Source of the DNA: a virus
DNA length: 64,000 nt
Reading direction: 5' to 3' (one strand)
IMG/VR virus record: IMGVR_UViG_3300027970_000006
In this document: positions 1 through 64,000 of the stretch, in pieces
Position numbering within the stretch: position 1 is the first letter of the stretch
How the letters are laid out: each line of letters starts with the position of its first letter
Notes under the pieces: generated by a model
Databases searched by the model: none
Told to the model about the DNA's origin: nothing
The model's input: the letters and a program-made list of their open reading frames with translations, nothing else
Position numbers and translations under genes: made by a program

Positions 1-1633
1 TTTATTTGAGGATGTAATGTTGGTTGACAGAGCAAGTAGAAATGTCGGTGATAAAGTTTTGGTTGATATTTACGGAATTATTAAGCTGTTAGAAGACGGA
101 TCAACAGAAAAAAATAACGGAAGTAGTTCATATAAAAACACTTTGTTGGATATGGTTACAACCATTTTAATTGAAAACAACTTTCAACATTTTATGTTAC
201 CGGCATATGTTAATTTTTATAACGTACAAGACGCTCAAAAAAACCCAACACCAAGACCTGACGGAACAATGGAATTTGGTAATATGTTATTTGGGACTTT
301 TTTAAATGTTGATTATAGACAAAGTTCCCCAAAATTTTTGTGTTACTATGTTAGTAAACCAAGTGAGCATTTGAATATGAATAATAATATTGATTATAGA
401 TTTAGAGATGATGCTTTTGATTTAAGAAGAGCTAGTGACAATCCGTTAATTGAAAATCAAGCAACTAAAATAGATTGGGACAAATCCAATAAAGTTGTTG
501 GTTTTAATGTTGACCCAACAAAAGAAAATCAACAAATATTTAAATCATTTAGTGTTTCACAAGATCCGGGAAAACCAACAAGTGAGTCTTTACAGATTTT
601 GGATCAAATGGCAAATGTGGATAAAAATAGAAGATCGTCAACACAAAGCGTTTCATTATTTAATTTATATAAAAATAGAAGTTATAATTGTTCTGTTGAC
701 ATGATGGGTTGTGCTCTAATACAACCAATGATGTATTTTAATATTAGAAACATACCAATGTTTTCAGGGCCATATATGATTACAAAAGTAAGTCATGATG
801 TTTCTGAAAATGGGTTTAGTACGGTTTTTGAAGGTGTAAGACAACCTTTTTATAGTTTACCAACCGTAGATAATTTCTTACAAACTTTAAATGTTAAAAT
901 TCTTTCACAATTACAAAGTAAGATACAAGAAAATGAATCAAAACAAAAAGAAAGTTCTGCGAATGTATTATTTCAGGCACAAAATACAATTGCTAATTTA
1001 CAATCTGAAGACACTTTAACTAAAAATCAAGATTGTGCAAATCAATTAAATTCTAGATATAACAACTTTACTGGCGTGGATATTCCACAACCAACATCTG
1101 TTTCAGTGAAAACTTTCTTAAATGAATTAAGAAATATTTTAATAGAGTTAAAATATGATATGACAGGAAATACAACATATCAAACCGCAGCGGCGGCATT
1201 CACATTTGTTTTTGTTGATTCAGGAAATAATAATGGAACAGAAATAAGTGCTTACGAGAATAACTATAGCACGATAAACCTACAAGAAGTTTATGGGGAC
1301 TCTTTCTTTGAATATATAAATAGGAAGTATTTCTGTGTTTCAAGAGGAACAGATAAAAACTTACCTATTGTTGCATTTAGATCTTTAAAAGATTTTATAA
1401 AGTTTGTTTTACTTAAAGTTGCAAATATACCAACATTTTTACAACAAGACTCAAATAAATTTCCATCAGATGATTTAGTACCATATAATTTAGCAAAACA
1501 ATATGTTTTACATTATCCGATCAATCAAAATAATGATGTTTATACTAAAATTGAAGCCGATAATGGTCAAATTGAAAAATTAAACGCGGAATTTTTAAAA
1601 GCTTATCAAATTTTTGAATCTTTATGGTCTTAA
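1..1633 (+). CDS. C-terminal part of large virion protein (baseplate hub / tail-associated), 5'-truncated
   Basis: Frame is open from the window edge (TTA TTT GAG GAT GTA ATG). Segment 'RSYNCSVDMMG..IQPMMYF..GPYMITKVSHDV...GFSTVFEG' resembles the C-terminal beta-strands of gp27/gpD/VgrG-like hub proteins. Confidence 0.5.
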   Translation, partial: LFEDVMLVDRASRNVGDKVLVDIYGIIKLLEDGSTEKNNGSSSYKNTLLDMVTTILIENNFQHFMLPAYVNFYNVQDAQKNPTPRPDGTMEFGNMLFGTFLNVDYRQSSPKFLCYYVSKPSEHLNMNNNIDYRFRDDAFDLRRASDNPLIENQATKIDWDKSNKVVGFNVDPTKENQQIFKSFSVSQDPGKPTSESLQILDQMANVDKNRRSSTQSVSLFNLYKNRSYNCSVDMMGCALIQPMMYFNIRNIPMFSGPYMITKVSHDVSENGFSTVFEGVRQPFYSLPTVDNFLQTLNVKILSQLQSKIQENESKQKESSANVLFQAQNTIANLQSEDTLTKNQDCANQLNSRYNNFTGVDIPQPTSVSVKTFLNELRNILIELKYDMTGNTTYQTAAAAFTFVFVDSGNNNGTEISAYENNYSTINLQEVYGDSFFEYINRKYFCVSRGTDKNLPIVAFRSLKDFIKFVLLKVANIPTFLQQDSNKFPSDDLVPYNLAKQYVLHYPINQNNDVYTKIEADNGQIEKLNAEFLKAYQIFESLWS

Positions 1634-1647
1634 TATAATAATACAGA

Positions 1648-1655
1648 TATTTATA
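1648..1655 (+). promoter_or_regulatory. TATTTATA candidate late promoter motif
   Basis: 13 nt upstream of ATG 1669; same motif precedes many structural genes in the window. Confidence 0.55.
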
Positions 1656-1668
1656 ATAAAAATTATAT

Positions 1669-1893
1669 ATGAATACAAAACTTATATTAGATAACTACTT
1701 GGGTAAAAACACAAGAGTTTCAGAGAAGGATAAAGGTAATGGTTACAAAGAAGTTTGTGATTTAGATACTGGAGACTGCTACACAGTAAGAATGAAAGAT
1801 GGTTTGATTGAAAGAGTTGACAACACTAAAAATTCTTTTAAAAAAATCCAAGTAGAAACCAAGAATGGTATAAAAACATTATTAAACGGATAG
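1669..1893 (+). CDS. hypothetical protein (74 aa)
   Basis: ORF with A/T-rich leader, tightly packed with the next gene. Confidence 0.75.
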   Translation: MNTKLILDNYLGKNTRVSEKDKGNGYKEVCDLDTGDCYTVRMKDGLIERVDNTKNSFKKIQVETKNGIKTLLNG

Positions 1894-1894
1894 T

Positions 1895-2566
1895 ATGAAA
1901 TTAGATGAAAAAATATTAGAAGAAATTGCAAGATATAGGTCAATCAACACTTATATCACAGAACAAGATGTTCCACCAGCACCTGAAGGTGATGTTCCCC
2001 CACCACCTGACGCAGGAGCAGCACCGGCACCTGATGCAGGAGCAGCACCTGATGCAGGAGCAGCACCTGCCCCTCCAGCAGCCCCTGAAGGACAACCTAT
2101 TGATGTTGCGGCAGATCCTGATGTTGAAGAAGTTGGAGCGGAAGGAGAAGGAGAAACTGAAGAGTTAGATATTACTGACTTGGTTGATTCTCAAAAAACA
2201 ATGGCAGACAAACAAGAAGAATATTTTGAAAATCTTTTTGGTCAAATTAAAAAAATGGAAGAAAAACTTTCTGAAATGGATAGTTTGGTTCAAAAACTAG
2301 ATTCATTAGATTCTAAAGTTGAAAAATACAGACCAAAAACGGCACAAGAAAAACTACAATTAAGAAGTTTAGATTCAGGACCGTTCAAACAAAATTTGGC
2401 AGACTTCTTTAAAGACAAAGAAGATGAAATGGAAAAAACAGGAAAAAACGAATATGTTTTAACTCAAGACGAAGTTGAAAATTTTAGTCCATCAGAAATT
2501 GAAAAATCGTTTAACGAACCAATGGAAGATGAAGACGAAATTTTATTAAATAAATTTAATTATTAA
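1895..2566 (+). CDS. acidic Pro/Ala-rich coiled-coil protein, possible prohead core/scaffold-type
   Basis: N-terminal 'ILEEIARYRSI...ITEQ' leader, PDAGAAP repeats, heptad coiled coil. Confidence 0.55.
   Translation: MKLDEKILEEIARYRSINTYITEQDVPPAPEGDVPPPPDAGAAPAPDAGAAPDAGAAPAPPAAPEGQPIDVAADPDVEEVGAEGEGETEELDITDLVDSQKTMADKQEEYFENLFGQIKKMEEKLSEMDSLVQKLDSLDSKVEKYRPKTAQEKLQLRSLDSGPFKQNLADFFKDKEDEMEKTGKNEYVLTQDEVENFSPSEIEKSFNEPMEDEDEILLNKFNY
2004..2070 (+). repeat. in-frame 18-bp tandem repeat (CCTGATGCAGGAGCAGCA; PDAGAA) x3
   Basis: Read directly in the sequence. Confidence 0.85.
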
Positions 2567-2570
2567 TTTA

Positions 2571-2598
2571 AAAGGTCACAATTAGTGGCCTTTTTTTT
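2571..2598 (+). terminator. intrinsic terminator
   Basis: AAAGGTCAC-aatta-GTGGCCTTT followed by a T tract. Confidence 0.8.
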
Positions 2599-2608
2599 AA
2601 AAACTTAT

Positions 2609-2637
2609 TTGACAATTACTTTTTACTACCTTATATT
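2609..2637 (+). promoter_or_regulatory. sigma70-consensus promoter (TTGACA-N17-TATATT)
   Basis: Perfect -35, 17-nt spacer, near-consensus -10, upstream of the SSB gene. Confidence 0.7.
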
Positions 2638-2670
2638 TTTTACACATAAACTTTTAAATTTTAATTACAC

Positions 2671-3537
2671 ATGGCGACAAATGTTTTAGACGCGGTTTTG
2701 GCTCAATATGAAAGTTCAAAACAAAGTGGTTCTTCTTCCACTTCAAAAATGTCACAAGAAGAAAGAATGAAAAAATATTTCGCAGCTCTATTGAAAGAGA
2801 ACGAAAAACAAGGACAAAAACGTGTCCGAATCTTACCAACAACAGACGGATCTTCACCATTCAAAGAAGTGTGGTTCCACGAAGTTTTATTGGACGGAAA
2901 ATGGCAAAAATTCTACGATCCAGGAAAAAATGATAATGAAAGATCGCCTTTGAATGAGGTATATGAAGAACTTATGTCAACAGGTCGTGATTCAGACAAA
3001 GAACTTGCAAAACAATATAAGGCTCGCAAATTCTATATTGTTAAAGTTATTGATCGTGATAACGAACAAGATGGTGTTAAATTTTGGAGATTTAAACACA
3101 ATTACAAACAAGAAGGAATTTTAGATAAAATTATTCCTATTTGGAAAGCTAAAGGTGATGTTACCGATCCTGATAAAGGACGAGACTTAATTCTTGAATT
3201 AACAAAGGCAAAAACGCCAAAAGGAGCGACGTATACGGTTATTCAAACGGTTATGTATGATGACCCTTCATCAATCTCTGATGACACAGATCAAATGTCT
3301 GATTGGGTTGGTAATGAAATGACTTGGGAAGATGTATACTCTAAAAAACCTGTTGAATATTTGGAAGCAATTGCAAGAGGAGAAACTCCACGTTGGGATT
3401 CTGAAAAAGGTGGATATGTTTACTCTAACACCGAAACCGCAGAAGTTTCTATGGGAGGAAAATCAACACCTAAATCAATTAATGAAGTTGCTGACCCACA
3501 AGAAAACGATCAAGTTGATGAAGAATTACCATTCTAA
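2671..3537 (+). CDS. T4 gp32-like single-stranded DNA-binding protein
   Basis: 'VRILP', 'PFKEVWFH', 'DPDKGRDLIL' motifs, acidic tail ending 'DEELPF'; first gene of the replication cluster. Confidence 0.85.
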   Translation: MATNVLDAVLAQYESSKQSGSSSTSKMSQEERMKKYFAALLKENEKQGQKRVRILPTTDGSSPFKEVWFHEVLLDGKWQKFYDPGKNDNERSPLNEVYEELMSTGRDSDKELAKQYKARKFYIVKVIDRDNEQDGVKFWRFKHNYKQEGILDKIIPIWKAKGDVTDPDKGRDLILELTKAKTPKGATYTVIQTVMYDDPSSISDDTDQMSDWVGNEMTWEDVYSKKPVEYLEAIARGETPRWDSEKGGYVYSNTETAEVSMGGKSTPKSINEVADPQENDQVDEELPF

Positions 3538-3567
3538 ATTTAACTAAAAAAACCCTAAGTATTATCT

Positions 3568-3600
3568 AAACACCGATTTACAATGTCGGTGTTTTTTTTT
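3568..3600 (+). terminator. intrinsic terminator
   Basis: AAACACCGA...TCGGTGTTT stem plus long T run. Confidence 0.8.
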
Positions 3601-3623
3601 ATATTATAAATAAATAGAATATT

Positions 3624-4631
3624 ATGGCAATTAAAAAAAATGATTTTAGTTCATTAAAAAAGAAATTTTCCACATCAGCAAAATATAAACCACAAAGATT
3701 TTTTGATTTGGGTCAACCATTTTTGGATGCGGTAGGACTTCCAGGTCCGGCCATGGGACATATTAATATGTTCTTGGGTCACTCAGATACGGGAAAAACA
3801 ACAGCGCTTGTTAAAACTGCGGTTGATGCTCAAAAGAAAGGTATTCTTCCTGTGTTTATCATTACAGAACAAAAATGGAGTTTTGAACACGCCAAACTTA
3901 TGGGTTTTGAATGTGAAGAAGTTGTTGACACCGAAACAGGAGAATTAGAGTGGGATGGTTTTTACATCTTTAATAATAATTTTGATTACATTGAACAAAT
4001 TACAGCTTATATTAATGAATTATTGGATGCTCAAGAAAAGGGTGAATTAGATTACTCACTTTGTATAATGTGGGATTCAGTTGGATCAGTTCCATGTAAA
4101 ATGACTTATGAGGGCCGAGGTGGAAAACAACACAATGCAGCTGCATTAGCCGACAAAATTGGCATGGGTATTAATCAAAGAATTTCAGGGTCTCGTAAAT
4201 CAGATTCTAAATATGAGAATACCCTTATTATCGTAAACCAGCCTTGGGTTGAATTACCTGACAATCCATTTGGTCAACCTAAAATTAAAGCAAAGGGTGG
4301 TGAGGCAATTTGGTTAAACTCATCATTGGTATTCTTATTTGGTAATCAAAAAGGTGCGGGAACAACAAAGATTACCGCAACAAAAGACAAAAGAACGGTA
4401 AAGTTTGCGTCAAGAACAAAAGTATCGGTTATGAAAAATCACATCAATGGGCTTGGTTTTGAAGATGGGAAAATAATTGTAACACCACACGGTTTTTTAC
4501 CTGGTAAGGAATCGTCTGAAGAAAAAGCATCAATAGAACAATACAAGAAAGATTATGCCGAGTATTGGAAAGAAATAATTGGAGTTGATGGTGACTTTGA
4601 TTTGAAGGCGGAGAGAGAAGAATCAGAGTAA
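3624..4631 (+). CDS. uvsX: RecA/UvsX-like recombinase
   Basis: Walker A GHSDTGKTT, Walker B 'IMWDSVGS', 'IIVNQ', 'KGGEA', 'KNHI'. Confidence 0.9.
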   Translation: MAIKKNDFSSLKKKFSTSAKYKPQRFFDLGQPFLDAVGLPGPAMGHINMFLGHSDTGKTTALVKTAVDAQKKGILPVFIITEQKWSFEHAKLMGFECEEVVDTETGELEWDGFYIFNNNFDYIEQITAYINELLDAQEKGELDYSLCIMWDSVGSVPCKMTYEGRGGKQHNAAALADKIGMGINQRISGSRKSDSKYENTLIIVNQPWVELPDNPFGQPKIKAKGGEAIWLNSSLVFLFGNQKGAGTTKITATKDKRTVKFASRTKVSVMKNHINGLGFEDGKIIVTPHGFLPGKESSEEKASIEQYKKDYAEYWKEIIGVDGDFDLKAEREESE

Positions 4632-4651
4632 GAATCTTGTAATTATTTAAA

Positions 4652-5665
4652 ATGACTAAAACGTTATTGGTTGACGGAAACAACCTATTAAAAATCGGAT
4701 TTCACGGAGTAAGAGATTTCTTTAATAAAGGAGAACACGTTGGAGGTATTTGGCACTTTTTAAATACCCTAAGACGTTTCCTTGAAGAAAATAACTATAA
4801 CAAAGTTGTTGTATTTTGGGATGGAGAAACAAGCTCATCACAAAGAAGGTTATTATACCCAAAGTACAAATTGAACCGTAAATCCAACAATCCAAAAAAT
4901 GATTTTAAAGAAGAATCATTTTTAAATCAAAAACAAAGGGTTAAACAATACCTTGAAGAAATGTTTGTAAGACAATTGGACGTTGAGAATTCAGAAGCCG
5001 ATGATTTAATTGCTTACTATTGTCAGATTTCTGATGATGAAGATAAAACAATATTTTCTTCAGATAGAGACCTTACACAACTTATATCTGAAAAGGTAAC
5101 GATCTATTCACCTAATACCAAGAAGTATTATAAGAATGGGGATATGATCAAAATTGACCAATTAGAGATCCCCCATTATAATGTTAAAACCTATAAAATA
5201 TTAACTGGTGATAGTTCAGATAATATTGATGGTATTTTTTATCTTGGTGAAAAAACTTTTATTAAATTATTTCCTGAAATACTTGAAAAGGAAATTAGTC
5301 TTACTGATATTTTAACAAAAGGTGAGGAATTATTAAAAGAACAAAAAGAAAATGTTGCGTTAAAAAACCTTTTAAGTGGAAAAACCAAAGAGGGAATATT
5401 TGGAGATGAGTTTTTTGTAATAAACGAAAAATTAGTTGACTTATCAAAGCCTTTGATTTCCGACGAAGGAAAAGAATTAGTTCAATCGTATTACTCCGAG
5501 TCATTGGATCCTGACGGAAGGGGGCACAGGAACTTAATTCGTATGATGATGAACGACGGATTCTTTAAATACTTACCAAAGGGTGACGACGCTTGGGTGA
5601 ATTTTTTAAAACCATTTTTAAAGCTATCTAGAAAAGAAAAAAGTAATTTTAGAAACAAAAAGTAG
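4652..5665 (+). CDS. 5'-3' exonuclease / flap endonuclease (T4 RNase H / Pol I N-terminal type)
   Basis: 'LLVDGNNL', 'YPKYKLNR', 'EADDLIA', 'SSDRDLTQL', 'GDSSDNIDGI..LGEKT'. Confidence 0.92.
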   Translation: MTKTLLVDGNNLLKIGFHGVRDFFNKGEHVGGIWHFLNTLRRFLEENNYNKVVVFWDGETSSSQRRLLYPKYKLNRKSNNPKNDFKEESFLNQKQRVKQYLEEMFVRQLDVENSEADDLIAYYCQISDDEDKTIFSSDRDLTQLISEKVTIYSPNTKKYYKNGDMIKIDQLEIPHYNVKTYKILTGDSSDNIDGIFYLGEKTFIKLFPEILEKEISLTDILTKGEELLKEQKENVALKNLLSGKTKEGIFGDEFFVINEKLVDLSKPLISDEGKELVQSYYSESLDPDGRGHRNLIRMMMNDGFFKYLPKGDDAWVNFLKPFLKLSRKEKSNFRNKK

Positions 5666-5679
5666 AAACAAAAAAAACT

Positions 5680-6129
5680 ATGAAAGAACAAGAAATAACA
5701 AAAGTGGAATTTTTGTTAACATGCAATGAAAACATTGTTGTCCAAAGATTTTTTAATGTTAGAGGATTTAACAAACATGCTCACAAGTCAGAAAATTTTT
5801 ATGATCATATAAATTCAATATGTAATGAATTACAATATGATTTAAAGATGAGATCTGTAACTTATTTATTGAGCAATCAGTATGAGATTTTTGATAATCC
5901 GGATATCTTAAACACATCAATTACTGATGGACCGGAAAAATTTAATTTAATTATTAAGGTTGGAGACCTGACAATTTGTCATAGGCAGTTTGACGCGAAA
6001 GTATACCCCCCAAAGGTAAGATACACCGTAGACCTACGCCCAAAGTTAAAAACGATCATGTCGGGTCTAACTGACATTTTTTCAGGTAAAAATTTTAATT
6101 ATTTTTATCCCGAACTTATTAAAAATTAA
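5680..6129 (+). CDS. hypothetical protein (149 aa)
   Basis: ORF within replication operon. Confidence 0.8.
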   Translation: MKEQEITKVEFLLTCNENIVVQRFFNVRGFNKHAHKSENFYDHINSICNELQYDLKMRSVTYLLSNQYEIFDNPDILNTSITDGPEKFNLIIKVGDLTICHRQFDAKVYPPKVRYTVDLRPKLKTIMSGLTDIFSGKNFNYFYPELIKN

Positions 6130-6162
6130 TAGTATTTATCATACGAAAGGAGAAACAAGACA

Positions 6163-7563
6163 ATGGCAACGAGTAAAAATTTTGAGTATTTAGGAAATAC
6201 ATTTCAATTACAACTTTTAAATCAGATTATAGTAGATAAGGATTTTTCACATTCTATTATTGATGTAATTGAAAACAACTATTTTGAAAACAAATACTTC
6301 AAAATCATAATTCAAATGATTAGGGAATATTATATCAAATATGATCATACACCATCATTTGAGACTCTTGAACAAATAACAAAATCAGAGTTACAACAAG
6401 AACTGGCATCAAAAATTGTGATGGACACAATTAAGAAAATTAAGGACGCACCTATTGATGGCGTTGGTTTTGTTCAAGAAAAGGCTTTAAAATTCTGTAA
6501 ACAACAAGAGCTTCAAAAGGTAATGGGTAAGGCTCAGAAAATAATTGACGGAGGTGAGTTTGAAAATTACGACACATTAGAAGAGTTGGTTAAAACCGCA
6601 CTTCAAGTTGGTGCAAAAGACACATCAATGACTGATATATTTTCAAACATTGATCAGGTATTAGAAGAAGACTATAGACACCCAATCCCTATGGGAATCC
6701 CTGGTATTGACCGACTACTTAAAGGTGGTTTGGCGAAAGGTGAGATTGGTGTAATTTTGGCACCAACTGGTGTGGGTAAATCAACAATTCTAACAAAGAT
6801 TGCAAATCACGCATTTAATCTTGGATTTAATGTCCTTCAAGTGTTTTTTGAAGATAACCCAAAGGTAATTCAAAGAAAACATTACACATTATTTACAAAG
6901 GTTCATCCTGACGATTTGTCAGAGAAAAAAGATTATGTTATGAAACGAGTTAGGGAAATTGAAGAGTCTATGCCAAACAAGTTGATAATGAAAAAATTGG
7001 CTTCTGATACGATGACTATGTTACAAATCAAAAATCAAATTAGAAAAATGGTTTCTGATGGGATAAAAATAGACATGGTAGTTTTAGATTATATTGATTG
7101 TGTTGTTCCAGACAAAAACTTGGGTGATGAATGGAAAAGCGAAGGATCGGTTATGAGAGCATTTGAGGCGATGTGTCATGAAATGGATCTTGTTGGTTGG
7201 ACGGCGACACAAGGAAATAGAGCTTCAATTTCATCAGAAGTTGTAACAACAGATCAAATGGGAGGGTCAATTAAAAAGGCACAAGTTGGACACGTAATTA
7301 TATCTGTGGCCAAAACATTACAACAAAAAGAATTGAAACTGGCAACAATTGCAATTACAAAATCAAGAATTGGTGATGACGGGATTGTGTTTGAAAATTG
7401 TAAATTTGATAATGCAATGTTAGATATTGACACAGAAAGCTCTATGACATTCTTAGGGATTGAAGAACAAAAAGAAGAAAGACAAAGACAAAGAGTTAGG
7501 GAGCTACTTGAAAAAAGAAAAGAAAAAGAGTCACAAAAGCCACAATCTTTTGTAAATAATTAA
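6163..7563 (+). CDS. replicative DNA helicase (DnaB / T4 gp41-like)
   Basis: Walker A APTGVGKS, 'VVLDYID', 'WTATQGNR', 'KSRIG'. Confidence 0.92.
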   Translation: MATSKNFEYLGNTFQLQLLNQIIVDKDFSHSIIDVIENNYFENKYFKIIIQMIREYYIKYDHTPSFETLEQITKSELQQELASKIVMDTIKKIKDAPIDGVGFVQEKALKFCKQQELQKVMGKAQKIIDGGEFENYDTLEELVKTALQVGAKDTSMTDIFSNIDQVLEEDYRHPIPMGIPGIDRLLKGGLAKGEIGVILAPTGVGKSTILTKIANHAFNLGFNVLQVFFEDNPKVIQRKHYTLFTKVHPDDLSEKKDYVMKRVREIEESMPNKLIMKKLASDTMTMLQIKNQIRKMVSDGIKIDMVVLDYIDCVVPDKNLGDEWKSEGSVMRAFEAMCHEMDLVGWTATQGNRASISSEVVTTDQMGGSIKKAQVGHVIISVAKTLQQKELKLATIAITKSRIGDDGIVFENCKFDNAMLDIDTESSMTFLGIEEQKEERQRQRVRELLEKRKEKESQKPQSFVNN

Positions 7564-7588
7564 ATCATAATTTTAAAATTAAAAAAAA

Positions 7589-9448
7589 ATGGATATTTCA
7601 CAAAAAATATTAAGCAACATTACGGTGTATATGAAATACGCAAAATTCATTCCCGAATTAAATAGAAGAGAAACTTGGGAAGAATTGGTGACAAGAAATA
7701 AAGAAATGCACCAAAAAAAATACCCACAAATTAAAGAAGAAATTGAAAACGTTTATCAAATGGTATATGATAAAAAAATTCTTCCATCAATGAGGTCTTT
7801 ACAATTTGGCGGAAAACCAATTGAAATTTCACCAAACAGGGTTTATAATTGTGCATATTTGCCAATTGATCACCAAGATGCGTTTTCTGAAACTATGTTT
7901 TTACTTTTAGGAGGAACAGGAGTTGGGTTTTCAGTTCAAAAACACCACGTTGATAAATTACCTGAAATTAAAAAACCAAACCCAAATAGAACAAGAAGAT
8001 ATTTGATCGGTGATTCTATTGAAGGATGGGCGGACGCAATTAAAGTATTGGTTGAATCTTATTTTGGAATAAAATCATCAACACCAATTTTTGATTTTTC
8101 AGACATTCGTCAAAAAGGAGCGTTGTTGGTTACATCAGGAGGAAAGGCACCTGGCCCACAACCACTTAAAGATTGTATTCACAACATTACAAAAGTATTT
8201 GAATCTAAAAACGATCGCGAAAAATTAACACCAATTGAAACTCACGATATCGTTTGTCATATCGCAGACGCAGTTCTTGCTGGTGGAATTAGAAGGGCCG
8301 CTTTAATTTCGTTATTCTCTGCGGATGATGAAGAAATGATTTCTTGTAAGTCAGGAAATTGGTGGGAACAAAATCCACAAAGAGGAAGAGCAAACAATTC
8401 GGCGGTACTTCTTCGTCACAAAATAACCAAAGAATATTTTATGGGTCTTTGGAAAAGAATTGAATTGTCAGGAGCAGGAGAACCCGGAATTTATTTATCA
8501 AACGATAAAGATTGGGGAACAAATCCTTGTTGTGAGATCGGACTTCGTCCTTATCAGTTCTGTAATTTATGTGAGGTAAATGCTTCTGATATTGAATCAC
8601 AAGAAGATTTTGAACAACGAGTAAAAGGGGCTGCGTTCATTGGGACACTTCAAGCGGGATATACTGATTTCCATTACCTTCGCGATGTATGGAAAAGAAC
8701 CACAGAAAAAGATGCTCTTATTGGTGTTGGAATGACGGGTATTGGATCAGGAGTTGTTTTAGGTTATGATATGGAAGCAGCTGCACAATCTGTTAAAGAT
8801 GAAAACGAAAGAGTTGCAAATCTTATTGGAATCAATGCGGCAGCAAGAACAACAACCGTTAAACCATCAGGAACATCATCTTTAGTTTTGGGAACCTCAT
8901 CAGGAATTCACGCTTGGCATAATGATTATTATTTAAGAAGAATTCGTGTTGGAAAAAATGAGGCAATTTATTCTTATCTTGCAATCAATCACCCCGAACT
9001 TGTTGAAGATGAGTTCTTTCGTCCACACGATACCGCAGTAATTACAATTCCACAAAAAGCACCTGAAGGGTCAATCTTGAGATATGAGTCAGTGTTTGAA
9101 ATGTTAGAAAGAGTTAAAAAAGTTTCAAAAGAGTGGGTTAGATCTGGTCACAGAACAGGACAAAATACACATAATGTTTCGGCTACAATTTCAGTTAAAG
9201 AAGATGAGTGGGAACAAGTTGGTGATTGGATGTGGAAAAATAGAAAATTTTACAATGGACTTTCAGTATTACCATACAACGGAGGAACTTATACCCAAGC
9301 ACCTTTTGAAGATTGTATACAAGAAGATTTTGAAAGATTAGTTAAGACATTAACAAATGTTGACTTAACTAAAGTCATTGAATTACAAGATAATACAAAT
9401 CTTAGTGGTGAAGTTGCTTGTGGAGCGTCTGGATGTGAAATAGTATAA
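7589..9448 (+). CDS. nrdJ: class II (adenosylcobalamin-dependent, monomeric RTPR-type) ribonucleotide reductase
   Basis: 'PSMRSLQFGG', 'YNCAY', 'GGIRRAA', 'TNPCCEI', 'TTVKPSGT', C-terminal 'CGASGC' redox pair; no nrdB neighbour. Confidence 0.9.
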   Translation: MDISQKILSNITVYMKYAKFIPELNRRETWEELVTRNKEMHQKKYPQIKEEIENVYQMVYDKKILPSMRSLQFGGKPIEISPNRVYNCAYLPIDHQDAFSETMFLLLGGTGVGFSVQKHHVDKLPEIKKPNPNRTRRYLIGDSIEGWADAIKVLVESYFGIKSSTPIFDFSDIRQKGALLVTSGGKAPGPQPLKDCIHNITKVFESKNDREKLTPIETHDIVCHIADAVLAGGIRRAALISLFSADDEEMISCKSGNWWEQNPQRGRANNSAVLLRHKITKEYFMGLWKRIELSGAGEPGIYLSNDKDWGTNPCCEIGLRPYQFCNLCEVNASDIESQEDFEQRVKGAAFIGTLQAGYTDFHYLRDVWKRTTEKDALIGVGMTGIGSGVVLGYDMEAAAQSVKDENERVANLIGINAAARTTTVKPSGTSSLVLGTSSGIHAWHNDYYLRRIRVGKNEAIYSYLAINHPELVEDEFFRPHDTAVITIPQKAPEGSILRYESVFEMLERVKKVSKEWVRSGHRTGQNTHNVSATISVKEDEWEQVGDWMWKNRKFYNGLSVLPYNGGTYTQAPFEDCIQEDFERLVKTLTNVDLTKVIELQDNTNLSGEVACGASGCEIV

Positions 9449-9451
9449 GTT

Positions 9452-9679
9452 ATGGCAATAAACGCATCAAACGATTGGATACAACAGTTATATGTTCAGG
9501 AGACTACAAAAATGTCACCTAAACCTGATTTTTATACAGACGATAATGGTAGAATCGTAATGACTGAAGAATACCATATTAAACGAGGAAGTTGTTGCGG
9601 ATCACATTGTAAACATTGTCCTTACGAACCTATTTACCAAAAGGGAACTAAAAATTTACAAAAATCACTACTTCGGTAG
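9452..9679 (+). CDS. small Cys-rich protein (DUF5522-like)
   Basis: 'HIKRGSCCGSHCKHCPY' motif. Confidence 0.7.
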   Translation: MAINASNDWIQQLYVQETTKMSPKPDFYTDDNGRIVMTEEYHIKRGSCCGSHCKHCPYEPIYQKGTKNLQKSLLR

Positions 9680-9691
9680 TGATTTTTTTTT
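9661..9691 (+). terminator. intrinsic terminator with UUCG tetraloop
   Basis: ATCACTAC-TTCG-GTAGTGAT plus T tract; closes the replication operon. Confidence 0.9.
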
Positions 9692-9712
9692 ACTTAAAAA
9701 AACGATAACTTA

Positions 9713-9720
9713 TATTTATA
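9713..9720 (+). promoter_or_regulatory. TATTTATA candidate late promoter of the baseplate operon
   Basis: Between the terminator and the gp25 ATG (9727). Confidence 0.6.
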
Positions 9721-9726
9721 AGTGAT

Positions 9727-10185
9727 ATGGCAAATGGTATTACTTATGGAATTTCTTTTCCTTTTGTTGACTCTTTCACTGGACGTTATTTGGATGTGAC
9801 AAATTCTACTGAGGGTGAGATTAGGGCAAATCTTGTTCATCTTTTATTAACAAGAAAAGGATCAAGGTATTTTTTACCTGATTTTGGAACTCGTCTTTAT
9901 GAATACATATTTGAACCTTTAGACGGACCAACATTTTCTGACATTGAGGCCGAGATAAGAAGTACAATTGGAACATATATGCCAAATTTACAAGTAACAA
10001 ACATTACTGTTGAACCGGCATCTGCGGGTTTAGAAGATAAAGGTTATACCGTGAATAGAGATGGAGAAAGGGAGTTTAAAGTTACAAATATCGCAACTTT
10101 AGAACACACCGCAAAAATCAAAATAGATTATCGTATAACAGATTCGGCTTTTGAATCTCAAGATTTTATCATTATCAATATTTAA
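9727..10185 (+). CDS. baseplate wedge subunit, gp25/GPW-like
   Basis: 'LLLTRKGSRYFLPDFGTRLYEYIFEP' is the gp25 family signature. Confidence 0.9.
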   Translation: MANGITYGISFPFVDSFTGRYLDVTNSTEGEIRANLVHLLLTRKGSRYFLPDFGTRLYEYIFEPLDGPTFSDIEAEIRSTIGTYMPNLQVTNITVEPASAGLEDKGYTVNRDGEREFKVTNIATLEHTAKIKIDYRITDSAFESQDFIIINI

Positions 10186-10193
10186 TATTATAT

Positions 10194-12035
10194 ATGGCAG
10201 AGAAAAAAATATCATACACGGTTAGAGACTTTCAAGGAGTAAGAACTGAATTAATTAATTTTACAAGAACTTATTATCCTGATTTGGTTCAAAACTTTAA
10301 TGATGCAGGTATTTTTTCTGTGATGTTGGATTTAAATGCTGCGGTTACCGATAATTTAAATTATCAAATAGATAGAAGTATACAAGAAACCGTATTACAA
10401 TTTGCTCAACAAAAAAATTCGGTATACAATATTGCAAGAACATACGGATTAAAAGTTCCCGGACAAAGACCATCGGTTGCTTTAATTGACTTTTCAATTA
10501 CGGTTCCGGCTTTTGGTGATAGAGAAGATTTAAGATATTGTGGTGTATTAAGAAGAGGATCACAAGTTAATGGTGGAGGACAACCATTTGAAACGGTATA
10601 TGATATTGACTTTGCGTCACCAATCAATGCTGAAGGATCGCCAAATAGAGTTAAAATACCAAACTTTGATAGTAGTGGTAAATTATTAAATTATACCATT
10701 GTTAAAAGAGAAGTTGTTGTTAATGGTATTACAAAAGTATATAAAAGAGTTATTACACCAAATGATTCAAAACCTTATTTAGAATTATTTTTACCTGAAA
10801 AAAATGTTTTAGGTATTACAAGTGTTTTATTAAAACAAGGAACACAATATTCAACGATACCTAACCCACAAGATTTTTTAACTTTGGGTCCCGAAAGATG
10901 GTTTGAGGTGGACGCTTTGGTTCAAGATAGGGTATTTGTTGAAGACCCAACAAAAGTTTCGGATCAGCCAGGTATTAAAGTTGGAACTTATATTACCACA
11001 TCAAACAAATTTATTTCTGAATATACACCACAAGGGTTTTGTAAAACGACTTTTGGTGGTGGAAACATTTCAGCAGACGAACAATTAAGACAATTTGCTA
11101 TTGACGGAAAAGGATTTGATTTAAGTAGATATACAAATAATTATGCTTTGGGCGCTGCTTTACCACCAAACACAACTTTGTTCGTTCAATATAGAATTGG
11201 TGGTGGTTTATCAAGTAATTTGGGAATTAACACCATAAATCAAATTGGAACGGTTTCTTTTGCTGTTAACGGTCCTTCACAAAGTGTGAATAATAGTGTT
11301 ATCAATAGTTTACAATGTAATAATGTAACCGCAGCAATTGGAGGAGCGAATCCACCAACAACGGAAGATGTTAGAAATTTGGTCGCGTTTAACTTTGCGG
11401 CACAGAATAGAGCGGTAACCGTAAATGATTATAATTCACTTATTAGAACGATGCCTTCTCAATTTGGGGCACCAGCAAAAGTTGCGATTACAGAAGAAAA
11501 TAATAAGATAAGAATTAAAATGTTGTCTTATGACTCTAGTGGAACATTAACAAATGTTGTATCAAATACCTTAAAACAAAATGTTGCCAATTATTTATCT
11601 AATTATAGAATGATAAATGATTATATATCTATTGAAGCTGCAGAAACGATTGACTTATCTGTTACTGTGGATGTTGTATTAGATAATAGCCAAAATCAAG
11701 GGGCAATCATTTCAAAAACAATTCAAATTATTACCGACTTCTTTAACCCATTGGTTAGAAATCTTGGTCAAAATGTTAACATATCAGAATTAAGAAGATT
11801 AATTCAATCAGAAAATGGTATTGTAAGTATTACAGATATATTATTCTTTAATCAAGTTGGGGGTCAGTATTCATCTGCACAAACTTCTATGCCATACGCA
11901 GATCCATTTACAAGACAAATTCGACCAACAGCAGATACTTTGTTTGCGACACCAACACAAACTTACCAAATTAGGTATCCAAATAAAGATATTAATGTTA
12001 GAGTTTTGAACCTGAAATCAGTAAACTTTTCATAG
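10194..12035 (+). CDS. baseplate wedge protein, T4 gp6 / baseplate J-like
   Basis: 'RDFQGVR', 'YRIGGG..SN', 'GGANP', 'AQNRAVTVNDY'; follows gp25. Confidence 0.88.
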   Translation: MAEKKISYTVRDFQGVRTELINFTRTYYPDLVQNFNDAGIFSVMLDLNAAVTDNLNYQIDRSIQETVLQFAQQKNSVYNIARTYGLKVPGQRPSVALIDFSITVPAFGDREDLRYCGVLRRGSQVNGGGQPFETVYDIDFASPINAEGSPNRVKIPNFDSSGKLLNYTIVKREVVVNGITKVYKRVITPNDSKPYLELFLPEKNVLGITSVLLKQGTQYSTIPNPQDFLTLGPERWFEVDALVQDRVFVEDPTKVSDQPGIKVGTYITTSNKFISEYTPQGFCKTTFGGGNISADEQLRQFAIDGKGFDLSRYTNNYALGAALPPNTTLFVQYRIGGGLSSNLGINTINQIGTVSFAVNGPSQSVNNSVINSLQCNNVTAAIGGANPPTTEDVRNLVAFNFAAQNRAVTVNDYNSLIRTMPSQFGAPAKVAITEENNKIRIKMLSYDSSGTLTNVVSNTLKQNVANYLSNYRMINDYISIEAAETIDLSVTVDVVLDNSQNQGAIISKTIQIITDFFNPLVRNLGQNVNISELRRLIQSENGIVSITDILFFNQVGGQYSSAQTSMPYADPFTRQIRPTADTLFATPTQTYQIRYPNKDINVRVLNLKSVNFS

Positions 12036-12110
12036 TAATTTATTTTTTTCAACTTATAACTATTTTTATCAAAATAGCAAATAAACTATTTATGAAAAAA
12101 ACGTTTTTTA

Positions 12111-15100
12111 ATGGGTAAATCGTATAGAATAAGAACCGAAGTCGGTGTTGATAAGTATATAAATGTAAATTTAGAACAAGATTGGGAGTCTTTGGAGGTA
12201 TTATCTTTAAAGATTTTAGCAAATGATGTATATACTAGATTTTGTGCTGATTATGGTGTTGTAACCGGTAGAGTTTTTGTTAATGGGGGTTTTGGATTAC
12301 CAAATGCGAAGGTTTCGGTTTTTATTCCATTGGAATCTGCTGATGAATTAGACCCTGTAATTTCAGAATTATATCCATATAAAACCATTACTGAAACTAA
12401 TGAAGATGGTTATAGGTATAATCTTTTACCGAAGTTACCATCATATAACGGACACGTATCAACAGGATCATTTCCAAATAAAGGGGATATTTTAATGGAC
12501 GGATCGTATATTGAAGTATACGATAAATATTATAGATTTACTGTTACCACAAATGAAAGTGGTGACTTTATGATTTTTGGGGTTCCAGTTGGAACTCAAA
12601 CAATTGTGATGGATGTTGATTTATCAGACATAGGATGTTTTTCATTATCACCACAAGATTTAATCCAACAAGGATTGGCGACAGAAACACAAGTTAACGG
12701 CGCCAAATTTAAATCATCAACAAACCTTAGAGAACTACCACAAATTAAAAACTTGGTTTTTGATGTTGATGTTAGACCATTTTGGGGAGACGCAGATCTT
12801 TGTCAAGTTGGAATTACAAGAGTTGATTTTGATTTAACAAAACAAGCAAATATAAATATACAACCAACGGCAATATTCATGGGGTCAATTATTTCAACAA
12901 CCGATGACGATGCGTTGAAAGTAAGTTGTAAACCAAAAAATAATACGGGGAATTTATGTGAGTTAGTTGCGGGACCTGGTGAAATTCAAGCTATTAGACA
13001 AACCATATTTTCAGATGATAATGGACTTCCAATATTAGAAAGATATGAAATAGAACAAGAAGGTAAGGTAATAGATGCTGACGGGACGTATTTGTTAAAT
13101 GTTCCAATGAATCTTGATTATGTTTTTACAAATGAATTTGGACAACAAGTAATTTCAAACGACCCAAAAAAAGGAATACCAACAAAAGGAAAATACCGAT
13201 TTAGATTTAAATGGCAAAACGAACAAGGACTTCAAGGAAGTTTTCAAAGAGCAAATTTTTTAGTTCCAAACATCAAAGAGTATGGTTGGAATAATACATA
13301 TAATTCATCAAACGACCCATTTACAAATTTATCACCAGGAACATACAATTATTCAATTTCCGCTGGATTAGTTACAGGAACTACCATAATAAATAATCTT
13401 GGATATAATTTAGGGTTATCACAACCTGTAACCAACAACGTAAGTTCATATTCAATTTATCTTAATGGCCAATTGTATTTTGGAAGTTTAAATTCAATAC
13501 CATTTGATTTTGGGGATACTATACAAATTGTGGGAACACCAATTGACTCCTCACAACCTCAATCATTTTCATTCACCTCATACCAAGAAGAATTATTTAA
13601 TTTATTAAGATCATATGCTTTTAGCACCGATTGGGATGACTATGCAAATGTTCAGGAGGCTTTAAATTGTGAAGATACTTTTTATGAATTTGGTTATAAT
13701 AAAGTTTATACAACAACTATGTTTTTGGACCGATATAAAAAAGGTATTGGTAGAGCAAAACATTTGGGTATAAAAGAAATTGATAATAGATCTTGTAAGT
13801 CAACCGTAAATACATTTCCTGTAAATGATATTATTAGAAATTTTGATGCGATATTTTTTGTTTTTAACATATTAATTAATATTTTAACTTTTCCGATTTT
13901 AGTACTTTTATTTGTCGCTCATTTTATTTCATTTTTGTGGCCTATATTAAAATATGTTTTAATTATATTGGGTATTGTATTAACAATACAGGCGATTGAT
14001 GATGCGCAAGCGGTATTTGAAAACGCTTCCGAAATTATTGAAGCACAACTTAGTGCAATAAACGCTAGTTTGGCGGGTCCTGTTGTTGATACAGGAGCAT
14101 TAGCTAAGGCTGTTAGATTACTTATAAAACAATTTGTATTAATTGCTAAAGCCGTGTTTTCTGCGGTATTAGCGGCCACTTTTACCGCTTTTGCAATATT
14201 TGCGGCGGTAAAAATAAAAGGATTCCCAAGAATTGGATTACCAATGATTTCATATCCTGATTGTACAAGTTGTGACTGCGATTGTAAAAATGCAGACATG
14301 AGTGATGATTTTGACTCAAATTCTGTTTACAATGAAATTAATACTGCGGCACAATCATCGGGTGGAGGATCAAATAATACTCAGTTATCAACACCAAAAA
14401 CATTAATTGCCCCCGTAAATTCTTCAGGTGCATACACTTTAGACCACCCAAATTTAAACAATGACCCAAATGGAAATGACCCTTTCCCCCCATGTAAATC
14501 ATTTACAACTTTACTTGAAGCCACAAGTCAAGATGAAATAAGTGTTGATGTTGTTGTTAAGGCTTCTTTAGATTATATAAGAATTGCTTCTGGATCTGAC
14601 GTTATTAGTTCAACAGACCCAAATAGGTATTTACCAAATGAGGCCTATTTATTAAAAGCACCACAACCATTTTTATTCTCGGCAGAAAAAAATGCGGGGG
14701 CGGACGATAGATTTTTTGCATATCCTACTTCTGTAACGTTTTCACAAAAATTAAATGAATTTAACACTAGAGATAAATACTTTAAAAGTAGTACGATAAG
14801 TGCGTTCGGAACTGGTGTTAATAGAATAAAAACAACCGTGAATCCAACATCGGGATCAACACCATATGAGGATCAGGTAATTGTTGTTTTAATGACCGCA
14901 GGATCTACCGAATCTTTAGGTGTTGGAAATATTATTACTTTCCAAGACCCAAATTATATGGACTCAGGATCTACTCTTAGGATGGTTAATTTGACGGGAG
15001 CAACAATCAACCAATTCCAAAATAATTCAATAACAGGAACAACTTTTACAGGACAAACATCATTACCTTTAACTTATGCCGACCCATCAAATCCGTCAAA

Positions 15101-17708
15101 TGGATTAACGGCAAATATTGTTATTAATTCACCACAAGTGAGTCAACTTCCTGTTGTAGGAAATCCTAATGTTGAGCAGTCATACCTTCAATATCCCACA
15201 GATCTTGAGTATTTTCAATTAATTACAGGAATAACATATACCGATTTTATAAACCAATCAAATTATACATCAGCGTCAGGATTTTATCCTCAAACTTATT
15301 TATTACACGACATAAGTTATATTGCACCATGTGGGGGTAGTAATACCCTTTCAAATATAATTGGTGTGATGGAAAATTATCAAACTTATGAAATTTGTAT
15401 TTTTGTAAGAGGTGTAGATCCGTTTACTACAAAACAAACTATATCTTATGACTTATCTAAAATATTTGGTAAATCTTATGGGAATATTACAATACAAGGA
15501 GATTATTATTTAAATGTTCCAATACAACCATTAAACACATTATTAAAACCTACAACACATAATACCACAAATAATAATAATCAAACATTATATTTCCCTT
15601 CATTTACTTTCACTCCAGACCCAATACAATATACCGCTTTTACATCTAATTTACCATATTATTATTTAAGTACCGATGATATTTTATCAACAACCTATTC
15701 ACCATATCCAGGTCAATGGCAAACAAATAACTTAAGTACGACATCATTACAACAAACAATTGCGAATGGTTATGGATTACCAATACCATCAACATCTTAC
15801 TATACTGTCGGAGGAACTTATTTAAGGTGGGTAAATGATTTTCAGTTTACAAATTTAAACATGCAAACAGGAAACAATAATAGTAACCCACCTTGTAATC
15901 AAGATTGTCAAAAGGGTGAATATTTTAATACTGGCTCAACATTCTACACGGGAGTGAATAGTATGGGTAATTTATCGGCACTTTATTCTCCCGCCTATTA
16001 TAGATATGGACTAAATCCAATATCTTTCCCAACGACATATAGTAATCGTATAGTGATGAGATCAGATAGATTACCAACATCTACAAACGTTCAAAACGGA
16101 CCATCAGGAACTCAAACAGGATATGGTCTTCACCAAAATGATAACTTTTCATTTTATGGTCAAAATGGTAATGAAACTCAACCAACGATAGGTGTAGGTG
16201 GAGACTTAATATCTGGTGAATCACAAGATGATGATCCGATCACAACAGGATTAACAGAAACATTAACTTGTGAAGGAATGGTTCCTTTAGAGTGTTATAG
16301 TGGTTCAGGAAACAATGTTGGTGTTTTACCAGCAGGACAATGCGCAATACCGTCAAATAGAATGGTAAATGGATGTTATTGTTTACTAAACTACATAGAA
16401 ACAGGTATTCCAGTGTTTAAAAAATTATATCTAATTCCGGAGTACTTTAGAGATGCTAAATTGTTTTTAGAATGGAAAACAAGATTTACTATGAACTTCG
16501 CGGCTTGTAGAGGGGTGTTTGGACAAGTATTTCAGAATAATTGGATCAACGGGGTTTTATATATGTTTAATTTCAATAAAAGAACAACATTTGGGGTTAA
16601 CGCGACTAATCCAAATTATAATTATTGTGAAAATGTTATTGTATTTAACGAATTAAGTAATAATTTTTATTATAGATCATCACCTTGGAATAATACAATA
16701 CAAGAGTTTATTGGAAAAGACTCACCAAACTATAATTCACAAAGTTCGTTTAGTAATTTTCCTGGATTTGGATATAATGTAAAACAAATACAATTCCCAA
16801 CGACCGTTGTTGACTTAGGGCCTAGAGATTATTTTATAAACGAAGTTTGTTGTTCTGGAGGTATTGATGGTTTTGGGTCTTATTATGGAAATCAATTAAA
16901 AGCCACATCATATCAAGACAATTCTGACATTATACAACTTGGGTTTCTTTCAAGAATACTTAATGATGGAGTTAGACAAAGAATGATTCCGATATCTAGT
17001 GGGGACAATTCAACTGAAGGGCAAGGAATTATTCAATTCTTTAATAGTACAAGAGGTGGTTATAGAATTGACGGAGATTGGGCTCAAATGTTATCCATTA
17101 ATTCAGAGTGGAAAGTTTTACCATTTATAAGTGAAAATGTGCCAAGTAATCAATATATCTTTTTTGGAGATAATGGGGCACCAACTCCTGATCAAATTAA
17201 ACCTGTTATGGGATTATTTTTTCAGACACCACAAGAAAATTTAAAATATAGAAAAATTGAATCACCTGGAATTGAAACATATAATTTCACTCCGTTAATT
17301 GAAGAAAAGTTTGGGTATTCTAAATCACAAGTGGTACCACATTATAAATGGTCTTTGAAAACGAGCTCCCCAAGCCAAAATATTTTTGGAACAGAAGATA
17401 ATAATTGGTATACAAATGTTATTGGACAAGGGTTCTTTAAGAAAAAATATCAAGATTTAGATTTCACAACTTTAGGTGAAAAATATATAACATCAACAAC
17501 TAAATTGGGGTATATAACAAATTATACTTTAGCTGGTGTACCAGAACCACTCATACCCCCTTCAATAGTTAATCAGGGTATACCTAGTGGTAATGCTAAT
17601 CAGTCGGTGGTTGTTGGAGCACCTTATCATTTTTACTTTGGTTTAAATAACGGAAAGACCGCCGTAGATAGATTCTATAAACTTTATGTAGCAACAGCAG
17701 AAGAGTAA
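12111..17708 (+). CDS. very large baseplate/tail-associated protein (1865 aa) with central hydrophobic helices
   Basis: Position after gp6; N-terminal prealbumin-like beta region ('TTNESGDFMIFGVPVG'); TATTTAT at 12087. Confidence 0.6.
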   Translation: MGKSYRIRTEVGVDKYINVNLEQDWESLEVLSLKILANDVYTRFCADYGVVTGRVFVNGGFGLPNAKVSVFIPLESADELDPVISELYPYKTITETNEDGYRYNLLPKLPSYNGHVSTGSFPNKGDILMDGSYIEVYDKYYRFTVTTNESGDFMIFGVPVGTQTIVMDVDLSDIGCFSLSPQDLIQQGLATETQVNGAKFKSSTNLRELPQIKNLVFDVDVRPFWGDADLCQVGITRVDFDLTKQANINIQPTAIFMGSIISTTDDDALKVSCKPKNNTGNLCELVAGPGEIQAIRQTIFSDDNGLPILERYEIEQEGKVIDADGTYLLNVPMNLDYVFTNEFGQQVISNDPKKGIPTKGKYRFRFKWQNEQGLQGSFQRANFLVPNIKEYGWNNTYNSSNDPFTNLSPGTYNYSISAGLVTGTTIINNLGYNLGLSQPVTNNVSSYSIYLNGQLYFGSLNSIPFDFGDTIQIVGTPIDSSQPQSFSFTSYQEELFNLLRSYAFSTDWDDYANVQEALNCEDTFYEFGYNKVYTTTMFLDRYKKGIGRAKHLGIKEIDNRSCKSTVNTFPVNDIIRNFDAIFFVFNILINILTFPILVLLFVAHFISFLWPILKYVLIILGIVLTIQAIDDAQAVFENASEIIEAQLSAINASLAGPVVDTGALAKAVRLLIKQFVLIAKAVFSAVLAATFTAFAIFAAVKIKGFPRIGLPMISYPDCTSCDCDCKNADMSDDFDSNSVYNEINTAAQSSGGGSNNTQLSTPKTLIAPVNSSGAYTLDHPNLNNDPNGNDPFPPCKSFTTLLEATSQDEISVDVVVKASLDYIRIASGSDVISSTDPNRYLPNEAYLLKAPQPFLFSAEKNAGADDRFFAYPTSVTFSQKLNEFNTRDKYFKSSTISAFGTGVNRIKTTVNPTSGSTPYEDQVIVVLMTAGSTESLGVGNIITFQDPNYMDSGSTLRMVNLTGATINQFQNNSITGTTFTGQTSLPLTYADPSNPSNGLTANIVINSPQVSQLPVVGNPNVEQSYLQYPTDLEYFQLITGITYTDFINQSNYTSASGFYPQTYLLHDISYIAPCGGSNTLSNIIGVMENYQTYEICIFVRGVDPFTTKQTISYDLSKIFGKSYGNITIQGDYYLNVPIQPLNTLLKPTTHNTTNNNNQTLYFPSFTFTPDPIQYTAFTSNLPYYYLSTDDILSTTYSPYPGQWQTNNLSTTSLQQTIANGYGLPIPSTSYYTVGGTYLRWVNDFQFTNLNMQTGNNNSNPPCNQDCQKGEYFNTGSTFYTGVNSMGNLSALYSPAYYRYGLNPISFPTTYSNRIVMRSDRLPTSTNVQNGPSGTQTGYGLHQNDNFSFYGQNGNETQPTIGVGGDLISGESQDDDPITTGLTETLTCEGMVPLECYSGSGNNVGVLPAGQCAIPSNRMVNGCYCLLNYIETGIPVFKKLYLIPEYFRDAKLFLEWKTRFTMNFAACRGVFGQVFQNNWINGVLYMFNFNKRTTFGVNATNPNYNYCENVIVFNELSNNFYYRSSPWNNTIQEFIGKDSPNYNSQSSFSNFPGFGYNVKQIQFPTTVVDLGPRDYFINEVCCSGGIDGFGSYYGNQLKATSYQDNSDIIQLGFLSRILNDGVRQRMIPISSGDNSTEGQGIIQFFNSTRGGYRIDGDWAQMLSINSEWKVLPFISENVPSNQYIFFGDNGAPTPDQIKPVMGLFFQTPQENLKYRKIESPGIETYNFTPLIEEKFGYSKSQVVPHYKWSLKTSSPSQNIFGTEDNNWYTNVIGQGFFKKKYQDLDFTTLGEKYITSTTKLGYITNYTLAGVPEPLIPPSIVNQGIPSGNANQSVVVGAPYHFYFGLNNGKTAVDRFYKLYVATAEE

Positions 17709-17709
17709 A

Positions 17710-19512
17710 ATGCAGATAGATCCAACAACAAGAATAATAGAGTCGACACAACGATATAAGGGAGCCCCAAAAACGGATCAGTTTATCAATATACCATTAA
17801 ATCAGTCTAGTAAAGATTTAACAGAATTTGATAGAAGTGTTGATTTAAATCTTGCAAATGTGTTTGATGAAGAAAGACAATTATCCACAATATTTAGACC
17901 TGTAACAAAATATTCAGTTTTGTTTGAAAACGCTTTAACGGGCACAACATTATACCCCCCGTTTAGAGACAATCTTTATTATACAAATGCGTTATCAAAC
18001 GCAATATCATATTATCCTTCAGGTAATTCACCATCAGTTCCACCACAACCAATGAACCAAAATGTTCCTTGGGATGGATTTCCCCAATATCCCGAGTTTG
18101 ATTTTATACGAACCGATAATGATGTTTTGGGGTATACGATTGGAAACGGAAGACATTTAGATTTTAAATCAATTAGTGCGACCACATATAATTGGTCACA
18201 CTATTTAAGTTACGCATATCAAAATGATTACACTAAAAATCTTTATGCCATTGAGCCAAATACAAATATTTCTTGGAATTGGGTGGCACAAGATGGGTTA
18301 CCATATTATGTAACTCTTGGTAGTGATCAAACAACAAGGGTTATTAGTTTTAAATGTCCTGTTATGCATGGATTATCGGTTGGAGAATTTGTTCAACTAT
18401 CAACAAACTATAATGGGAATGATTTTTTTCAAGTAACTAGTTTGGGAGATACGGCTTCAGGATCCGATGAATATATTTTTAACATATTAAATGTTGGATA
18501 TACAGGAACTACGTTTCAAACCTTCACACAAGGAACATTCAAAAGGGTTATAAATGCGTCTAATTCTGCTGATACAATCAGTAAATATTATGTTAGAAAA
18601 CATAAAATATTAACAAATCCTGAATGTGCGGTATTGGTAAACGCAGGATACGAACAAAATGTTTATAACAATAAAACCAAATGTGAAATAAAATCATTAA
18701 CACCAAACCAAAGAAAACGAACATCAGTTAAAGAAGGATCAAGAGCATATACTTTATCATTTAATTGTGATGTGGATATTCTTGATTTATTGGATAATGA
18801 AAACAGACCCGTTAGTGAATTATTTTTTACCACAATTTGGAGAGGTTATTTTGGGTGGACACAAAAATTAAAACAAGGTTGGTATTTTAATACTTTTTTA
18901 GATCAAAAACAACCACAAATATGGTGGGATCAAAATAATGCAAATTCAAATACGACTATACTCCAAAATCAATATTTTTCATTATTAAATAAAGGACCAT
19001 TTTATTATAATGAATTATTAACAACAGGAGACACAATAGACGGAGATTTTTGTGAATGGAATAATTTTGAACAACTTGAAAGAGTAATTTCAATATATCA
19101 ACATAAGATAACATATGACCAAAATTGGTTTAGTTTATCGGCAACCACACTAAACTCAAATAATTCTTTTGGGTATTTTTATCAACCACATAGTCCAATT
19201 CAAATTAGGGCTTTTTCTGATTATATTGAAGAAGGAAGTTCTTTAAATGTTGTTGGTATTCCTGATTATGCATATTACTCAACAATGAATGCTTTATTTA
19301 GATGGAGAGATTTATATCCATATGGACTTGTTGATACAGATGGTGTTGGCGTTGATTTTCCTTTTTTAAATAACGCACATTACCCATTTACAAACACAAT
19401 ATTTAGAGTTACCCCCGAAAATTACAACATACCAAGTGATTACGCTCAAACTGGAGCGGTTCCTATAAACATAACAACAATTGCTGACCCAATAGCCGAT
19501 GAATGCGAGTAG
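17710..19512 (+). CDS. putative virion structural protein (600 aa)
   Basis: Tightly coupled within the structural operon. Confidence 0.6.
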   Translation: MQIDPTTRIIESTQRYKGAPKTDQFINIPLNQSSKDLTEFDRSVDLNLANVFDEERQLSTIFRPVTKYSVLFENALTGTTLYPPFRDNLYYTNALSNAISYYPSGNSPSVPPQPMNQNVPWDGFPQYPEFDFIRTDNDVLGYTIGNGRHLDFKSISATTYNWSHYLSYAYQNDYTKNLYAIEPNTNISWNWVAQDGLPYYVTLGSDQTTRVISFKCPVMHGLSVGEFVQLSTNYNGNDFFQVTSLGDTASGSDEYIFNILNVGYTGTTFQTFTQGTFKRVINASNSADTISKYYVRKHKILTNPECAVLVNAGYEQNVYNNKTKCEIKSLTPNQRKRTSVKEGSRAYTLSFNCDVDILDLLDNENRPVSELFFTTIWRGYFGWTQKLKQGWYFNTFLDQKQPQIWWDQNNANSNTTILQNQYFSLLNKGPFYYNELLTTGDTIDGDFCEWNNFEQLERVISIYQHKITYDQNWFSLSATTLNSNNSFGYFYQPHSPIQIRAFSDYIEEGSSLNVVGIPDYAYYSTMNALFRWRDLYPYGLVDTDGVGVDFPFLNNAHYPFTNTIFRVTPENYNIPSDYAQTGAVPINITTIADPIADECE

Positions 19513-20305
19513 AATAAAAATTGTAAAAGATGATATTAACAAATATGTTAATATTCCCATTAATATGCAATGGGATTTTATGGGTAGGGACGAAAGCATT
19601 TCTGAATATGAAACAGAGATGGTTAAACAGGTTACCGGAGTTGCTGCCGATTTTGAAATTGCAAGATTTAGTCATAATGTGTTTAATAATGGTGACTCAG
19701 CAATTAATTATGAATTTAATTTTTATGATGACTCCCAACCAATAACGGCAACTACGGTTGGAGCATGGTCAAACACATATTTGAATAATGGATTTTCAGT
19801 TCAAGACGTTTATTATTATTCAAAACCTTTCACAAAATCTTTTTTTAAATTAGATTTTTATGACACAAAAGAAGAAAAAACACAACAAATTTATTTGTCA
19901 GTAATTCTCCCCGTTCAACAAGGATTGACACAAACCGTAGTTTTATCGCCAATCATACCTCCTGTTGAAATTAAAAAACCAAAAATGGTTTTGGATTATA
20001 TTGGAAATGATAAAGAAGGGTTTTTTATTTATTGGTTAAGAAGTAGGGATTTTATAGATATATCAACTTTTTATATGACCGCCAAATTTTTTGATGCAAG
20101 AGAAGGAGTTTTTAAACAAATGACAAATACAAGACAAGATTTAATAACCCCAAGCAAGTTTGATTTTAATAATGAGGACTATTTTTATTATAAGGTGGAA
20201 TTAGATTATAACGATAAAACTTACGAAGTGTTTTCAACATCAACAACTCTAAGAGTTGGAGATTCAAACTCACCGATAATCTGGTATGAATATGTTAACC
20301 CATAA
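19499..20305 (+). CDS. putative virion structural protein (268 aa)
   Basis: Overlaps neighbours in the structural operon. Confidence 0.6.
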   Translation: MNASRIKIVKDDINKYVNIPINMQWDFMGRDESISEYETEMVKQVTGVAADFEIARFSHNVFNNGDSAINYEFNFYDDSQPITATTVGAWSNTYLNNGFSVQDVYYYSKPFTKSFFKLDFYDTKEEKTQQIYLSVILPVQQGLTQTVVLSPIIPPVEIKKPKMVLDYIGNDKEGFFIYWLRSRDFIDISTFYMTAKFFDAREGVFKQMTNTRQDLITPSKFDFNNEDYFYYKVELDYNDKTYEVFSTSTTLRVGDSNSPIIWYEYVNP

Positions 20306-21480
20306 TGGAATTACAAGAATTTAAGTTTATTATTTCCCCTGAGAATATCAAAAGTGATATTATTTTTGTTCCATACACAGGAGAAACAGATATTACAACA
20401 ATCATTGATCCTTGTTGTTTAACAGCAACAACCACAAGCGCAACAACAACAGGAACAACAGGGGTTTATCTTCCAATGAGTTATATTTTAAGTGGAAACA
20501 CAGGAGGGACTTCATTTTTAACTGGTTTATCGGTAAACATATTAATAACAGAATCTGCCGTTGACTTGGGTTATTATACACCTTTTGATGGTTTAGTTTT
20601 ACAAGCTGATGTGTTAAATAATTTTATTGTTACCGCAAATACAATTAACCCATATACTTATACTTTTTACAATACCTCTGATTTAGAATTTGTTAAGTTT
20701 TTACAACTATGTACTTATACATTAGATTGGGGGGACGGATCACCACAACAGGCGGTTTTAGGTATTTCACCAATTACACATACATACGCAACTGCAAATA
20801 ATAACTATACAATTACCTTGACCGCCAACTCGCCTTGGGGGATATCAAAAGTTCAAAAACCTATTTTAACACCATATAGTGCCGCCACAATACCAAACCC
20901 ACAAGGATCAATAACATTTTATCCCGCAGGTGGAAGTTGGTCGGCAAACCCTGTAAGCTATGATTATATCTTTACAGGAGATTCAAATACAAACATTAAC
21001 GACTACTATTCATACAACTACACATCAGTTCCATTTCCAATAACAGGATTTACAGAATCCACCGTAAATGATTTGGCACAATACGGACCTAAAATTAATT
21101 TATCAGGAGGTAAGTTTAAGTTGGGGATTCAAGTAACAGGAACAACAGGTGCTATCGGAACTTATTATGGCGTAGATCCAACAGGAACTTATAGTGCCTA
21201 CACAATGAACGGAGCGATTTACCATGACTATGAAGATTTTACAATATATTTTACAGACTCATATGGATTAGTCCCTGGTGATTTAGAATTATCGGCAATA
21301 ACTAAAAATGAAGCTTTACTAAATGTTATTGACCAACCAGAAGTTATTACTAATGTTTATATTGAAAGAGGAAAATACACACCATTAGAAAATGTTATGA
21401 GATTAGGTGAGGTTGATAATGTTGGGGATTTACAGAAATACGGATACAAATATTTTACAATAGAAAAAGTATCAACATAA
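20305..21480 (+). CDS. virion protein with PKD/Ig-like domain
   Basis: 'YTLDWGDGS...THTY...YTITLTA' PKD signature. Confidence 0.7.
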   Translation: MELQEFKFIISPENIKSDIIFVPYTGETDITTIIDPCCLTATTTSATTTGTTGVYLPMSYILSGNTGGTSFLTGLSVNILITESAVDLGYYTPFDGLVLQADVLNNFIVTANTINPYTYTFYNTSDLEFVKFLQLCTYTLDWGDGSPQQAVLGISPITHTYATANNNYTITLTANSPWGISKVQKPILTPYSAATIPNPQGSITFYPAGGSWSANPVSYDYIFTGDSNTNINDYYSYNYTSVPFPITGFTESTVNDLAQYGPKINLSGGKFKLGIQVTGTTGAIGTYYGVDPTGTYSAYTMNGAIYHDYEDFTIYFTDSYGLVPGDLELSAITKNEALLNVIDQPEVITNVYIERGKYTPLENVMRLGEVDNVGDLQKYGYKYFTIEKVST

Positions 21481-21507
21481 CTATTTATAAAAAAGTAAGA
21501 AAAAAAA

Positions 21508-22413
21508 ATGGCAATTTCTAATTATGGCACAATAAGACCTTCAGACGTTAGTCCTGAAGATGTGGAAATTATATTGGTTTATACTGAATCAAGAGACGAC
21601 ACACAAAATTTTACATTAACAACTTTAAACGCACAAGACGTTCTTAGACCTTATTTTAATAATAATGATACTGGTGGTAGTTCTGTTGAAATTTTGGGTG
21701 GTTTATATAACTTAAAATTACCGGCAGATCAATTTAATAAATTGGGTATTTATACCCTTATGATTAGACCCGCAGAAATAAGAACATTAATTACCGATTG
21801 TGGTGTTTTATCCGCTTTACCAAATGTTAAGGGTATTGTTATTGACTTAAACAATGTTCCGGCACAATATAGAAATAAATTCGTTAATCAAGGTTTAGTT
21901 GGTTTTAGAGTGGAATATTTAAATCCCGACGGAACAAAAATACCAAACTTTTTTAGAATTATCACATCATCTTTTTATTGTGAACCAGTTGTTCAAAACC
22001 TTACAAATACAATTCAAAAATCTATTAGATATAAATATGTAGAAGGGGCAACTAACTTGTTATTTTGCACGTTATCCCCATCTTCATCACCAACTAATAA
22101 ACCAAGTGCAACCCCTTATATTGGACAACCAAATCAAAGTATTATTATTACCAATACATACTTTAACCCAATAAGCACCGAGATTGAGATTGTTGACCAA
22201 GATATTTCAACACTTGCAATCGCTCTTTACGGAAACCAAACTAAATCTATTGAGGATGGTATTTACACCATTTACGATTCTAATAATAACATATACAAAC
22301 AATACAACTTGTATGAAATTAAAGATCAGTTCAATACTCTTCTTTATGAAGTTAGACAAGATCGTGGTGAAAATATTGATTTCTCAAAGGCATTTAATAA
22401 TATAACCGCTTAA
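21508..22413 (+). CDS. putative virion structural protein (301 aa)
   Basis: Preceded by TATTTATA (21482); in structural operon. Confidence 0.6.
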   Translation: MAISNYGTIRPSDVSPEDVEIILVYTESRDDTQNFTLTTLNAQDVLRPYFNNNDTGGSSVEILGGLYNLKLPADQFNKLGIYTLMIRPAEIRTLITDCGVLSALPNVKGIVIDLNNVPAQYRNKFVNQGLVGFRVEYLNPDGTKIPNFFRIITSSFYCEPVVQNLTNTIQKSIRYKYVEGATNLLFCTLSPSSSPTNKPSATPYIGQPNQSIIITNTYFNPISTEIEIVDQDISTLAIALYGNQTKSIEDGIYTIYDSNNNIYKQYNLYEIKDQFNTLLYEVRQDRGENIDFSKAFNNITA

Positions 22414-25400
22414 TGGCAACAAATAAATTTACTTGTCCACCTCAAAGTAGTGCCGCTAACCAATTCTCCAATAATTTAGTTGGTGTTCAGTTGGTCACTG
22501 GAGGAGGTCTAACGCAAGCAAATTTTAATTTTACTACAGGTATTTCTGAAAAACAAAATCGGACATTCAACATAGGAACATTCTCAGACCCAATTAATTT
22601 ACAATCCATGAATATGGAAAGTAATATTGAGTCCGCAGAAATTTTAGCAAACAACTATAGAGTTTACCCAAATTACGATTTATCACAAGTAACAAACTTC
22701 ACACAATACGGATCATTAGTAAAAAGATTTTCAACATCGGTTACAAAGATTATCAATTATTTTCCGGCAGCTTTAGAGGTGTCCCCAACAACACCAAAAT
22801 TCATTACCCAAGAAACCGCGATTAACATTTCATATGATTCGGTAGAAAATGATACAATTTTTGAAGTTTATTTAGGATCAATCCAAAATCCATTTGAAAT
22901 TGATTATAGTGTTAATTCTGAAGTAAACATGATGTTTAACGAACTTGAAGTTTCACCATTAAGGAATATGAAATTAGAGTATAAGAAATACGTGTTATAT
23001 GTTAATGGTAATCAATATCCTGTAAATTACTTATACCCAACTGATAGTTCATCGGTAACATTAAAACTTATTGTTGATGGAAATCCGTTTAGTGGAAATC
23101 AAATTTCTTATGAATATTTGGTTATTAGACCAAGTGATTATGAAACAAATAAAGTTTTTAATTTGAATTTTGACACTGTTGAGCAATTTTTATTAAATAG
23201 ACAAATAACTCCGGCATACACCGCAACTTTTACCGTTCCAAAAGAACAAGAAGACGGAACTTTTATTTTAACAACAGAAACCGCAACATGGCCAAGATCA
23301 GGATTTTGGAATTTGGATATTAGATCAGGATCTTTTGATAATTATTTGATAAAAATTAATGATTTTGCATATAACTTAGATCAATATACCACAAATATTG
23401 TTTCTAGATTTTTAACAACAGGGGCTCTTAAAGAATTTGACACACCCGATCAAAAGTTTGAAAAACTACTCCAAATATACGGAAGAAGTTTTGATGAAAC
23501 AAAGACGTTTATTTCTGCGTTAGGAAACATTAATAGTATTCACTATACGGTTCAAAACGATATCCCATCACAATTATTAAAAAATTTGGCACAAACATTA
23601 GGATGGGTTACAAATTTTTCACCAATATCAAATGAAGAGTTATTACAGGCTGTATTCACAACACAACCAAATACTTTTCCAGGGTTACAAATAGGACAAA
23701 CACCTGAAGAAATAAATTATCAGTTTTATAGAAATTTAATTCTAAACTCTGCATATCTCTTTAAATCAAAAGGGACAAGAAAATCTATAGAATGTTTATT
23801 AAGAATGATCGGTGCTCCAGAAGCGATTACCGAATTTAATGAATATATTTATGTTGCTGACCAAAGAATAAATATGAGTGAGTTTAATCAACAATACGCT
23901 CAAATTAGTACTGGTACATTATCAACACAAATCCCAATTTTAGACACTACCGACGTGTTTTCAATTCAAGGGGTTTCATATACAGGGTTTACAACAACAT
24001 CAACAAACGTAAATGTTTTAACAACAAGAACTGATTACCCTGTTGATGAGTTTGGTTGTCCCAAAATGCCAACACCATCAGAAAGTTATTTTTTCCAAAT
24101 AGGCGGTGGGTGGTTTGAATCAACACCTCAACATAGAATGCCCGAATTTGCGATTCCAACAAATCAGGTCTTCACAGGAAATAACCCAAATTATCAAACA
24201 CAACTTTTACCTTTTAATTATGGGGAAGAATATCTACAAAGATATAGACATTTTCCTTATATGGACATGGGGTATAAATTAAGAAATGTTATTGATAATA
24301 AAAAAAGTTGGGTAGATACAAACTCAACTTTAAGAACAAGTTTTGAGGGGGGATTTAATTCGTATTATAATGTTGGTGAAGAGTGTTTAACGTTAAATGT
24401 TAAAAACGTGGACATAATGATGAACCCAGCACAAGGATTAGCTTACGATGTTTGGTATATGTCCCGACAATATAATTTCCCAATACCAGAACAGGGTTTA
24501 TTTTACACACCACCATCACCATGTTATATACCTAACCCATATCCAAAATTGGGTGGGGTAGATTGGACAACAATAGTCCCAAAACCAAAACAAAAAACTT
24601 TCTTTGAGTTCGCTCAAACATTTTGGAGAAATATGATAAACACGAGAAATCGTCAATTTATCACCGATGGAAAAACAGGAGGATATCCGACGTTACAATC
24701 AATATATTGGAGGTATTTAGAGTCCATTAAATTGGCTGGAGTTCCAAACAACAATTACACATATCAAACAATGATAGATTATGTGAATGGTATGGGAGAT
24801 TATTGGATTCAAATGATTGAACAAATGGTTCCTGCTACCACAATTTGGAACACAGGAACAAGATTAGAAAATTCAATATTTCATAGACAAAAATTTGTAT
24901 GGAGAAGACAAGAAGGTTGTAAGTTTCTTCCAATACCTTGTAAACCTTGTAATCTTACAACACAACTATATGTATTGGATTGTCCGGTACAACAAGTGAC
25001 TTGTGGACTATATCCTTGGACGACAAACCCAAATACCACATCATTTGGAATTGTATTAGGAGAAACCATGTTAGACTTCTTCTTGTCTCAAGGGTTGGAT
25101 CCAAATAATTGTCAAATCAACACGATTGTGAGTAATTGGTATGTTGATATAAGAATAAATGGGTTGATATTAACACAATACGGTTTTTTCACTGGTGTTG
25201 GAACAAATGGGTTCCCAACTAGTAGTCAATGGGTTACAGCTTTGTCTGAGGCTTTTGATGGTTTACTAAACAATGGGTATGGTTATAATATTGATGAGAC
25301 AGACGAAGAAATCGTTGTGTTCAATAATAATTGTCAACCAAATTTTGACGACCTTCAAATTAATGTTGGGATAAACTTTGAAGTGTATTGTAACGGGTAA
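22413..25400 (+). CDS. baseplate wedge protein with P2 gpI / gp7-like domain
   Basis: 'LLKNLAQTLGW' and 'YLFKSKGTRKSIECLLRMIG' match the gpI-type motif. Confidence 0.65.
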   Translation: MATNKFTCPPQSSAANQFSNNLVGVQLVTGGGLTQANFNFTTGISEKQNRTFNIGTFSDPINLQSMNMESNIESAEILANNYRVYPNYDLSQVTNFTQYGSLVKRFSTSVTKIINYFPAALEVSPTTPKFITQETAINISYDSVENDTIFEVYLGSIQNPFEIDYSVNSEVNMMFNELEVSPLRNMKLEYKKYVLYVNGNQYPVNYLYPTDSSSVTLKLIVDGNPFSGNQISYEYLVIRPSDYETNKVFNLNFDTVEQFLLNRQITPAYTATFTVPKEQEDGTFILTTETATWPRSGFWNLDIRSGSFDNYLIKINDFAYNLDQYTTNIVSRFLTTGALKEFDTPDQKFEKLLQIYGRSFDETKTFISALGNINSIHYTVQNDIPSQLLKNLAQTLGWVTNFSPISNEELLQAVFTTQPNTFPGLQIGQTPEEINYQFYRNLILNSAYLFKSKGTRKSIECLLRMIGAPEAITEFNEYIYVADQRINMSEFNQQYAQISTGTLSTQIPILDTTDVFSIQGVSYTGFTTTSTNVNVLTTRTDYPVDEFGCPKMPTPSESYFFQIGGGWFESTPQHRMPEFAIPTNQVFTGNNPNYQTQLLPFNYGEEYLQRYRHFPYMDMGYKLRNVIDNKKSWVDTNSTLRTSFEGGFNSYYNVGEECLTLNVKNVDIMMNPAQGLAYDVWYMSRQYNFPIPEQGLFYTPPSPCYIPNPYPKLGGVDWTTIVPKPKQKTFFEFAQTFWRNMINTRNRQFITDGKTGGYPTLQSIYWRYLESIKLAGVPNNNYTYQTMIDYVNGMGDYWIQMIEQMVPATTIWNTGTRLENSIFHRQKFVWRRQEGCKFLPIPCKPCNLTTQLYVLDCPVQQVTCGLYPWTTNPNTTSFGIVLGETMLDFFLSQGLDPNNCQINTIVSNWYVDIRINGLILTQYGFFTGVGTNGFPTSSQWVTALSEAFDGLLNNGYGYNIDETDEEIVVFNNNCQPNFDDLQINVGINFEVYCNG

Positions 25401-27586
25401 TGAGTATTTCTGTTTATAATTTTAATGTAACTGGTGATTGTAGTAATACAAATTCGGGATCCGTATATTTTAATATTACAGGATCAACACCCCCGTTTGC
25501 AGTTACCTGTATTACCTCTGGTTGTCCATTACCAACATCAGCAGCCACATTAAGTTATTCAGCGTCAAGTTTATCGGCAGACACTTATTTTTTACAAATT
25601 ATTGATGGGGTATCTAACTCATATTTACAAGCGGTTTATATTTCATCAGGAACAACAGCAACAATTGACTCTCAAAACACTAGTTGTGGTTTAGATAATG
25701 GGATTATTACAGGATTTACGTCTGGGGTTTATGGTATTGCAACATTTACACTTTATGATGGGAGTGATAATTATGTGACATCAGCCACAACACCAAATTC
25801 ATATTATGATTTCACATCTTTATCTGCCGGTACTTATTATATTGTCGCAAATGATGGGGGTGGGTGTACAGGAATAACCGCCTCTGTAATTTTAACACCA
25901 TCAACAGGTCTTACATTTGGGGCATATATCGTAAATGATGGTAGTTGTATTGGAACCCCAAGTGGTAAATTATTTTTAACAGGTTTAACATTACCAAGTT
26001 CGGCCTATACAATAACTTGGTCACCAAATGTTAATGGACAAACAGGAACTACCGTGACAGGACTAACAGGAGGGGTTTATTTGGCGACGGTAACAGACCC
26101 AAATAATTGCACCACCACAAATTCATTTAACGTTAACACCGTTGGTGCATTAACTTCTGCTGGTTTTATAACGATAGACCAACCAACATGTTTTTTTAAT
26201 GATGGTGTGGTTGAGTTTATAATTACAGGTGGAACCGCGCCATATTTTTTCAGTGGATCATCAGGTCAGGTAGAAATTACTTTTAATCAATCAGTTATTT
26301 TTACAGGATTATCATCGGGGGGTTATAGTTTTTTAGTGACAGATGCAGGGCTTTGCACCATTTACGACTCTGTTTCTTTAATAACACCAAATTCATTTAG
26401 TACCGTTGCCGTTAATACGACACCATCAACTTGTTCTGCTAATGACGGGACAATTCAAGTAATAGTTGACAATGGATTATCAACACAACCAAGTTTACTA
26501 ATCTCAATTTCTGGAACATCAGGAACACAACAAATTGGAACATTAGGAAACCCAAGTCAAACATTTTATGGTTTACCAAATGGAACTTATTTGGTAGAGG
26601 TAGAGTCCGCAGGGTGTACTTACACAGCAACAACAAATATAACATCTGTCAATTTATATACCGTAACAGCAACAACCACAGGAACTACTTGTGGGTCAAG
26701 TAATGGGATATTACAAGTTTTAGTTTCCACTGGCGGAACCTTACCTTATTTATTTACCTTAGTTGGCCCTTCATATTCTCCTGTGTCAACAACATCACCC
26801 GTTGGAACTTTTACAAATCTTACTTATGGAAATTATACACTTACGGTACAAGATTCAGGATCTCCATCGTGTGTGCAGACATTTCCTGTTTATATTGATT
26901 ATAGTCAAAATGTGTTTTTTAATTTATACCCAAATCAACCATTTAACGGAAATGACGGATCAATAACTACAATTATCACATCAGGAGAACCACCATTTAC
27001 ATTAACTTGGACTGGTAATGTTTCTGGTCAAACAGGGTCAACAATTACCGGATTAACTTCAGGATCTTACTCATTAACTGTAACAGACTCAAGTGGGTGT
27101 ACTTTAACAAAAACTATAAAATTATCAGGAACAAAAAAATATAGTAATTACCGATATTATAATATATGTGAAAATACTTTTTCAAATAGTGGGTTAGTGA
27201 CCAAAAGAGATATTAGATCTATGTATTTAGAAGGCTTTAATGACCTTACAAGTGGTGATACTAATTGTATAATAAATGAAGCAACATTTACAATATTTGC
27301 ACAAATTGGATCTCAATCTGCTCAAACCGAATTTTATACATCATCAGGGTCTACTGATTATCCTAGTGATACTATATGGGCTCAAACAATAACAAATACA
27401 TTGGATTCATTTTTAGGTATATCAGGAACAACGGTTGATATCATATCAAATAGAATTACCGTAAAAACAACTTGTGAAGACATACCAAAGGGTTGTATAA
27501 TTGAACCAATAAACCCACTACAAGATAATCAAATAACCGTTAATCTTATCATTGATTATGACATATCTTGTGTTTCTTGTATTTAA
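25400..27586 (+). CDS. SprB-repeat adhesin-like virion protein
   Basis: Multiple 'C...DG.I...GGT.PY...W...TGL..G.Y...VTD..GC' repeats. Confidence 0.8.
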   Translation: MSISVYNFNVTGDCSNTNSGSVYFNITGSTPPFAVTCITSGCPLPTSAATLSYSASSLSADTYFLQIIDGVSNSYLQAVYISSGTTATIDSQNTSCGLDNGIITGFTSGVYGIATFTLYDGSDNYVTSATTPNSYYDFTSLSAGTYYIVANDGGGCTGITASVILTPSTGLTFGAYIVNDGSCIGTPSGKLFLTGLTLPSSAYTITWSPNVNGQTGTTVTGLTGGVYLATVTDPNNCTTTNSFNVNTVGALTSAGFITIDQPTCFFNDGVVEFIITGGTAPYFFSGSSGQVEITFNQSVIFTGLSSGGYSFLVTDAGLCTIYDSVSLITPNSFSTVAVNTTPSTCSANDGTIQVIVDNGLSTQPSLLISISGTSGTQQIGTLGNPSQTFYGLPNGTYLVEVESAGCTYTATTNITSVNLYTVTATTTGTTCGSSNGILQVLVSTGGTLPYLFTLVGPSYSPVSTTSPVGTFTNLTYGNYTLTVQDSGSPSCVQTFPVYIDYSQNVFFNLYPNQPFNGNDGSITTIITSGEPPFTLTWTGNVSGQTGSTITGLTSGSYSLTVTDSSGCTLTKTIKLSGTKKYSNYRYYNICENTFSNSGLVTKRDIRSMYLEGFNDLTSGDTNCIINEATFTIFAQIGSQSAQTEFYTSSGSTDYPSDTIWAQTITNTLDSFLGISGTTVDIISNRITVKTTCEDIPKGCIIEPINPLQDNQITVNLIIDYDISCVSCI

Positions 27587-27589
27587 GTT

Positions 27590-27814
27590 ATGGCAAATCA
27601 AGTAACCATAAATACCATTTCAGGATTAACAACACCATTTAGTGGTTATTGTTGTGATGTTTACGGAAATCAATGTTCTTATATTGGAGTAATTAGTAGT
27701 TTACCAACAACAATTACATTACCAATTCAATTTAATACCGCACCAGCAATAGGATTAAAACTTATTAAAGATAATGGGTGTGAAAGGTTAGAAACAATTT
27801 ACTGCACAACATAA
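27590..27814 (+). CDS. small Cys-containing beta protein (paralog of 35749..35967)
   Basis: 'QVTINTISGLTTPFSGYCCD..G..C.YI' aligns with the 35967 product. Confidence 0.7.
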   Translation: MANQVTINTISGLTTPFSGYCCDVYGNQCSYIGVISSLPTTITLPIQFNTAPAIGLKLIKDNGCERLETIYCTT

Positions 27815-27848
27815 TACACTTGTTTTAAACTTTTCATATAATTAAAAT

Positions 27849-28829
27849 ATGGAAGAAATATTGTTTGTTTCGGCACAACCTGACGTGCCATATTTTATAT
27901 GGCAAATTAAGTTGTATGTTCATAATTTTATAGAAAATGGAATTAACCCAAATCAAATTCATGTTGTATTAGGTCTTGTACAAGGCAAAACAACACCATC
28001 AAAAGAATCTGAAGAGTTAAAAAACTTAAATATAAATATTCATTATTTTGTTGACGAAAGAATATCAAAACATTATATCCCGTCAATAAAACCATATTTA
28101 ATTTCAAAGTGGATTCAGTCAAACCCAAAACATGGTGAGTTATTTTTTCTTCACGACGCAGATATAATTTTTAGAGAACTACCGAACTTTGATCGGTTGT
28201 TGAACGATGATGTCAATTATTTATCTGACACCATTGGATATATTGGATATAATTATATTATGGATTGTTGTGATAGATATGAAAATCGTCATCCATCTTC
28301 AGAAAAAGGTCAATTGATAAAAGAAATGGCCGTAGTTATTGATATTGATGTTGAAACAATAAAGATAAACCAAGAAAACTCTGGTGGAGGACAATACCTT
28401 ATAAAAAACACAAGTTGCGAGTTGTGGGATAAGATATATAAAGATTCAACCAAACTTTATGATAAAATGATATCATACCAAAGAAGATTTCCAATATCCC
28501 CTGGTGAGATACAATTTTGGACTGCAGAAATGTGGTCAGTTCTTTGGAATTTATGGTTGTATAATCATCAAACAAAAATAACAAAAGAATTGGATTTTTC
28601 TTGGGCAACAGACCCAATTGAAATCTATGATGAAAAACCCATATTACATATGGCAGGAGTCACCGATAATTTGAAAACTACAAAATTTTTTAAAGGGGAC
28701 TATATTAATATTGACCCAATAACAAAACTTAAAGAAAATCCGAATCAGTTTGATTATGTTGATTTTAAAAGTTCAACGATTAAATACATTGAGAATATGA
28801 GATCTTATATTAAAAAATACAATGTTTGA
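27849..28829 (+). CDS. putative GT-A glycosyltransferase (peptidyl Ser/Hyp O-glycosyltransferase-like)
   Basis: 'YIPSIKPYL..W', DxD in 'FFLHDADIIF', 'WTAEMWS', 'ILHMAG'. Confidence 0.6.
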   Translation: MEEILFVSAQPDVPYFIWQIKLYVHNFIENGINPNQIHVVLGLVQGKTTPSKESEELKNLNINIHYFVDERISKHYIPSIKPYLISKWIQSNPKHGELFFLHDADIIFRELPNFDRLLNDDVNYLSDTIGYIGYNYIMDCCDRYENRHPSSEKGQLIKEMAVVIDIDVETIKINQENSGGGQYLIKNTSCELWDKIYKDSTKLYDKMISYQRRFPISPGEIQFWTAEMWSVLWNLWLYNHQTKITKELDFSWATDPIEIYDEKPILHMAGVTDNLKTTKFFKGDYINIDPITKLKENPNQFDYVDFKSSTIKYIENMRSYIKKYNV

Positions 28830-28846
28830 TTATTTATTATTATTAG

Positions 28847-30922
28847 ATGATTGAAAATTGCTACATATTATATTCTTGTGACGGAAGTTATGAACCTATT
28901 GTTTCAAACTTTAGTGGGTTGAGCGCGTATTCTGAGACTTTTGTTTCAATAGATATTATAGATTTGGGGGAAACTCCAGATACTTGTTTTTATGTTTTAA
29001 GTTTGGGTGAAATAGAATGTTCACCAACTTATGACATTTCTGTCAATACAGGGATAACCTGTACTTGTCAATGTTATTGTTATTTTATAAGATCAGCAAA
29101 CCAAACAACAGAGGTTACTTATGTTGATTGTAACAATACGATTATTATTGATACAATACAAGAAGGGTTTACCTATAATATTTGTAGTAAAGTATTTCCA
29201 CAATTTGATACGGAAGTTCAAATACCAATCAAATTGACGGATATTTGTCAAGACAACCAATGTCCCCCAACAATACCAACGGTAAAACCACCAAATGAGT
29301 GTGATGTTATTACAATATTCCCTATGGATGTTGAATGTTTAATATTACAACCAACAAATGATAAAAGTTTTGATGGAGCGGCGACTTTAATTGTGACAGG
29401 AGGAACACCACCATATACAATTTTTTGGGAGGTAGGTAGTTTTGCTCCCGCTCTTACTAATTTAGGTGTTGGGGAGTATTCGGCAACCGTAACAGATTAT
29501 TATGGAGATTTTACCGCAAACACAACTTGTGTTTTAACTGCTGAAACATTAACTTTATCGGGTATGTGTTTTGTTATTACAGGGATTACAGGTGAAGTCC
29601 CCGTATACATTTCAACAGAAAGTGGCGGGTTAAAGAATGGAAAACCATATTATGAAATTAAATATCAATTGGAAACTTATGGTTATGTTTTTTGGAATAC
29701 AGAAACTAATAATTGGTATTTTTGTCAAACTTTAGATTGTCAAAATATATTACCATACGATACATTAACAGGAACAACCTATTACCCCTCAGGAACAACA
29801 GGAGAATGGGTTTTAGGTTCAGATTCACAATATTATATTCAAGAGTCTTATGTTGGATTGTGTCAAATACCATCAATTCCAAAAATAGATAGTCCTTTAT
29901 GTGTTACTTTAGTAACCAGAAGCCCAAAAGAAGGGGTGGCAACACAAAGTCAACAAATTGAACTAGACCCAAGTAATGACATTAACGGACAACCAAGTTG
30001 GACATCATCAACAGGACAATATGTTATTTATTGGAACACAGGATCAACACCTAATCAATGGACAATGACAGGGTATTCAAGTCCTTACGTTAGTTTAATA
30101 AATAATGATCCAACAAGTCCACCATTAAGTAATTGGCAAGTTCAGGGATCACCAGAAGTGTTTAGTATGGCGGTTTTGGAAGGAGAATGTATAACAGCAT
30201 ATACGATAAGCGTTGGAGCTTCGGTTAATGATGCGGTATGTGAAGAAAAAGGAAGTATAACGATTGCGGCAACAGGGGGATTTCCTCCTTACACCTATTC
30301 TATTGATGGAGGAGCAACATATCAATCATCTCCAATTTTTAATAATTTAACACCTGGAATTTATAGTATATTTGTTAAAGACACATTAACAACCGTAGGG
30401 TCTTTAACATCAATTCAAGTGAATAGTTTACCACCAACCACATATACTTTGGTTATGAATGTGAATTATGGTAATGGAACTTTTTCAATAACAGCTCCCG
30501 TACTTCCAAATGGAGTTACAATTTCTTTGAATTTAATAATGACATCAACTTTTAGTTATTATCCAATTACTTTAAGTCCGATACCAACATACAACAATAT
30601 AACGACCATAAATGGAACTACACCTATGACGTTAACAAATACGTCTTCAAATACAGTCCCATTAACTGGACCTTGTACGGCAGACCTTCCAATAACGGTT
30701 GCACAGATAACTAAAACATACACAAATACTTTAACTTTTACTAGCGGACAAGTTATTACAGGATCAACAACTTCAAATATAATAAACAACCCAACAGGTT
30801 TTTGTGAAAAAGCAATTGGTTCATATAATCTTATTATGACTAGTCCAATTATTAATAATTGTAATTGTTGTCAAGTGATACTTAATAATCCAAAGTTAAA
30901 TGTTGCTCCACCGATAATATAA
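28847..30922 (+). CDS. Cys-rich SprB-repeat virion protein
   Basis: 'GGTPPYTIFW..NLGVGEYSATVTD', 'GGFPPYTYSIDGG.TYQSSPIFNNLTPGIY'; TATTTAT at 28831. Confidence 0.75.
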   Translation: MIENCYILYSCDGSYEPIVSNFSGLSAYSETFVSIDIIDLGETPDTCFYVLSLGEIECSPTYDISVNTGITCTCQCYCYFIRSANQTTEVTYVDCNNTIIIDTIQEGFTYNICSKVFPQFDTEVQIPIKLTDICQDNQCPPTIPTVKPPNECDVITIFPMDVECLILQPTNDKSFDGAATLIVTGGTPPYTIFWEVGSFAPALTNLGVGEYSATVTDYYGDFTANTTCVLTAETLTLSGMCFVITGITGEVPVYISTESGGLKNGKPYYEIKYQLETYGYVFWNTETNNWYFCQTLDCQNILPYDTLTGTTYYPSGTTGEWVLGSDSQYYIQESYVGLCQIPSIPKIDSPLCVTLVTRSPKEGVATQSQQIELDPSNDINGQPSWTSSTGQYVIYWNTGSTPNQWTMTGYSSPYVSLINNDPTSPPLSNWQVQGSPEVFSMAVLEGECITAYTISVGASVNDAVCEEKGSITIAATGGFPPYTYSIDGGATYQSSPIFNNLTPGIYSIFVKDTLTTVGSLTSIQVNSLPPTTYTLVMNVNYGNGTFSITAPVLPNGVTISLNLIMTSTFSYYPITLSPIPTYNNITTINGTTPMTLTNTSSNTVPLTGPCTADLPITVAQITKTYTNTLTFTSGQVITGSTTSNIINNPTGFCEKAIGSYNLIMTSPIINNCNCCQVILNNPKLNVAPPII

Positions 30923-30951
30923 AAATAATAAAAACAATATTTATTCTATAA

Positions 30952-33450
30952 ATGGCATATATAATTAAAAATACATCAGGATTGGTAAATACCCGAGTAA
31001 CAGATACGGGTAGACAAAGATTGTCTGAAGGTAGATTCAATATCGCGTATTTTGCTATTGGAGATAGTGAAATTTCATACAATCAATTACCACAAACTTA
31101 CAATCAATCAAATACTGTTGTATTAGAACCACAATTTAACGCTCAAAATAGTAGTGGAGTTCCAGAATCAAATAGACAATATATTAAATATCCTTATTTG
31201 GTAGATCAAGGACAAACAAATATTTATGGTATTCCTTTTATGGATTCTCAGATTGAATCAGTCTATAATAGGGCTGCGATGAGAGGGTTTTTTACAGGAA
31301 ATACAACAGCGTCCACCGTTGATTGGAAAGCGTTGGTAAACAATCAATATGTGGTTACACCAAATTATGTTGTTAATATGTCAACATTAAATGGGACTAA
31401 TGAAATAAATGTTTATACTTTAGGTGGTAATATACAAAATACAAATACACCACAAGTCGGTGATTTTATAACAATTTATTACGATGGTAGGGCAGAAACA
31501 GACACTAATTGTTCCAATTTCCCAACTCCAACACCGACATCTTCGGTTGGTCAAACACCAACCCCAACACCAACACCTTCGTCAACAAATAGTGAACCAT
31601 GTTCTTCACCAACCCCAACTCCGACACCAACACAAACAATTTGTTTAACACCAACACCAAGTGCTCAATGCCCACTACCACCACCACCTGATTGTTTAAA
31701 GGATGTTGTGAGTTGTTTCTCAATTCTAACATATAGGATTATATCGGTATGTGAGAATAAATTAACATTAGACAGACCAACACCTGATTTTACAAATTTG
31801 TCAAGCGATTGTATTGCAAGAACATTGATTTATCCGGCACAGATGGTTCCATTATATGATAGTTTTACACCTGAACCACATTGGAGTCAAAGTGTTATTG
31901 ATTTTGAATCGGTTTGTGATACGGATCAATTTGATGTAAAGATTTGGAATATGAATATTCCCTGGACTGAAAGTCCGGCTGGTTTAATATCAAATCAATT
32001 TCAAGACTACACAAATTTTGGATCAATTGAATATATTGGACAAAAAGAATATTTTGGTTATACAACAAACGCTCAAGTGTCAACTGACGATGTTTATTAC
32101 TATAATTCATTTGGCGAAAAACAAATTGTAACACCTACAGATCAAAAGGCAATTGCTATAATTCATTATACAAATCAAACAATAGATTTCTTTTATGGTG
32201 AAAAGTTTGCGTTACAACCATACGATACTCAAAACCCTGAAAATACACAAGGACAAGCAAGAAACTTTAAACTTCATATCCCAACTTTAATGTGGCATAA
32301 AAACCCTGAATGTTGTTTTGGTCAAACATTTTATGTTGATCCTCCAGGGTTTGACGGAAAAAATCTTTTCACGGTTCAATATACAAAATCAAGTGTTTCT
32401 ACTAATATGAATCAACCTGGTTTGAGATATTATAATTTGTGGGACACATTCGCACAACCAAACGGATTACCTAGTAGAATTGGAAAAGTTTATCCTGATT
32501 CAAAATTAATAATTATTGACGATGAAGAAATTGTCGCAGCACTTTCATATAAGTCTAATAGAAACTGGACTTTACCGGCACCACAAATTTCATTACAAAC
32601 ACCAAATACTTGTGGAACATCAAATACAACGGGAGTTTTAACTGGTGGTGGAGAAACATTGTGGGTGACTTATAGATTATCAAATACCGACTTCTTCACT
32701 AATTCACTTCATTGTAACTATTATACAAGTGTTATTGGAACTGAAAATGTTTGTTCACCAAGTTCACCAAAAAATGTGGCGGTAAGATTTGGAGGAGATT
32801 TCCCTTGTTTAGTTCAACCTGGATTTTCACCAACAACAACTACTACAACTTATTACCCAAATACAACTACGACAACAACAATAACTCCATATACAACTAC
32901 CACAACAACATTATGTCCTACTTGTGTTGTACCAGCAGGGTTTTACGCTAATGAATTTCAGGTATTAGCGCAAAAAACTCCAATTGGACAAAGACCTGTT
33001 GCTGATAACTGGAAATTGATTGATTTTACAGAACAAGCAAGTCAATTCTTTATGAATGGATATGTGACACAAGAATCATTAACGGCAACAACTTTTGTTA
33101 TTACATCGGAGAATTATTCATCAGCACCATATTATAATCTAAATGATTACATTTCTTTAGTTCCTAAAGGGGATGACGGCCCAAATCTTAATTTTGGTGA
33201 TGAATATTATTTTTACGGAAATTTAGAAACAGATATTCAAGCAACCATATATGAAATGAAATATAAGATAAATCTAAGCTCATCTGAGTTTTTAGTTTCT
33301 CAAAACCCAACATGGACTTTTGGAACAAAATCTTATGTTACCGAAATAGCTCTTTTGGATGCTAACGATGATATTCTTGTTATGTCTAAATTACAATCTC
33401 CAGTATTGAGACAAGGGATCCAACAATATGTAATAAAGTTAGATTTTTAA
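30952..33450 (+). CDS. tail-fibre/collar-like protein with Pro/Thr-rich linkers
   Basis: N-term 'TDTGRQRL...YFAIGD' and C-term 'YVTEIALLD.NDDILVMSKL..PV' resemble the tail-collar fibre domain; (PT)n and Tn tracts. Confidence 0.65.
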   Translation: MAYIIKNTSGLVNTRVTDTGRQRLSEGRFNIAYFAIGDSEISYNQLPQTYNQSNTVVLEPQFNAQNSSGVPESNRQYIKYPYLVDQGQTNIYGIPFMDSQIESVYNRAAMRGFFTGNTTASTVDWKALVNNQYVVTPNYVVNMSTLNGTNEINVYTLGGNIQNTNTPQVGDFITIYYDGRAETDTNCSNFPTPTPTSSVGQTPTPTPTPSSTNSEPCSSPTPTPTPTQTICLTPTPSAQCPLPPPPDCLKDVVSCFSILTYRIISVCENKLTLDRPTPDFTNLSSDCIARTLIYPAQMVPLYDSFTPEPHWSQSVIDFESVCDTDQFDVKIWNMNIPWTESPAGLISNQFQDYTNFGSIEYIGQKEYFGYTTNAQVSTDDVYYYNSFGEKQIVTPTDQKAIAIIHYTNQTIDFFYGEKFALQPYDTQNPENTQGQARNFKLHIPTLMWHKNPECCFGQTFYVDPPGFDGKNLFTVQYTKSSVSTNMNQPGLRYYNLWDTFAQPNGLPSRIGKVYPDSKLIIIDDEEIVAALSYKSNRNWTLPAPQISLQTPNTCGTSNTTGVLTGGGETLWVTYRLSNTDFFTNSLHCNYYTSVIGTENVCSPSSPKNVAVRFGGDFPCLVQPGFSPTTTTTTYYPNTTTTTTITPYTTTTTTLCPTCVVPAGFYANEFQVLAQKTPIGQRPVADNWKLIDFTEQASQFFMNGYVTQESLTATTFVITSENYSSAPYYNLNDYISLVPKGDDGPNLNFGDEYYFYGNLETDIQATIYEMKYKINLSSSEFLVSQNPTWTFGTKSYVTEIALLDANDDILVMSKLQSPVLRQGIQQYVIKLDF

Positions 33451-33504
33451 AAAACTTTAATTTTTAATAATATACTTTATTATATTAAAATATAACAATA
33501 TTTT

Positions 33505-34110
33505 ATGGCAAAAAACCTTAAAAACACACCCAAAGTCCTTGGACTTGATATTTCAACTAGAACAATAGGATGGGCTCTTTTTGATATTAAAACTAAAGAG
33601 TTACTAGAATTAACTCATGTGTCACCAAGACCAAAAATGGATAAAGATGAAGATAAAATTAAAGAGTTATTATTGAAATCTGAAATTTTTGCCGAAAAAT
33701 TAAAAGAATATAAAAACTTAGGGATAGTAAGAGTTGTTATTGAAGAACCTTTATTAAATTCAAATAATGTTTATACCATTCAAACATTACTTCGTTTTAA
33801 TAGTTTTGTGTTTAAAGAAATATACAACATATTAGGAATTGTCCCCGAGTTTATATCAACATATAACTCAAGAAAATTTGCCTTCCCTGAGTTAGTCCAA
33901 GAAAATGATAAGAAAAAACATGTTTTATTTGGTGGTCTTCCAAAAGACATTGACAAAAAAATGATTATTTGGGACAAAGTGGCAAAAAGAGAACCACAAA
34001 TAAAATGGTTATACACAAAAAACAATACCCTTAAAAAAGAAAATTTTGATCAAACTGACGCTTACGCTTGTGTGTTAGGGTTTATGAGATTAAAAGAAAT
34101 CTGGGAATAA
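33505..34110 (+). CDS. RuvC-like Holliday junction resolvase
   Basis: 'VLGLDISTRTIGWA', 'VVIEEP', 'FDQTDAY' acidic catalytic residues. Confidence 0.8.
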   Translation: MAKNLKNTPKVLGLDISTRTIGWALFDIKTKELLELTHVSPRPKMDKDEDKIKELLLKSEIFAEKLKEYKNLGIVRVVIEEPLLNSNNVYTIQTLLRFNSFVFKEIYNILGIVPEFISTYNSRKFAFPELVQENDKKKHVLFGGLPKDIDKKMIIWDKVAKREPQIKWLYTKNNTLKKENFDQTDAYACVLGFMRLKEIWE

Positions 34111-34135
34111 TATCCTTTAAAATACCGATAATTTG

Positions 34136-34168
34136 AAATATCGTCTTTTTAGACGATATTTTTTTTTT
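34136..34168. terminator. hairpin terminator between convergent genes
   Basis: AAATATCGTCT-tttt-AGACGATATTT plus T run. Confidence 0.8.
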
Positions 34169-35747
34169 AACATACAGTACCTAATTGTGTAATTTGAATG
34201 TTTTGTGGGTTATTAGTTGTTGGTGTTACATTAGAACAAACAATAACAGAACTATTACCACCTAAAGACTCAGATATAGAGTTTGAAATACAATCGCCAT
34301 ATGTGATTGTAATTTTTGATGGACTTAAATTCGTGACACGATATTGATATTGAACACAAGGGGACGGACTTGGTGTTGGTGTGGGTGTTGGAGTTAGTGA
34401 AGGACAAGGAACTTCTAAAATAGTTGTATAGAATCCAGAACTACTTTCAATACAGGTTATATACGATGATGAATCAACCCATTCCAATATAGTTCCAATA
34501 GGAAGTTCGGTATCTAAATATAAGAATGATCCGGTAATGTTTGATGAATAGTCTTCTGAGACCCACCTTACATTCAAGTTATCCCAATAAATTCTAAATA
34601 TTGTTGGGTTAGACGGGAACGACCATACATAAGACAACTTACCATTAATAAAACCATTTGGGGTAACATTGTAAGGACCACACTCCCCATTAACAACTAA
34701 ACATTGTAATATAGGTTCTTGAGTTGATGGAACACACTGAAGACAAGCACCTTCTAAAGTTGAACCCACTTCATTTGTTAGAGTGATATTATCAACCCCA
34801 CTTATATTTTCAAATAATCCTTCATAGATCACACAATAAGTTAATCCGTTGATTAATGCGTTATATACATAACCTTCTTTTGGTGACGTTGATCCAGAAA
34901 CCAATACAAGATCTGACGTAAAGTATTCAATACCTGTAAAACAATCACGGAATTTTTTACTATTAGCACATTGTAAAACCTCACTAAACGTATTAAATAT
35001 TACTTCACCCGAAAAATTACAAGGTCTATCAACTTCTGGCGTTGGTGTAGGTGTTGGTGTAAAAGAAGGAGTAGGTGTTGGTGTGACTCCTAATGAAGTA
35101 ACCGACATTGAAACACCACCACAAATATTTGAAGATGTTGGGGTCGGTGTTGGGGTTGGAGTTGGGGTTTTAGTCGGAGTTACACTTGGTGTTGGTGGGA
35201 TATAACAATCAAATATCGCATCAAAATCAAAAGTCGCACAAGCGTTAGTTGTGGTTGTTGTCGTAACACAAGATCCTGGATACATTACACTATCATCTAA
35301 ATCGGGACACGTTGAAACACTTCCGTATGGACCGAATTGATCACAAGGATCCCCAAGATTTTGAGCTAAACACCATCTTGTTTCACCTGTAGAATAAAAT
35401 ATAGAATATCCATTTGTTTGTCCTGTAAAATATGTGTAAGACCCATACATTCCGGCATATTGGTATGTGTTGTCGTATATGTCATCATTTTGAATACAAT
35501 AAAATTGAGTACAAGAACAACCTGAAATACCGGTTATTTGTCCTGATCCATTAGTTGAATATAAATTTAATCCATTACTTAAATATACTGAAGAATAAAC
35601 AAGACCGGCGGTGCAACCTGAATCAAAATATAGTTTTTGACCAATTACCAAACTATCACCATAAACAATATTTGTTTGCGCTGAAAGACAAAGTGACGAA
35701 CTAGATGAAGTATCTATCGCAAAAAAACCTAAATTATTACAAGCCAT
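34167..35747 (-). CDS. Cys-rich, Pro/Thr-repeat virion surface protein
   Basis: (PT)n tracts, T runs and many Cys; composition like the 28847 and 30952 products. Confidence 0.7.
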   Translation of the reverse strand: MACNNLGFFAIDTSSSSSLCLSAQTNIVYGDSLVIGQKLYFDSGCTAGLVYSSVYLSNGLNLYSTNGSGQITGISGCSCTQFYCIQNDDIYDNTYQYAGMYGSYTYFTGQTNGYSIFYSTGETRWCLAQNLGDPCDQFGPYGSVSTCPDLDDSVMYPGSCVTTTTTTNACATFDFDAIFDCYIPPTPSVTPTKTPTPTPTPTPTSSNICGGVSMSVTSLGVTPTPTPSFTPTPTPTPEVDRPCNFSGEVIFNTFSEVLQCANSKKFRDCFTGIEYFTSDLVLVSGSTSPKEGYVYNALINGLTYCVIYEGLFENISGVDNITLTNEVGSTLEGACLQCVPSTQEPILQCLVVNGECGPYNVTPNGFINGKLSYVWSFPSNPTIFRIYWDNLNVRWVSEDYSSNITGSFLYLDTELPIGTILEWVDSSSYITCIESSSGFYTTILEVPCPSLTPTPTPTPSPSPCVQYQYRVTNLSPSKITITYGDCISNSISESLGGNSSVIVCSNVTPTTNNPQNIQITQLGTVC

Positions 35748-35748
35748 A

Positions 35749-35967
35749 TTATGTTAATTCTTGTGTTGCAACACAATCATTACTATCAACTATTTTAACA
35801 GAATAAGATTCCATATCTTCCATAATAAATGGTAACGTAAAAATATATGGAATTTCACTCAAACCAATTGTGTCAATATAAATACAAGTTGTGAAACCTG
35901 TATCGCAAGTATAAATATCAAATGGTGTTAAACCTGAAAGCGCTGAAATCGTAATTTGTGTTGGCAT
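35749..35967 (-). CDS. small Cys-containing beta protein (paralog of 27590..27814)
   Basis: Similarity to the 27590 product; TATTTAT on - strand at 35975-35981. Confidence 0.7.
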   Translation of the reverse strand: MPTQITISALSGLTPFDIYTCDTGFTTCIYIDTIGLSEIPYIFTLPFIMEDMESYSVKIVDSNDCVATQELT

Positions 35968-36040
35968 ATCAGTAATAAATATAAAAAAAGATAAAACTTT
36001 GTGTAGTTGATTAACTAAAACATTTTTATTATTCTTTAAT

Positions 36041-36940
36041 ATGGATGAATTTGAATCTGTTGTTGAACTAATATCTGATTTTTTAGGTGAACCAAAAAAA
36101 GTTTATGAAAATAGATCTCAAGTATCTTGGGATTGTCCTGTTTGTGATGATGATAAACATAAAGGTAATTTAGAAGTTAACGTTGATAAGGCGGTTTATC
36201 ACTGCTGGTCGTGCGGAGATAGTGAGGGAACTCACGGAGCTTTAGGAAAATTATTTGATAAATACGGAAATAAAAAACAAAAAAAACTTTATCAAGTATT
36301 AAAACCTGAAACGGTAGTTAAACGAGAAAAACCAAAAAAACAACTTAAACTTCCCGAAGGATTTACCTTATTCAAAGATTCAAGTCCTGTTTATCCTGTT
36401 AGAAGGGCTGCCATAAATTACTTATATAATCGGGGAATTTCCGATTATATGATTGAAAAATATCAAATTGGGTTTTGTGATAAGGGAGATCATGCTGGAC
36501 GTATCGTGATTCCGTCTTATGATAAAAGTGGTGAGTTGAACTATTATATTGCAAGGAGTTGGAATCCAATGTCTCGAGCAAAATACCGTAATCCTGAGGT
36601 GGAAAAAGATAAGATCATCTTTTGGGAGAATCTTATTGATTGGAATAAAGATATCTTTTTGGTTGAAGGAGCGTTTGACGGATTGTTTGTAGAAAACTCA
36701 ATACCGATGTTAGGTAAACATATGTCAGAACTTTTATTTGAAACAATATACAAAAAGGCTAAAGGTGATGTTATTATATGTTTGGATTCTGACGCATGGC
36801 AAAATTCTGTTAAACTTTATCATGAGTTAAATGGTGGTGAAATGTGGGGTAGAATTAAATTAATAAAGTTACCCGATGAAAAGGATATTGCTGATCTGAG
36901 GGGTGAAATAAAAGATGAATATTATTTTATAATAAAATGA
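36041..36940 (+). CDS. DNA primase (Zn finger + TOPRIM)
   Basis: CPVC...HCWSC zinc ribbon, 'RIVIP', 'FLVEGAFD', 'ICLDSDA'. Confidence 0.9.
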   Translation: MDEFESVVELISDFLGEPKKVYENRSQVSWDCPVCDDDKHKGNLEVNVDKAVYHCWSCGDSEGTHGALGKLFDKYGNKKQKKLYQVLKPETVVKREKPKKQLKLPEGFTLFKDSSPVYPVRRAAINYLYNRGISDYMIEKYQIGFCDKGDHAGRIVIPSYDKSGELNYYIARSWNPMSRAKYRNPEVEKDKIIFWENLIDWNKDIFLVEGAFDGLFVENSIPMLGKHMSELLFETIYKKAKGDVIICLDSDAWQNSVKLYHELNGGEMWGRIKLIKLPDEKDIADLRGEIKDEYYFIIK

Positions 36941-37803
36941 AAATAGAAGAAACGGTATTAGACATTAGACGAATTTTAGATGAAAAAAGAAAAGAATTCC
37001 AATTAACTTTTGAAGAAGAAACTCATAAATACACTATGTTAAATTTAGATGGTGAATTAACTGACGATTGGCCTTCAGTGTCTAAAGTTATGAAGGTATT
37101 TTATGATGAATTCCCATCCGAAAAAAAAGCTTTTGAAATGTCTGGTGGAGACCCTGACAAAGCGGAAGAATTACTTACCGAATGGAGAGTTGCGGGAGAA
37201 TACTCCACTAATATTGGAAGTAGAGTTCACTTTTTATTGGAAAAACATTCATTAGAAATGTTTAACTATGATAAAACAATACGAGAGCCAATCTATAATT
37301 GTGATCCTTTACAGATAATCAAAAGTGATTCTATGGTTACCGCTGGAAAAAAATTTTTAGAAACTATGAAAGAGCGAGGGGCTCATTTGATTGATACTGA
37401 AATTGTTTTAGGACATCCTGAATTAGGTTATACGGGGCAAGGAGATACTGGATGGTTGATTGAAAATAAAAATAAAGATGGGTATGGTATAATAATTACC
37501 GATTATAAAACAAATAAAGAAAAAAACTTTATTACTCAAAGGTATACTAAACCAATGAGAAATCCTTTTGAATATTTACCAAATAATGCTTTAGGTCACT
37601 ATCACACACAGTTACCACTTTATGGTAAAGTATTATTAAAAATGTTGGAAGGTACAAAATATCAAGATATTAAAATTCTAGGTTGTATTATTGTTAGATT
37701 AACAGATGACAGGAAATTTATTGAGTATCGGGTTGAAAGAAAAACTATGAACACAATACTTGAAATGGAGATGAAAAAGTATTTGACTAAACTTAAAAAA
37801 TAA
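36937..37803 (+). CDS. PD-(D/E)XK exonuclease
   Basis: 'GSRVH..LE', 'TE', 'GQGD', 'ITDYKTN', 'QLPLY'. Confidence 0.8.
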   Translation: MKIEETVLDIRRILDEKRKEFQLTFEEETHKYTMLNLDGELTDDWPSVSKVMKVFYDEFPSEKKAFEMSGGDPDKAEELLTEWRVAGEYSTNIGSRVHFLLEKHSLEMFNYDKTIREPIYNCDPLQIIKSDSMVTAGKKFLETMKERGAHLIDTEIVLGHPELGYTGQGDTGWLIENKNKDGYGIIITDYKTNKEKNFITQRYTKPMRNPFEYLPNNALGHYHTQLPLYGKVLLKMLEGTKYQDIKILGCIIVRLTDDRKFIEYRVERKTMNTILEMEMKKYLTKLKK

Positions 37804-37811
37804 ACTATAAT
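37783..37811 (+). promoter_or_regulatory. sigma70-consensus promoter (TTGACT-N17-TATAAT)
   Basis: Near-perfect consensus 5 nt before ATG 37817; would read through the inserted cassette. Confidence 0.75.
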
Positions 37812-37848
37812 TTATTATGGAAACTACAACTACACCAATATGGGTCAC

Positions 37849-37981
37849 AACGGTTGGGTGTATGAAACGTAATGGATTAGAAACACTAAACTTTCAACAC
37901 AAAATGAACTATAATAGAAGTACAAACTTTAAATATACTACTGAACCCATTATGTTTTATACACGATGTTAGCATTAGTAC
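37849..37981 (-). other. attC-like recombination site (imperfect palindrome)
   Basis: GTGTATGAAACGTAATGG (37858-75) pairs with CCATTATGTTTTATACAC (37947-64): 16 Watson-Crick + 2 G-T; flanked by AAC and GTTAGCA. Confidence 0.7.
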
Positions 37982-38858
37982 GGATTAAAACCACAAATGC
38001 TCAATCGAAGAACGAAACTTTTTTCTTTTCTTTTTTTGTGCGGTGGGAAATATTAAAATAAAATTATGACAATAGATTTAAGATACGGAGATACAATAAA
38101 ACAAATGAAATTGATACCTGTTAAAAGTATTGACTTTATTTGCTGTGATTTACCTTACGGCTCAACTAAAAATAATTGGGATATTGTAATACCATTTGAA
38201 GAACTTTGGGAACAATACAAAAGGATAATTAAAGATGATGGTGCTATTGCTTTATTTGGAACAGGATTGTTTGCTTACAAATTAGCATTATCAAATGAGA
38301 AAATGTATAAGTACGAAATAATTTGGCATAAATCAAAAAGCGGAAGTTCATTTACTGCTAAATACAGACCTGTTCAAAAACACGAAAACATTTTGATATT
38401 TGGAAAGGGTAAAGTTATTTATAATCCACAACTTGAAGAAGGTGAACCTTATTATAGAAAACGAAAAGCGAACAAAGGAGATAAACCAAACAATCACAAA
38501 CTTGGTGTGATTTCTGAAAGTGAAACCACAAATGATGGTTTTAGGTATCCCTCAACCGTACAATTCTTTCAACAAAAATGGAGAAGGCAAGACCAATTAC
38601 ATAGTACACAAAAACCAGTTGAATTACTTGAATGGTTGGTAAACTCATACAGCAACGAGGGTAATACTATTTTAGACAATACTTTTGGAAGTTGTACTTG
38701 TGGAATTGCTTGTATAAATACCAACCGCAATTTTATTGGGATAGAAAATGACGAAAATCATTTTAATATTTCTTTAAAGAGGGTGGAAGAAAAAAGAAAA
38801 GAAAAAGATTTTAACGTAGTAACTTCATTCGGAGATGGAATGTAGTATTACTGCTAAC
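37852..38858 (-). mobile_element. solo integron-like gene cassette (attC-like site + DNA methyltransferase)
   Basis: AAC at both junctions (37849-51, 38856-58); long hairpin 37858-37964; GTTAGCA (37968) complementary to TGCTAAC (38852); excision restores an ORF. Confidence 0.75.
38066..38845 (+). CDS. DNA N6-adenine/N4-cytosine methyltransferase (beta class)
   Basis: 'ICCDLPYG', 'IIWHK', 'HENILIF', 'HSTQKPVEL', 'ILDNTFGS', 'RNFIGIE'. Confidence 0.9.
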   Translation: MTIDLRYGDTIKQMKLIPVKSIDFICCDLPYGSTKNNWDIVIPFEELWEQYKRIIKDDGAIALFGTGLFAYKLALSNEKMYKYEIIWHKSKSGSSFTAKYRPVQKHENILIFGKGKVIYNPQLEEGEPYYRKRKANKGDKPNNHKLGVISESETTNDGFRYPSTVQFFQQKWRRQDQLHSTQKPVELLEWLVNSYSNEGNTILDNTFGSCTCGIACINTNRNFIGIENDENHFNISLKRVEEKRKEKDFNVVTSFGDGM

Positions 38859-38912
38859 AACTAGTTGGGATCATATATCAACAATTAAAATAAACATAAA
38901 ATATATAACAAA

Positions 38913-39131
38913 ATGAGCGACGATATAATCAGACCACAAATTGATTTACGCAAACAACAAACAATTAAATGTGAAAAGTGTGAATCCAAATTCTTCAAAG
39001 AGGTAACTATGTTAAAAAAAGTTCCAAAATTATTAACAGGAAGTCACGAAGACACAATTGTTCCATTTCCTACATACATGTGTAATGAATGTGGACATGT
39101 TAATGGTGATTTTGAATTATTCATTGACTAA
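38913..39131 (+). CDS. zinc-ribbon protein
   Basis: CEKC...CNECGH. Confidence 0.75.
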   Translation: MSDDIIRPQIDLRKQQTIKCEKCESKFFKEVTMLKKVPKLLTGSHEDTIVPFPTYMCNECGHVNGDFELFID

Positions 39132-39268
39132 TGGAAATAGGTAAAATGACAATATCTCAGGCGACGCCTTACTTAAAAAGTATTGCATCAAGTTATGGTT
39201 TGAGATTAAACAGATCAAAAGAATTTAAGTTAGTAAGACTTATTTTGGCAAATTTATATAATCAATAA
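39131..39268 (+). CDS. small hypothetical protein (45 aa, not in ORF track)
   Basis: TAATG coupling; MEIGKMTISQATPYLKSIASSYGLRLNRSKEFKLVRLILANLYNQ. Confidence 0.6.
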   Translation: MEIGKMTISQATPYLKSIASSYGLRLNRSKEFKLVRLILANLYNQ

Positions 39269-39292
39269 TCAAATTAAATTAAATTAAAAAAA

Positions 39293-39493
39293 ATGGCAAA
39301 AAAATTAGGATGGTATGAAACTTACGTAACAATTTGTAAGTATACTACAAAGTTAACAGATGAACAAGCAAAACTTTTTGAAGAGGATGAAGAAAAGTTT
39401 TATAACGAAGTAGATTTTAGGGCGGATCAAGAATTAGAATGGGATAAAATCAAAAATGAAGAAGAATCCGATTTTCAAATAGAAGAAGAATAA
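39293..39493 (+). CDS. acidic hypothetical protein
   Basis: ORF with A-rich leader. Confidence 0.7.
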   Translation: MAKKLGWYETYVTICKYTTKLTDEQAKLFEEDEEKFYNEVDFRADQELEWDKIKNEEESDFQIEEE

Positions 39494-39494
39494 G

Positions 39495-39734
39495 ATGACA
39501 CATAAAGAATTTTTTGCGTGGTTAGAAGGTTATTTAACCGGTAAACTTGAAAATAAACAGATTGAAATTACGCCGATCGTTGAAAAAATGAATTTGGTTG
39601 TTGATGAAAAACCATCAGTGTCAATTAGACAATTTGATCAAATACCCGTTCCTGTTAACCCAATACCTAAATATGACCCAATATCACCATCTTGGGATAT
39701 TACATTTGAAAATAAACAACAATTAAACGATTAA
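39495..39734 (+). CDS. hypothetical protein
   Basis: 'MT..EF..WLEGY' start typical of small phage proteins. Confidence 0.7.
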   Translation: MTHKEFFAWLEGYLTGKLENKQIEITPIVEKMNLVVDEKPSVSIRQFDQIPVPVNPIPKYDPISPSWDITFENKQQLND

Positions 39735-39745
39735 AAAATATTAAA

Positions 39746-40513
39746 ATGGCAAATTTTATTTATTCACAAGTAACTATTGAACCTGAAGAGGCAATGGATA
39801 AAATCTGTAACATGTTTGACAACATGCCAAAGGCAGAATACGGACAAGAAACAAAAGTTATTGTTCAAACATTTTACACCGAAGATGAACTTAAAAAACC
39901 TTATAACAATGGTGAAACTGAATATCCAATTACAGATTCAGGTGTAAATCATGGGTGGCTTTATGATAATGTTGGAACTAAATGGATCACTGGAGGTGTT
40001 GACGATATTATTAAATTAGAAACTCCTTCTTATATTCCTGATGGATTTTTAATTAAACTTTACTCAATTTGTATTTCTGAATTTGAGGATGTTAGAATTA
40101 CCTGTAAATGGTATGATGAATTTGAAACTAATATTGGAACTGCAGTTGTTTGGAACGGAGTTTACACCGAAGATGAAGAAACTATTGAATCTGAAGGAAT
40201 GTTTGATCCGGGTTATGAAGTTACTGGCGATGAAGACATTCAGGATATTAAAGAATGGATTTTAGGTGAGATAAACGAAAATTCATATACTAAAGCAGAA
40301 GAGGTTGAAGAAATGGACGAAGAAAGATTAAGAGAATTATTTCAAGATTGGAAACAAGAGGGAAAGTGGGACCATATTACAGATCGTCAAGAATCAATGT
40401 ATTACTCTTGTGAAGAAGCGATTGAAACAGAAGATTTTGATTTCCCAATTTCAAAAGTTAAAAAAATTGCTAATAAAAAATATGAAATGGTTGAGAATTG
40501 TTATCCGTTTTAA
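39746..40513 (+). CDS. acidic hypothetical protein
   Basis: 255-aa ORF; contains 'W.YDNVGTKW'. Confidence 0.7.
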   Translation: MANFIYSQVTIEPEEAMDKICNMFDNMPKAEYGQETKVIVQTFYTEDELKKPYNNGETEYPITDSGVNHGWLYDNVGTKWITGGVDDIIKLETPSYIPDGFLIKLYSICISEFEDVRITCKWYDEFETNIGTAVVWNGVYTEDEETIESEGMFDPGYEVTGDEDIQDIKEWILGEINENSYTKAEEVEEMDEERLRELFQDWKQEGKWDHITDRQESMYYSCEEAIETEDFDFPISKVKKIANKKYEMVENCYPF

Positions 40514-40522
40514 TTAAAAATT

Positions 40523-41302
40523 ATGATTAAAAAACTAATACATTTTTCTGATCTACACATTAGACTATTCAAAGATCACGATCTATATAAGTCTATTTTA
40601 GAAACCGCAATTGAACAATGGAGAGACTTAGAACCTGATCGCATCGTGTTTACGGGAGATTTGGTTCATTCTAAAAACCAAATGACGCCAGAACTTATTG
40701 AAATGGTTAGTTGGATTTTAACTGAATGTTCCTTTATTGCGAAAACAATTATCATACCTGGAAACCATGACGCGATTTTAAATAATTTAGATAGAATGGA
40801 TGCGTTATCACCAATTATCAATTCCTTGAATAGTAAAAATATTGTTTATTATAAAAACAGAGGTGTTTATGAGGACGACAATATTAGTTGGTGCGTATAT
40901 TCACAATTTCAAGGAAACATTCCTCCTGATATTATTGATGGTAAGGGAAGAAAGATTGGTTTATTTCACGGACCTATTTCAGGTTTAAAAACAGATCTTG
41001 GTTTTGAGTTTGGTGAGGAGGCGTATGAGATTGAAAAGTTTGATGGGTTGGAAACTGTTTTATGTGGTGACATTCATAAACGAGCTGAGTTCCAAATTAA
41101 AGAGGGGAAAGGTTATATGATTGGATCAACCATTCAAAATAACATTGGTGAAAGTATTGGAAGACATGGTTATGGAATTTATAATGTCGAGACAAAAGAA
41201 TATTCTTATGTTGATCTACCAAACCCAAAACCATTTATGAAATTCTCCATAAAATCATTTGAAGATATTGAAAATGGAATTGAAAAACTCCAAAATCTTT
41301 AA
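40523..41302 (+). CDS. Mre11/SbcD/gp47-like metallophosphoesterase nuclease
   Basis: 'HFSDLH', 'TGDLVH', 'PGNHD', 'FHG', 'GDIHK'. Confidence 0.88.
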   Translation: MIKKLIHFSDLHIRLFKDHDLYKSILETAIEQWRDLEPDRIVFTGDLVHSKNQMTPELIEMVSWILTECSFIAKTIIIPGNHDAILNNLDRMDALSPIINSLNSKNIVYYKNRGVYEDDNISWCVYSQFQGNIPPDIIDGKGRKIGLFHGPISGLKTDLGFEFGEEAYEIEKFDGLETVLCGDIHKRAEFQIKEGKGYMIGSTIQNNIGESIGRHGYGIYNVETKEYSYVDLPNPKPFMKFSIKSFEDIENGIEKLQNL

Positions 41303-41915
41303 TAAAGAAATAATGCAGGCAGTGTCTGCATTTTGTGAATCACAAGAAATTAAAGATGTGGATAACTTCATGTATCTATGTTTTAAACAAGGGTTTGATA
41401 TTAAAAGATATGGACTTTTAGGAAAAACACTTAATGATGGTGAAAAAGACTTAATTAAAGAGGTAATTGTTGAAAAACGAGTAGAAATACCTGTTGAAGT
41501 GATAAAAGAGGTGGAGAAAATTGTTGAGGTTATTAAAGAAGTTGAAAAAATAGTTGAGGTGGTTAAAGAAATACCAGTTGAAAAAATAGTTACAAAAACT
41601 GAATATATTAGTGACAAAACAACTGAAAACGAACTGTTGTTAAAAATACAACAGTTGGAAAATGAAACAGCTAAAAAGAATGAAGAACTAGATGAACTTA
41701 GACAAACTTTAGACGAACTTAGACAAAAGTTAGACATTAAAGAAGATAACGACAAGGTAAAATTACTTCAGCAAACAATTCAAAATATGAGAAGTGAATT
41801 ACAACAAAAAAACGAACAAATAAAAGAATTAGAAAAAATAAACCGAGACCTTTTGAATGGTAACCAAAATCAAGGTTATCTACTTAGGGGATCAAATTTA
41901 AATAAAAGAGTATAA
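41274..41915 (+). CDS. coiled-coil protein with E/V/I/K (EVIKEVEKIV) repeats
   Basis: ATG at 41274 preferred to TTG 41259; repeats followed by heptads. Confidence 0.7.
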   Translation: MELKNSKIFNKEIMQAVSAFCESQEIKDVDNFMYLCFKQGFDIKRYGLLGKTLNDGEKDLIKEVIVEKRVEIPVEVIKEVEKIVEVIKEVEKIVEVVKEIPVEKIVTKTEYISDKTTENELLLKIQQLENETAKKNEELDELRQTLDELRQKLDIKEDNDKVKLLQQTIQNMRSELQQKNEQIKELEKINRDLLNGNQNQGYLLRGSNLNKRV

Positions 41916-41963
41916 TTTTACCAAAACATAAAATACATATATTTATATATAAATTAATTAATT

Positions 41964-42686
41964 ATGAAAAAGTGTAAAAAATGTTTAATAGAACAAGATG
42001 ATTCTAATTTTTCTAAAAATAAAAATAATAAAGATGGGTTGGTAAATTATTGTAAAAAATGTGAAAAAATAAGAACCTCTAATTATAGAATTAAAAATCG
42101 AGAAAAAATAAACTTAAAAAATAAAATTCATAGAAATAATAACCCTGAAAAATATAAAGAACACCAAAAAAAATATTTAGAAAAAAACCCGCACATGACA
42201 TCTAAGGAAAGAATGCGAAAATATAGAGAAAATGAAGAATGGAGAGAGAAATTTAAAGAGTCTAGAAGAAAATATTATCTAAATAATGTAGATGAAGAAA
42301 GAGAAAAAAGAAAAGAATATTATTATAAAAACAGGCAAACCGAAAGAAAAAAAAATGATCAATGGAGAAAAAATAAATTAAAAACCGATGGTTTTTTTAG
42401 AATGAAAAGGAGATTAAGAGAAAGAATCAGGGATTACATGAAAGGAAACCATATTGGTAAAAAAACCAAAGAAATTGTGGGTCTTGATTATGAAGAATTT
42501 AAAACTTATATTTCTAATAAGTTCACTGAAAATATGGGTTGGGATAATTATGGTGATTGGCATTTAGACCATATTATACCACTCTGTGAGGCTAAGACTG
42601 AAGAAGAACTATTTAAACTAAATCACTATACAAACCTTCAACCGTTATGGGCTGAAGATAATTTAAAAAAAAATAGAAAATTATGA
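41964..42686 (+). CDS. free-standing HNH endonuclease
   Basis: N-term CKKC..CKKC; C-term 'WHLDHIIPL..LNHYTNLQPLWAEDNLKK'; own TATTTATA at 41940. Confidence 0.85.
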   Translation: MKKCKKCLIEQDDSNFSKNKNNKDGLVNYCKKCEKIRTSNYRIKNREKINLKNKIHRNNNPEKYKEHQKKYLEKNPHMTSKERMRKYRENEEWREKFKESRRKYYLNNVDEEREKRKEYYYKNRQTERKKNDQWRKNKLKTDGFFRMKRRLRERIRDYMKGNHIGKKTKEIVGLDYEEFKTYISNKFTENMGWDNYGDWHLDHIIPLCEAKTEEELFKLNHYTNLQPLWAEDNLKKNRKL

Positions 42687-43039
42687 CACAATTGATACTA
42701 TGGATTATTATTGCTTACGGATTAAGTAATATTGTTGTTTACGGAAGTATTTTTAACGGACCAAGAAATAAAATTAATAAGTGGGCGGAAAATGAATGGA
42801 CAGCATTTAATGGTATTTGGGTTTTTATATCTAATATGATTAAATGTATGATGTGTTTTGGGTTTCATTGTGGATGGTTCCTATCAATTACAATTTACTC
42901 ACCAACATACCAAATATTGGAAGTTACTCCTTGGGCGTCTTGGTTCTTCGATGCTTTTTTGGCTTCAGGAGCAGTGTGGGCAATAAATGGTATAATTGAA
43001 TGGTTTGAAGAAAATAGACCAAGTAATAATAATTTATAA
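42683..43039 (+). CDS. membrane protein (DUF1360-like CxxC)
   Basis: Three hydrophobic segments, 'CMMCFGFH'. Confidence 0.65.
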   Translation: MTQLILWIIIAYGLSNIVVYGSIFNGPRNKINKWAENEWTAFNGIWVFISNMIKCMMCFGFHCGWFLSITIYSPTYQILEVTPWASWFFDAFLASGAVWAINGIIEWFEENRPSNNNL

Positions 43040-43047
43040 TTTATAAA

Positions 43048-43413
43048 ATGGGAAAAGCAGCAAAAGAACACAGAAAAAAAGTTGCAAAAAGAAATGCAAA
43101 AATTAAACAACAAAAATCAGGAATGCAAAAAGCTTTTGATTTATTGATGAAACAACAAATTGATGCTATGTCAAACGAAGAAAATCTTAAAGCTCAAATT
43201 GGTGATCAAGATTTAAATTTTGAAGTTGTTGAAGAAAGAACAATTGATCACGCATTTAAATTTACCCCAAACGAAGAAGAATCTCAAAAAATTAACAAAG
43301 AATTTGAAGAAATTATGGGTAATGATGAGGAATTGAGAGAAACATTCCCACTTAACATTGAAGGACCTGATATGCCTTTAGATGTTGACACAACAGAAGA
43401 AGAACAAAAATAA
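43048..43413 (+). CDS. hypothetical protein, basic N-terminus / acidic C-terminus
   Basis: ORF. Confidence 0.7.
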   Translation: MGKAAKEHRKKVAKRNAKIKQQKSGMQKAFDLLMKQQIDAMSNEENLKAQIGDQDLNFEVVEERTIDHAFKFTPNEEESQKINKEFEEIMGNDEELRETFPLNIEGPDMPLDVDTTEEEQK

Positions 43414-43416
43414 TGA

Positions 43417-45789
43417 ATGGACTTGTTCAACCCACCAAGATTATTTAATTACAATATAATGATAAAATATTTAGACTTTTCTAAGTTTGAAAACCCAACA
43501 ATACAAGTTGTATGGGAAGACCTACCTGAAAATTTCACTCAAGACAAGATCAAAAGTGTAAAACATTATTTCCAAAAGAAATATAATACTACTAATGTAA
43601 ATGTTTTAACTAAGGCAAAGAATGTTGAAACGCATGAAATGCAAAGTATTGATGTCTCAGTGAACATATCTGATTCAAATTATCAACTTGACTTACTGAA
43701 GAAGTTTGTTGATGCCAAAGGGTATTCTAATTATCAAGATGATGTTTTATCAATCAATAAAATGGTTGAAAACAAAATGAATGGTGATGAAGAAAACCAA
43801 TCTCAGTTTAAAAAGTGGTATATTAGAAACATTGAGTTCTCAAACTTTTTATCATATGGGGAAAATCAAAAATTAGATTTTGATAAGTTAAATGGTATTG
43901 TGGTGGTAGAGTCAGATCCACCAAATTTTGGGGGTAAAACCGTATTAACGGTGGATCTTTTAATGTTCTTATTCTTTAACGAAACAACAAAGACAACAAA
44001 AGCTGAAGAGATATTCAACAGATTTTCAAACAAAGATAAAGTTCATGTCAAAGGTGAAATCACAATTGATGGTGAAGAATATGTTATTGTTAGAAACATT
44101 GAAAGAAAAATGTCCAAAAAAGGTGAATGGAATGTTAAAACTGAACTAGACTTCTTTAAAAAACTATCTGACGGAACGTTATTAAACTTTACAGGAGAAC
44201 AAAGAAGAGAAACCGAAGCATTTATCAAAACCTCAATTGGGACCAAAGAAGACTTCTTAATGACAATTCTAACAACAGGATCAAACCTTGAAGAATTATT
44301 GGAGTCAAAACCAACAGCTCGAGGTCAGGTATTATCAAGATTTATGGGACTTGAGTTTTTAAAAAAGAAAGAAGAAGTTGCAAAAGAAATCTACGGAGAG
44401 TTCTCAAAGCAAAAATTGTCAAATGTGTATTCATCTGAACAATTAAAAGATGATATTACAACTCACCAAGAGTCAATTCAAACACTTAATACTCAAATAG
44501 AGGATAGTCAAAAAGAATTAACAAATGTTGAAGACGCAATCACCAAAGGTAAAACTTATCGTGATGACATGTTAAAGAAAAAACATTCCAACATTGATCA
44601 AGAAATTAGTAGATTAAATCCAACTCAAGTTCAAGAAGAAATCAACACGATTGATTTTGAAAAGAAAGGTTACATTTCTAAAATCAATGAACTTAAAGTT
44701 GTTGAACCAAGTGAATATTATCACGAAGATAAACACGATGAGGTTAAAGAACAATATAACGAGGTTTATAAAGAGATCGTTCAGATTGACACCGAGATTT
44801 CATCAATCAACAAATTAAAGTCTGAAGTAGAGGGGGGTATCAAATGTGCTCACTGCGGAATTGAGTTGATGAACGCAGCGATAACAAATTCTAAAATCGC
44901 AGAGTTAGATGGACTAATTGTGCAAAAAACCACAAAAACGACACTTATGCAGGATTTATCCCGCAAAGAACAGAGTTTTGTTCAGTTAAAGAAGGAGTTT
45001 GATGAATATGAAAAAAACAAACTAGTTAAAGAAAAGTATGAGATTTCTGTTGAAAGTTGTGATTTGAAAATAAGTTCGTTAAGAGATAAACTTAAAAGGT
45101 GGGAAGAAATTCAGGATAAGATTTCTGAAAATCAAAAGATTGAGGGTCAGTTAATTAAAGCGGATTTAAGGCTTGAAGAGCTTGAAAGAGAAAAAACAAG
45201 AATAAATTCTTTGATTTCAGGTAACAAAGTTTCCATTTCTTCGTTAGAAGAGAAGATTGAAAACAATAAAAAAATGATTGTTAAAATCAAAGAAGAAGAA
45301 GAAAAAGAAAAGATTTATAAAATCTATCTTGAAGCTTTTGGTAAAAATGGAGTTTCCAAAATCATAATGAAAACCATGTTACCGTTAATAAATAATGAAC
45401 TACAACGACTTATGGAAGATTCTTGTTACTTCAAGTTGGAACTTAGAATTAACGATAAGAACGAGGTTGAGTTTATGATGATTGATAACAGCACAGGAAT
45501 TGATAAATTAATGACATCTGGGTCGGGTTATGAAAAGACTATTGCATCACTTGCACTTAGATCGGTATTAACAAAAATTTGCACTTTACCAAAACCAAAT
45601 CTTGTTGTGATGGACGAGGTATTTGGTAAAATTTCAAATGAAAACTTAGAAATGGTATCTGAATTTTTCATTAAGATTAAAGATTATTTTGAAAAGGTGT
45701 TCGTTATTTCACACAACCCTTTGATTAATAATTGGTCGGACAACATAGTTAAAATCAAAAAAGAAAATAATATTTCAAAAGTTTTGTGA
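43417..45789 (+). CDS. Rad50/SbcC/gp46-like SMC ATPase
   Basis: 'NFLSYG', Walker A 'NFGGKT', coiled coil with CAHC zinc hook, signature 'SGSGYE', Walker B 'VVMDEVFG', 'ISH'. Confidence 0.92.
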   Translation: MDLFNPPRLFNYNIMIKYLDFSKFENPTIQVVWEDLPENFTQDKIKSVKHYFQKKYNTTNVNVLTKAKNVETHEMQSIDVSVNISDSNYQLDLLKKFVDAKGYSNYQDDVLSINKMVENKMNGDEENQSQFKKWYIRNIEFSNFLSYGENQKLDFDKLNGIVVVESDPPNFGGKTVLTVDLLMFLFFNETTKTTKAEEIFNRFSNKDKVHVKGEITIDGEEYVIVRNIERKMSKKGEWNVKTELDFFKKLSDGTLLNFTGEQRRETEAFIKTSIGTKEDFLMTILTTGSNLEELLESKPTARGQVLSRFMGLEFLKKKEEVAKEIYGEFSKQKLSNVYSSEQLKDDITTHQESIQTLNTQIEDSQKELTNVEDAITKGKTYRDDMLKKKHSNIDQEISRLNPTQVQEEINTIDFEKKGYISKINELKVVEPSEYYHEDKHDEVKEQYNEVYKEIVQIDTEISSINKLKSEVEGGIKCAHCGIELMNAAITNSKIAELDGLIVQKTTKTTLMQDLSRKEQSFVQLKKEFDEYEKNKLVKEKYEISVESCDLKISSLRDKLKRWEEIQDKISENQKIEGQLIKADLRLEELEREKTRINSLISGNKVSISSLEEKIENNKKMIVKIKEEEEKEKIYKIYLEAFGKNGVSKIIMKTMLPLINNELQRLMEDSCYFKLELRINDKNEVEFMMIDNSTGIDKLMTSGSGYEKTIASLALRSVLTKICTLPKPNLVVMDEVFGKISNENLEMVSEFFIKIKDYFEKVFVISHNPLINNWSDNIVKIKKENNISKVL

Positions 45790-45818
45790 TAATTTAAAAC
45801 AAAACTGAATTTTTTCCT

Positions 45819-45826
45819 TATATTTG
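45819..45826 (+). promoter_or_regulatory. Bacteroidota-type -7 element TAnnTTTG
   Basis: TATATTTG upstream of ATG 45848; -33 element weak. Confidence 0.55.
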
Positions 45827-45847
45827 TAGAACAATTAAAAAAAACAC

Positions 45848-46366
45848 ATGAATTACTTACTTTTTTCTTATTACGACGAGACGATTGAGGACTCTGAAAA
45901 CAAAACACAACAAATTGGAACAATGATTTCAGAAAATTTGGCATCAGGAAATGTTAAGTTCTTATATGGACCAAAACATGCCATTTTTCATTTTGACGCT
46001 AAAGGACCAATTGAGGATATCCAAGATGTATTATTCTTTATTAATGAAGAGGTTCAAAACTTTGACTATTTTTTAACAAAAAAACCAACATCAATTGTTT
46101 CAAACATGGATGAAAACAACCTAAATGAGTTTTTAACGTTAAAGGGATCCAAACCAAAGAAACAAACTCCACCAAAATTAAGAACAAAAAATCTTAGAAA
46201 CACAGAACCATTTTTTGACATTGCGGATTTAATTATGAATTTCAAACGACCTGAAGTTTGTGATATGACACTTGACGAATTACTTGATAAAATTGGTCAG
46301 GAAGGACTGTCTTCATTATCAGAATTGGAAAGACAAAAATTGGAAGAATACTCAAAATCACTTTAA
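45848..46366 (+). CDS. hypothetical protein with C-terminal DUF6576-like motif
   Basis: 'LDELLDKIGQEGLSSLSELERQKL'. Confidence 0.6.
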   Translation: MNYLLFSYYDETIEDSENKTQQIGTMISENLASGNVKFLYGPKHAIFHFDAKGPIEDIQDVLFFINEEVQNFDYFLTKKPTSIVSNMDENNLNEFLTLKGSKPKKQTPPKLRTKNLRNTEPFFDIADLIMNFKRPEVCDMTLDELLDKIGQEGLSSLSELERQKLEEYSKSL

Positions 46367-46375
46367 AACAAATAT

Positions 46376-47176
46376 ATGAAAGAAAAAAGCTCAGGTGCGC
46401 ACATAAACCAAGAAGAAATTCAACATTACCTTAAAGACATTAGAAAAATTAAGGTAATGACCGCAGAAAGGGAGAGAGAACTGGCAAAAAAAATGAAGTC
46501 GGAAGATTTACAATTGACAGAAAAACAAAGAATTGAAGAAGAGATTTTGACAGGAAATCTTCGTTTTGTTATCACGGTTGCAAAACAATACCAAAATCAA
46601 GGTTTGGACTTGTCTGACTTAATTGCTGAAGGTAATTTAGGGTTGATGAAAGCAATTAAAAACTTTGATTGGAACAAAGATTTAAGATTTATATCCTATG
46701 CGGTATGGTGGGTAAAACAATCCATAATTCAATCGTTAAATGATAACTCAAGAACTATTAGACTACCGGTTAATGTGGTTCAGGATCTTCATAAAGCGAA
46801 AAAAGAACTTGAAAAGACTGGAAAAAAACTTGAGGATAAGTTTTCCACACTCCCCTCAATGATAGACTTGGATATGAATATAAACGAGGATGGTGATACA
46901 TTGTTGGATATGATTGCAAATAAGGACGCTGAACTACCTGATGCGGTATTTGACACCAAAGATATCTTAAAAGACAAATTATTAAAACTTTTGGATGTTT
47001 TGGACGATAGGGAGAGAGTTATTGTTGCTGATTACTTTGGATTAAGTGGAACACCAAGAACATTGGAAGATATTGGATCGGACTTTGGTTTAACAAAAGA
47101 AAGAGTTAGACAAATTAAAGAGAAGGCTCTTAGAAGACTTCGTAATGATTCTTCTGAATTATTTGATTATCTATAA
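46376..47176 (+). CDS. RpoD/SigA-family RNA polymerase sigma factor (Bacteroidota-like, no region 1.1)
   Basis: 'NLRFVITVAKQY', 'DLIAEGNLGL', 'RFISYAVWWVKQSI', 'SRTIRLP', 'TLEDIG..FGLTKERVRQIKEKAL'. Confidence 0.95.
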   Translation: MKEKSSGAHINQEEIQHYLKDIRKIKVMTAERERELAKKMKSEDLQLTEKQRIEEEILTGNLRFVITVAKQYQNQGLDLSDLIAEGNLGLMKAIKNFDWNKDLRFISYAVWWVKQSIIQSLNDNSRTIRLPVNVVQDLHKAKKELEKTGKKLEDKFSTLPSMIDLDMNINEDGDTLLDMIANKDAELPDAVFDTKDILKDKLLKLLDVLDDRERVIVADYFGLSGTPRTLEDIGSDFGLTKERVRQIKEKALRRLRNDSSELFDYL

Positions 47177-47177
47177 A

Positions 47178-47306
47178 AAGGGTTGAACCGAGATTACCCT
47201 AACAACTCGGCGGAATGAGACACGAGGTTCTCAAGGTGAAAATCCCCAATTCTATCTATACGGTAGAATGAAACTACACTCCCCCATTGGCGCCAGTGGG
47301 GGTTTT
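47178..47306 (+). ncRNA. candidate structured small RNA, copy 1 (H-type pseudoknot, hairpins, terminator)
   Basis: AGGGT/ACCCT and CCGAG/CTCGG interleaved stems; TGAGA/TCTCA; ATTCTATC/GGTAGAAT; shares conserved core with 57215-57347. Confidence 0.65.
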
Positions 47307-47312
47307 ATTTTT
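47281..47312 (+). terminator. intrinsic terminator
   Basis: CCCCCATTG-gcgc-CAGTGGGGG plus TTTTATTTTT. Confidence 0.85.
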
Positions 47313-47398
47313 TATTTTAAAAGACTATTATGTAGTCCTACTAATGACAATTTTAAATTAAGACTTATTTTAATATTTATATAAAAAGAACAAATCAA

Positions 47399-48769
47399 AT
47401 GAATAGTAAATTTTTACCATGGCTGTTATTATTCTGTGCTCTTGGACTATCGGGAACCGCGGCATATTATAGTGTATATGGACTTTCAATTATATTTTCA
47501 GGGGTTTCAATTCCTGTAATTATTATGGGATCTTTTTTAGAAATCTCTAAAATATCAATTGCAACTTATCTTCACGATAGTTGGTCTAAAGTATATGGGG
47601 TGTTAAAGTTATATTTAACAATGGCTCTTTTTACTTTATCAATTTTAACTTCTATTGGTATTTATGGACTTTTGGCCACAGGGTTTCAAAAAAGTATTGC
47701 GGGTCTTGAAATCAACAACAAAAAAATTAAAAACATTGAGGTAAAAAAAGGAAGATTTGAAGAAATTAAAAAAGAATTTCAAAAAGAAAAAAAAGGATTG
47801 GATAAGGACATCACAAGTTTAAGAACAGCCCTTTCAACCAACACAACAACTCAAACCATAGATAGAAGATCGGGACAAGTTGTTACAAGAGCCAATGACG
47901 GAAATAGAAGAGCATTTCAACAACAATTAAGTGTTGCTCAAAAATCAAGAGACACTTTAAGTAAACAAATTGATAATCTAAACGATAGTATTACAAATTT
48001 GGATATTCAGATTTTAGACATATCATCAAAAGAAATTGAATCTGGTGAATTGGGGGCGATTAAATATCTAAGTGAGATTACAGGATGGGATGTTAAAAAA
48101 ACAGCAAACTTTTTTATTTTAACTCTAATATTTGTTTTTGACCCATTGGCAATTGCGTTAGTTATTTCCACAAACATGGCGTTTAAAAACCATAGAAGAA
48201 GAAAAGAAGAAGACGAAGAAATTAAACCCGAATATGAAAAATACCCATTTGAAAACGAAATTGAGATCCCTGAAAGTTATTTAACCTATGTTACCTCACA
48301 TAATACCAAACATGTTGAACCCGAAATTATTGAAAGAATTGTTGAAGTTCCTGTTGAAGTGGATAGAATTGTTGAGGTTCCTGTTGAGGTAATTAAAGAA
48401 GTTGAAAAAATCGTTGAGGTTCCTGTTGAAGTGGATAGAATTGTTGAGGTTCCTGTTGAGGTAATTAAAGAAGTTGAAAAAATCGTTGAGGTTCCTGTGG
48501 ATAGAATGGTTGAGGTGATAAAAGAAATTCCTGTGGATAGAATGGTTGAGGTAATAAAAGAAATTCCTGTGGATAGGATGGTTGAGGTAATAAGAGAAGT
48601 TCCAGTTGAAGTTATCAAAGAGGTTGAAAAGATTGTTGAAGTCCCTGTTAATTATTACATTAAAGATAATGGTGAAATTTTAGATCAAGAGGGAAATATG
48701 ATTGATAAGATCAAACTTGACAAAAAAAATGAAGAATCTAATAGGAGGGTATTATCTTATAAAAAATAA
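47399..48769 (+). CDS. multi-pass membrane protein with coiled coil and VPV/EKIVEV repeat tail
   Basis: Three N-terminal TM segments, coiled coil, fourth TM, repeat region; TATTTATA at 47374. Confidence 0.75.
   Translation: MNSKFLPWLLLFCALGLSGTAAYYSVYGLSIIFSGVSIPVIIMGSFLEISKISIATYLHDSWSKVYGVLKLYLTMALFTLSILTSIGIYGLLATGFQKSIAGLEINNKKIKNIEVKKGRFEEIKKEFQKEKKGLDKDITSLRTALSTNTTTQTIDRRSGQVVTRANDGNRRAFQQQLSVAQKSRDTLSKQIDNLNDSITNLDIQILDISSKEIESGELGAIKYLSEITGWDVKKTANFFILTLIFVFDPLAIALVISTNMAFKNHRRRKEEDEEIKPEYEKYPFENEIEIPESYLTYVTSHNTKHVEPEIIERIVEVPVEVDRIVEVPVEVIKEVEKIVEVPVEVDRIVEVPVEVIKEVEKIVEVPVDRMVEVIKEIPVDRMVEVIKEIPVDRMVEVIREVPVEVIKEVEKIVEVPVNYYIKDNGEILDQEGNMIDKIKLDKKNEESNRRVLSYKK
48336..48648 (+). 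repeat. coding tandem repeats (72-bp x2, 36-bp x3)
   Basis: 48347-48418 duplicated at 48419-48490; then CCTGTGGATAG(A/G)ATGGTTGAGGT units. Confidence 0.85.
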
Positions 48770-48772
48770 ATC

Positions 48773-49366
48773 ATGGAAATAATTAACCAATTATTTGACA
48801 CTAATTATTTAAAGATTGAAAATAAAAAACAAATTGTATTAACACACACGTCAAGAAATTTGTTTGATTATGTGGTATCATTAAAAAATAGATTTGGTGG
48901 TAAACCACAAAGATTACCACATTATTTGGTCGGACAAGACGGGAAAGTAATTCAACTTTTAGATGACGATGTTAATGGTAATTATTTTAATAACATCACT
49001 ATAAATTATAAATCAATCGTTATTTCATTAGAAAATTTGGGTTGGTTAGAGAAAGTGCCATTAAAAAAATATCACATAAACTGGATCGGCAATATTTATA
49101 AAGAAAAAGTTGTAGATAGAAAGTGGAGGGATTATTTTTTTTGGCATCCATATACAGATATTCAGTTAGAAAAAACTGCGGAACTTTGTAATGAATTGTC
49201 AAAAAAACATAAAATAAAATTAAATTGTATCGGACATAATACCAAAGTAAAAGGATCTGAAACTTATTTGGGTATTATAACAAGATCCAATTTTGATGAG
49301 AACGCCACGGATATAAGTCCAGCATTTGATTTTGAAAGATTTAATACCTTATTAAAAAATGAATAA
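48773..49366 (+). CDS. N-acetylmuramoyl-L-alanine amidase-like (Amidase_2) protein
   Basis: 'QIVLTHT', 'PHYLVGQDGKVIQL', 'SIVISLENLG', 'YTDIQ', 'IGHN', 'DISPAFDF'. Confidence 0.75.
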   Translation: MEIINQLFDTNYLKIENKKQIVLTHTSRNLFDYVVSLKNRFGGKPQRLPHYLVGQDGKVIQLLDDDVNGNYFNNITINYKSIVISLENLGWLEKVPLKKYHINWIGNIYKEKVVDRKWRDYFFWHPYTDIQLEKTAELCNELSKKHKIKLNCIGHNTKVKGSETYLGIITRSNFDENATDISPAFDFERFNTLLKNE

Positions 49367-49946
49367 TTACGAAGAAATAAAAAATTTGATTGAAGCTTCA
49401 AGAAAGGCTTTATCTAAAGACATTAACGAAAGTTCTAAGTCTCAAATTAGAAAACAATATGGTTTATTATTGGAACAAGAGGAAGAGGTTGACCTAAATG
49501 TTGAATTGGGAAAAAAAAACAACGAAAGTTCAGAAAAGAAAGATTCTGATGACATTGGAAAACCATCAGAGAAAGAAAAGGTATATAGAGTTCAAGGAAA
49601 CATCATTGTATTACACGGAAAAACAAAATCTGATATACAATTAACCACAGATGAAAAAAATGCTTTTGTTGAAAGCGTTGATGAATTCAGAAATCAAGTT
49701 GCAGAATTGGTTGATTTTGGAAGATTGAATGTTTATCACGATAATGTTGAATGGACTGGAAAAGTATTGGAATTAAATTTAGAATTTTTTTACACAATAA
49801 ATGAACCAAATGGGATTTATGTGAATGGTAAAATGATTAAGATTAATCAAGAATATTTAGAACTTATTGGTAAATTACAATCTTATTATGAAAAATTTAA
49901 AATAAAATGGGGTAAGATAGTTTCATCAAGACAAGAAGACATATGA
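49359..49946 (+). CDS. hypothetical protein with Glu-ending leader motifs
   Basis: 'YEEIKNLIE..INES..LLLEQ' N-terminus. Confidence 0.7.
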   Translation: MNNYEEIKNLIEASRKALSKDINESSKSQIRKQYGLLLEQEEEVDLNVELGKKNNESSEKKDSDDIGKPSEKEKVYRVQGNIIVLHGKTKSDIQLTTDEKNAFVESVDEFRNQVAELVDFGRLNVYHDNVEWTGKVLELNLEFFYTINEPNGIYVNGKMIKINQEYLELIGKLQSYYEKFKIKWGKIVSSRQEDI

Positions 49947-50296
49947 AAGAATTTTTAACATATAATTGGAAGACAATCACTCTTGTAATATTGGGAGTGA
50001 TTTTTGTGTATTTGTTGGTTCGTGTTTTTACACCAATACCAGATCATAGTGAATTAAACAAATATAAGTTGGATCAAATTGATCAAAAAGTTGATAAGGT
50101 TGAAAAACTTCAAAAAGAACTAAAAGACTCAATTATGATGTATAAACAAAAAATACAAGAAATTGACACCAAAATTTCAAACATTAAAATTGAAAAAAAC
50201 CAAGTTAATAATTATTACACGATCAAGGCAGATGATATAAAAAGTGCCGATAAAAAGAAGATAGATAGCCTATTCAAAAAAAGATATAATTTTTAA
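49943..50296 (+). CDS. N-terminal TM + coiled-coil protein (i-spanin-like)
   Basis: Single TM then heptads; near the amidase. Confidence 0.5.
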   Translation: MKEFLTYNWKTITLVILGVIFVYLLVRVFTPIPDHSELNKYKLDQIDQKVDKVEKLQKELKDSIMMYKQKIQEIDTKISNIKIEKNQVNNYYTIKADDIKSADKKKIDSLFKKRYNF

Positions 50297-50299
50297 AAA

Positions 50300-50719
50300 A
50301 TGAAAAACTTAATTTTATTTATTGTTTTTTTAACTCTAATTGTTAATTCATTTGGGCAGAGTAAACCTAAAAATACAGATACATCAATGTATTGTATTCC
50401 TTATCCTGTTGCTCAAAAAATTTTATTGGATTTAAATGATTATGATAGATTAAAAGAAATATCAAAATTGGATAAGAAAGAGATTGACCAATTAAATAAA
50501 AAAATTGAATTTCTCCAAAAAGAAAATAAAACATGGATGATAGAGGATTCTTTAAGTCGTGTTATTATCTCTGAAAAAAATTCTAAAATAAAAATTTACG
50601 AAGAAGAAAATCTTGATTTAAAAAAAGAAAGTAAAAGAATTAAAACAAAAAACACTTTATTTAATATAATTTCGGCAGTAATTATCGCTCCATTAACCTA
50701 TATAGTAATTTCTAAATAA
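50300..50719 (+). CDS. secreted coiled-coil protein with C-terminal hydrophobic anchor (spanin-like)
   Basis: Signal peptide ending 'SFG|Q', coiled coil, C-terminal hydrophobic stretch. Confidence 0.5.
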   Translation: MKNLILFIVFLTLIVNSFGQSKPKNTDTSMYCIPYPVAQKILLDLNDYDRLKEISKLDKKEIDQLNKKIEFLQKENKTWMIEDSLSRVIISEKNSKIKIYEEENLDLKKESKRIKTKNTLFNIISAVIIAPLTYIVISK

Positions 50720-50964
50720 TGGCATTTTCATCAACAGACAAAAAAGAAATTGAAGTAATGATCAGAAAAGAAATTAAAGATTTTTTTGATGCTAGTACAT
50801 CTAAACAATTTGAAAAAAAATTGTTAGATAAAATTTCTCAAGATTTACAAAGAGGTGGGTTAAAAAGAGATGTTAAAGACATAGTCATAAAGTCTTTCCA
50901 AGAATATTTTACTGTTATGTATCAACAGAGAGGATTTTGGGAACAAAAATTTAGAAGTATATAA
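50719..50964 (+). CDS. hypothetical protein
   Basis: TAATG coupling on both sides. Confidence 0.7.
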   Translation: MAFSSTDKKEIEVMIRKEIKDFFDASTSKQFEKKLLDKISQDLQRGGLKRDVKDIVIKSFQEYFTVMYQQRGFWEQKFRSI

Positions 50965-51698
50965 TGGAATCAAATGTAACCGAAAAGTTAAAAAATGCAA
51001 TGACTAGTGCATTGTCTGGTGAACCAGAATTAAGAAGAAATGTAGTTAAAAGTATTGAGAAGGCTGAAGTGAAAGAAGAAAAAACACCATCATATTTAAA
51101 TTTCTTAAAAAATAAAAACGATGTTGTTGAAATATATAACCAAATAAAAAACAAAAAACTTTCAAATAACCAAATAAGAACAAAAATTAAAGAATATTTA
51201 AAAAACCCGGACGATTTAAAAAAATTTTTACAATCAATTTTGGATAACAAAACTCCTACCAAGAAAGAAGAAAATACTGAAGCAACTGGCTCAGGATCTG
51301 CAGGTGGATACTCAATGCCACTTTTTTCAACAAGTAAAGGGGATCTCGTTAAAAAAGTAAAAACGGTTAGAGAAGAAGTGGAGAAAGTTGAAGCAAAAGA
51401 AGCGACATCATCATCTTCTTCAGGACAATATAGTCAACCAGCGATTTGGGCTAAATCTTTAAAAAAGAAAGATTGGAAAGGAGCTACGACAAAGTATATG
51501 CCAGGGTCAAAAAGAGTTCAGGTTAAGGCAAAATGTAAAAAATTCCCATATTGTAATCAGGGTGATATAAACGCTTTAAAAATATTTGAAAGCGAATCTG
51601 TGCAAAATGCCATAGAAAATGTGTCAAACAAATATAAAATAAATAAAGATTATATTTCTGAAGTTGTATTTGAAGAAATAGTAAAAACACAAAGATAA
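50964..51698 (+). CDS. hypothetical, possible head-internal protein
   Basis: Duplicated 'E.(T/K)EAT.S.S.G.YS.P' motifs; 'KCKKFPYCNQG'. Confidence 0.65.
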   Translation: MESNVTEKLKNAMTSALSGEPELRRNVVKSIEKAEVKEEKTPSYLNFLKNKNDVVEIYNQIKNKKLSNNQIRTKIKEYLKNPDDLKKFLQSILDNKTPTKKEENTEATGSGSAGGYSMPLFSTSKGDLVKKVKTVREEVEKVEAKEATSSSSSGQYSQPAIWAKSLKKKDWKGATTKYMPGSKRVQVKAKCKKFPYCNQGDINALKIFESESVQNAIENVSNKYKINKDYISEVVFEEIVKTQR

Positions 51699-51724
51699 AG
51701 ATATTTATTAAAAAACAATTAAAA

Positions 51725-53173
51725 ATGAACAAAGAAGAATATATCCTATCAAGATTTAAAAAAATCTTACAAGAAAATATAAACGAAAAAAGTGAATCAA
51801 TTTTAAATCAATTGAATTACAATAAAGAAGTTCCATTTAATCCTGCTGGAGAGTCTTTTGATTATGTTCAAGAAGGGGAGACTTGTGAGTGTGGTGGTGA
51901 AATGTATGAAGGTGAATGTATGGAATGTGGATCTAAAGGATCTAACTCTGAGATAATGGAACTTGGTGGTATGGATGACGGACACCCAAGATTAGGTAAA
52001 AAGAGATTCCCAAAGAAAATGTCTATTGAGGATATTGAAAACCTTCTTAGAGGTGATGCAGATGATGATGATGATGAAAACAATTATCGAGATTTAAGTA
52101 TGTATAACCCTTATTATGGTGACAATGACGACTATGATGATGAATCAGGATTTGAAGAAATCGGAGAAGACACATATGAAATTGAATTAGGTGAAAAACT
52201 TTATGGAAATCAAAGTAGAATTGATAGAAACAAAAATAATAGAATTGATAGAGAAGATTTTGAAATGTTAAGAAAACAACAAGATGAAGAAGAACAACTT
52301 TATGAAGTTGAGTTTGAAAAAGAAATGGAAGAAGAAGAAACAATTGAAGGAAATGCATTCACAGGAGCTTTGACAAAAGCTAAAAAACATCACAAAGATG
52401 AATTTGAGGTTGATGGTAAAAAATATGATGTTAAAGAATCAATATTATTTACAGAATCAGATTTGATTGATCTTATTGAAAAAATTGTAAATGAAGAGAA
52501 AAACTCTTTCAAAATGAAAGAACCAAAAGGTTATAGAGAATATGAAAGAGCTCACAAAGCGGATAAAAAAGAAAACGAGGATTATTTAAAAAGCGTTGCG
52601 AAGAAAATGACGGATTATTTAAAAGGTGCTTCTGATTCAGGATCTAAATACGAAATGAAAGAAACTAAAAAATTCCCAACTGAAAATGGTGGGATGAAAA
52701 AGGGCAATAGAAAAAAATACACACCATCTGACGCTGTTGATGAATATATTGATGCATTTTCTTATCCAGGTCAAACTAATTTGGTATACGATGAAGTTAA
52801 ACCAAATGATAAATGGATAGAAGACTTAATAAAAGGTTCTTCAAGAACAGGAAACGCTCAAGTGGATAAAGACGGAAACGCTTTAGGTAATGTTGTTCCA
52901 AGTAAAACAGGAGATAAGTTCTACAAAAACTTCCAAGACAATCTTTACGGACAAGAACAGATGAACGCTTCATACAAAAGACAACCACAACCTGTTGATC
53001 AAGCTGGAGAACACACTGAAAGAGGGTCTTTAAAATCAAAAAAAGGTAAAAAAACATCTCAAACAATATTAAATAAAGTTGATGAATCTACAAACGTTAA
53101 AAAAAGTGAGAAACTTAATGAAGAGTTTGATAGAATTCAATCACTTATGGGTTACAACAGAAAAACTCAATAA
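51725..53173 (+). CDS. acidic mosaic protein, possible prohead core/internal protein
   Basis: CECG..CMECG, EF-hand-like 'DRNKNNRIDREDF', 'FTESDLIDLIEKIVNE', C-term 'LNEEFDRIQSLMGY'; TATTTAT at 51702. Confidence 0.65.
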   Translation: MNKEEYILSRFKKILQENINEKSESILNQLNYNKEVPFNPAGESFDYVQEGETCECGGEMYEGECMECGSKGSNSEIMELGGMDDGHPRLGKKRFPKKMSIEDIENLLRGDADDDDDENNYRDLSMYNPYYGDNDDYDDESGFEEIGEDTYEIELGEKLYGNQSRIDRNKNNRIDREDFEMLRKQQDEEEQLYEVEFEKEMEEEETIEGNAFTGALTKAKKHHKDEFEVDGKKYDVKESILFTESDLIDLIEKIVNEEKNSFKMKEPKGYREYERAHKADKKENEDYLKSVAKKMTDYLKGASDSGSKYEMKETKKFPTENGGMKKGNRKKYTPSDAVDEYIDAFSYPGQTNLVYDEVKPNDKWIEDLIKGSSRTGNAQVDKDGNALGNVVPSKTGDKFYKNFQDNLYGQEQMNASYKRQPQPVDQAGEHTERGSLKSKKGKKTSQTILNKVDESTNVKKSEKLNEEFDRIQSLMGYNRKTQ

Positions 53174-53221
53174 TTTACATTATTGAGTCTTAACTTATAA
53201 TTTTTTCATAGTTTACTTACT

Positions 53222-53689
53222 ATGACTAATTTTTTCAACTACATAACAAAAAATATTGATCCTGAACAAGTTGACACTTGGTTTAGGTCAAATTATATAA
53301 TTCCTGAAAAAATGGAGTTATATTATGATTTATCTTATAGTCTTTTTTTGTTAATCAAAACAACTTATTTGGGGTCTTTAAATGAAAAAAACGAAACCAA
53401 AGTTGAAATGACAAATGAGGACAACCAAAAACATTTTGATTGGTGTTGGAAAAAAACAATAGAAAATTTTAAGAAAGAAAACATTAATTTTGCGGTAGAA
53501 GGAGAACACTATGATTATTTTTTATCACTTTTTAGTGAGATATATTACAATCAAAATAGTGAAGATATAAGAAACTCCATAGACACATTCTTTAATGATC
53601 TATTTAACAGGGAAAAGGCATTCACACAGGTTGATTTGGATTTAATTTATAATATATATAAATCGTTAGATAAAAATTTAATTAGATAA
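53222..53689 (+). CDS. hypothetical protein
   Basis: ORF; preceded by TTTACA-N16-TATAAT (53174-53201). Confidence 0.75.
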   Translation: MTNFFNYITKNIDPEQVDTWFRSNYIIPEKMELYYDLSYSLFLLIKTTYLGSLNEKNETKVEMTNEDNQKHFDWCWKKTIENFKKENINFAVEGEHYDYFLSLFSEIYYNQNSEDIRNSIDTFFNDLFNREKAFTQVDLDLIYNIYKSLDKNLIR

Positions 53690-53750
53690 TCTTTACAATT
53701 TGGAGATTTCATAGTATTTTATACTAAATAAACTATAATTTTTTAAAAAA

Positions 53751-53921
53751 ATGGATACATTAGAAAAAATTAAAGAACTTACTGAGCAATTGAGTGTTGA
53801 TGTCAATAAGTTTTATGCTGGAAATAACAGCGCAGGAACTAGAGCAAGAAAAACGTCACAAGATTTGAAAACGATTTTGCAACAATTAAGAACTGAAATT
53901 CTAGAAGAAAGAAAAAAATGA
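53751..53921 (+). CDS. histone H1-like Hc1-family small DNA-binding protein (56 aa, not in ORF track)
   Basis: MDTLEKIKELTEQLSVDVNKFYAGNNSAGTRARKTSQDLK...; 'GN.SAGTRARK' is the Hc1-family motif. Confidence 0.8.
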   Translation: MDTLEKIKELTEQLSVDVNKFYAGNNSAGTRARKTSQDLKTILQQLRTEILEERKK

Positions 53922-54118
53922 TTATGATTAGTTTGGATATTTTTTTAACGTTTATTTTTGTTTTATCAATAGTATTTGTTTTTAATCAGACAATTAATAT
54001 TATTAAAAACATATTTAGCGAAGAACCCAAAAAGATCATTTATGGTCTTTGGGAAAAAATATCCAACTATTTTTTCATTTCATATCTTATAACATATTTT
54101 ATTACAAAAATCCTATAA
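53918..54118 (+). CDS. small two-TM membrane protein
   Basis: Two hydrophobic segments. Confidence 0.65.
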   Translation: MIMISLDIFLTFIFVLSIVFVFNQTINIIKNIFSEEPKKIIYGLWEKISNYFFISYLITYFITKIL

Positions 54119-54119
54119 A

Positions 54120-54539
54120 ATGTATAATGAATTAAAAAATATTTTTGAGTATTTAGTTTCCGTAAGAAAATTAAAAACATATCTATCAATAGATATTGAA
54201 TTTCCAATTAGTTGGAAAATACCAAAAAGATTTGTCCAAGAAGATAAAATTGTTGAAAATCAAAAAGTCACTGAAAATACTAGATTTTTTTCATTTGTAA
54301 GTGAGTTTGATGAAAAAGTATTAAACGATACGGTTGAAAATATAAAAAACATCATTCATTACAATAAAGAAATTGAGATGAAAGAAAGACTTTTAAAGTT
54401 AAAAATTGATGAACTCAAAAAAATATTTGAAAAAGAAAATCTTGAAAATTTACAATTATTAAAATTTGATATTTTAGAACAAGAAGAAAAACTAGAAGAT
54501 GGAGAAGAAATTGTCGACACGAGGAGAACAATCAATTAA
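54120..54539 (+). CDS. hypothetical protein
   Basis: ORF in operon. Confidence 0.7.
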   Translation: MYNELKNIFEYLVSVRKLKTYLSIDIEFPISWKIPKRFVQEDKIVENQKVTENTRFFSFVSEFDEKVLNDTVENIKNIIHYNKEIEMKERLLKLKIDELKKIFEKENLENLQLLKFDILEQEEKLEDGEEIVDTRRTIN

Positions 54540-54699
54540 TTGGCTTAAAAGTGAACTTGAAAAAGATAGAATTGAACTTGAAAATGAAAAGAAAAAATTA
54601 ATTGAGTCAATTAAAGATCTTAAAAAAGAAAACATAGTTAAACAAAAAGAAAGATTGACTTTATGGAAGAGAATAAAAAAAGTAATGACGGGGTTTTAG
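54499..54699 (+). CDS. hypothetical coiled-coil protein
   Basis: Overlapping ORF in operon. Confidence 0.6.
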   Translation: MEKKLSTRGEQSINWLKSELEKDRIELENEKKKLIESIKDLKKENIVKQKERLTLWKRIKKVMTGF

Positions 54700-54998
54700 A
54701 AAATTTGGCACTTATTACTGACGGACTCCAAACCCTTTTTCCTGAAGGAAAAATAATATGTGTGTACGAGTTAAATAGAGACGATTTCAAAAAAGTCCAA
54801 ATAAATTTTAGAAAAATAGATCACCAGTTTAAAAAATTTTCTGTGGATATTTCAGGTATTGAACATGTTTTTATTGACGAAGAATTTTCAAACACACTAA
54901 CCGAAGAAATCCCCCCAAAAATTGAAACTATTAAAAAATTAACATTAAAAGATAAATTATTATCTTGGTTTAAAAGTGGTAGATCTTCTATAAAGTAA
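54663..54998 (+). CDS. hypothetical protein
   Basis: ORF in operon. Confidence 0.6.
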   Translation: MEENKKSNDGVLENLALITDGLQTLFPEGKIICVYELNRDDFKKVQINFRKIDHQFKKFSVDISGIEHVFIDEEFSNTLTEEIPPKIETIKKLTLKDKLLSWFKSGRSSIK

Positions 54999-55598
54999 TT
55001 TTTTATCAATACCCATTTTTGATAAAATATCATATAAATATTTTTTTTGTTCTTTAGATGATTCACCAACAAATATTGTATCTATTCTTCCCAAATTTAA
55101 AAAATGATAACTAAGTTCGTCTACAAATCTCTGAGATTCATCTTCATTTTTTAATGAAAATAAATTAACTTTATCATCATTTTGAACAACAATTTTATTA
55201 TTTAATTTGGACACCAACTTTATTGAACTTTTTGGTAAATATATTTTAATAAAATCATTTATTGTAATTTTTTTATTTAATGAGATGTCAAAAATAAGTT
55301 CTTCTATTTTATAGTTGGAAATTTTAATAATTTTATAATCAGGATCATCAGTTTCAATTTTAACCTGTCTTCCTAAATTATCTCTAACATACAGATTATC
55401 AAAATTGGAGTCTCTTTTTTGAAGTAGACATAATTCAAAATTACAATCGTTAGCGTTTTCTATTTGTTTTTCAAAGAAAATACTTTTATTATCCTCAATT
55501 TTTTTGTCAAAAAATTCTTGAGCTCGTTTAAAGGTCTTAAACTTATTGATTATTTTTTTTCTTTCCTTATTTTTAAACAATACTACAATATAGCCCAT
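54960..55598 (-). CDS. hypothetical protein (212 aa)
   Basis: Long - strand ORF, divergent from dnaJ. Confidence 0.7.
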   Translation of the reverse strand: MGYIVVLFKNKERKKIINKFKTFKRAQEFFDKKIEDNKSIFFEKQIENANDCNFELCLLQKRDSNFDNLYVRDNLGRQVKIETDDPDYKIIKISNYKIEELIFDISLNKKITINDFIKIYLPKSSIKLVSKLNNKIVVQNDDKVNLFSLKNEDESQRFVDELSYHFLNLGRIDTIFVGESSKEQKKYLYDILSKMGIDKKLLYRRSTTFKPR

Positions 55599-55628
55599 AT
55601 TACCAATAATAATATTATATCTGAATAA

Positions 55629-56552
55629 ATGAATATTGATAACTATTACGAAACTTTAGGTGTTGAAGAAACTGCGACTCAAGAAGAAATAAAAAAAAAA
55701 TATAGAAAATTAGCAAAAGAAAATCATCCTGATACTGGAGGAAATGAAGAGTTATTTAAAAAAATATCTTTGGCATACGAAACATTAAGTGATTCACAAA
55801 AGAGACAACAATATGATGTGAAAAGAAAAAATCCATTTGGGGGTAGTTTTAATATGAACGAGATGTTTAATAACGTTTTTAATCAAAGACAAGCCCAACA
55901 ACAAAGACCCACACACACATCAAACATAACCGTTAATATTGGGACATTAAATTCTTTTAACGGTGGTAAACACACATTATCATATAAAAGACAAGTTATT
56001 TGTGAACCATGTGGTGGATCTGGAGGTGATAAAAAAACATGTCAAACCTGTAGTGGGTCCGGAAATGTTGTAAAACAAGTTGGGTCAGGAATGTTTGTTC
56101 AATTAATACAAATGGCTTGTGATAGTTGTAGAGGTACCGGTTCATTTTTAATTGACCCTTGTTTTATGTGTAGTGGAGTTGGATCAAAACCTGAAATGAA
56201 GATTTTGGACATTTCTTTACCACACGGAATTGATAATGGTCAGTTTTTAAGACTTCAAGGAATGGGAGATTTTAGAAATGGGACGTATGGTGATCTAATT
56301 GTTAGAATTGATCTTAAACCACAAGATGGGTTTAATAAAGTTGATAATCACCTTGTGTATGACGCTTTTTTAAATATTGAAGATTTAAAAATTGGAAACA
56401 TTACAATTCCACATCCAAATGGAACATTAAACATTAAATTACCTAAACACATTGACACGTCAAAACCTTTAAGAGTTAAGTCCAAAGGTTTCAAATTAGA
56501 TACGGTTGGTGATTTAATTGTGAATCAGTTTGTCAAATTTGACAGAGATTAA
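55629..56552 (+). CDS. dnaJ: DnaJ (Hsp40) chaperone
   Basis: J domain with HPD, four CxxCxGxG repeats, C-terminal 'G...GDLIVRI'. Confidence 0.93.
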
Positions 56553-56710
56553 AAAATACTGATAAAATCGGAAACTGCCGAAACAATTCCATAGATTGCA
56601 AAAAATGTAAATATACCACCAAATATTAAAACAAATTTTTGTGTATTTTTTACTTGTCTACTTTCTTCACAAACTTTACACTTAACTTCTGTTGCTTTTT
56701 TATATTCCAT
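56549..56710 (-). CDS. small CxxC + TM protein (53 aa, not in ORF track)
   Basis: [53 protein letters not shown]; directly downstream of 56714..57199. Confidence 0.6.
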
Positions 56711-56713
56711 GAC

Positions 56714-57199
56714 TTATTTTATATAGATAATAATATTACCTCTAATAATTTTAGTAAAGCTATTTAATTCTAATTGTTCTTTTATTATAACATCACCATC
56801 GTTTTTTAGAATTATTAAAACATTTTCAGGCTTAACATTTAACATTTCAGGATGATTCATAGATGTTGTAATAAACAACTGATATTTACCATTTTTATAC
56901 GTTGGGTTTAAAATAAAATCAAAACGATTTGTATAATCTCTTACAAAAATAGACTCTTTGTTAATATCTTGATCAATTGACTTAGAAACTTTAGAAAATA
57001 TATCTTTAAATTCAATAATTACATCGGAAATAGAATCCACATCAACCCTTGTCGCTGATTTTGAATGTTTATTGACGTTTAGTTGTGAGTGTATTGTTGC
57101 GATGATATTGAATATATCACCATCATAATCCGTGAACGACCCCAACTTGATACGTCTAGATTCAAGAACTATTGATTTTAACACTTTAATCAATTCCAT
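56714..57199 (-). CDS. hypothetical protein with 'LKSIVLES' leader
   Basis: TATTTATA on - strand at 57204-57211. Confidence 0.7.
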   Translation of the reverse strand: MELIKVLKSIVLESRRIKLGSFTDYDGDIFNIIATIHSQLNVNKHSKSATRVDVDSISDVIIEFKDIFSKVSKSIDQDINKESIFVRDYTNRFDFILNPTYKNGKYQLFITTSMNHPEMLNVKPENVLIILKNDGDVIIKEQLELNSFTKIIRGNIIIYIK

Positions 57200-57212
57200 A
57201 ATCTATAAATAT

Positions 57213-57238
57213 AACAAACCCCACCTTTTGAGTGGGGT
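57213..57238 (-). terminator. intrinsic terminator of the small RNA
   Basis: ACCCCAC-tcaaaag-GTGGGGT-TTGTT on the - strand. Confidence 0.7.
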
Positions 57239-57347
57239 AAAGATTATTTCATTCACTGAATTGAGGTAATCAACCTTGTATTTACTTCACTAAATACTTG
57301 TGGTCAGCTTTAAATTGGGAGGGCTGACATTCCCTTTGTGTTAAACA
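57215..57347 (-). ncRNA. candidate structured small RNA, copy 2, with own promoter and terminator
   Basis: GGGA/TCCC and GTCAGC/GCTGAC pseudoknot, GTATTTA/TAAATAC hairpin, shared AAGG-N7-CCYCAATTC..GAATGAAA core; no ORF. Confidence 0.7.
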
Positions 57348-57352
57348 CATTA

Positions 57353-57383
57353 CAAATATAACTATCTTTTTTAATTCCACAAA
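57353..57383 (-). promoter_or_regulatory. Bacteroidota-type promoter TTTG-N19-TATATTTG
   Basis: Both -33 and -7 elements with canonical spacing, directly upstream of the RNA. Confidence 0.7.
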
Positions 57384-57448
57384 ACATTTTCTAAAAATAA
57401 TTTACTTTTGACGCACTTTTCTTAGATTTAAGTATATTTATATTATAT

Positions 57449-57613
57449 ATGGCAACAAAAGGAAAACCTTATAAAGAAGATAAAGATAAAAAAGTTAAAT
57501 ACGGAATTAGTATTGACCGATATCTTTTTGATAAAATGAAAGAAGAAAAAGTTAGTGTTTCTAAATTCATACAAAATTTAGTTAAGGAGTATTATGAGAA
57601 AGTATCATGTTAA
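57449..57613 (+). CDS. small ribbon-helix-helix-like DNA-binding protein (54 aa, not in ORF track)
   Basis: 'KVKYGISIDRYLFDKMKEEKVSVSKFIQNLVKEY'; TATTTATA at 57435. Confidence 0.6.
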   Translation: MATKGKPYKEDKDKKVKYGISIDRYLFDKMKEEKVSVSKFIQNLVKEYYEKVSC

Positions 57614-58358
57614 TGAATATTTTTTTGACGATTTAAATGAAAAATCCGCTTATTGGCTTGGATTTTTATATGCTGATGGATACGTCAGAATGAAAGACGG
57701 AAAAAGTGGTGAGATGAAGTTAAAACTAAAAGATACTGATAAAAATCACATCGAAAAGTTTTTATTGGATATTGAAAGTGAAGCTCCGATAAAATGTGGT
57801 ATTGATAATAAAAGTAAATTTTGTTCTGTTTCTGTTAACTCAACTTATATGGTAAAAAAATTATTTACTTTGGGGTGTGTAAATAATAAAACATTTAAAA
57901 TATTACTTCCCGAATTGAATGATGAAATTATGTGTCATTTCATCAGAGGATATTTTGACGGTGACGGAAGTATTAGTAAAATTAAAGGTAAATGGGATAA
58001 AGTGTCAATTGCCGGAAATCAAAATTTTATAGAATCGTTAAAAAAATATTTACTTAAGTTTGATGTATCTAAGATTAATATTTATACTCAAGGTAAAATA
58101 AAAATTCTCTCAATCACTAACATAAGTGATATCATCAAATTCAAAAAAATTATTTATAATAACGATACTATTTCTTTAGAAAGAAAAAAAAATAAATTTG
58201 ACAAAGTCAATGATGATTTTGTGAGTAAAGATGAGTTTTTAAAATTGATTAAGGAAAATAATTTAACTACATTTGGTAAATATGTGAGTTATATTGCATT
58301 TAATAAATTATCAAGGTTTCCAAGAAACCCTGAATCAGAATATAAATTTAAATTTTAA
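57594..58358 (+). CDS. free-standing LAGLIDADG homing endonuclease
   Basis: Two motifs: 'YWLGFLYADG' and 'FIRGYFDGDG'. Confidence 0.9.
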   Translation: MRKYHVNEYFFDDLNEKSAYWLGFLYADGYVRMKDGKSGEMKLKLKDTDKNHIEKFLLDIESEAPIKCGIDNKSKFCSVSVNSTYMVKKLFTLGCVNNKTFKILLPELNDEIMCHFIRGYFDGDGSISKIKGKWDKVSIAGNQNFIESLKKYLLKFDVSKINIYTQGKIKILSITNISDIIKFKKIIYNNDTISLERKKNKFDKVNDDFVSKDEFLKLIKENNLTTFGKYVSYIAFNKLSRFPRNPESEYKFKF

Positions 58359-58362
58359 AAGT

Positions 58363-59202
58363 ATGTTAAGTTGGATAGGAGGTAAATCAAAAATTGGCCG
58401 CTGGATTGTCGAATTTTACCCAAAAAATATGGAAATATATACCGAGGGTTTTGGGGGTATGATGTGGTGTTATTTTAATATGGATTTGAAGCAGTTCCCG
58501 AATTTAAAGAGGGTTGTCTATAATGATTTCAATCATCTCAACTATAATTTATTTAAATGTGTTCAGAATCCACATGAATTGTTGAGAGCAATTAACTCTA
58601 TTGAGTGTCAACAACAAGGGGTGGAGAACACACCTATTCATCTCAAAGAACAATTTATTAACTTTCAGGCCGAAATATTTAACAAAGATTTAAGCGTAAC
58701 CGCTTACGATTATGAAACCGCAGCTAAATATGTTTACATCGTCACACAAGTATTTTCAGGGTCCAAACCTGAGACATCATCATATATCGACTTAAAAGGT
58801 AAATACAAATCAAAATATTTAACCTTCAGAGATAAATTGACTAAACCTGATTGGATTGACCATTTTTTAAATATAACTGATGTTGAAAACATGGATTTCG
58901 CTGATGTTATTACTAAATATGATAGTGAAAATACTTTCCATTATATTGACGCCCCCTATTGGAAAACTGAAAATTATTATTCAAATCACGATTTTGATAG
59001 AAAAGATCATGAGCGTTTGGCGAACGTTTTGAAAGAAGTAAATGGTAAGTTTGGTATGTCTTACTATAATTTCCCACTTTTATCTGAATGGTTCCCTGAA
59101 GACCAATATACTTGGGTAAGAAAAGAGTTTGCAAAGGCAGCTTCAGCCAAAAAAGGTGAGAAACAAAACATGGGTGAAGAAATACTTATAATGAATTATT
59201 AA
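58363..59202 (+). CDS. Dam-like (D12 class) DNA adenine methyltransferase
   Basis: Start reassigned to ATG 58363; 'WIGGKSK', 'EGFGG', 'VYNDFN', 'YIDAPY'. Confidence 0.85.
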   Translation: MLSWIGGKSKIGRWIVEFYPKNMEIYTEGFGGMMWCYFNMDLKQFPNLKRVVYNDFNHLNYNLFKCVQNPHELLRAINSIECQQQGVENTPIHLKEQFINFQAEIFNKDLSVTAYDYETAAKYVYIVTQVFSGSKPETSSYIDLKGKYKSKYLTFRDKLTKPDWIDHFLNITDVENMDFADVITKYDSENTFHYIDAPYWKTENYYSNHDFDRKDHERLANVLKEVNGKFGMSYYNFPLLSEWFPEDQYTWVRKEFAKAASAKKGEKQNMGEEILIMNY

Positions 59203-59240
59203 TTTTTTCACATTTACTAATATTTATTTATAAAATTATT

Positions 59241-60623
59241 ATGTCACTAAGATTTACAAACATATTAAGAGATCTAATTGTTGAAAGTTCAAGATTCCAA
59301 GTACTTTTTGACAAATTTGTAAAACCAAAAGAAAAAGGTCAAAAAGGTATTCTACCATTTGAAACATTAGTCGCCCTTATTGCTGCTGACCCAACATCAA
59401 AAATTCCCGATGGAATGGATATTGATAATGTAAAACCACAAGATATGGACCGAGTTAAAATCGGTAAATACGCTCAATGGTTAATTAAAAACTTTATCAC
59501 GCCTAAGTTACCTGCGGACCACCCATTAAATATTGTAGATCCACAATCAGGTCAGTATAAATCAGCTTTAAAACAATTCCAAGATCTTTTCATGGAAGAC
59601 TTATATAAGGTTACAACAAACCTACAAAAGTTCGAAAGATTTAAAAATAGGTTACCACAAGAGTTCAGAGATATTAACAAGTTAAGTATTGAAACTTTAC
59701 AAGATCAAGTTAAAGATTTTAGTTTGGAAAAAACTAAAGCAACTGCCGATGAGAAAAAAGAAGCTTCTGTAACATATGTTCACCCTGGAGCTGACATCGT
59801 TTATAGAGGTCAAGATTGGACTGTTGCTAAAATCTCAGATAAAGGTCCTTTAGGTAAAGAGGCCGCATGTTTTTATGGTGGATCTCATAATGAAGCAAGA
59901 CGAGGGGAAACTAATTGGTGCACATCATCACCAGGATTAACTTGGTTTGATAAATACATTGGTAAAGGACCATTATATGTTGTAATTCCAAACAAACCAA
60001 GATCATTCAAATCTTATGGAAAAGAGACGGGAGAAGTTTCAGGTTTACCGGCAGACAGATACCAATTCCATTTCCCTGATAATCAGTTTATGGATGCTGA
60101 CGACAGACAAATTAATCTTGTTGATTTTTTAAACACAAATGAAGAAGGTCTTAAAACATTCTTCAAACCTGAGTTTATGAAATCATTGGCGGGTGAAAAA
60201 GGTGATAAAGTTGTTATTGACTATCCTGGTGACTCGGCATCTAAATTTGTTGCTCTTTATGGGTTTGATGAGTTATTTGCAACATTACCTGAAAATCTTA
60301 AAAGATTTACATTTAAAAACACTTCAAGAGGAGGAGACAATATAGCTTTGAATATACCAAACGACATTAGTAGATTTAAACAACTACAAGCACTTAACTT
60401 TGTTAATTGTGTTGTTTCACTTCCTGAAGCGATATGTTCTCTACCAAACTTACAATATTTGTCATTGGTTGACAATAAAAATCTTCAAAGACTACCTGAG
60501 TGTATTGGAGACATGCCAAATCTAATGGTATTGAATATGCCAGGAGCTGAAGGTAAGAACATAATCCCTGATTCAATCATAAGAAGATCTGAAGAAGACG
60601 AAGACTTTAACTTATTTACTTAA
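59241..60623 (+). CDS. protein with 'LRDLIVES' leader, WCTS domain and C-terminal leucine-rich repeats
   Basis: 'LPEAICSLPNLQYLSL..N.NLQRLPECIGDMPNLMVLNM' LRRs. Confidence 0.75.
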   Translation: MSLRFTNILRDLIVESSRFQVLFDKFVKPKEKGQKGILPFETLVALIAADPTSKIPDGMDIDNVKPQDMDRVKIGKYAQWLIKNFITPKLPADHPLNIVDPQSGQYKSALKQFQDLFMEDLYKVTTNLQKFERFKNRLPQEFRDINKLSIETLQDQVKDFSLEKTKATADEKKEASVTYVHPGADIVYRGQDWTVAKISDKGPLGKEAACFYGGSHNEARRGETNWCTSSPGLTWFDKYIGKGPLYVVIPNKPRSFKSYGKETGEVSGLPADRYQFHFPDNQFMDADDRQINLVDFLNTNEEGLKTFFKPEFMKSLAGEKGDKVVIDYPGDSASKFVALYGFDELFATLPENLKRFTFKNTSRGGDNIALNIPNDISRFKQLQALNFVNCVVSLPEAICSLPNLQYLSLVDNKNLQRLPECIGDMPNLMVLNMPGAEGKNIIPDSIIRRSEEDEDFNLFT

Positions 60624-60624
60624 A

Positions 60625-60849
60625 ATGAATAAATTAACCGAATCCGAAATTAGAAGAATTACAAGAAAAATTATTTCTGAAAACAGAAAAGAATCTACTT
60701 GGGAAAAAATGAAAAGAAAATTAAAAGGTATTTCTGATGATCAGTTAGTTTATAACATGGAAAATGATTTACCTTGGGATTGGAAAGGATCAAAAGAAGG
60801 GTTTTTTGACAAACACGAACCAAGAAAATATTCAAAAGGATCAAACTAA
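60625..60849 (+). CDS. small protein with 'LTESEIRRITRKIISE' leader
   Basis: ORF. Confidence 0.7.
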   Translation: MNKLTESEIRRITRKIISENRKESTWEKMKRKLKGISDDQLVYNMENDLPWDWKGSKEGFFDKHEPRKYSKGSN

Positions 60850-60855
60850 AATACG

Positions 60856-60880
60856 ACCCTCACTTTAGTGGGGGTTTTTT
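60856..60880 (+). terminator. intrinsic terminator
   Basis: ACCCTCAC-ttta-GTGGGGGT plus T run. Confidence 0.8.
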
Positions 60881-60903
60881 ATTTTATAAAGTATTTATCT
60901 TAT

Positions 60904-61278
60904 ATGAAAATTATCATCACCGAAGATCAGTTAAGATTAATCAACGAAGACTACAAAAGAGATCGTTTCGATGCTGAGTATAGTGATGAATACCCAAAGT
61001 ATAAAAAGTTATTTATTAAGATGTTAAAACAGGATGTTAAGTCTTATGGGGAAGCTCACGGGTCAATATACTTAATGGGTGAAAATGGTAATTTACTATT
61101 TGTGTATAGAAAAGAATCTAAAACCTTATATTATGATTATTCTGTTGATGAGCAGATGGAAGAGGTAATACCATACCATATAGTGTCAAGACACATCAAA
61201 CACGCAGTATACGACTACTTCAAAGGATTATTTCCTGATGTAGAGATAAAAGAAGTGAGTGGGGCAAACATAGGATAA
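60904..61278 (+). CDS. MKIIITE-leader family protein
   Basis: Start reassigned to ATG 60904, after TATTTAT (60892). Confidence 0.75.
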   Translation: MKIIITEDQLRLINEDYKRDRFDAEYSDEYPKYKKLFIKMLKQDVKSYGEAHGSIYLMGENGNLLFVYRKESKTLYYDYSVDEQMEEVIPYHIVSRHIKHAVYDYFKGLFPDVEIKEVSGANIG

Positions 61279-61574
61279 TGAAAATATTAATAACAGAAGA
61301 TCAAATAAAATTATTAAGAAGATTAACCGAAATAGGTCAAACCATTGATGAGGTTATTATTGAACTTAATAATGATATTAAAAAAGGAGGACCAGGTAAT
61401 AAACCTGATAATTTTGGGGTTTATGAGAATTGGCTTATTAATAGAGTTAGAAGGGAGTTTGAGTATAGAAATCCTAAGATAACACCTGATAGATTTGATT
61501 TTTTATTTTTATCTAGTGGTCAGTTTAATGAAAAAATTAGAAATGGTTTTAATAAAGTTAAAAAAAGAAGATGA
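61278..61574 (+). CDS. MKIIITE-leader family protein
   Basis: MKILITEDQIKLL. Confidence 0.75.
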   Translation: MKILITEDQIKLLRRLTEIGQTIDEVIIELNNDIKKGGPGNKPDNFGVYENWLINRVRREFEYRNPKITPDRFDFLFLSSGQFNEKIRNGFNKVKKRR

Positions 61575-61960
61575 AAATAATAATAACAGAACGACAACAA
61601 AAACTTTTAGTTGAATCAAGAAACGAAAAAATAAAAAAGTTTCTAAAGAAAACACTTGGAGTTGATTTTACAAATAGAATTCAACTAATTACATCTAGCT
61701 TTGATGTTCCTAGTGTTTTTATTGGAGATTGTGTTAACACATTTTACATAAATAAGATGTTGAATTTTTGGGGTTCTATGTATCTTTTTGAAATTGATGG
61801 GGTAAAGTTTTTGTATCAAGACAGGGGTGATATTGAATGGTTTATGAATGAAAATTGTAATGATTTTGTTGATGATGAAATTCCTGAAAAACTTGGAATA
61901 AGTATTGCGGGTCTTAAGTTTTCTGATGTGATAAATTCTTTTTTTGAGGAGGAAAATTAA
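61571..61960 (+). CDS. MKIIITE-leader family protein
   Basis: MKIIITERQQKLLVES. Confidence 0.75.
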   Translation: MKIIITERQQKLLVESRNEKIKKFLKKTLGVDFTNRIQLITSSFDVPSVFIGDCVNTFYINKMLNFWGSMYLFEIDGVKFLYQDRGDIEWFMNENCNDFVDDEIPEKLGISIAGLKFSDVINSFFEEEN

Positions 61961-61962
61961 TT

Positions 61963-62550
61963 ATGAAAATACTAATAACAGAAAGACAACAAAATTTAAT
62001 AAAGGAAAACATGACCGAAGAAAATCTTCGCAAGTTTTGTTATAAAATTTGGGACAAACAAAAAAAAATGGGTGAAGAACCTTATCTTGATGATATTATA
62101 TATGAAATTTCTGATATTAAAAAAGAAACTCGTTATGATTATGATATAATTAGACCCATATGGTATGAGTATAATGGTGGTTATGAGGTTCTTGAAAATA
62201 AAATTAAAAACGAAATTGATACCAAAGAATATAAGTTAATTGAACCTGAATTTAATTTAGAAACTAAAATAAAAGTGGTTCATCTTGAAAGAACTGAACA
62301 ATTTATTGGGATAATGGTTGATGTTGATCCTCGTGGAACTATAGATTTTCATGGTTTGGATGAAGAAACTGAGGAAGAATACATGGTGAACGACACAATA
62401 GACGCCGCATACCAAGAAGCATTAAGTAATTATGAAACGGGAGATTTAATGGGTATGATTAGAAGTGTTGTATATGACTTCTTTTATAACTTATTAGAAA
62501 AATATGGAATTCCAATTGATGTGGACATTGACTTAGAAGAAATTTATTAA
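61963..62550 (+). CDS. MKIIITE-leader family protein
   Basis: MKILITERQQNLIKE. Confidence 0.75.
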   Translation: MKILITERQQNLIKENMTEENLRKFCYKIWDKQKKMGEEPYLDDIIYEISDIKKETRYDYDIIRPIWYEYNGGYEVLENKIKNEIDTKEYKLIEPEFNLETKIKVVHLERTEQFIGIMVDVDPRGTIDFHGLDEETEEEYMVNDTIDAAYQEALSNYETGDLMGMIRSVVYDFFYNLLEKYGIPIDVDIDLEEIY

Positions 62551-62563
62551 TACATTTTTAAAC

Positions 62564-62803
62564 ATGGGACCAATCGTTAAAATAATAGATCAATATTTGT
62601 CTAATGAAAAACTTTCAGAAGATACAATTTTAGTTTTAGAAAATCTTAAAAAAGAAATTCAACCCGTAGAAAAAACAATCATCAATAATTCTTACCATCA
62701 CGGATATTCTGATAAAGAAAAGGGTAAAAACCCAAGTTGGAATCATTATTTTTCAAAGTATAATTCTTATTTGGAAAACATTAAATTTGATAAATTAGTT
62801 TAA
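62564..62803 (+). CDS. hypothetical protein
   Basis: ORF. Confidence 0.65.
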   Translation: MGPIVKIIDQYLSNEKLSEDTILVLENLKKEIQPVEKTIINNSYHHGYSDKEKGKNPSWNHYFSKYNSYLENIKFDKLV

Positions 62804-62817
62804 TTTTCGTATCTTTG
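62786..62817 (+). promoter_or_regulatory. Bacteroidota-type promoter TTTG-N20-TATCTTTG
   Basis: Canonical elements and spacing, 4 nt before ATG 62822. Confidence 0.65.
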
Positions 62818-62821
62818 TGAT

Positions 62822-63106
62822 ATGGAAGACTTAAATAAACTTGAATTACCTGAAATTAAATAACTTTGTAAACAATATGAAATTAGTATTGTTGGTGATA
62901 AAAAATCTTTAATTAAAAAACTAAAATATTATTTGGATCCTGTTGTTGGTAGTTTGAACACCCATAGTGGTAGAAAGTTAAATAAAAACCAAAAAATCGT
63001 TGGATGTAAACCCGAAGAGAAGGAAAAAATTAATGAAATTTTAAAGCAAAAAGGACAATTTTTATATTATTCTATTGATTATAACTATTATTTGGTGACA
63101 GAATAA
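62822..63106 (+). pseudogene. SAP-domain-like gene with in-frame TAA at codon 14
   Basis: MEDLNKLELPEIK*LCKQYEISIVGDKKSLIKKL...; the frame is otherwise open for 94 codons. Confidence 0.65.
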
Positions 63107-63136
63107 AACTTGTTGATATTTATAAGAAAAAAAGTT

Positions 63137-63460
63137 ATGAAAAAAAATATTAATGAAGAGCTTAAAAATATTAAATACCTTTTTAATTATAATAGAGGTA
63201 GAGTTATATCAGAACAACAATTGTTTGAAGATGATTATATGGAACTTGATGAAGACGAAGATTTAAATTATTTAAAAAATGATTTAGAAGAAAATGAGAT
63301 AGAAACTCCCGTAAGACCTGGAATTAAAACACCAACCAAACCAAAAAAACCGGGAACACCATATAGTCCTAAACCCGGACCAAAGAAAAACCCTAAAGCT
63401 AAAAAAGGTGATATGCCCGATTGGTTAAGTTTTGATGAACTTGGAATTAATTTTGAATAA
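63137..63460 (+). CDS. protein with 'INEELKNIKYLFNY..ISEQ' leader and Pro/Lys-rich tail
   Basis: Start reassigned to ATG 63137, after TATTTATA (63117). Confidence 0.7.
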   Translation: MKKNINEELKNIKYLFNYNRGRVISEQQLFEDDYMELDEDEDLNYLKNDLEENEIETPVRPGIKTPTKPKKPGTPYSPKPGPKKNPKAKKGDMPDWLSFDELGINFE

Positions 63461-63461
63461 G

Positions 63462-64000
63462 ATGAGAAATATTAAAAGAAGATTATATACGGAAGGAGTT
63501 TCCAAAAAAGAGTTTATAAAACTAATGGAAGCCCCAATTGATTACGAAGGACCTGAAAGAATGGCGGGTGATGTTGAAAGAAAAATTCTATCAAAACAAA
63601 CCCCATATTCAAACTTTCCCGCAATTCCAGAAATGGACCAAGATTTTATTGAACTTATTTCTTCAAAAAGATTTAAAGACTCAGTTGATAAAGTTAGAAT
63701 GGCAATGGGAGACACAAGAACCATTCAAGGAGAAAACGCACTTATGCAACTCATGAGGACCGTTGGACAAGCAATGCAAAGACTTGTTATGATACAATCA
63801 CAACACAAAGAAGTATTGGAAGATTTAGCGGTAGAACTTGTTAAAAACGAATTGGGTATTCCTGATGGGGCAATGCAATTTGATGCTCAACTTGTAATGC
63901 AAGCTATGGGAGCGGCACAAGGAATGCAAAGTGAACCTGAAATGCCAAGTGAAGAGGAGGTTGAAGAACTAATGGGTGATATTGAAACTTTTAACCTTGA
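63462..64000 (+). CDS. hypothetical protein, 3'-truncated by the window end (not in ORF track)
   Basis: MRNIKRRLYTEG...LMEAPIDYEGPERM... open to the end of the window. Confidence 0.75.
   Translation, partial: MRNIKRRLYTEGVSKKEFIKLMEAPIDYEGPERMAGDVERKILSKQTPYSNFPAIPEMDQDFIELISSKRFKDSVDKVRMAMGDTRTIQGENALMQLMRTVGQAMQRLVMIQSQHKEVLEDLAVELVKNELGIPDGAMQFDAQLVMQAMGAAQGMQSEPEMPSEEEVEELMGDIETFNL

Follow-up and report, generated by a model that had tools for sequence, protein, structure and literature searches.

How does a gene for a DNA methyltransferase come to lie inside a 30-codon phage gene? In the window, by which we mean the whole 64-kb stretch of viral DNA that was analysed, a methyltransferase separates the two parts of a small ORF, with genes of replication type (a primase-like gene and an SbcD-like phosphoesterase) as neighbours. 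An earlier, sequence-only reading proposed a solo integron-like cassette inserted precisely at an AAC trinucleotide. We consider it probable that the unit is an integron-like cassette, joined site-specifically at AAC^ (a caret marks a join) and captured at a secondary AAC; the enzyme, a single-stranded substrate and a circular intermediate have not been shown. The parts of the locus are as follows.

37783-37811, + strand: sigma-70-type promoter (TTGACT at 37783-88, 17 nt, TATAAT at 37806-11), conserved in contig L124; its function is inferred from the consensus only
37817-37851, + strand: first portion of the split 30-codon ORF (METTTTPIWVT..), with the left AAC box at its end; intact homologues in contigs L124 and L125
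37852-37967, + strand: hairpin module of the attC-like site (6-nt spacer GGTTGG, 18-bp stem, 71-nt loop, 3-nt spacer GAT)
37968-37981, + strand: GTT box and left inverted end, GTTAGCATTAGTAC; homology with phage mymlan6-1 starts about here
37982-38065, + strand: conserved leader, about 95% identical to mymlan6-1
38066-38845, + strand: N6/N4 DNA methyltransferase of 259 aa (PF01555, N6_N4_Mtase)
38845-38858, + strand: right inverted end, GTATTACTGCTAAC; its first G overlaps the stop codon, the AAC box (38856-58) is at its end, and homology to mymlan6-1 and contig L018 ends at 38858
38859-38916, + strand: remaining 3' portion of the small ORF (..TSWDHISTIKINIKYITK and stop); its TGA and the ATG of the following gene (38913) overlap; the L125 match restarts at 38856

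AAC boxes at 37849-51 and 38856-58, read directly from the sequence, flank the unit, and every coordinate proposed for it held. The inserted segment is 37852-38858 (1,007 bp, with a 3-nt ambiguity over AAC), because L124 and L125 have an intact ORF without the insert and their blastn matches to the window break off at 37851 and restart at 38856. This is the empty allele that had been predicted, with the predicted breakpoints and the 30-codon ORF: both contigs read ...TGGGTTACAAC^AACAAGTTGGGA... (junction region ...ACAAC^AAC.AGTTGGG...), and the intact ORF, which in L124 is MENSIEMIWVTTTSWDHELPFKININYIIK and a stop, leads straight into the next gene. The 288-aa protein encoded directly upstream, with relatives on 12 viral contigs, is 88% identical in L124 and L125, and the promoter is also the same. 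Deletion of 37852-38858 in silico restores the ORF METTTTPIWVTTTSWDHISTIKINIKYITK and its stop, with a TGA/ATG overlap at 38913-16, and the restored gene, the promoter before it and the overlap after it are all present in the sequence as first described; in the window's own form the predicted empty allele would be ...GGGTCACAAC^AACTAGTTGGG.... From another contig (L123), with 92% identity to the upstream protein, the small ORF is wholly absent and is therefore dispensable. A third empty site was not found in L299, a complete 310-kb phage in which the context of the flank-protein homologue is not syntenic.

The filled unit is also found elsewhere. In L018 and L118 the whole of it is present at 91.4% identity over 37846-38858 (blastn), ending exactly at 38858 between unrelated flanks, and this copy sits within an array. 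Within the 64-kb window alone, the 14-mer pattern of the ends (two or fewer mismatches) is not significant, with 2 matches versus 1.0 expected, so significance rests on comparisons; the evidence beyond chance is comparative and consists of the empty allele and the recurrence of the unit elsewhere. The target shares only AAC (3 nt) with the unit. Separately, the target ...TCACAAC^AACTAGTTGGG is loosely like the unit's own junction ...TGCTAAC^GGTTGGG, a likeness that may have made it a pseudo-site. A self-splicing intron was rejected: an Rfam scan of 36500-40500 with E up to 10 gave chance-level matches only and no intron or known RNA.

The two ends of the cassette, GTTAGCATTAGTAC and GTATTACTGCTAAC, are complementary at 12 of 14 positions; position 8 is a T.C mismatch and position 11 a G.T. 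The 12/14 match was part of the original proposal, which also called both stem mismatches G-T; that holds for the hairpin stem described below and fails for the 14-mer. Throughout the family the ends are inverted (GTTAGCA.TAGTAC ... GTATTA.TGCTAAC), and in the 92 unique cassettes that have both ends, these covary. Position 8 is G-C in 48, T-A in 31, C-G in 8 and A-T in 1, with 4 mismatched; position 9 is T-A in 83 and C-G in 8; position 13 is A-T in 89 and G-C in 3. Double changes also occur at position 14, and on the sense strand position 11 invariably has a G facing a T. Within a single cassette, then, the left and right ends pair with each other. This bears on a further reading, a terminal-inverted-repeat transposon or MITE with a passenger gene, whose 14-bp ends would be recognised by a DDE transposase. 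Although 14-bp inverted ends kept across many cargos would suit such an element, a protein binding each end separately has no need of covariation, the mobile unit extends 40-120 nt beyond the left repeat, and no transposase family recurs near the cassettes. In all family members the inverted end itself includes AAC, which therefore does not have to be read as a target duplication. We give a transposon of this kind almost no credence, and return to a cassette whose ends pair.

This cassette is one of many of its kind. At least 120 viral contigs contain a match to a 16-mer taken from the left end, and nearly all of these left ends are followed by an inverted right end 161-1157 bp further on. In 75 of 75 cassettes one sense ORF fills the cassette, on the folding strand and with the site 5' of the ORF; its stop codon is mostly 13 nt, less often 7 nt, before the cassette end. 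Long cassettes nearly all encode PF01555 methyltransferases, and most shorter ones have no known family. Near-identical cassettes in differing contexts indicate what moves, since they share the cassette and its upstream hairpin: in five pairs (L001/L021, L016-70-71/L087, L093/L114, L055/L067 and L024/L078), homology runs from AAC^ to ...TAAC^, with only 0-1 nt of further match. The mobile unit thus includes 40-120 nt outside the left repeat. Older cassette pairs share end-to-end sequence only and their hairpins differ, so hairpin and cassette can also separate. The junctions fall at AAC both in the window versus L124/L125 and in the five pairs, as the integron criterion of crossing over at G^TT (AA^C where the strand is folded) requires, with the exact bond within AAC unresolvable. 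There is only one such site in the 64-kb window, which does not satisfy the definition of a CALIN (at least two attC sites close together).

In the hairpin module, the arms at 37858-75 and 37947-64 form 18 pairs, two of them non-Watson-Crick and both G.T on the + strand, and the stem is present in the DNA and RNA minimum-energy folds (z about -2). The window's hairpin type is found at eight other loci (L004, L018, L032, L041, L047, L080, L113 and L118), where homology always begins right after ...AAC and the left flanks are unrelated. A common layout precedes 67 of the 78 distinct left ends, namely ...(A/C)TAAC^, a 5-nt spacer (G[GT]TTn), stem, loop, stem, 1-3 nt and GTTAGCA. Among 56 unique hairpin modules, stems measure 10-22 bp with 4-6 canonical pair types at every stem level, and G.T pairs (G in the 5' arm) are common while T.G pairs are rare; the + (sense) strand is therefore the one selected to fold. 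An RNAalifold consensus for the class of roughly 80-nt hairpins has 15 pairs, 8 with compensatory changes. For the short class, whose modules have the conserved loop CGTTTTAATG in common, RNAalifold found no structure on a MAFFT alignment in which the rows were out of register. Conserved extrahelical bases were not found in the 56 modules, most of whose stems are continuous, with any bulges not conserved. The site nevertheless has what defines an attC in form: a palindrome that is imperfect, an outer (R) and an inner (L) helix, cores of AAC and GTT, and conservation of structure rather than sequence. The initial reading thus stands on the left-end hairpin, on the choice of + as the folding strand and on complementary ends; it would have been refuted had the hairpin never occurred at other loci or with other cargo, and the eight loci and the varied cargo (cassettes of 161-1157 bp, many of their ORFs without a known family) meet that challenge.

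The methyltransferase ORF is a member of PF01555 by the family's own cut-off (E 3e-28; 99.7 bits, cut-off 26.7; residues 22-236), and presumably protects phage DNA from host restriction, a role that is inferred. The stretch that the window has in common with Flavobacterium phage mymlan6-1, a siphovirus of 38.5 kb, is exactly 37967-38858, and this phage has two methyltransferases, bounded by the same inverted ends. The gene is strongly conserved at its ends and divergent in its centre: the window and mymlan6-1 cassettes are about 97% identical at the ends and about 65% in the gene centre, and the methyltransferases of P12002L and the window are about 70% identical at the DNA level. In a cofold, two stretches of the leader, 38014-38037 and 38047-38061, are base-paired to 38789-38812 and 38761-38775 at the 3' end of the coding sequence. 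The paired part of the leader includes the ribosome-binding region, and P12002L has correlated changes.

This last pairing favours an alternative in which the cassettes are regulatory, acting at the level of RNA or transcription like the promoter-early stem-loops (PeSLs) of T4-type phages, and genes are shuffled by homologous or illegitimate recombination in co-infection with no dedicated recombinase. The ORF always on the folding strand and the G.T (G.U) pairs on the sense strand fit it equally, as do the older cassette pairs with different hairpins, which recombination within conserved ends predicts; it also has a precedent, including mini-circles, in T4-type phages (PMC2839356, PMC4122927). 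We think this alternative unlikely. Homology cannot account for the join, since the window's target and the unit have nothing but AAC in common, and the criterion of exchange via homology between repeated promoter or terminator motifs is not met with 3 nt shared. Every left boundary falls at the same nucleotide after AAC, beside unrelated flanks, and arrays are tied to a recombinase gene (182 sites versus 5, as described below). Under this alternative the elements would serve as terminator or promoter, processing site, or 5'-3' panhandle; a promoter consensus was not recognised in the hairpin modules. PeSL cassettes are nonetheless the nearest non-integron analogue, being small stem-loops between the accessory genes of large phages, with proposed single-gene movement and circular intermediates (PMC2839356, PMC4122927). 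They differ in using homology between copies, whereas the window's family joins at a fixed trinucleotide, without target homology and with a linked recombinase. An RNA role for the hairpins and the pairing of leader and 3' end is compatible with a cassette joined site-specifically at AAC.

The linked enzyme came to light at other loci of the family. Five cassette loci encode a tyrosine recombinase of 265-281 aa with domains PF00589 and PF13495, and a profile search placed this Xer-like recombinase on 145 viral contigs, many of 100-349 kb. Among NCBIfam models it scores highest with XerA/integron integrase, XerC and XerD, without reaching the cut-off of any (TIGR02249: 145-158 bits, cut-off 265), and its best solved relative is XerA-like (4a8e). 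Against VchIntIA (2A3V) it has 32 residues where IntI has 80, about 48 aa fewer, so the IntI-specific insert is missing. Counted over the 46 loci whose flanks are complete, strong AAC-hairpin-GTT sites number 182 upstream of the recombinase on the same strand versus 5 elsewhere, and 40 of the 46 loci carry at least two strong sites in that position. Sites were counted with a direct stem counter, using only stems of at least 13 bp because a 9-bp threshold was noisy (shuffled controls gave about 20-40% of the real counts). Arrays close at a conserved (A/C)TAAC^TATTATATATA, in most loci 36-52 nt before the recombinase ATG, and at L041 a methyltransferase cassette of the window's type directly abuts the TAAC^TATTATATATA site. 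Of 46 other viral loci, 40 satisfy the criterion of an array of co-oriented AAC-hairpin-GTT units that ends at TAAC^TATTATATATA beside the recombinase gene. Conserved though it is, TATTATATATA could be no more than the promoter from which that gene is read. In bacteria, homologues of the recombinase occupy at least 557 stretches, mostly from Bacteroidota, with only a weak excess of strong sites nearby.

The window itself does not meet this platform criterion, with one solo unit and no recombinase within 64 kb; the family recombinase was not found there, in agreement with the initial claim that the window holds no integrase. Nor was a tyrosine recombinase found in five partial contigs of the window's relatives, which are 18-59% complete (CheckV) and imply a genome of about 290 kb. 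The platform is present in complete phages of 288 and 310 kb, both of which have a homologue, at 49-54%, of the protein that flanks the unit in the window, so a recombinase elsewhere in the window's phage is plausible and remains unknown. In three complete cassette-bearing phages (mymlan6-1, P12002L and G012) no tyrosine recombinase was found, so action in trans must be assumed if cassettes are still active there.

The identity of the linked enzyme also weighs on IS200/IS605-type 'peel and paste', in which an HUH (Y1) transposase acting in trans would insert the unit 3' of AAC without duplication. The unit resembles those elements in its insertion 3' of a short fixed target (here a trinucleotide) without target duplication, in a hairpin near the left end and in a strand-specific fold. 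It departs from them in having a single hairpin in place of one at either end, and no linked HUH transposase, so that the criterion of a Y1 HUH transposase with subterminal hairpins at both ends is not met. Y1_Tnp (PF01797) occurs in 1 of 5 cassette-bearing records, there at the contig end, and what accompanies the arrays is a tyrosine recombinase. We regard an IS200/IS605-type origin as very unlikely.

If the unit is instead a cassette joined at AAC by a tyrosine recombinase, is it an integron cassette? The likeness is extensive. As in integrons, cassettes have a single ORF and complementary ends, and the site is a forked hairpin with AAC and GTT cores and covarying stems that is joined at the AAC/GTT core. 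A primary site next to the gene for a tyrosine recombinase anchors the arrays, and insertion occasionally occurs at secondary GTT/AAC sites. Read on the opposite strand, the phage loci have the integron layout, with integrase, primary site and cassettes each followed by its site, except that the cassette genes are reversed. The differences are that the phage recombinase is Xer-like, 265-281 aa long and without the IntI insert, that its gene lies downstream of the array and co-directional with it, and that the cassette ORFs are on the folding ('bottom') strand, so that each site precedes its gene. Further, the outer helix has 14 bp, not 7, the sites have no conserved extrahelical bases, and the system is carried by phages, virulent and jumbo ones included.

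There is a published point of contact. Qi et al. 2023 described clusters of attC sites without integrase in phages, including Polaribacter phage P12002L with two methyltransferases (PMC9892861). Their P12002L_attC1 was predicted by HattCI and not by Infernal, and of six sites it alone failed to yield recombinants with IntI1 (PMC9892861). We find that this site (TGCTAAC...CGTTTTAATG...GTTAGGC) is a site of the present family, between two methyltransferase cassettes (L002:3625-3680). That paper, which read it in the canonical orientation, had two sites in the phage but neither a recombinase nor a family (PMC9892861), whereas the window has one site, which is not a cluster, and a documented empty allele.

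An ordinary attC unit from a bacterial integron, moved by a true IntI, could accordingly be proposed, and the AAC/GTT cores, the R-L-L-R layout, the classical core GTTAGGC of some family sites and the HattCI call of P12002L_attC1 as an attC (PMC9892861) speak for it. We find it scarcely likely. The failure of P12002L_attC1 to recombine with IntI1 (PMC9892861) counts against it, but tests a different enzyme. The linked recombinase is without about 48 aa of the IntI insert and scores below the TIGR02249 cut-off, no bulged bases are conserved, and complete integrons are very rare in Bacteroidetes (PMC9024848). The requirement for an IntI integrase with its specific additional domain is not met, as the window has no recombinase and the family enzyme no insert, and the polarity of integron cassettes, in which the ORF is on the top strand and followed by its attC, is absent from 75 of 75 cassettes. 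The sequence-only reading had itself noted an ORF antisense to the usual cassette polarity, now seen family-wide. Its call of an attC-type integron cassette survives in the integron-like behaviour and the AAC/GTT layout and not in the tests for an integron proper (IntI insert, extrahelical bases, polarity); similarly, the IntI-like tyrosine recombinase it sought exists as a tyrosine recombinase tied to arrays elsewhere, Xer-like and without the IntI insert. The element behaves as an integron cassette would, yet falls outside the integrons proper, and there is no experimental recombination for the system.

At this locus and its relatives we observe an insertion with precise ends, a family of such units, a structure that covaries, the segment that moves as a unit, and the link between arrays and the recombinase gene; the mechanism we infer goes beyond this. 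A unit consists of a 5' recombination site (5-6-nt spacer, hairpin, 1-3-nt spacer and GTT box), one sense ORF and a complementary AAC box. In a circular unit, or on a folded single + strand, the ends would pair as an outer helix of roughly 14 bp beside the hairpin, and the two together would give an attC-like forked structure; the folded + strand as substrate is itself an inference. A tyrosine recombinase would cut and rejoin at AAC^ (G^TT on the opposite strand). Docking would usually take place at the primary site ...TAAC^TATTATATATA, directly upstream of the short Xer-like recombinase gene, and arrays would arise by repeated docking. The window's unit would have joined a secondary AAC in the 30-codon phage gene, splitting it and adding an extra orphan DNA methyltransferase. 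Joining by a Xer-like recombinase is inferred, and the enzyme might be encoded elsewhere in the phage, by a co-infecting phage, or be a host Xer enzyme. The junction of an excised circle would read ...CTGCTAAC^GGTTGGGTG..., that is ...GTATTACTGCTAAC^GGTTGGGTGTATG...; no circle junction or recombination product was observed. A Xer-family recombinase acting on a forked hairpin of one DNA strand is known from IMEX of the CTX-phi type, in which whole phage genomes integrate at chromosomal dif. The enzyme family and the single-strand forked hairpin are shared with the present system, which differs in moving single-gene cassettes in arrays.

A recombinase-linked phage system of reverse polarity was not described in any publication found by full-text literature search, and this widespread phage cassette system has so far been published only in fragments. 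The cassette-bearing phages infect Bacteroidota or are related to phages that do, and cassette-based gene acquisition by Bacteroidota phages, first suggested for this locus alone, is supported by the family and the recombinase-linked arrays. We lean, with some reserve, towards the wider view that Bacteroidota phages, from 38-kb siphoviruses to jumbo phages of roughly 300 kb, share their own integron-parallel form of gene exchange. It would use a Xer-like recombinase without the IntI domain, a folded sense strand and mostly anti-restriction methyltransferase cassettes, which would hop in trans into phages without the enzyme, even into genes.

Integrons are seen as a device of bacteria, reliant on a special IntI domain and rare in Bacteroidota. 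The present finding points to an analogous phage cassette system with a plain Xer-like recombinase and a mirror-image gene polarity, and the filled and empty alleles, which differ by one unit at a non-primary site, are the cleanest non-experimental evidence of movement. Whether folded-strand recombination needs the IntI insert becomes testable, and the compact sites and enzymes could be tried as tools in Bacteroidota. Such a system would explain how single accessory genes, for example orphan methyltransferases, are traded between unrelated phages.

Homologues of the phage recombinase, the Xer-like tyrosine recombinase found near cassette arrays in other phages, were identified in bacterial contigs (L219-L298) at 40-57% identity, with a single contig at 76%. 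The genomes bearing them belong overwhelmingly to Bacteroidota and to Ignavibacteria/Chlorobi, and strong hairpin sites (AAC-hairpin-GTT) were found near the recombinase gene at only a few of these loci, for example in Polaribacter (L220) and also in L221 and L290. About ten loci (L016, L037, L040, L070, L071, L087, L100, L106, L114 and L119) encode a SegE-like GIY-YIG endonuclease no more than a few kilobases from a cassette, and the 119-aa cargo of one cassette (L014) itself has a GIY-YIG match. The complete 78-kb phage genome behind L044 (G013), which carries a cassette and the recombinase, has an IS200-type Y1 transposase fragment at its extreme end (77895-78188).

The small ORF interrupted by the methyltransferase cassette is preceded by a perfect sigma-70 consensus promoter (TTGACT-17-TATAAT, 37783-37811), which is kept in L124, a contig with the empty allele. 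This promoter is present in a phage whose cassette relatives have Bacteroidota hosts; the promoters of such hosts are usually unlike the sigma-70 consensus. Just upstream of the ORF is the gene for a 288-aa flank protein, a homologue of which, in the complete 288-kb phage G014 (L300/L301, 130688-132511), is split by ~320 additional residues within a single 654-aa open frame. These residues may represent an intein or an inserted domain.

In both L018 and L118, the copy of the window's unit, 91% identical to it, has just upstream a 59-bp mini-cassette without an ORF (GTTATGTTT...AAACATAAC; minus strand, about 4790-4733 in L018). The mini-cassette has an internal hairpin of its own and is flanked by two hairpin modules. 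In the window's cassette, the position-8 pair of the inverted ends (37975 and 38851) is a T.C mismatch, with a T-type left end and a C-type right end, and only 4 of the 92 cassettes are mismatched there. This may reflect a chimeric origin or decay of the unit after it became stranded.

Lastly, the same cassette contains two nested long-range inverted repeats (38014-38037 with 38789-38812, and 38047-38061 with 38761-38775), through which the methyltransferase coding sequence pairs, at its purine-rich 3' end, with the pyrimidine-rich leader and the ribosome-binding region. In Polaribacter phage P12002L, both pairing partners have changed jointly (CTTTTC to CTTC, with GAAAAG to GAAG). Possible roles for this pairing are translational control or helping to draw the cassette ends together.

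Follow-up and report, generated by a model that had tools for sequence, protein, structure and literature searches.

A conserved, pseudoknot-containing small RNA gene predicted between a host-type promoter and an intrinsic terminator in a large Bacteroidota-type phage

The minus strand of positions 57208-57383 in a 64,000-nucleotide stretch of viral DNA (IMG/VR record IMGVR_UViG_3300027970_000006, referred to here as the window) holds about 100 nt of ORF-free RNA between a promoter and a terminator, which raises the question of whether this locus is a gene in its own right or merely the untranslated region of its neighbour, and what such an RNA could do. The promoter is of the Bacteroidota sigma-A type (57353-57383) and consists of a -33 TTTG (57383-57380), a 19-nt spacer and a -7 box TATATTTG (57360-57353), exactly as a first, sequence-only reading had described it. 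Since the search pattern, TTTGN{18,20}TANNTTTG with an exact match required, is found 5 times in the 64 kb versus 3.45 expected by chance, the motif is not significant on its own; the weight of the predicted promoter comes instead from its positional conservation, the same place being occupied in 11 out of 11 distinct relatives of types 2 and 3, the subtypes closest to this locus. A host promoter of this type is the strongest kind to drive such an RNA. At the opposite end, scanning revealed an intrinsic terminator (57208-57238) with an 8-bp stem ACCCCACU/GGUGGGGU and a 5-nt loop, whose hairpin (57238-57218) is followed by a U-rich tract. The scan of the region gave 3 terminator-like sites versus 0.4 in shuffles, and a terminator is present behind every family member seen, in line with what had been read from the sequence. 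The folded RNA and the terminator are separated by 3-8 nt, and the sole ORF is a 32-codon GTG frame. Transcription starting a few nucleotides past the -7 box would place the 5' end about 10-15 nt upstream of the first pseudoknot. The locus thus displays, with predicted ends, the promoter, the lack of an ORF, the terminator and the flank-independent organization of a stand-alone bacterial-type sRNA gene, and sequence comparison confirms that this type 2 element, hereafter copy 2, is real: a small RNA gene conserved among relatives, with a pseudoknot in its product and a predicted host-type promoter and terminator.

At the structural level, the predicted transcript opens with hairpin P0 (UGUG-UUUAA-CACA, 57337-57349), read from the sequence, whose counterparts in relatives are GUGAU/AUCAC (L008) and GUUGA/UUAAC (type 3). 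It is followed by a 5' H-type pseudoknot domain (57303-57334) in which 100% of the alignment cells are paired, formed by the 4-bp PK1 (GGGA 57334-57331 with UCCC 57320-57317), by P2 (GUCAGC 57328-57323 with GCUGAC 57308-57303) and by an A-rich loop 3, AAUUUAAA. A G-C pair of PK1 becomes A-U in 4 of the 11 type 2/3 sequences, P2 shows the series C-G, U-G and U-A among them, and type-1 PK1 is GGGU/ACCC, with its fourth pair swapped relative to copy 2. In L111 the pseudoknot module is present as a tandem duplicate (AGGA/UCCU with GUCAGA/UCUGAC). P3 (GUAUUUA/UAAAUAC, 57278-57297) carries the loop GUGAAG, belongs to a YGANG-like loop type common to all subtypes, and displays compensatory changes both within and between subtypes. 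P4 (AGGU/ACCU, loop UGAUU, 57264-57276) shows changes on both sides in three of its four pairs among type 2/3 and is also predicted independently by RNAalifold. The mini-hairpin P5 (AUUC-AGU-GAAU, 57251-57261) is preceded by an invariant C-AA and followed by GAAA; its equivalent in type-1 relatives has 8 bp, 4 of which are changed on both sides. The CAATTC and GAATG blocks that had been taken for a conserved single-stranded motif are therefore present, but as the two strands of P5, covarying in the copies located after sigma genes. In the last element, PK2, a 3' strand (U)AAUC (57242-57246) pairs with positions 57271-57267 in the loop of P4, which read GAUU(A); loop and tail covary across subtypes as GAUUA/UAAUC, UGGAUA/UAUCCA, CGGAUA/UAUCCG and AGAUAG/CUAUCU, PK2 being reduced to 3 bp in L006 and L099, and within the type-1 alignment it consists of an invariant GUG/CAC with no covariation. 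The pseudoknot and the GUAUUUA/UAAAUAC hairpin listed in the earlier reading between promoter and terminator were all found on the minus strand. Beyond that list, the RNA has the additional 5' hairpin UGUG/CACA and a second pseudoknot, in which GAUU of the P4 loop pairs with AAUC after GAAA. Parts of P4 presumably resemble the 3' end of 16S rRNA; the anti-Shine-Dalgarno reading of this helix was rejected, given that its loop covaries with the tail in PK2 and that the likeness is not kept across subtypes.

The structure was evaluated on alignments of 29 type-1 sequences and 11 distinct type 2/3 sequences, with relatives drawn from IMG/VR and ENA/JGI contigs. In the type 2/3 alignment 97.7% of the cells are paired and 7 pairs are changed on both sides, a covariation score reached by none of 500 shuffles, and slid controls of the same alignment fall to 28-50% paired. 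Type-1 sequences behave likewise, with 98.2% of the cells paired and both-sided changes in 8 pairs, and an independent prediction by RNAalifold likewise yields P2-P5 together with the terminator. Folding energy of single sequences is modestly better than that of shuffles (z about -2), so that the support for the structure comes from covariation and not from energy. Compensatory changes affect PK1, P2, P3, P4 and PK2 among relatives; the observation that stems differ in sequence and still pair thus holds in both alignments. A long-range closing helix proposed by RNAalifold for type 1 (GGUU/AAAC) was discarded, as L048 and L052 do not keep it intact and it is in competition with PK1.

The window contains another, diverged member of the family. 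Copy 1 (type 1) is located on the plus strand at 47178-47313, with the RNA at 47178-47280, the terminator stem at 47281-47302 and a U-tract reaching about 47313; it begins 2 nt past the stop codon of a sigma-70-like gene (46376-47176) and scores 113 bits with the type-1 covariance model (R1). The motif AAGG-N-CCYCAATTC-N-GAATGAAA, put forward as a search pattern, occurs in the window at exactly two sites, one per copy (47233 on the plus and 57277 on the minus strand), and at none in 100 shuffles, a test that is partly circular because the pattern was derived from those two copies. At least three subtypes can be distinguished, namely type 1 after the sigma gene, type 2 (copy 2) and type 3, together with intermediates. 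R1 assigns 15.2 bits to copy 2 (E=0.056, third rank in the window) and 11.8-15.2 bits to type 2 sequences, mixed with spurious coding-region matches, and does not detect type 3, while the type 2/3 model (R2) does not recover copy 1 at E<=1. Since these cross-subtype scores are at noise level, the homology of copies 1 and 2 rests on architecture, motif blocks, synteny and mosaic intermediates, and the proposal that copy 2 shares the fold of copy 1 is to that extent weaker than first put forward. Loop sequences differ between subtypes, and the most conserved unpaired segment across them is the CC(U/C)CAA block. These comparisons show that it is the predicted fold, rather than the sequence, that is conserved across subtypes. 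Copy 1 would be an RNA of the same kind, supplied as the 3'-terminal part of the sigma-factor mRNA, a position that resembles that of 3'UTR-derived sRNAs. In some other phages type 1 carries its own promoter, a consensus promoter lying 11-23 nt upstream in 10 of the 65 distinct type-1 contexts, and its upstream ORF varies between sigma and an ORF of 140-150 aa.

The type-1 5' domain was found in 94 IMG/VR contigs and the type 2/3 domain in about 10, as expected from the proposal of a multi-copy phage ncRNA family. Judging from the sequences, purifying selection on this family is strong: the 5' domain of type 1 stays unchanged next to sigma proteins that have diverged to 80% identity. Of the 65 type-1 contexts, 30 have a convergent gene next, whose stop codon adjoins the terminator, which leaves no gene there for regulation in cis. 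Behind type 2/3 RNAs there is always P0001, in copy 2 a 161-aa ORF on the minus strand (56714-57199) that is not part of the RNA; the RNA and this co-directional gene family occur together in every context seen, in two different genomic neighbourhoods, with 16-20 nt between terminator and ATG. The motif TATTTATA (57204-57211, minus strand) lies 4 nt before the P0001 ATG, a spacing kept in type 2/3 relatives. It appears 23 times in the window, 10 of them 4-18 nt upstream of an ORF start, is a start-proximal motif on the downstream genes of both window copies, and probably serves the downstream gene as a phage-type promoter, or an initiation signal, of its own. Both this motif and the convergent type-1 contexts argue that the RNA is not simply the UTR of the gene starting at 57199, as the first reading had also held.

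Regarding its identity, the predicted RNA family matches nothing in Rfam. Rfam 15 gave no matches in the whole window at the gathering threshold, only noise for both copies at E<=10 (AfaR 16.5 bits, L10 leader 20.2 bits, CRISPR-DR18 15.8 bits), and no family on L012 at E<=1 or on the 61-nt core of copy 1 at E<=10. The L10 leader score is driven by the terminator. No tRNA or tmRNA genes were found by ARAGORN in the window, L012, L036, L086 or L091.

Among the explanations considered, it is somewhat probable that the locus encodes a stand-alone, trans-acting structured sRNA of a phage-specific family, made early by the host RNA polymerase and probably binding protein. The host enzyme would produce a discrete RNA of about 135-145 nt early in infection, a timing that we infer from the promoter type only, and the terminator would both release the RNA and insulate the downstream late-type gene. 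The RNA would then act in trans, most likely by binding protein as a compact RNA and not by regulation in cis; we infer, purely, that it might bind a protein, whether as a decoy, as a sponge or as a component of an RNP in host take-over or counter-defence. Promoter, intrinsic terminator, length (about 135-145 nt) and lack of an ORF are those of classical stand-alone sRNA genes, including 3'UTR-derived ones, but the phage RNA differs in being unusually compact, with two pseudoknots and little free single strand, in having no Rfam family and in being confined to a single group of large freshwater phages of Bacteroidota type. Against a stand-alone sRNA, type 2/3 is always accompanied by the same co-directional 161-aa family, an arrangement compatible with a leader or a partner RNA as well, and the subtype-specific loops are unexpected for a single shared protein or ligand site. 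To our knowledge, structured phage ncRNAs are few and almost none is known for Bacteroidota phages, and the RNA biology of Bacteroidota, as far as we know, differs from that of model bacteria in having no Hfq and little use of Shine-Dalgarno sequences. Strong selection, a double-pseudoknot fold supported by covariation, paralogous subtypes and a host promoter make this RNA a good candidate for experiment and a ready target for structure determination and partner pull-down. Such a profile would be in keeping with an important role early in infection, for example in host take-over or anti-defence. A more specific form of the trans-acting sRNA, a new class of counter-defence or host-takeover RNA working as an early decoy with two pseudoknots that would keep a host protein sequestered, is offered tentatively and as rather unlikely. 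Its target could be, for example, an RNA-guided or RNA-dependent defence component or the host sigma-A holoenzyme, the latter being a candidate because of the near-constant linkage to the phage sigma gene. If true, an arms race would have diversified the pseudoknot modules, which would explain why there are subtypes 1-3, mosaics and a tandem duplication.

It is unlikely that the RNA is a cis-acting leader or attenuator, whose fold, bound by a ligand or a protein, would control terminator read-through, into the 161-aa gene downstream of type 2/3 and into the genes for the membrane protein and the amidase downstream of type 1. The strictly conserved order of promoter, RNA, terminator and ORF in type 2/3, with its short terminator-ATG distance, fits this explanation, as does the presence of the module in L091 and L101 at the head of an operon that comprises the 163-aa gene and the genes for a membrane protein and an amidase. 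However, a 5'-UTR role compatible with the co-directional type 2/3 genes fails for the convergent type-1 contexts, downstream genes have their own TATTTATA motif, and no alternative antiterminator/terminator pairing with the 5' arm of the terminator was seen to be conserved in the 29 type-1 or 11 type 2/3 sequences, either by inspection or by RNAalifold. The 5' domain does have the topology of H-type pseudoknot riboswitches (preQ1-I, SAM-II/V, fluoride, guanidine-III), that is, a short stem 1, a hairpin loop supplying the stem-1 partner, an A-rich loop 3 and a terminator after it, but the phage RNA gives no covariance-model match, no Rfam riboswitch or leader emerging above noise even at E<=10, its junction and loop nucleotides vary between subtypes unlike those of ligand pockets, it adds three helices and a second pseudoknot, and the gene next to it is often convergent. 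A promoter-RNA-terminator layout before a gene can mimic a riboswitch arrangement without being one. The HK022 put RNAs and antitermination leaders (EAR, LoaP) are similar in the two copies per phage genome and in the structured RNA placed between host-type promoter and terminator. The put RNAs consist of two stem-loops, an architecture different from that of the phage RNA, and put-like action on type 1 would drive antisense transcription into the convergent gene in those 30 contexts.

Base pairing with host or phage mRNAs through a single-stranded segment, for instance CCUCAA between P4 and P5, is distinctly unlikely, even though the stand-alone promoter-terminator unit is that of classical sRNAs and this segment belongs to the best conserved unpaired block: helices and pseudoknots take up nearly all of the RNA, and no conserved target was found, a match of 7 nt with the beginning of the 161-aa ORF in the window being absent from relatives.

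Very unlikely is also that the RNA is a partner of the 161-aa protein, in a type III toxin-antitoxin-like pair or another RNA-protein complex. ToxIN-type loci carry an RNA antitoxin, a terminator and a toxin gene in this order, and the phage locus resembles type III systems (ToxIN, CptIN, TenpIN) in its succession of promoter, pseudoknot RNA, terminator and gene of about 160 aa; moreover, type 2/3 RNA and the P0001 family have moved together between two genome positions, L111 has a tandem pseudoknot module, and P0001 gives many weak fold matches to small RelE/ParE/BrnT/RegB-like RNases. Nevertheless, these matches, obtained with an AF2 model of pLDDT 73.5, do not exceed Z=4.3, noise level by the tool's own rating, RelE-like toxins included. 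Neither P0001, for which a word-index search gave 23 relatives, matches any Pfam or PHROG family, ToxN and AbiQ included, nor did TRF find tandem direct repeats at either locus, and the two modules of L111 have diverged and are not identical repeats. The N-terminal leader of P0001, also present on unrelated proteins, and the TATTTATA motif in front of the gene suggest instead a late or virion protein, and type 1 is found without any P0001 gene. A phage-encoded copy of a type III antitoxin acting as a mimic is conceivable by analogy. The roles of antitoxin mimic, sponge or ribozyme initially suggested remain speculation and find no support: tandem repeats are missing, and the neighbouring protein has no ToxN-like Pfam match.

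That the RNA is catalytic, for instance a self-cleaving ribozyme of a new kind, or that the locus works at the DNA level, for instance as a folded recombination site, is highly improbable. Small ribozymes typically have compact double-pseudoknot folds like this one, but no Rfam ribozyme is matched and few invariant unpaired nucleotides are common to the subtypes. The G-U pairs in stems, the strand-specific promoter and terminator, and the pseudoknots speak for RNA and against a DNA element. Finally, it is extremely improbable that P4-P5-GAAAC imitates a host CRISPR repeat with a ...UGAAAC 3' handle, in the manner of RNA anti-CRISPRs or solitary repeat units: viral solitary repeat units are located directly behind promoters (PMC10651486), like this promoter-proximal small phage RNA, and CRISPR-DR18 is the sole Rfam match centred on the RNA core, at full length (47235-47274) and with CAAUUC...GAxUGAAAC shared by a weakly repeat-like 3' third that ends in UGAAAC, but 15.8 bits, where the gathering cut-off is 50, is not significant (E=0.6-2.6 even on tiny search spaces), P5 drifts with compensation among phages and does not track a fixed repeat, and only one third of an RNA three times longer than a repeat is accounted for.

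The searches performed suggest that the family is restricted to one group of large freshwater Bacteroidota-type phages. The pattern of the type 2/3 5' domain had no matches in 185,579 prokaryote genomes, and the type-1 pattern had one, located on a contig of 5.7 kb that had been binned with a Crocinitomicaceae MAG; the R2 matches in this MAG do not keep the helices. CRISPR-DR18 (RF01331) was not matched, and no corresponding host array emerged, in 151 genomes of the order of this MAG, the candidate host order, a result that is uninformative because control genomes are equally silent. No match to INPHARED phages was obtained by megablast with 13 kb. Among four near-complete relatives of 272-296 kb, a loose pattern search returned noise only, and the covariance models R1 and R2 detected no copy in G002-G004 and a type-1 copy in G001.

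The RNA gene under study (copy 2, 57208-57383 on the - strand) is a real feature, and it represents a new family within a general class already known, that of the phage small RNAs. Its promoter, TTTG-N19-TATATTTG (57383-57353, -), fits the Bacteroidota housekeeping consensus, TTTG / TAnnTTTG, exactly. Because five exact consensus matches occur in the 64-kb window against 3.45 expected by chance, the motif alone proves little, and the promoter evidence lies, as far as sequence comparison goes, in the same position being kept in relatives and not in the motif by itself. The transcribed part starts with a small 5' hairpin read from the sequence (P0, UGUG/CACA), followed by an H-type pseudoknot in which GGGA (57334-57331) pairs with UCCC (57320-57317), a stretch of the GUCAGC/GCUGAC hairpin loop. 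Next come the linker CACAA, the hairpin GUAUUUA/UAAAUAC (P3), AGGU/ACCU (P4), C-AA, AUUC-AGU-GAAU (P5), GAAA-UAAUC and an intrinsic terminator with a U-rich tail, detected by a terminator scan at 57238-57218 (-). The promoter, pseudoknot, P3 hairpin and terminator claimed in the sequence-only reading can all be read on the - strand, and its statement that no ORF is present holds as well, the longest overlapping frame being one of 32 codons with a GTG start. The ORF of a 161-aa protein, P0001 (56714-57199, -), starts 16 nt past the U-rich tail and is followed by a 53-aa membrane ORF. Diverging from the RNA promoter are a 54-aa ORF that by eye is ribbon-helix-helix-like (57449-57613, +; no match in Pfam or PHROG) and a free-standing LAGLIDADG homing-endonuclease gene whose start it overlaps (57594-58358, +); some relatives have a D12-class methyltransferase there instead. 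The LAGLIDADG/D12 neighbourhood may account for the mobility of the module composed of the RNA and the 161-aa gene.

Copy 1 (47178-47313, +) follows a sigma-70-family gene (hereafter sigma; regions 1.2, 2 and 4), beginning 2 nt past its stop codon, and is closed by a strong terminator. Within the 456-aa membrane-protein gene downstream of it, in-frame tandem repeats are found at 48330-48603, with periods of 72, 36 and 30 nt and match rates of up to 96%. A search with the motif proposed for both copies returned 47233 (+) and 57277 (-) in the window and nothing in 100 shuffles, a count that is partly circular as the pattern was derived from those two copies; the same motif matches 10 IMG/VR contigs. 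Megablast of 13 kb of the window against deposited phages (INPHARED) gave no match, and relatives are numerous in IMG/VR, on freshwater contigs as long as 296 kb. The sigma protein matches 369 loci, and in 54 of the best 80 an RNA of the copy 1 form (type 1, the post-sigma form) lies downstream, directly after the sigma stop in most of them and up to ~1 kb off in the others. The invariant type-1 5' domain matches 94 contigs. Copy 2 represents type 2, and type 3 combines a type-2 5' domain with a different 3' half; the type 2/3 5' domain matched 12 stretches, two of them chance matches in GC-rich DNA, and contigs with P0001 homologues yielded further cases. The 5'-domain patterns come from viral contigs and, across 185,579 prokaryote genomes, from a single 5.7-kb contig (L120, JBILIY010000085.1). 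This contig, which carries a type-1 RNA and was binned into a lake Crocinitomicaceae MAG, is probably a phage fragment, and its binning gives a weak hint of Crocinitomicaceae as the host lineage. The RNA is not universal in the phage group, since three near-complete relatives of 274-296 kb (G002-G004) have no detectable copies.

The alignments demonstrate conservation of the predicted double-pseudoknot fold, and likewise of the host-type promoter and terminator. In type 1 (29 sequences, 26 distinct) 98.2% of cells are standard-paired and 8 pairs have changed on both sides; the covariation score was reached by none of 500 column shuffles, and sliding the 3' partners as a control lowered pairing to 35-54%. 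P3 alternates between UGAGA/UCUCA, GGUG/CACC and UGGGA/UCCC, and P5 between AAUUCUAUC/GGUAGAAU, AAUCUUAUC/GGUAAGAU, AACUAUAUC/GGUAUAGU and others. Since the P5 strands vary together through the type-1 sequences, CAATTC...GAATG, initially taken for a conserved motif, is instead the two strands of this stem. The 11 distinct type 2/3 sequences behave similarly, with 97.7% of cells paired, 7 pairs changed on both sides and a score matched by 0/500 shuffles, so that the covariation of the stems is borne out in both alignments. Here PK1, the pseudoknot helix, has A-U in place of G-C in four of the sequences, P2, the hairpin around which it forms, follows the path C-G to U-G to U-A, and P4 has both sides changed in three of its four pairs. 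PK1 comprises 4 bp, GGGU/ACCC in type 1, GGGA/UCCC in type 2 and AGGA/UCCU in type 3. PK2, the second pseudoknot, pairs the P4 loop with the 3' tail and co-varies between subtypes (GAUUA/UAAUC, UGGAUA/UAUCCA, CGGAUA/UAUCCG, AGAUAG/CUAUCU); it is not established in type 1, because only an invariant GUG/CAC was found there. RNAalifold on its own recovers P2-P5 and the terminator, and a single sequence folds only some 2 sd better than its shuffles; the structural support is comparative, not thermodynamic.

The claim that both copies share one fold stands on architecture and is weakly supported in quantitative terms. PK1/P2, linker, P3 with a YGANG-type loop, P4, C-AA, P5, GAAA and terminator are collinear in the two. 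However, a covariance model from type-1 sequences alone gives copy 2 15.2 bits (E=0.056), third in the window behind a spurious match, and type-2 relatives 11.8-12.8 bits, and the type 2/3 model misses copy 1 at E<=1. Homology of the subtypes is better argued from position, mosaic forms and terminator spacing. Type 3 occupies the type-1 position directly downstream of sigma in contigs L091 and L101, and all subtypes have their terminator equally close by. Three intermediates (L111, L113, L118) join a type-2 5' domain, nearer type 3 in L113 (AGG/CCU), to type-3 P3 and PK2; all contain the CCU(C/A)AAUU block common to types 1 and 2, which reads CCUCAAUU in L111 and L113. In L111:2690-2860 (-), two diverged pseudoknot modules (AGGA/UCCU with GUCAGA/UCUGAC, then GGGA/UCCC with GUCAGC/GCUGAC) stand in tandem within one promoter-terminator unit, and therefore the 5' domain is a duplicable module. 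A common origin of the subtypes is likely.

By its layout of promoter, RNA, terminator, 16 nt and ATG, copy 2 looks like a riboswitch or other cis-acting leader of the 161-aa gene, and a P0001-family gene is always next after type 2/3 RNAs in two genomic neighbourhoods, by DnaJ and LAGLIDADG as in the window and directly after sigma (L091, L101, L058). Four observations nevertheless speak against a role in cis. In type 1 the next gene is convergent in 30 of 65 distinct contexts, and its stop codon abuts the terminator, mostly at -5 to +47 nt. In 10 of the 65 a promoter of full consensus ends 11-23 nt before the first G of GGGU, and the upstream ORF, if any, varies between sigma and a 140-150-aa ORF. 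Neither the alignments nor the RNAalifold output reveal a conserved alternative pairing that engages the terminator, and junction and loop sequences vary between subtypes, unlike ligand pockets. Moreover, the 161-aa gene and the gene after copy 1 each carry their own TATTTATA motif, 4 nt upstream (a spacing kept in relatives) and 17 nt upstream, respectively. Ten of its 23 occurrences in the window lie 4-18 nt before ORF starts against ~0.3 at random by a rough estimate; examples of its sites are 1648, 9713, 21482, 41940, 47374, 57435, 59225 and 63117 (+) and 57211 (-). TATTTATA looks like the -10 element of a phage-specific, perhaps late, promoter with leaderless or very short-leader mRNAs, and could alternatively be a translation-initiation or start-site signal. 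Taking TATTTA for a -10-like hexamer would make the 161-aa mRNA leaderless. As TATTTATA precedes them in either role, the downstream genes need no read-through; most simply, the terminator frees the RNA and keeps the early promoter from driving a late-type gene.

A type III toxin-antitoxin system, with the RNA as antitoxin and P0001 as toxin, keeps gene order as its sole remaining support; it fails for want of repeats, and its toxin part has no support. The 23 relatives of P0001 all come from contigs of this same kind, and neither Pfam nor PHROG has a family for it. Its AlphaFold model (pLDDT 73.5) has no significant structural neighbour (Foldseek E>=0.047; VIA-align Z<=4.3, noise level), and the many weak fold matches to RelE/ParE/BrnT/RegB-like small RNases are no more than a hint. 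The N-terminal ~18 residues of P0001 (MELIKVLKSIVLE...) are found again on a 179-aa protein with which it has nothing else in common (L012:3705-4244); the shared leader is of the type M-x-L-L-x-V-L-K-x-I-V-L-E, and hhalign aligns residues 1-18 only. A convergent 139-aa protein (L086:3946-4365, -) has a similar leader by eye and no profile similarity. Capsid-targeting leaders occur on T4 internal proteins, and the P0001-type leader resembles them. By this analogy it may serve as a tag for capsid targeting or protease cleavage, and would suit a toxin less well than a protein made late and packaged. Rfam 15 gave nothing at gathering thresholds and noise only at E<=10, and ARAGORN found no tRNA or tmRNA. 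Viral solitary repeat units function as RNA anti-CRISPRs (PMC10651486), and the only Rfam match centred on the RNA core is a full-length, sub-threshold CRISPR-DR18 alignment (15.8 bits, cut-off 50) to the P4-P5-GAAAC part of copy 1, with CAAUUC...GAxUGAAAC in common; a CRISPR-repeat mimic is highly improbable, however, as the alignment covers no more than one third of the RNA, P5 drifts with compensation instead of tracking a fixed repeat, and CRISPR-DR18 was not found in 151 candidate-host-order genomes, where the controls were silent too.

The reading favoured here, at slightly better than even, is a stand-alone, trans-acting structured sRNA. Sequence contexts show the predicted type-1 RNA to be independent of any particular flanking gene; its 5' domain is under strong purifying selection, staying invariant while sigma diverges to 80% identity. 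Host RNA polymerase would make the RNA early, as a discrete species of ~135-145 nt, which would work in trans and bind protein. Protein binding is suggested because the RNA is almost fully structured, modular (the L111 duplication) and has little conserved single strand; given a trans-acting sRNA, it is a tentative choice of mode, somewhat short of even. Its structure is now well defined. The family is more than a dismissible riboswitch look-alike; it does not yet speak for any of the exotic roles put forward in the sequence-only reading.

Other units also occur after sigma. In many relatives (L040, L061, L077, L079 and L085-L090, about 3313-3770) a 139-150-aa ORF starting MGSVIDYIECPNC..., by eye zinc-ribbon-like (CxxC...CxxC), is inserted directly after sigma, and the type-1 RNA then comes after this ORF or has its own promoter. 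In L012 (3300-3700), and also in L036 (3300-3410) and L049, sigma is separated from the gene that follows by two further ORF-poor units, to which neither Rfam nor a tRNA search gives a match. Each has a consensus TTTG-N19-TAnnTTTG promoter and begins ...ACAAAC(A/G)ACG..., and the second closes with a terminator, then TATTTATA and ATG; these units are candidates for further small-RNA families.
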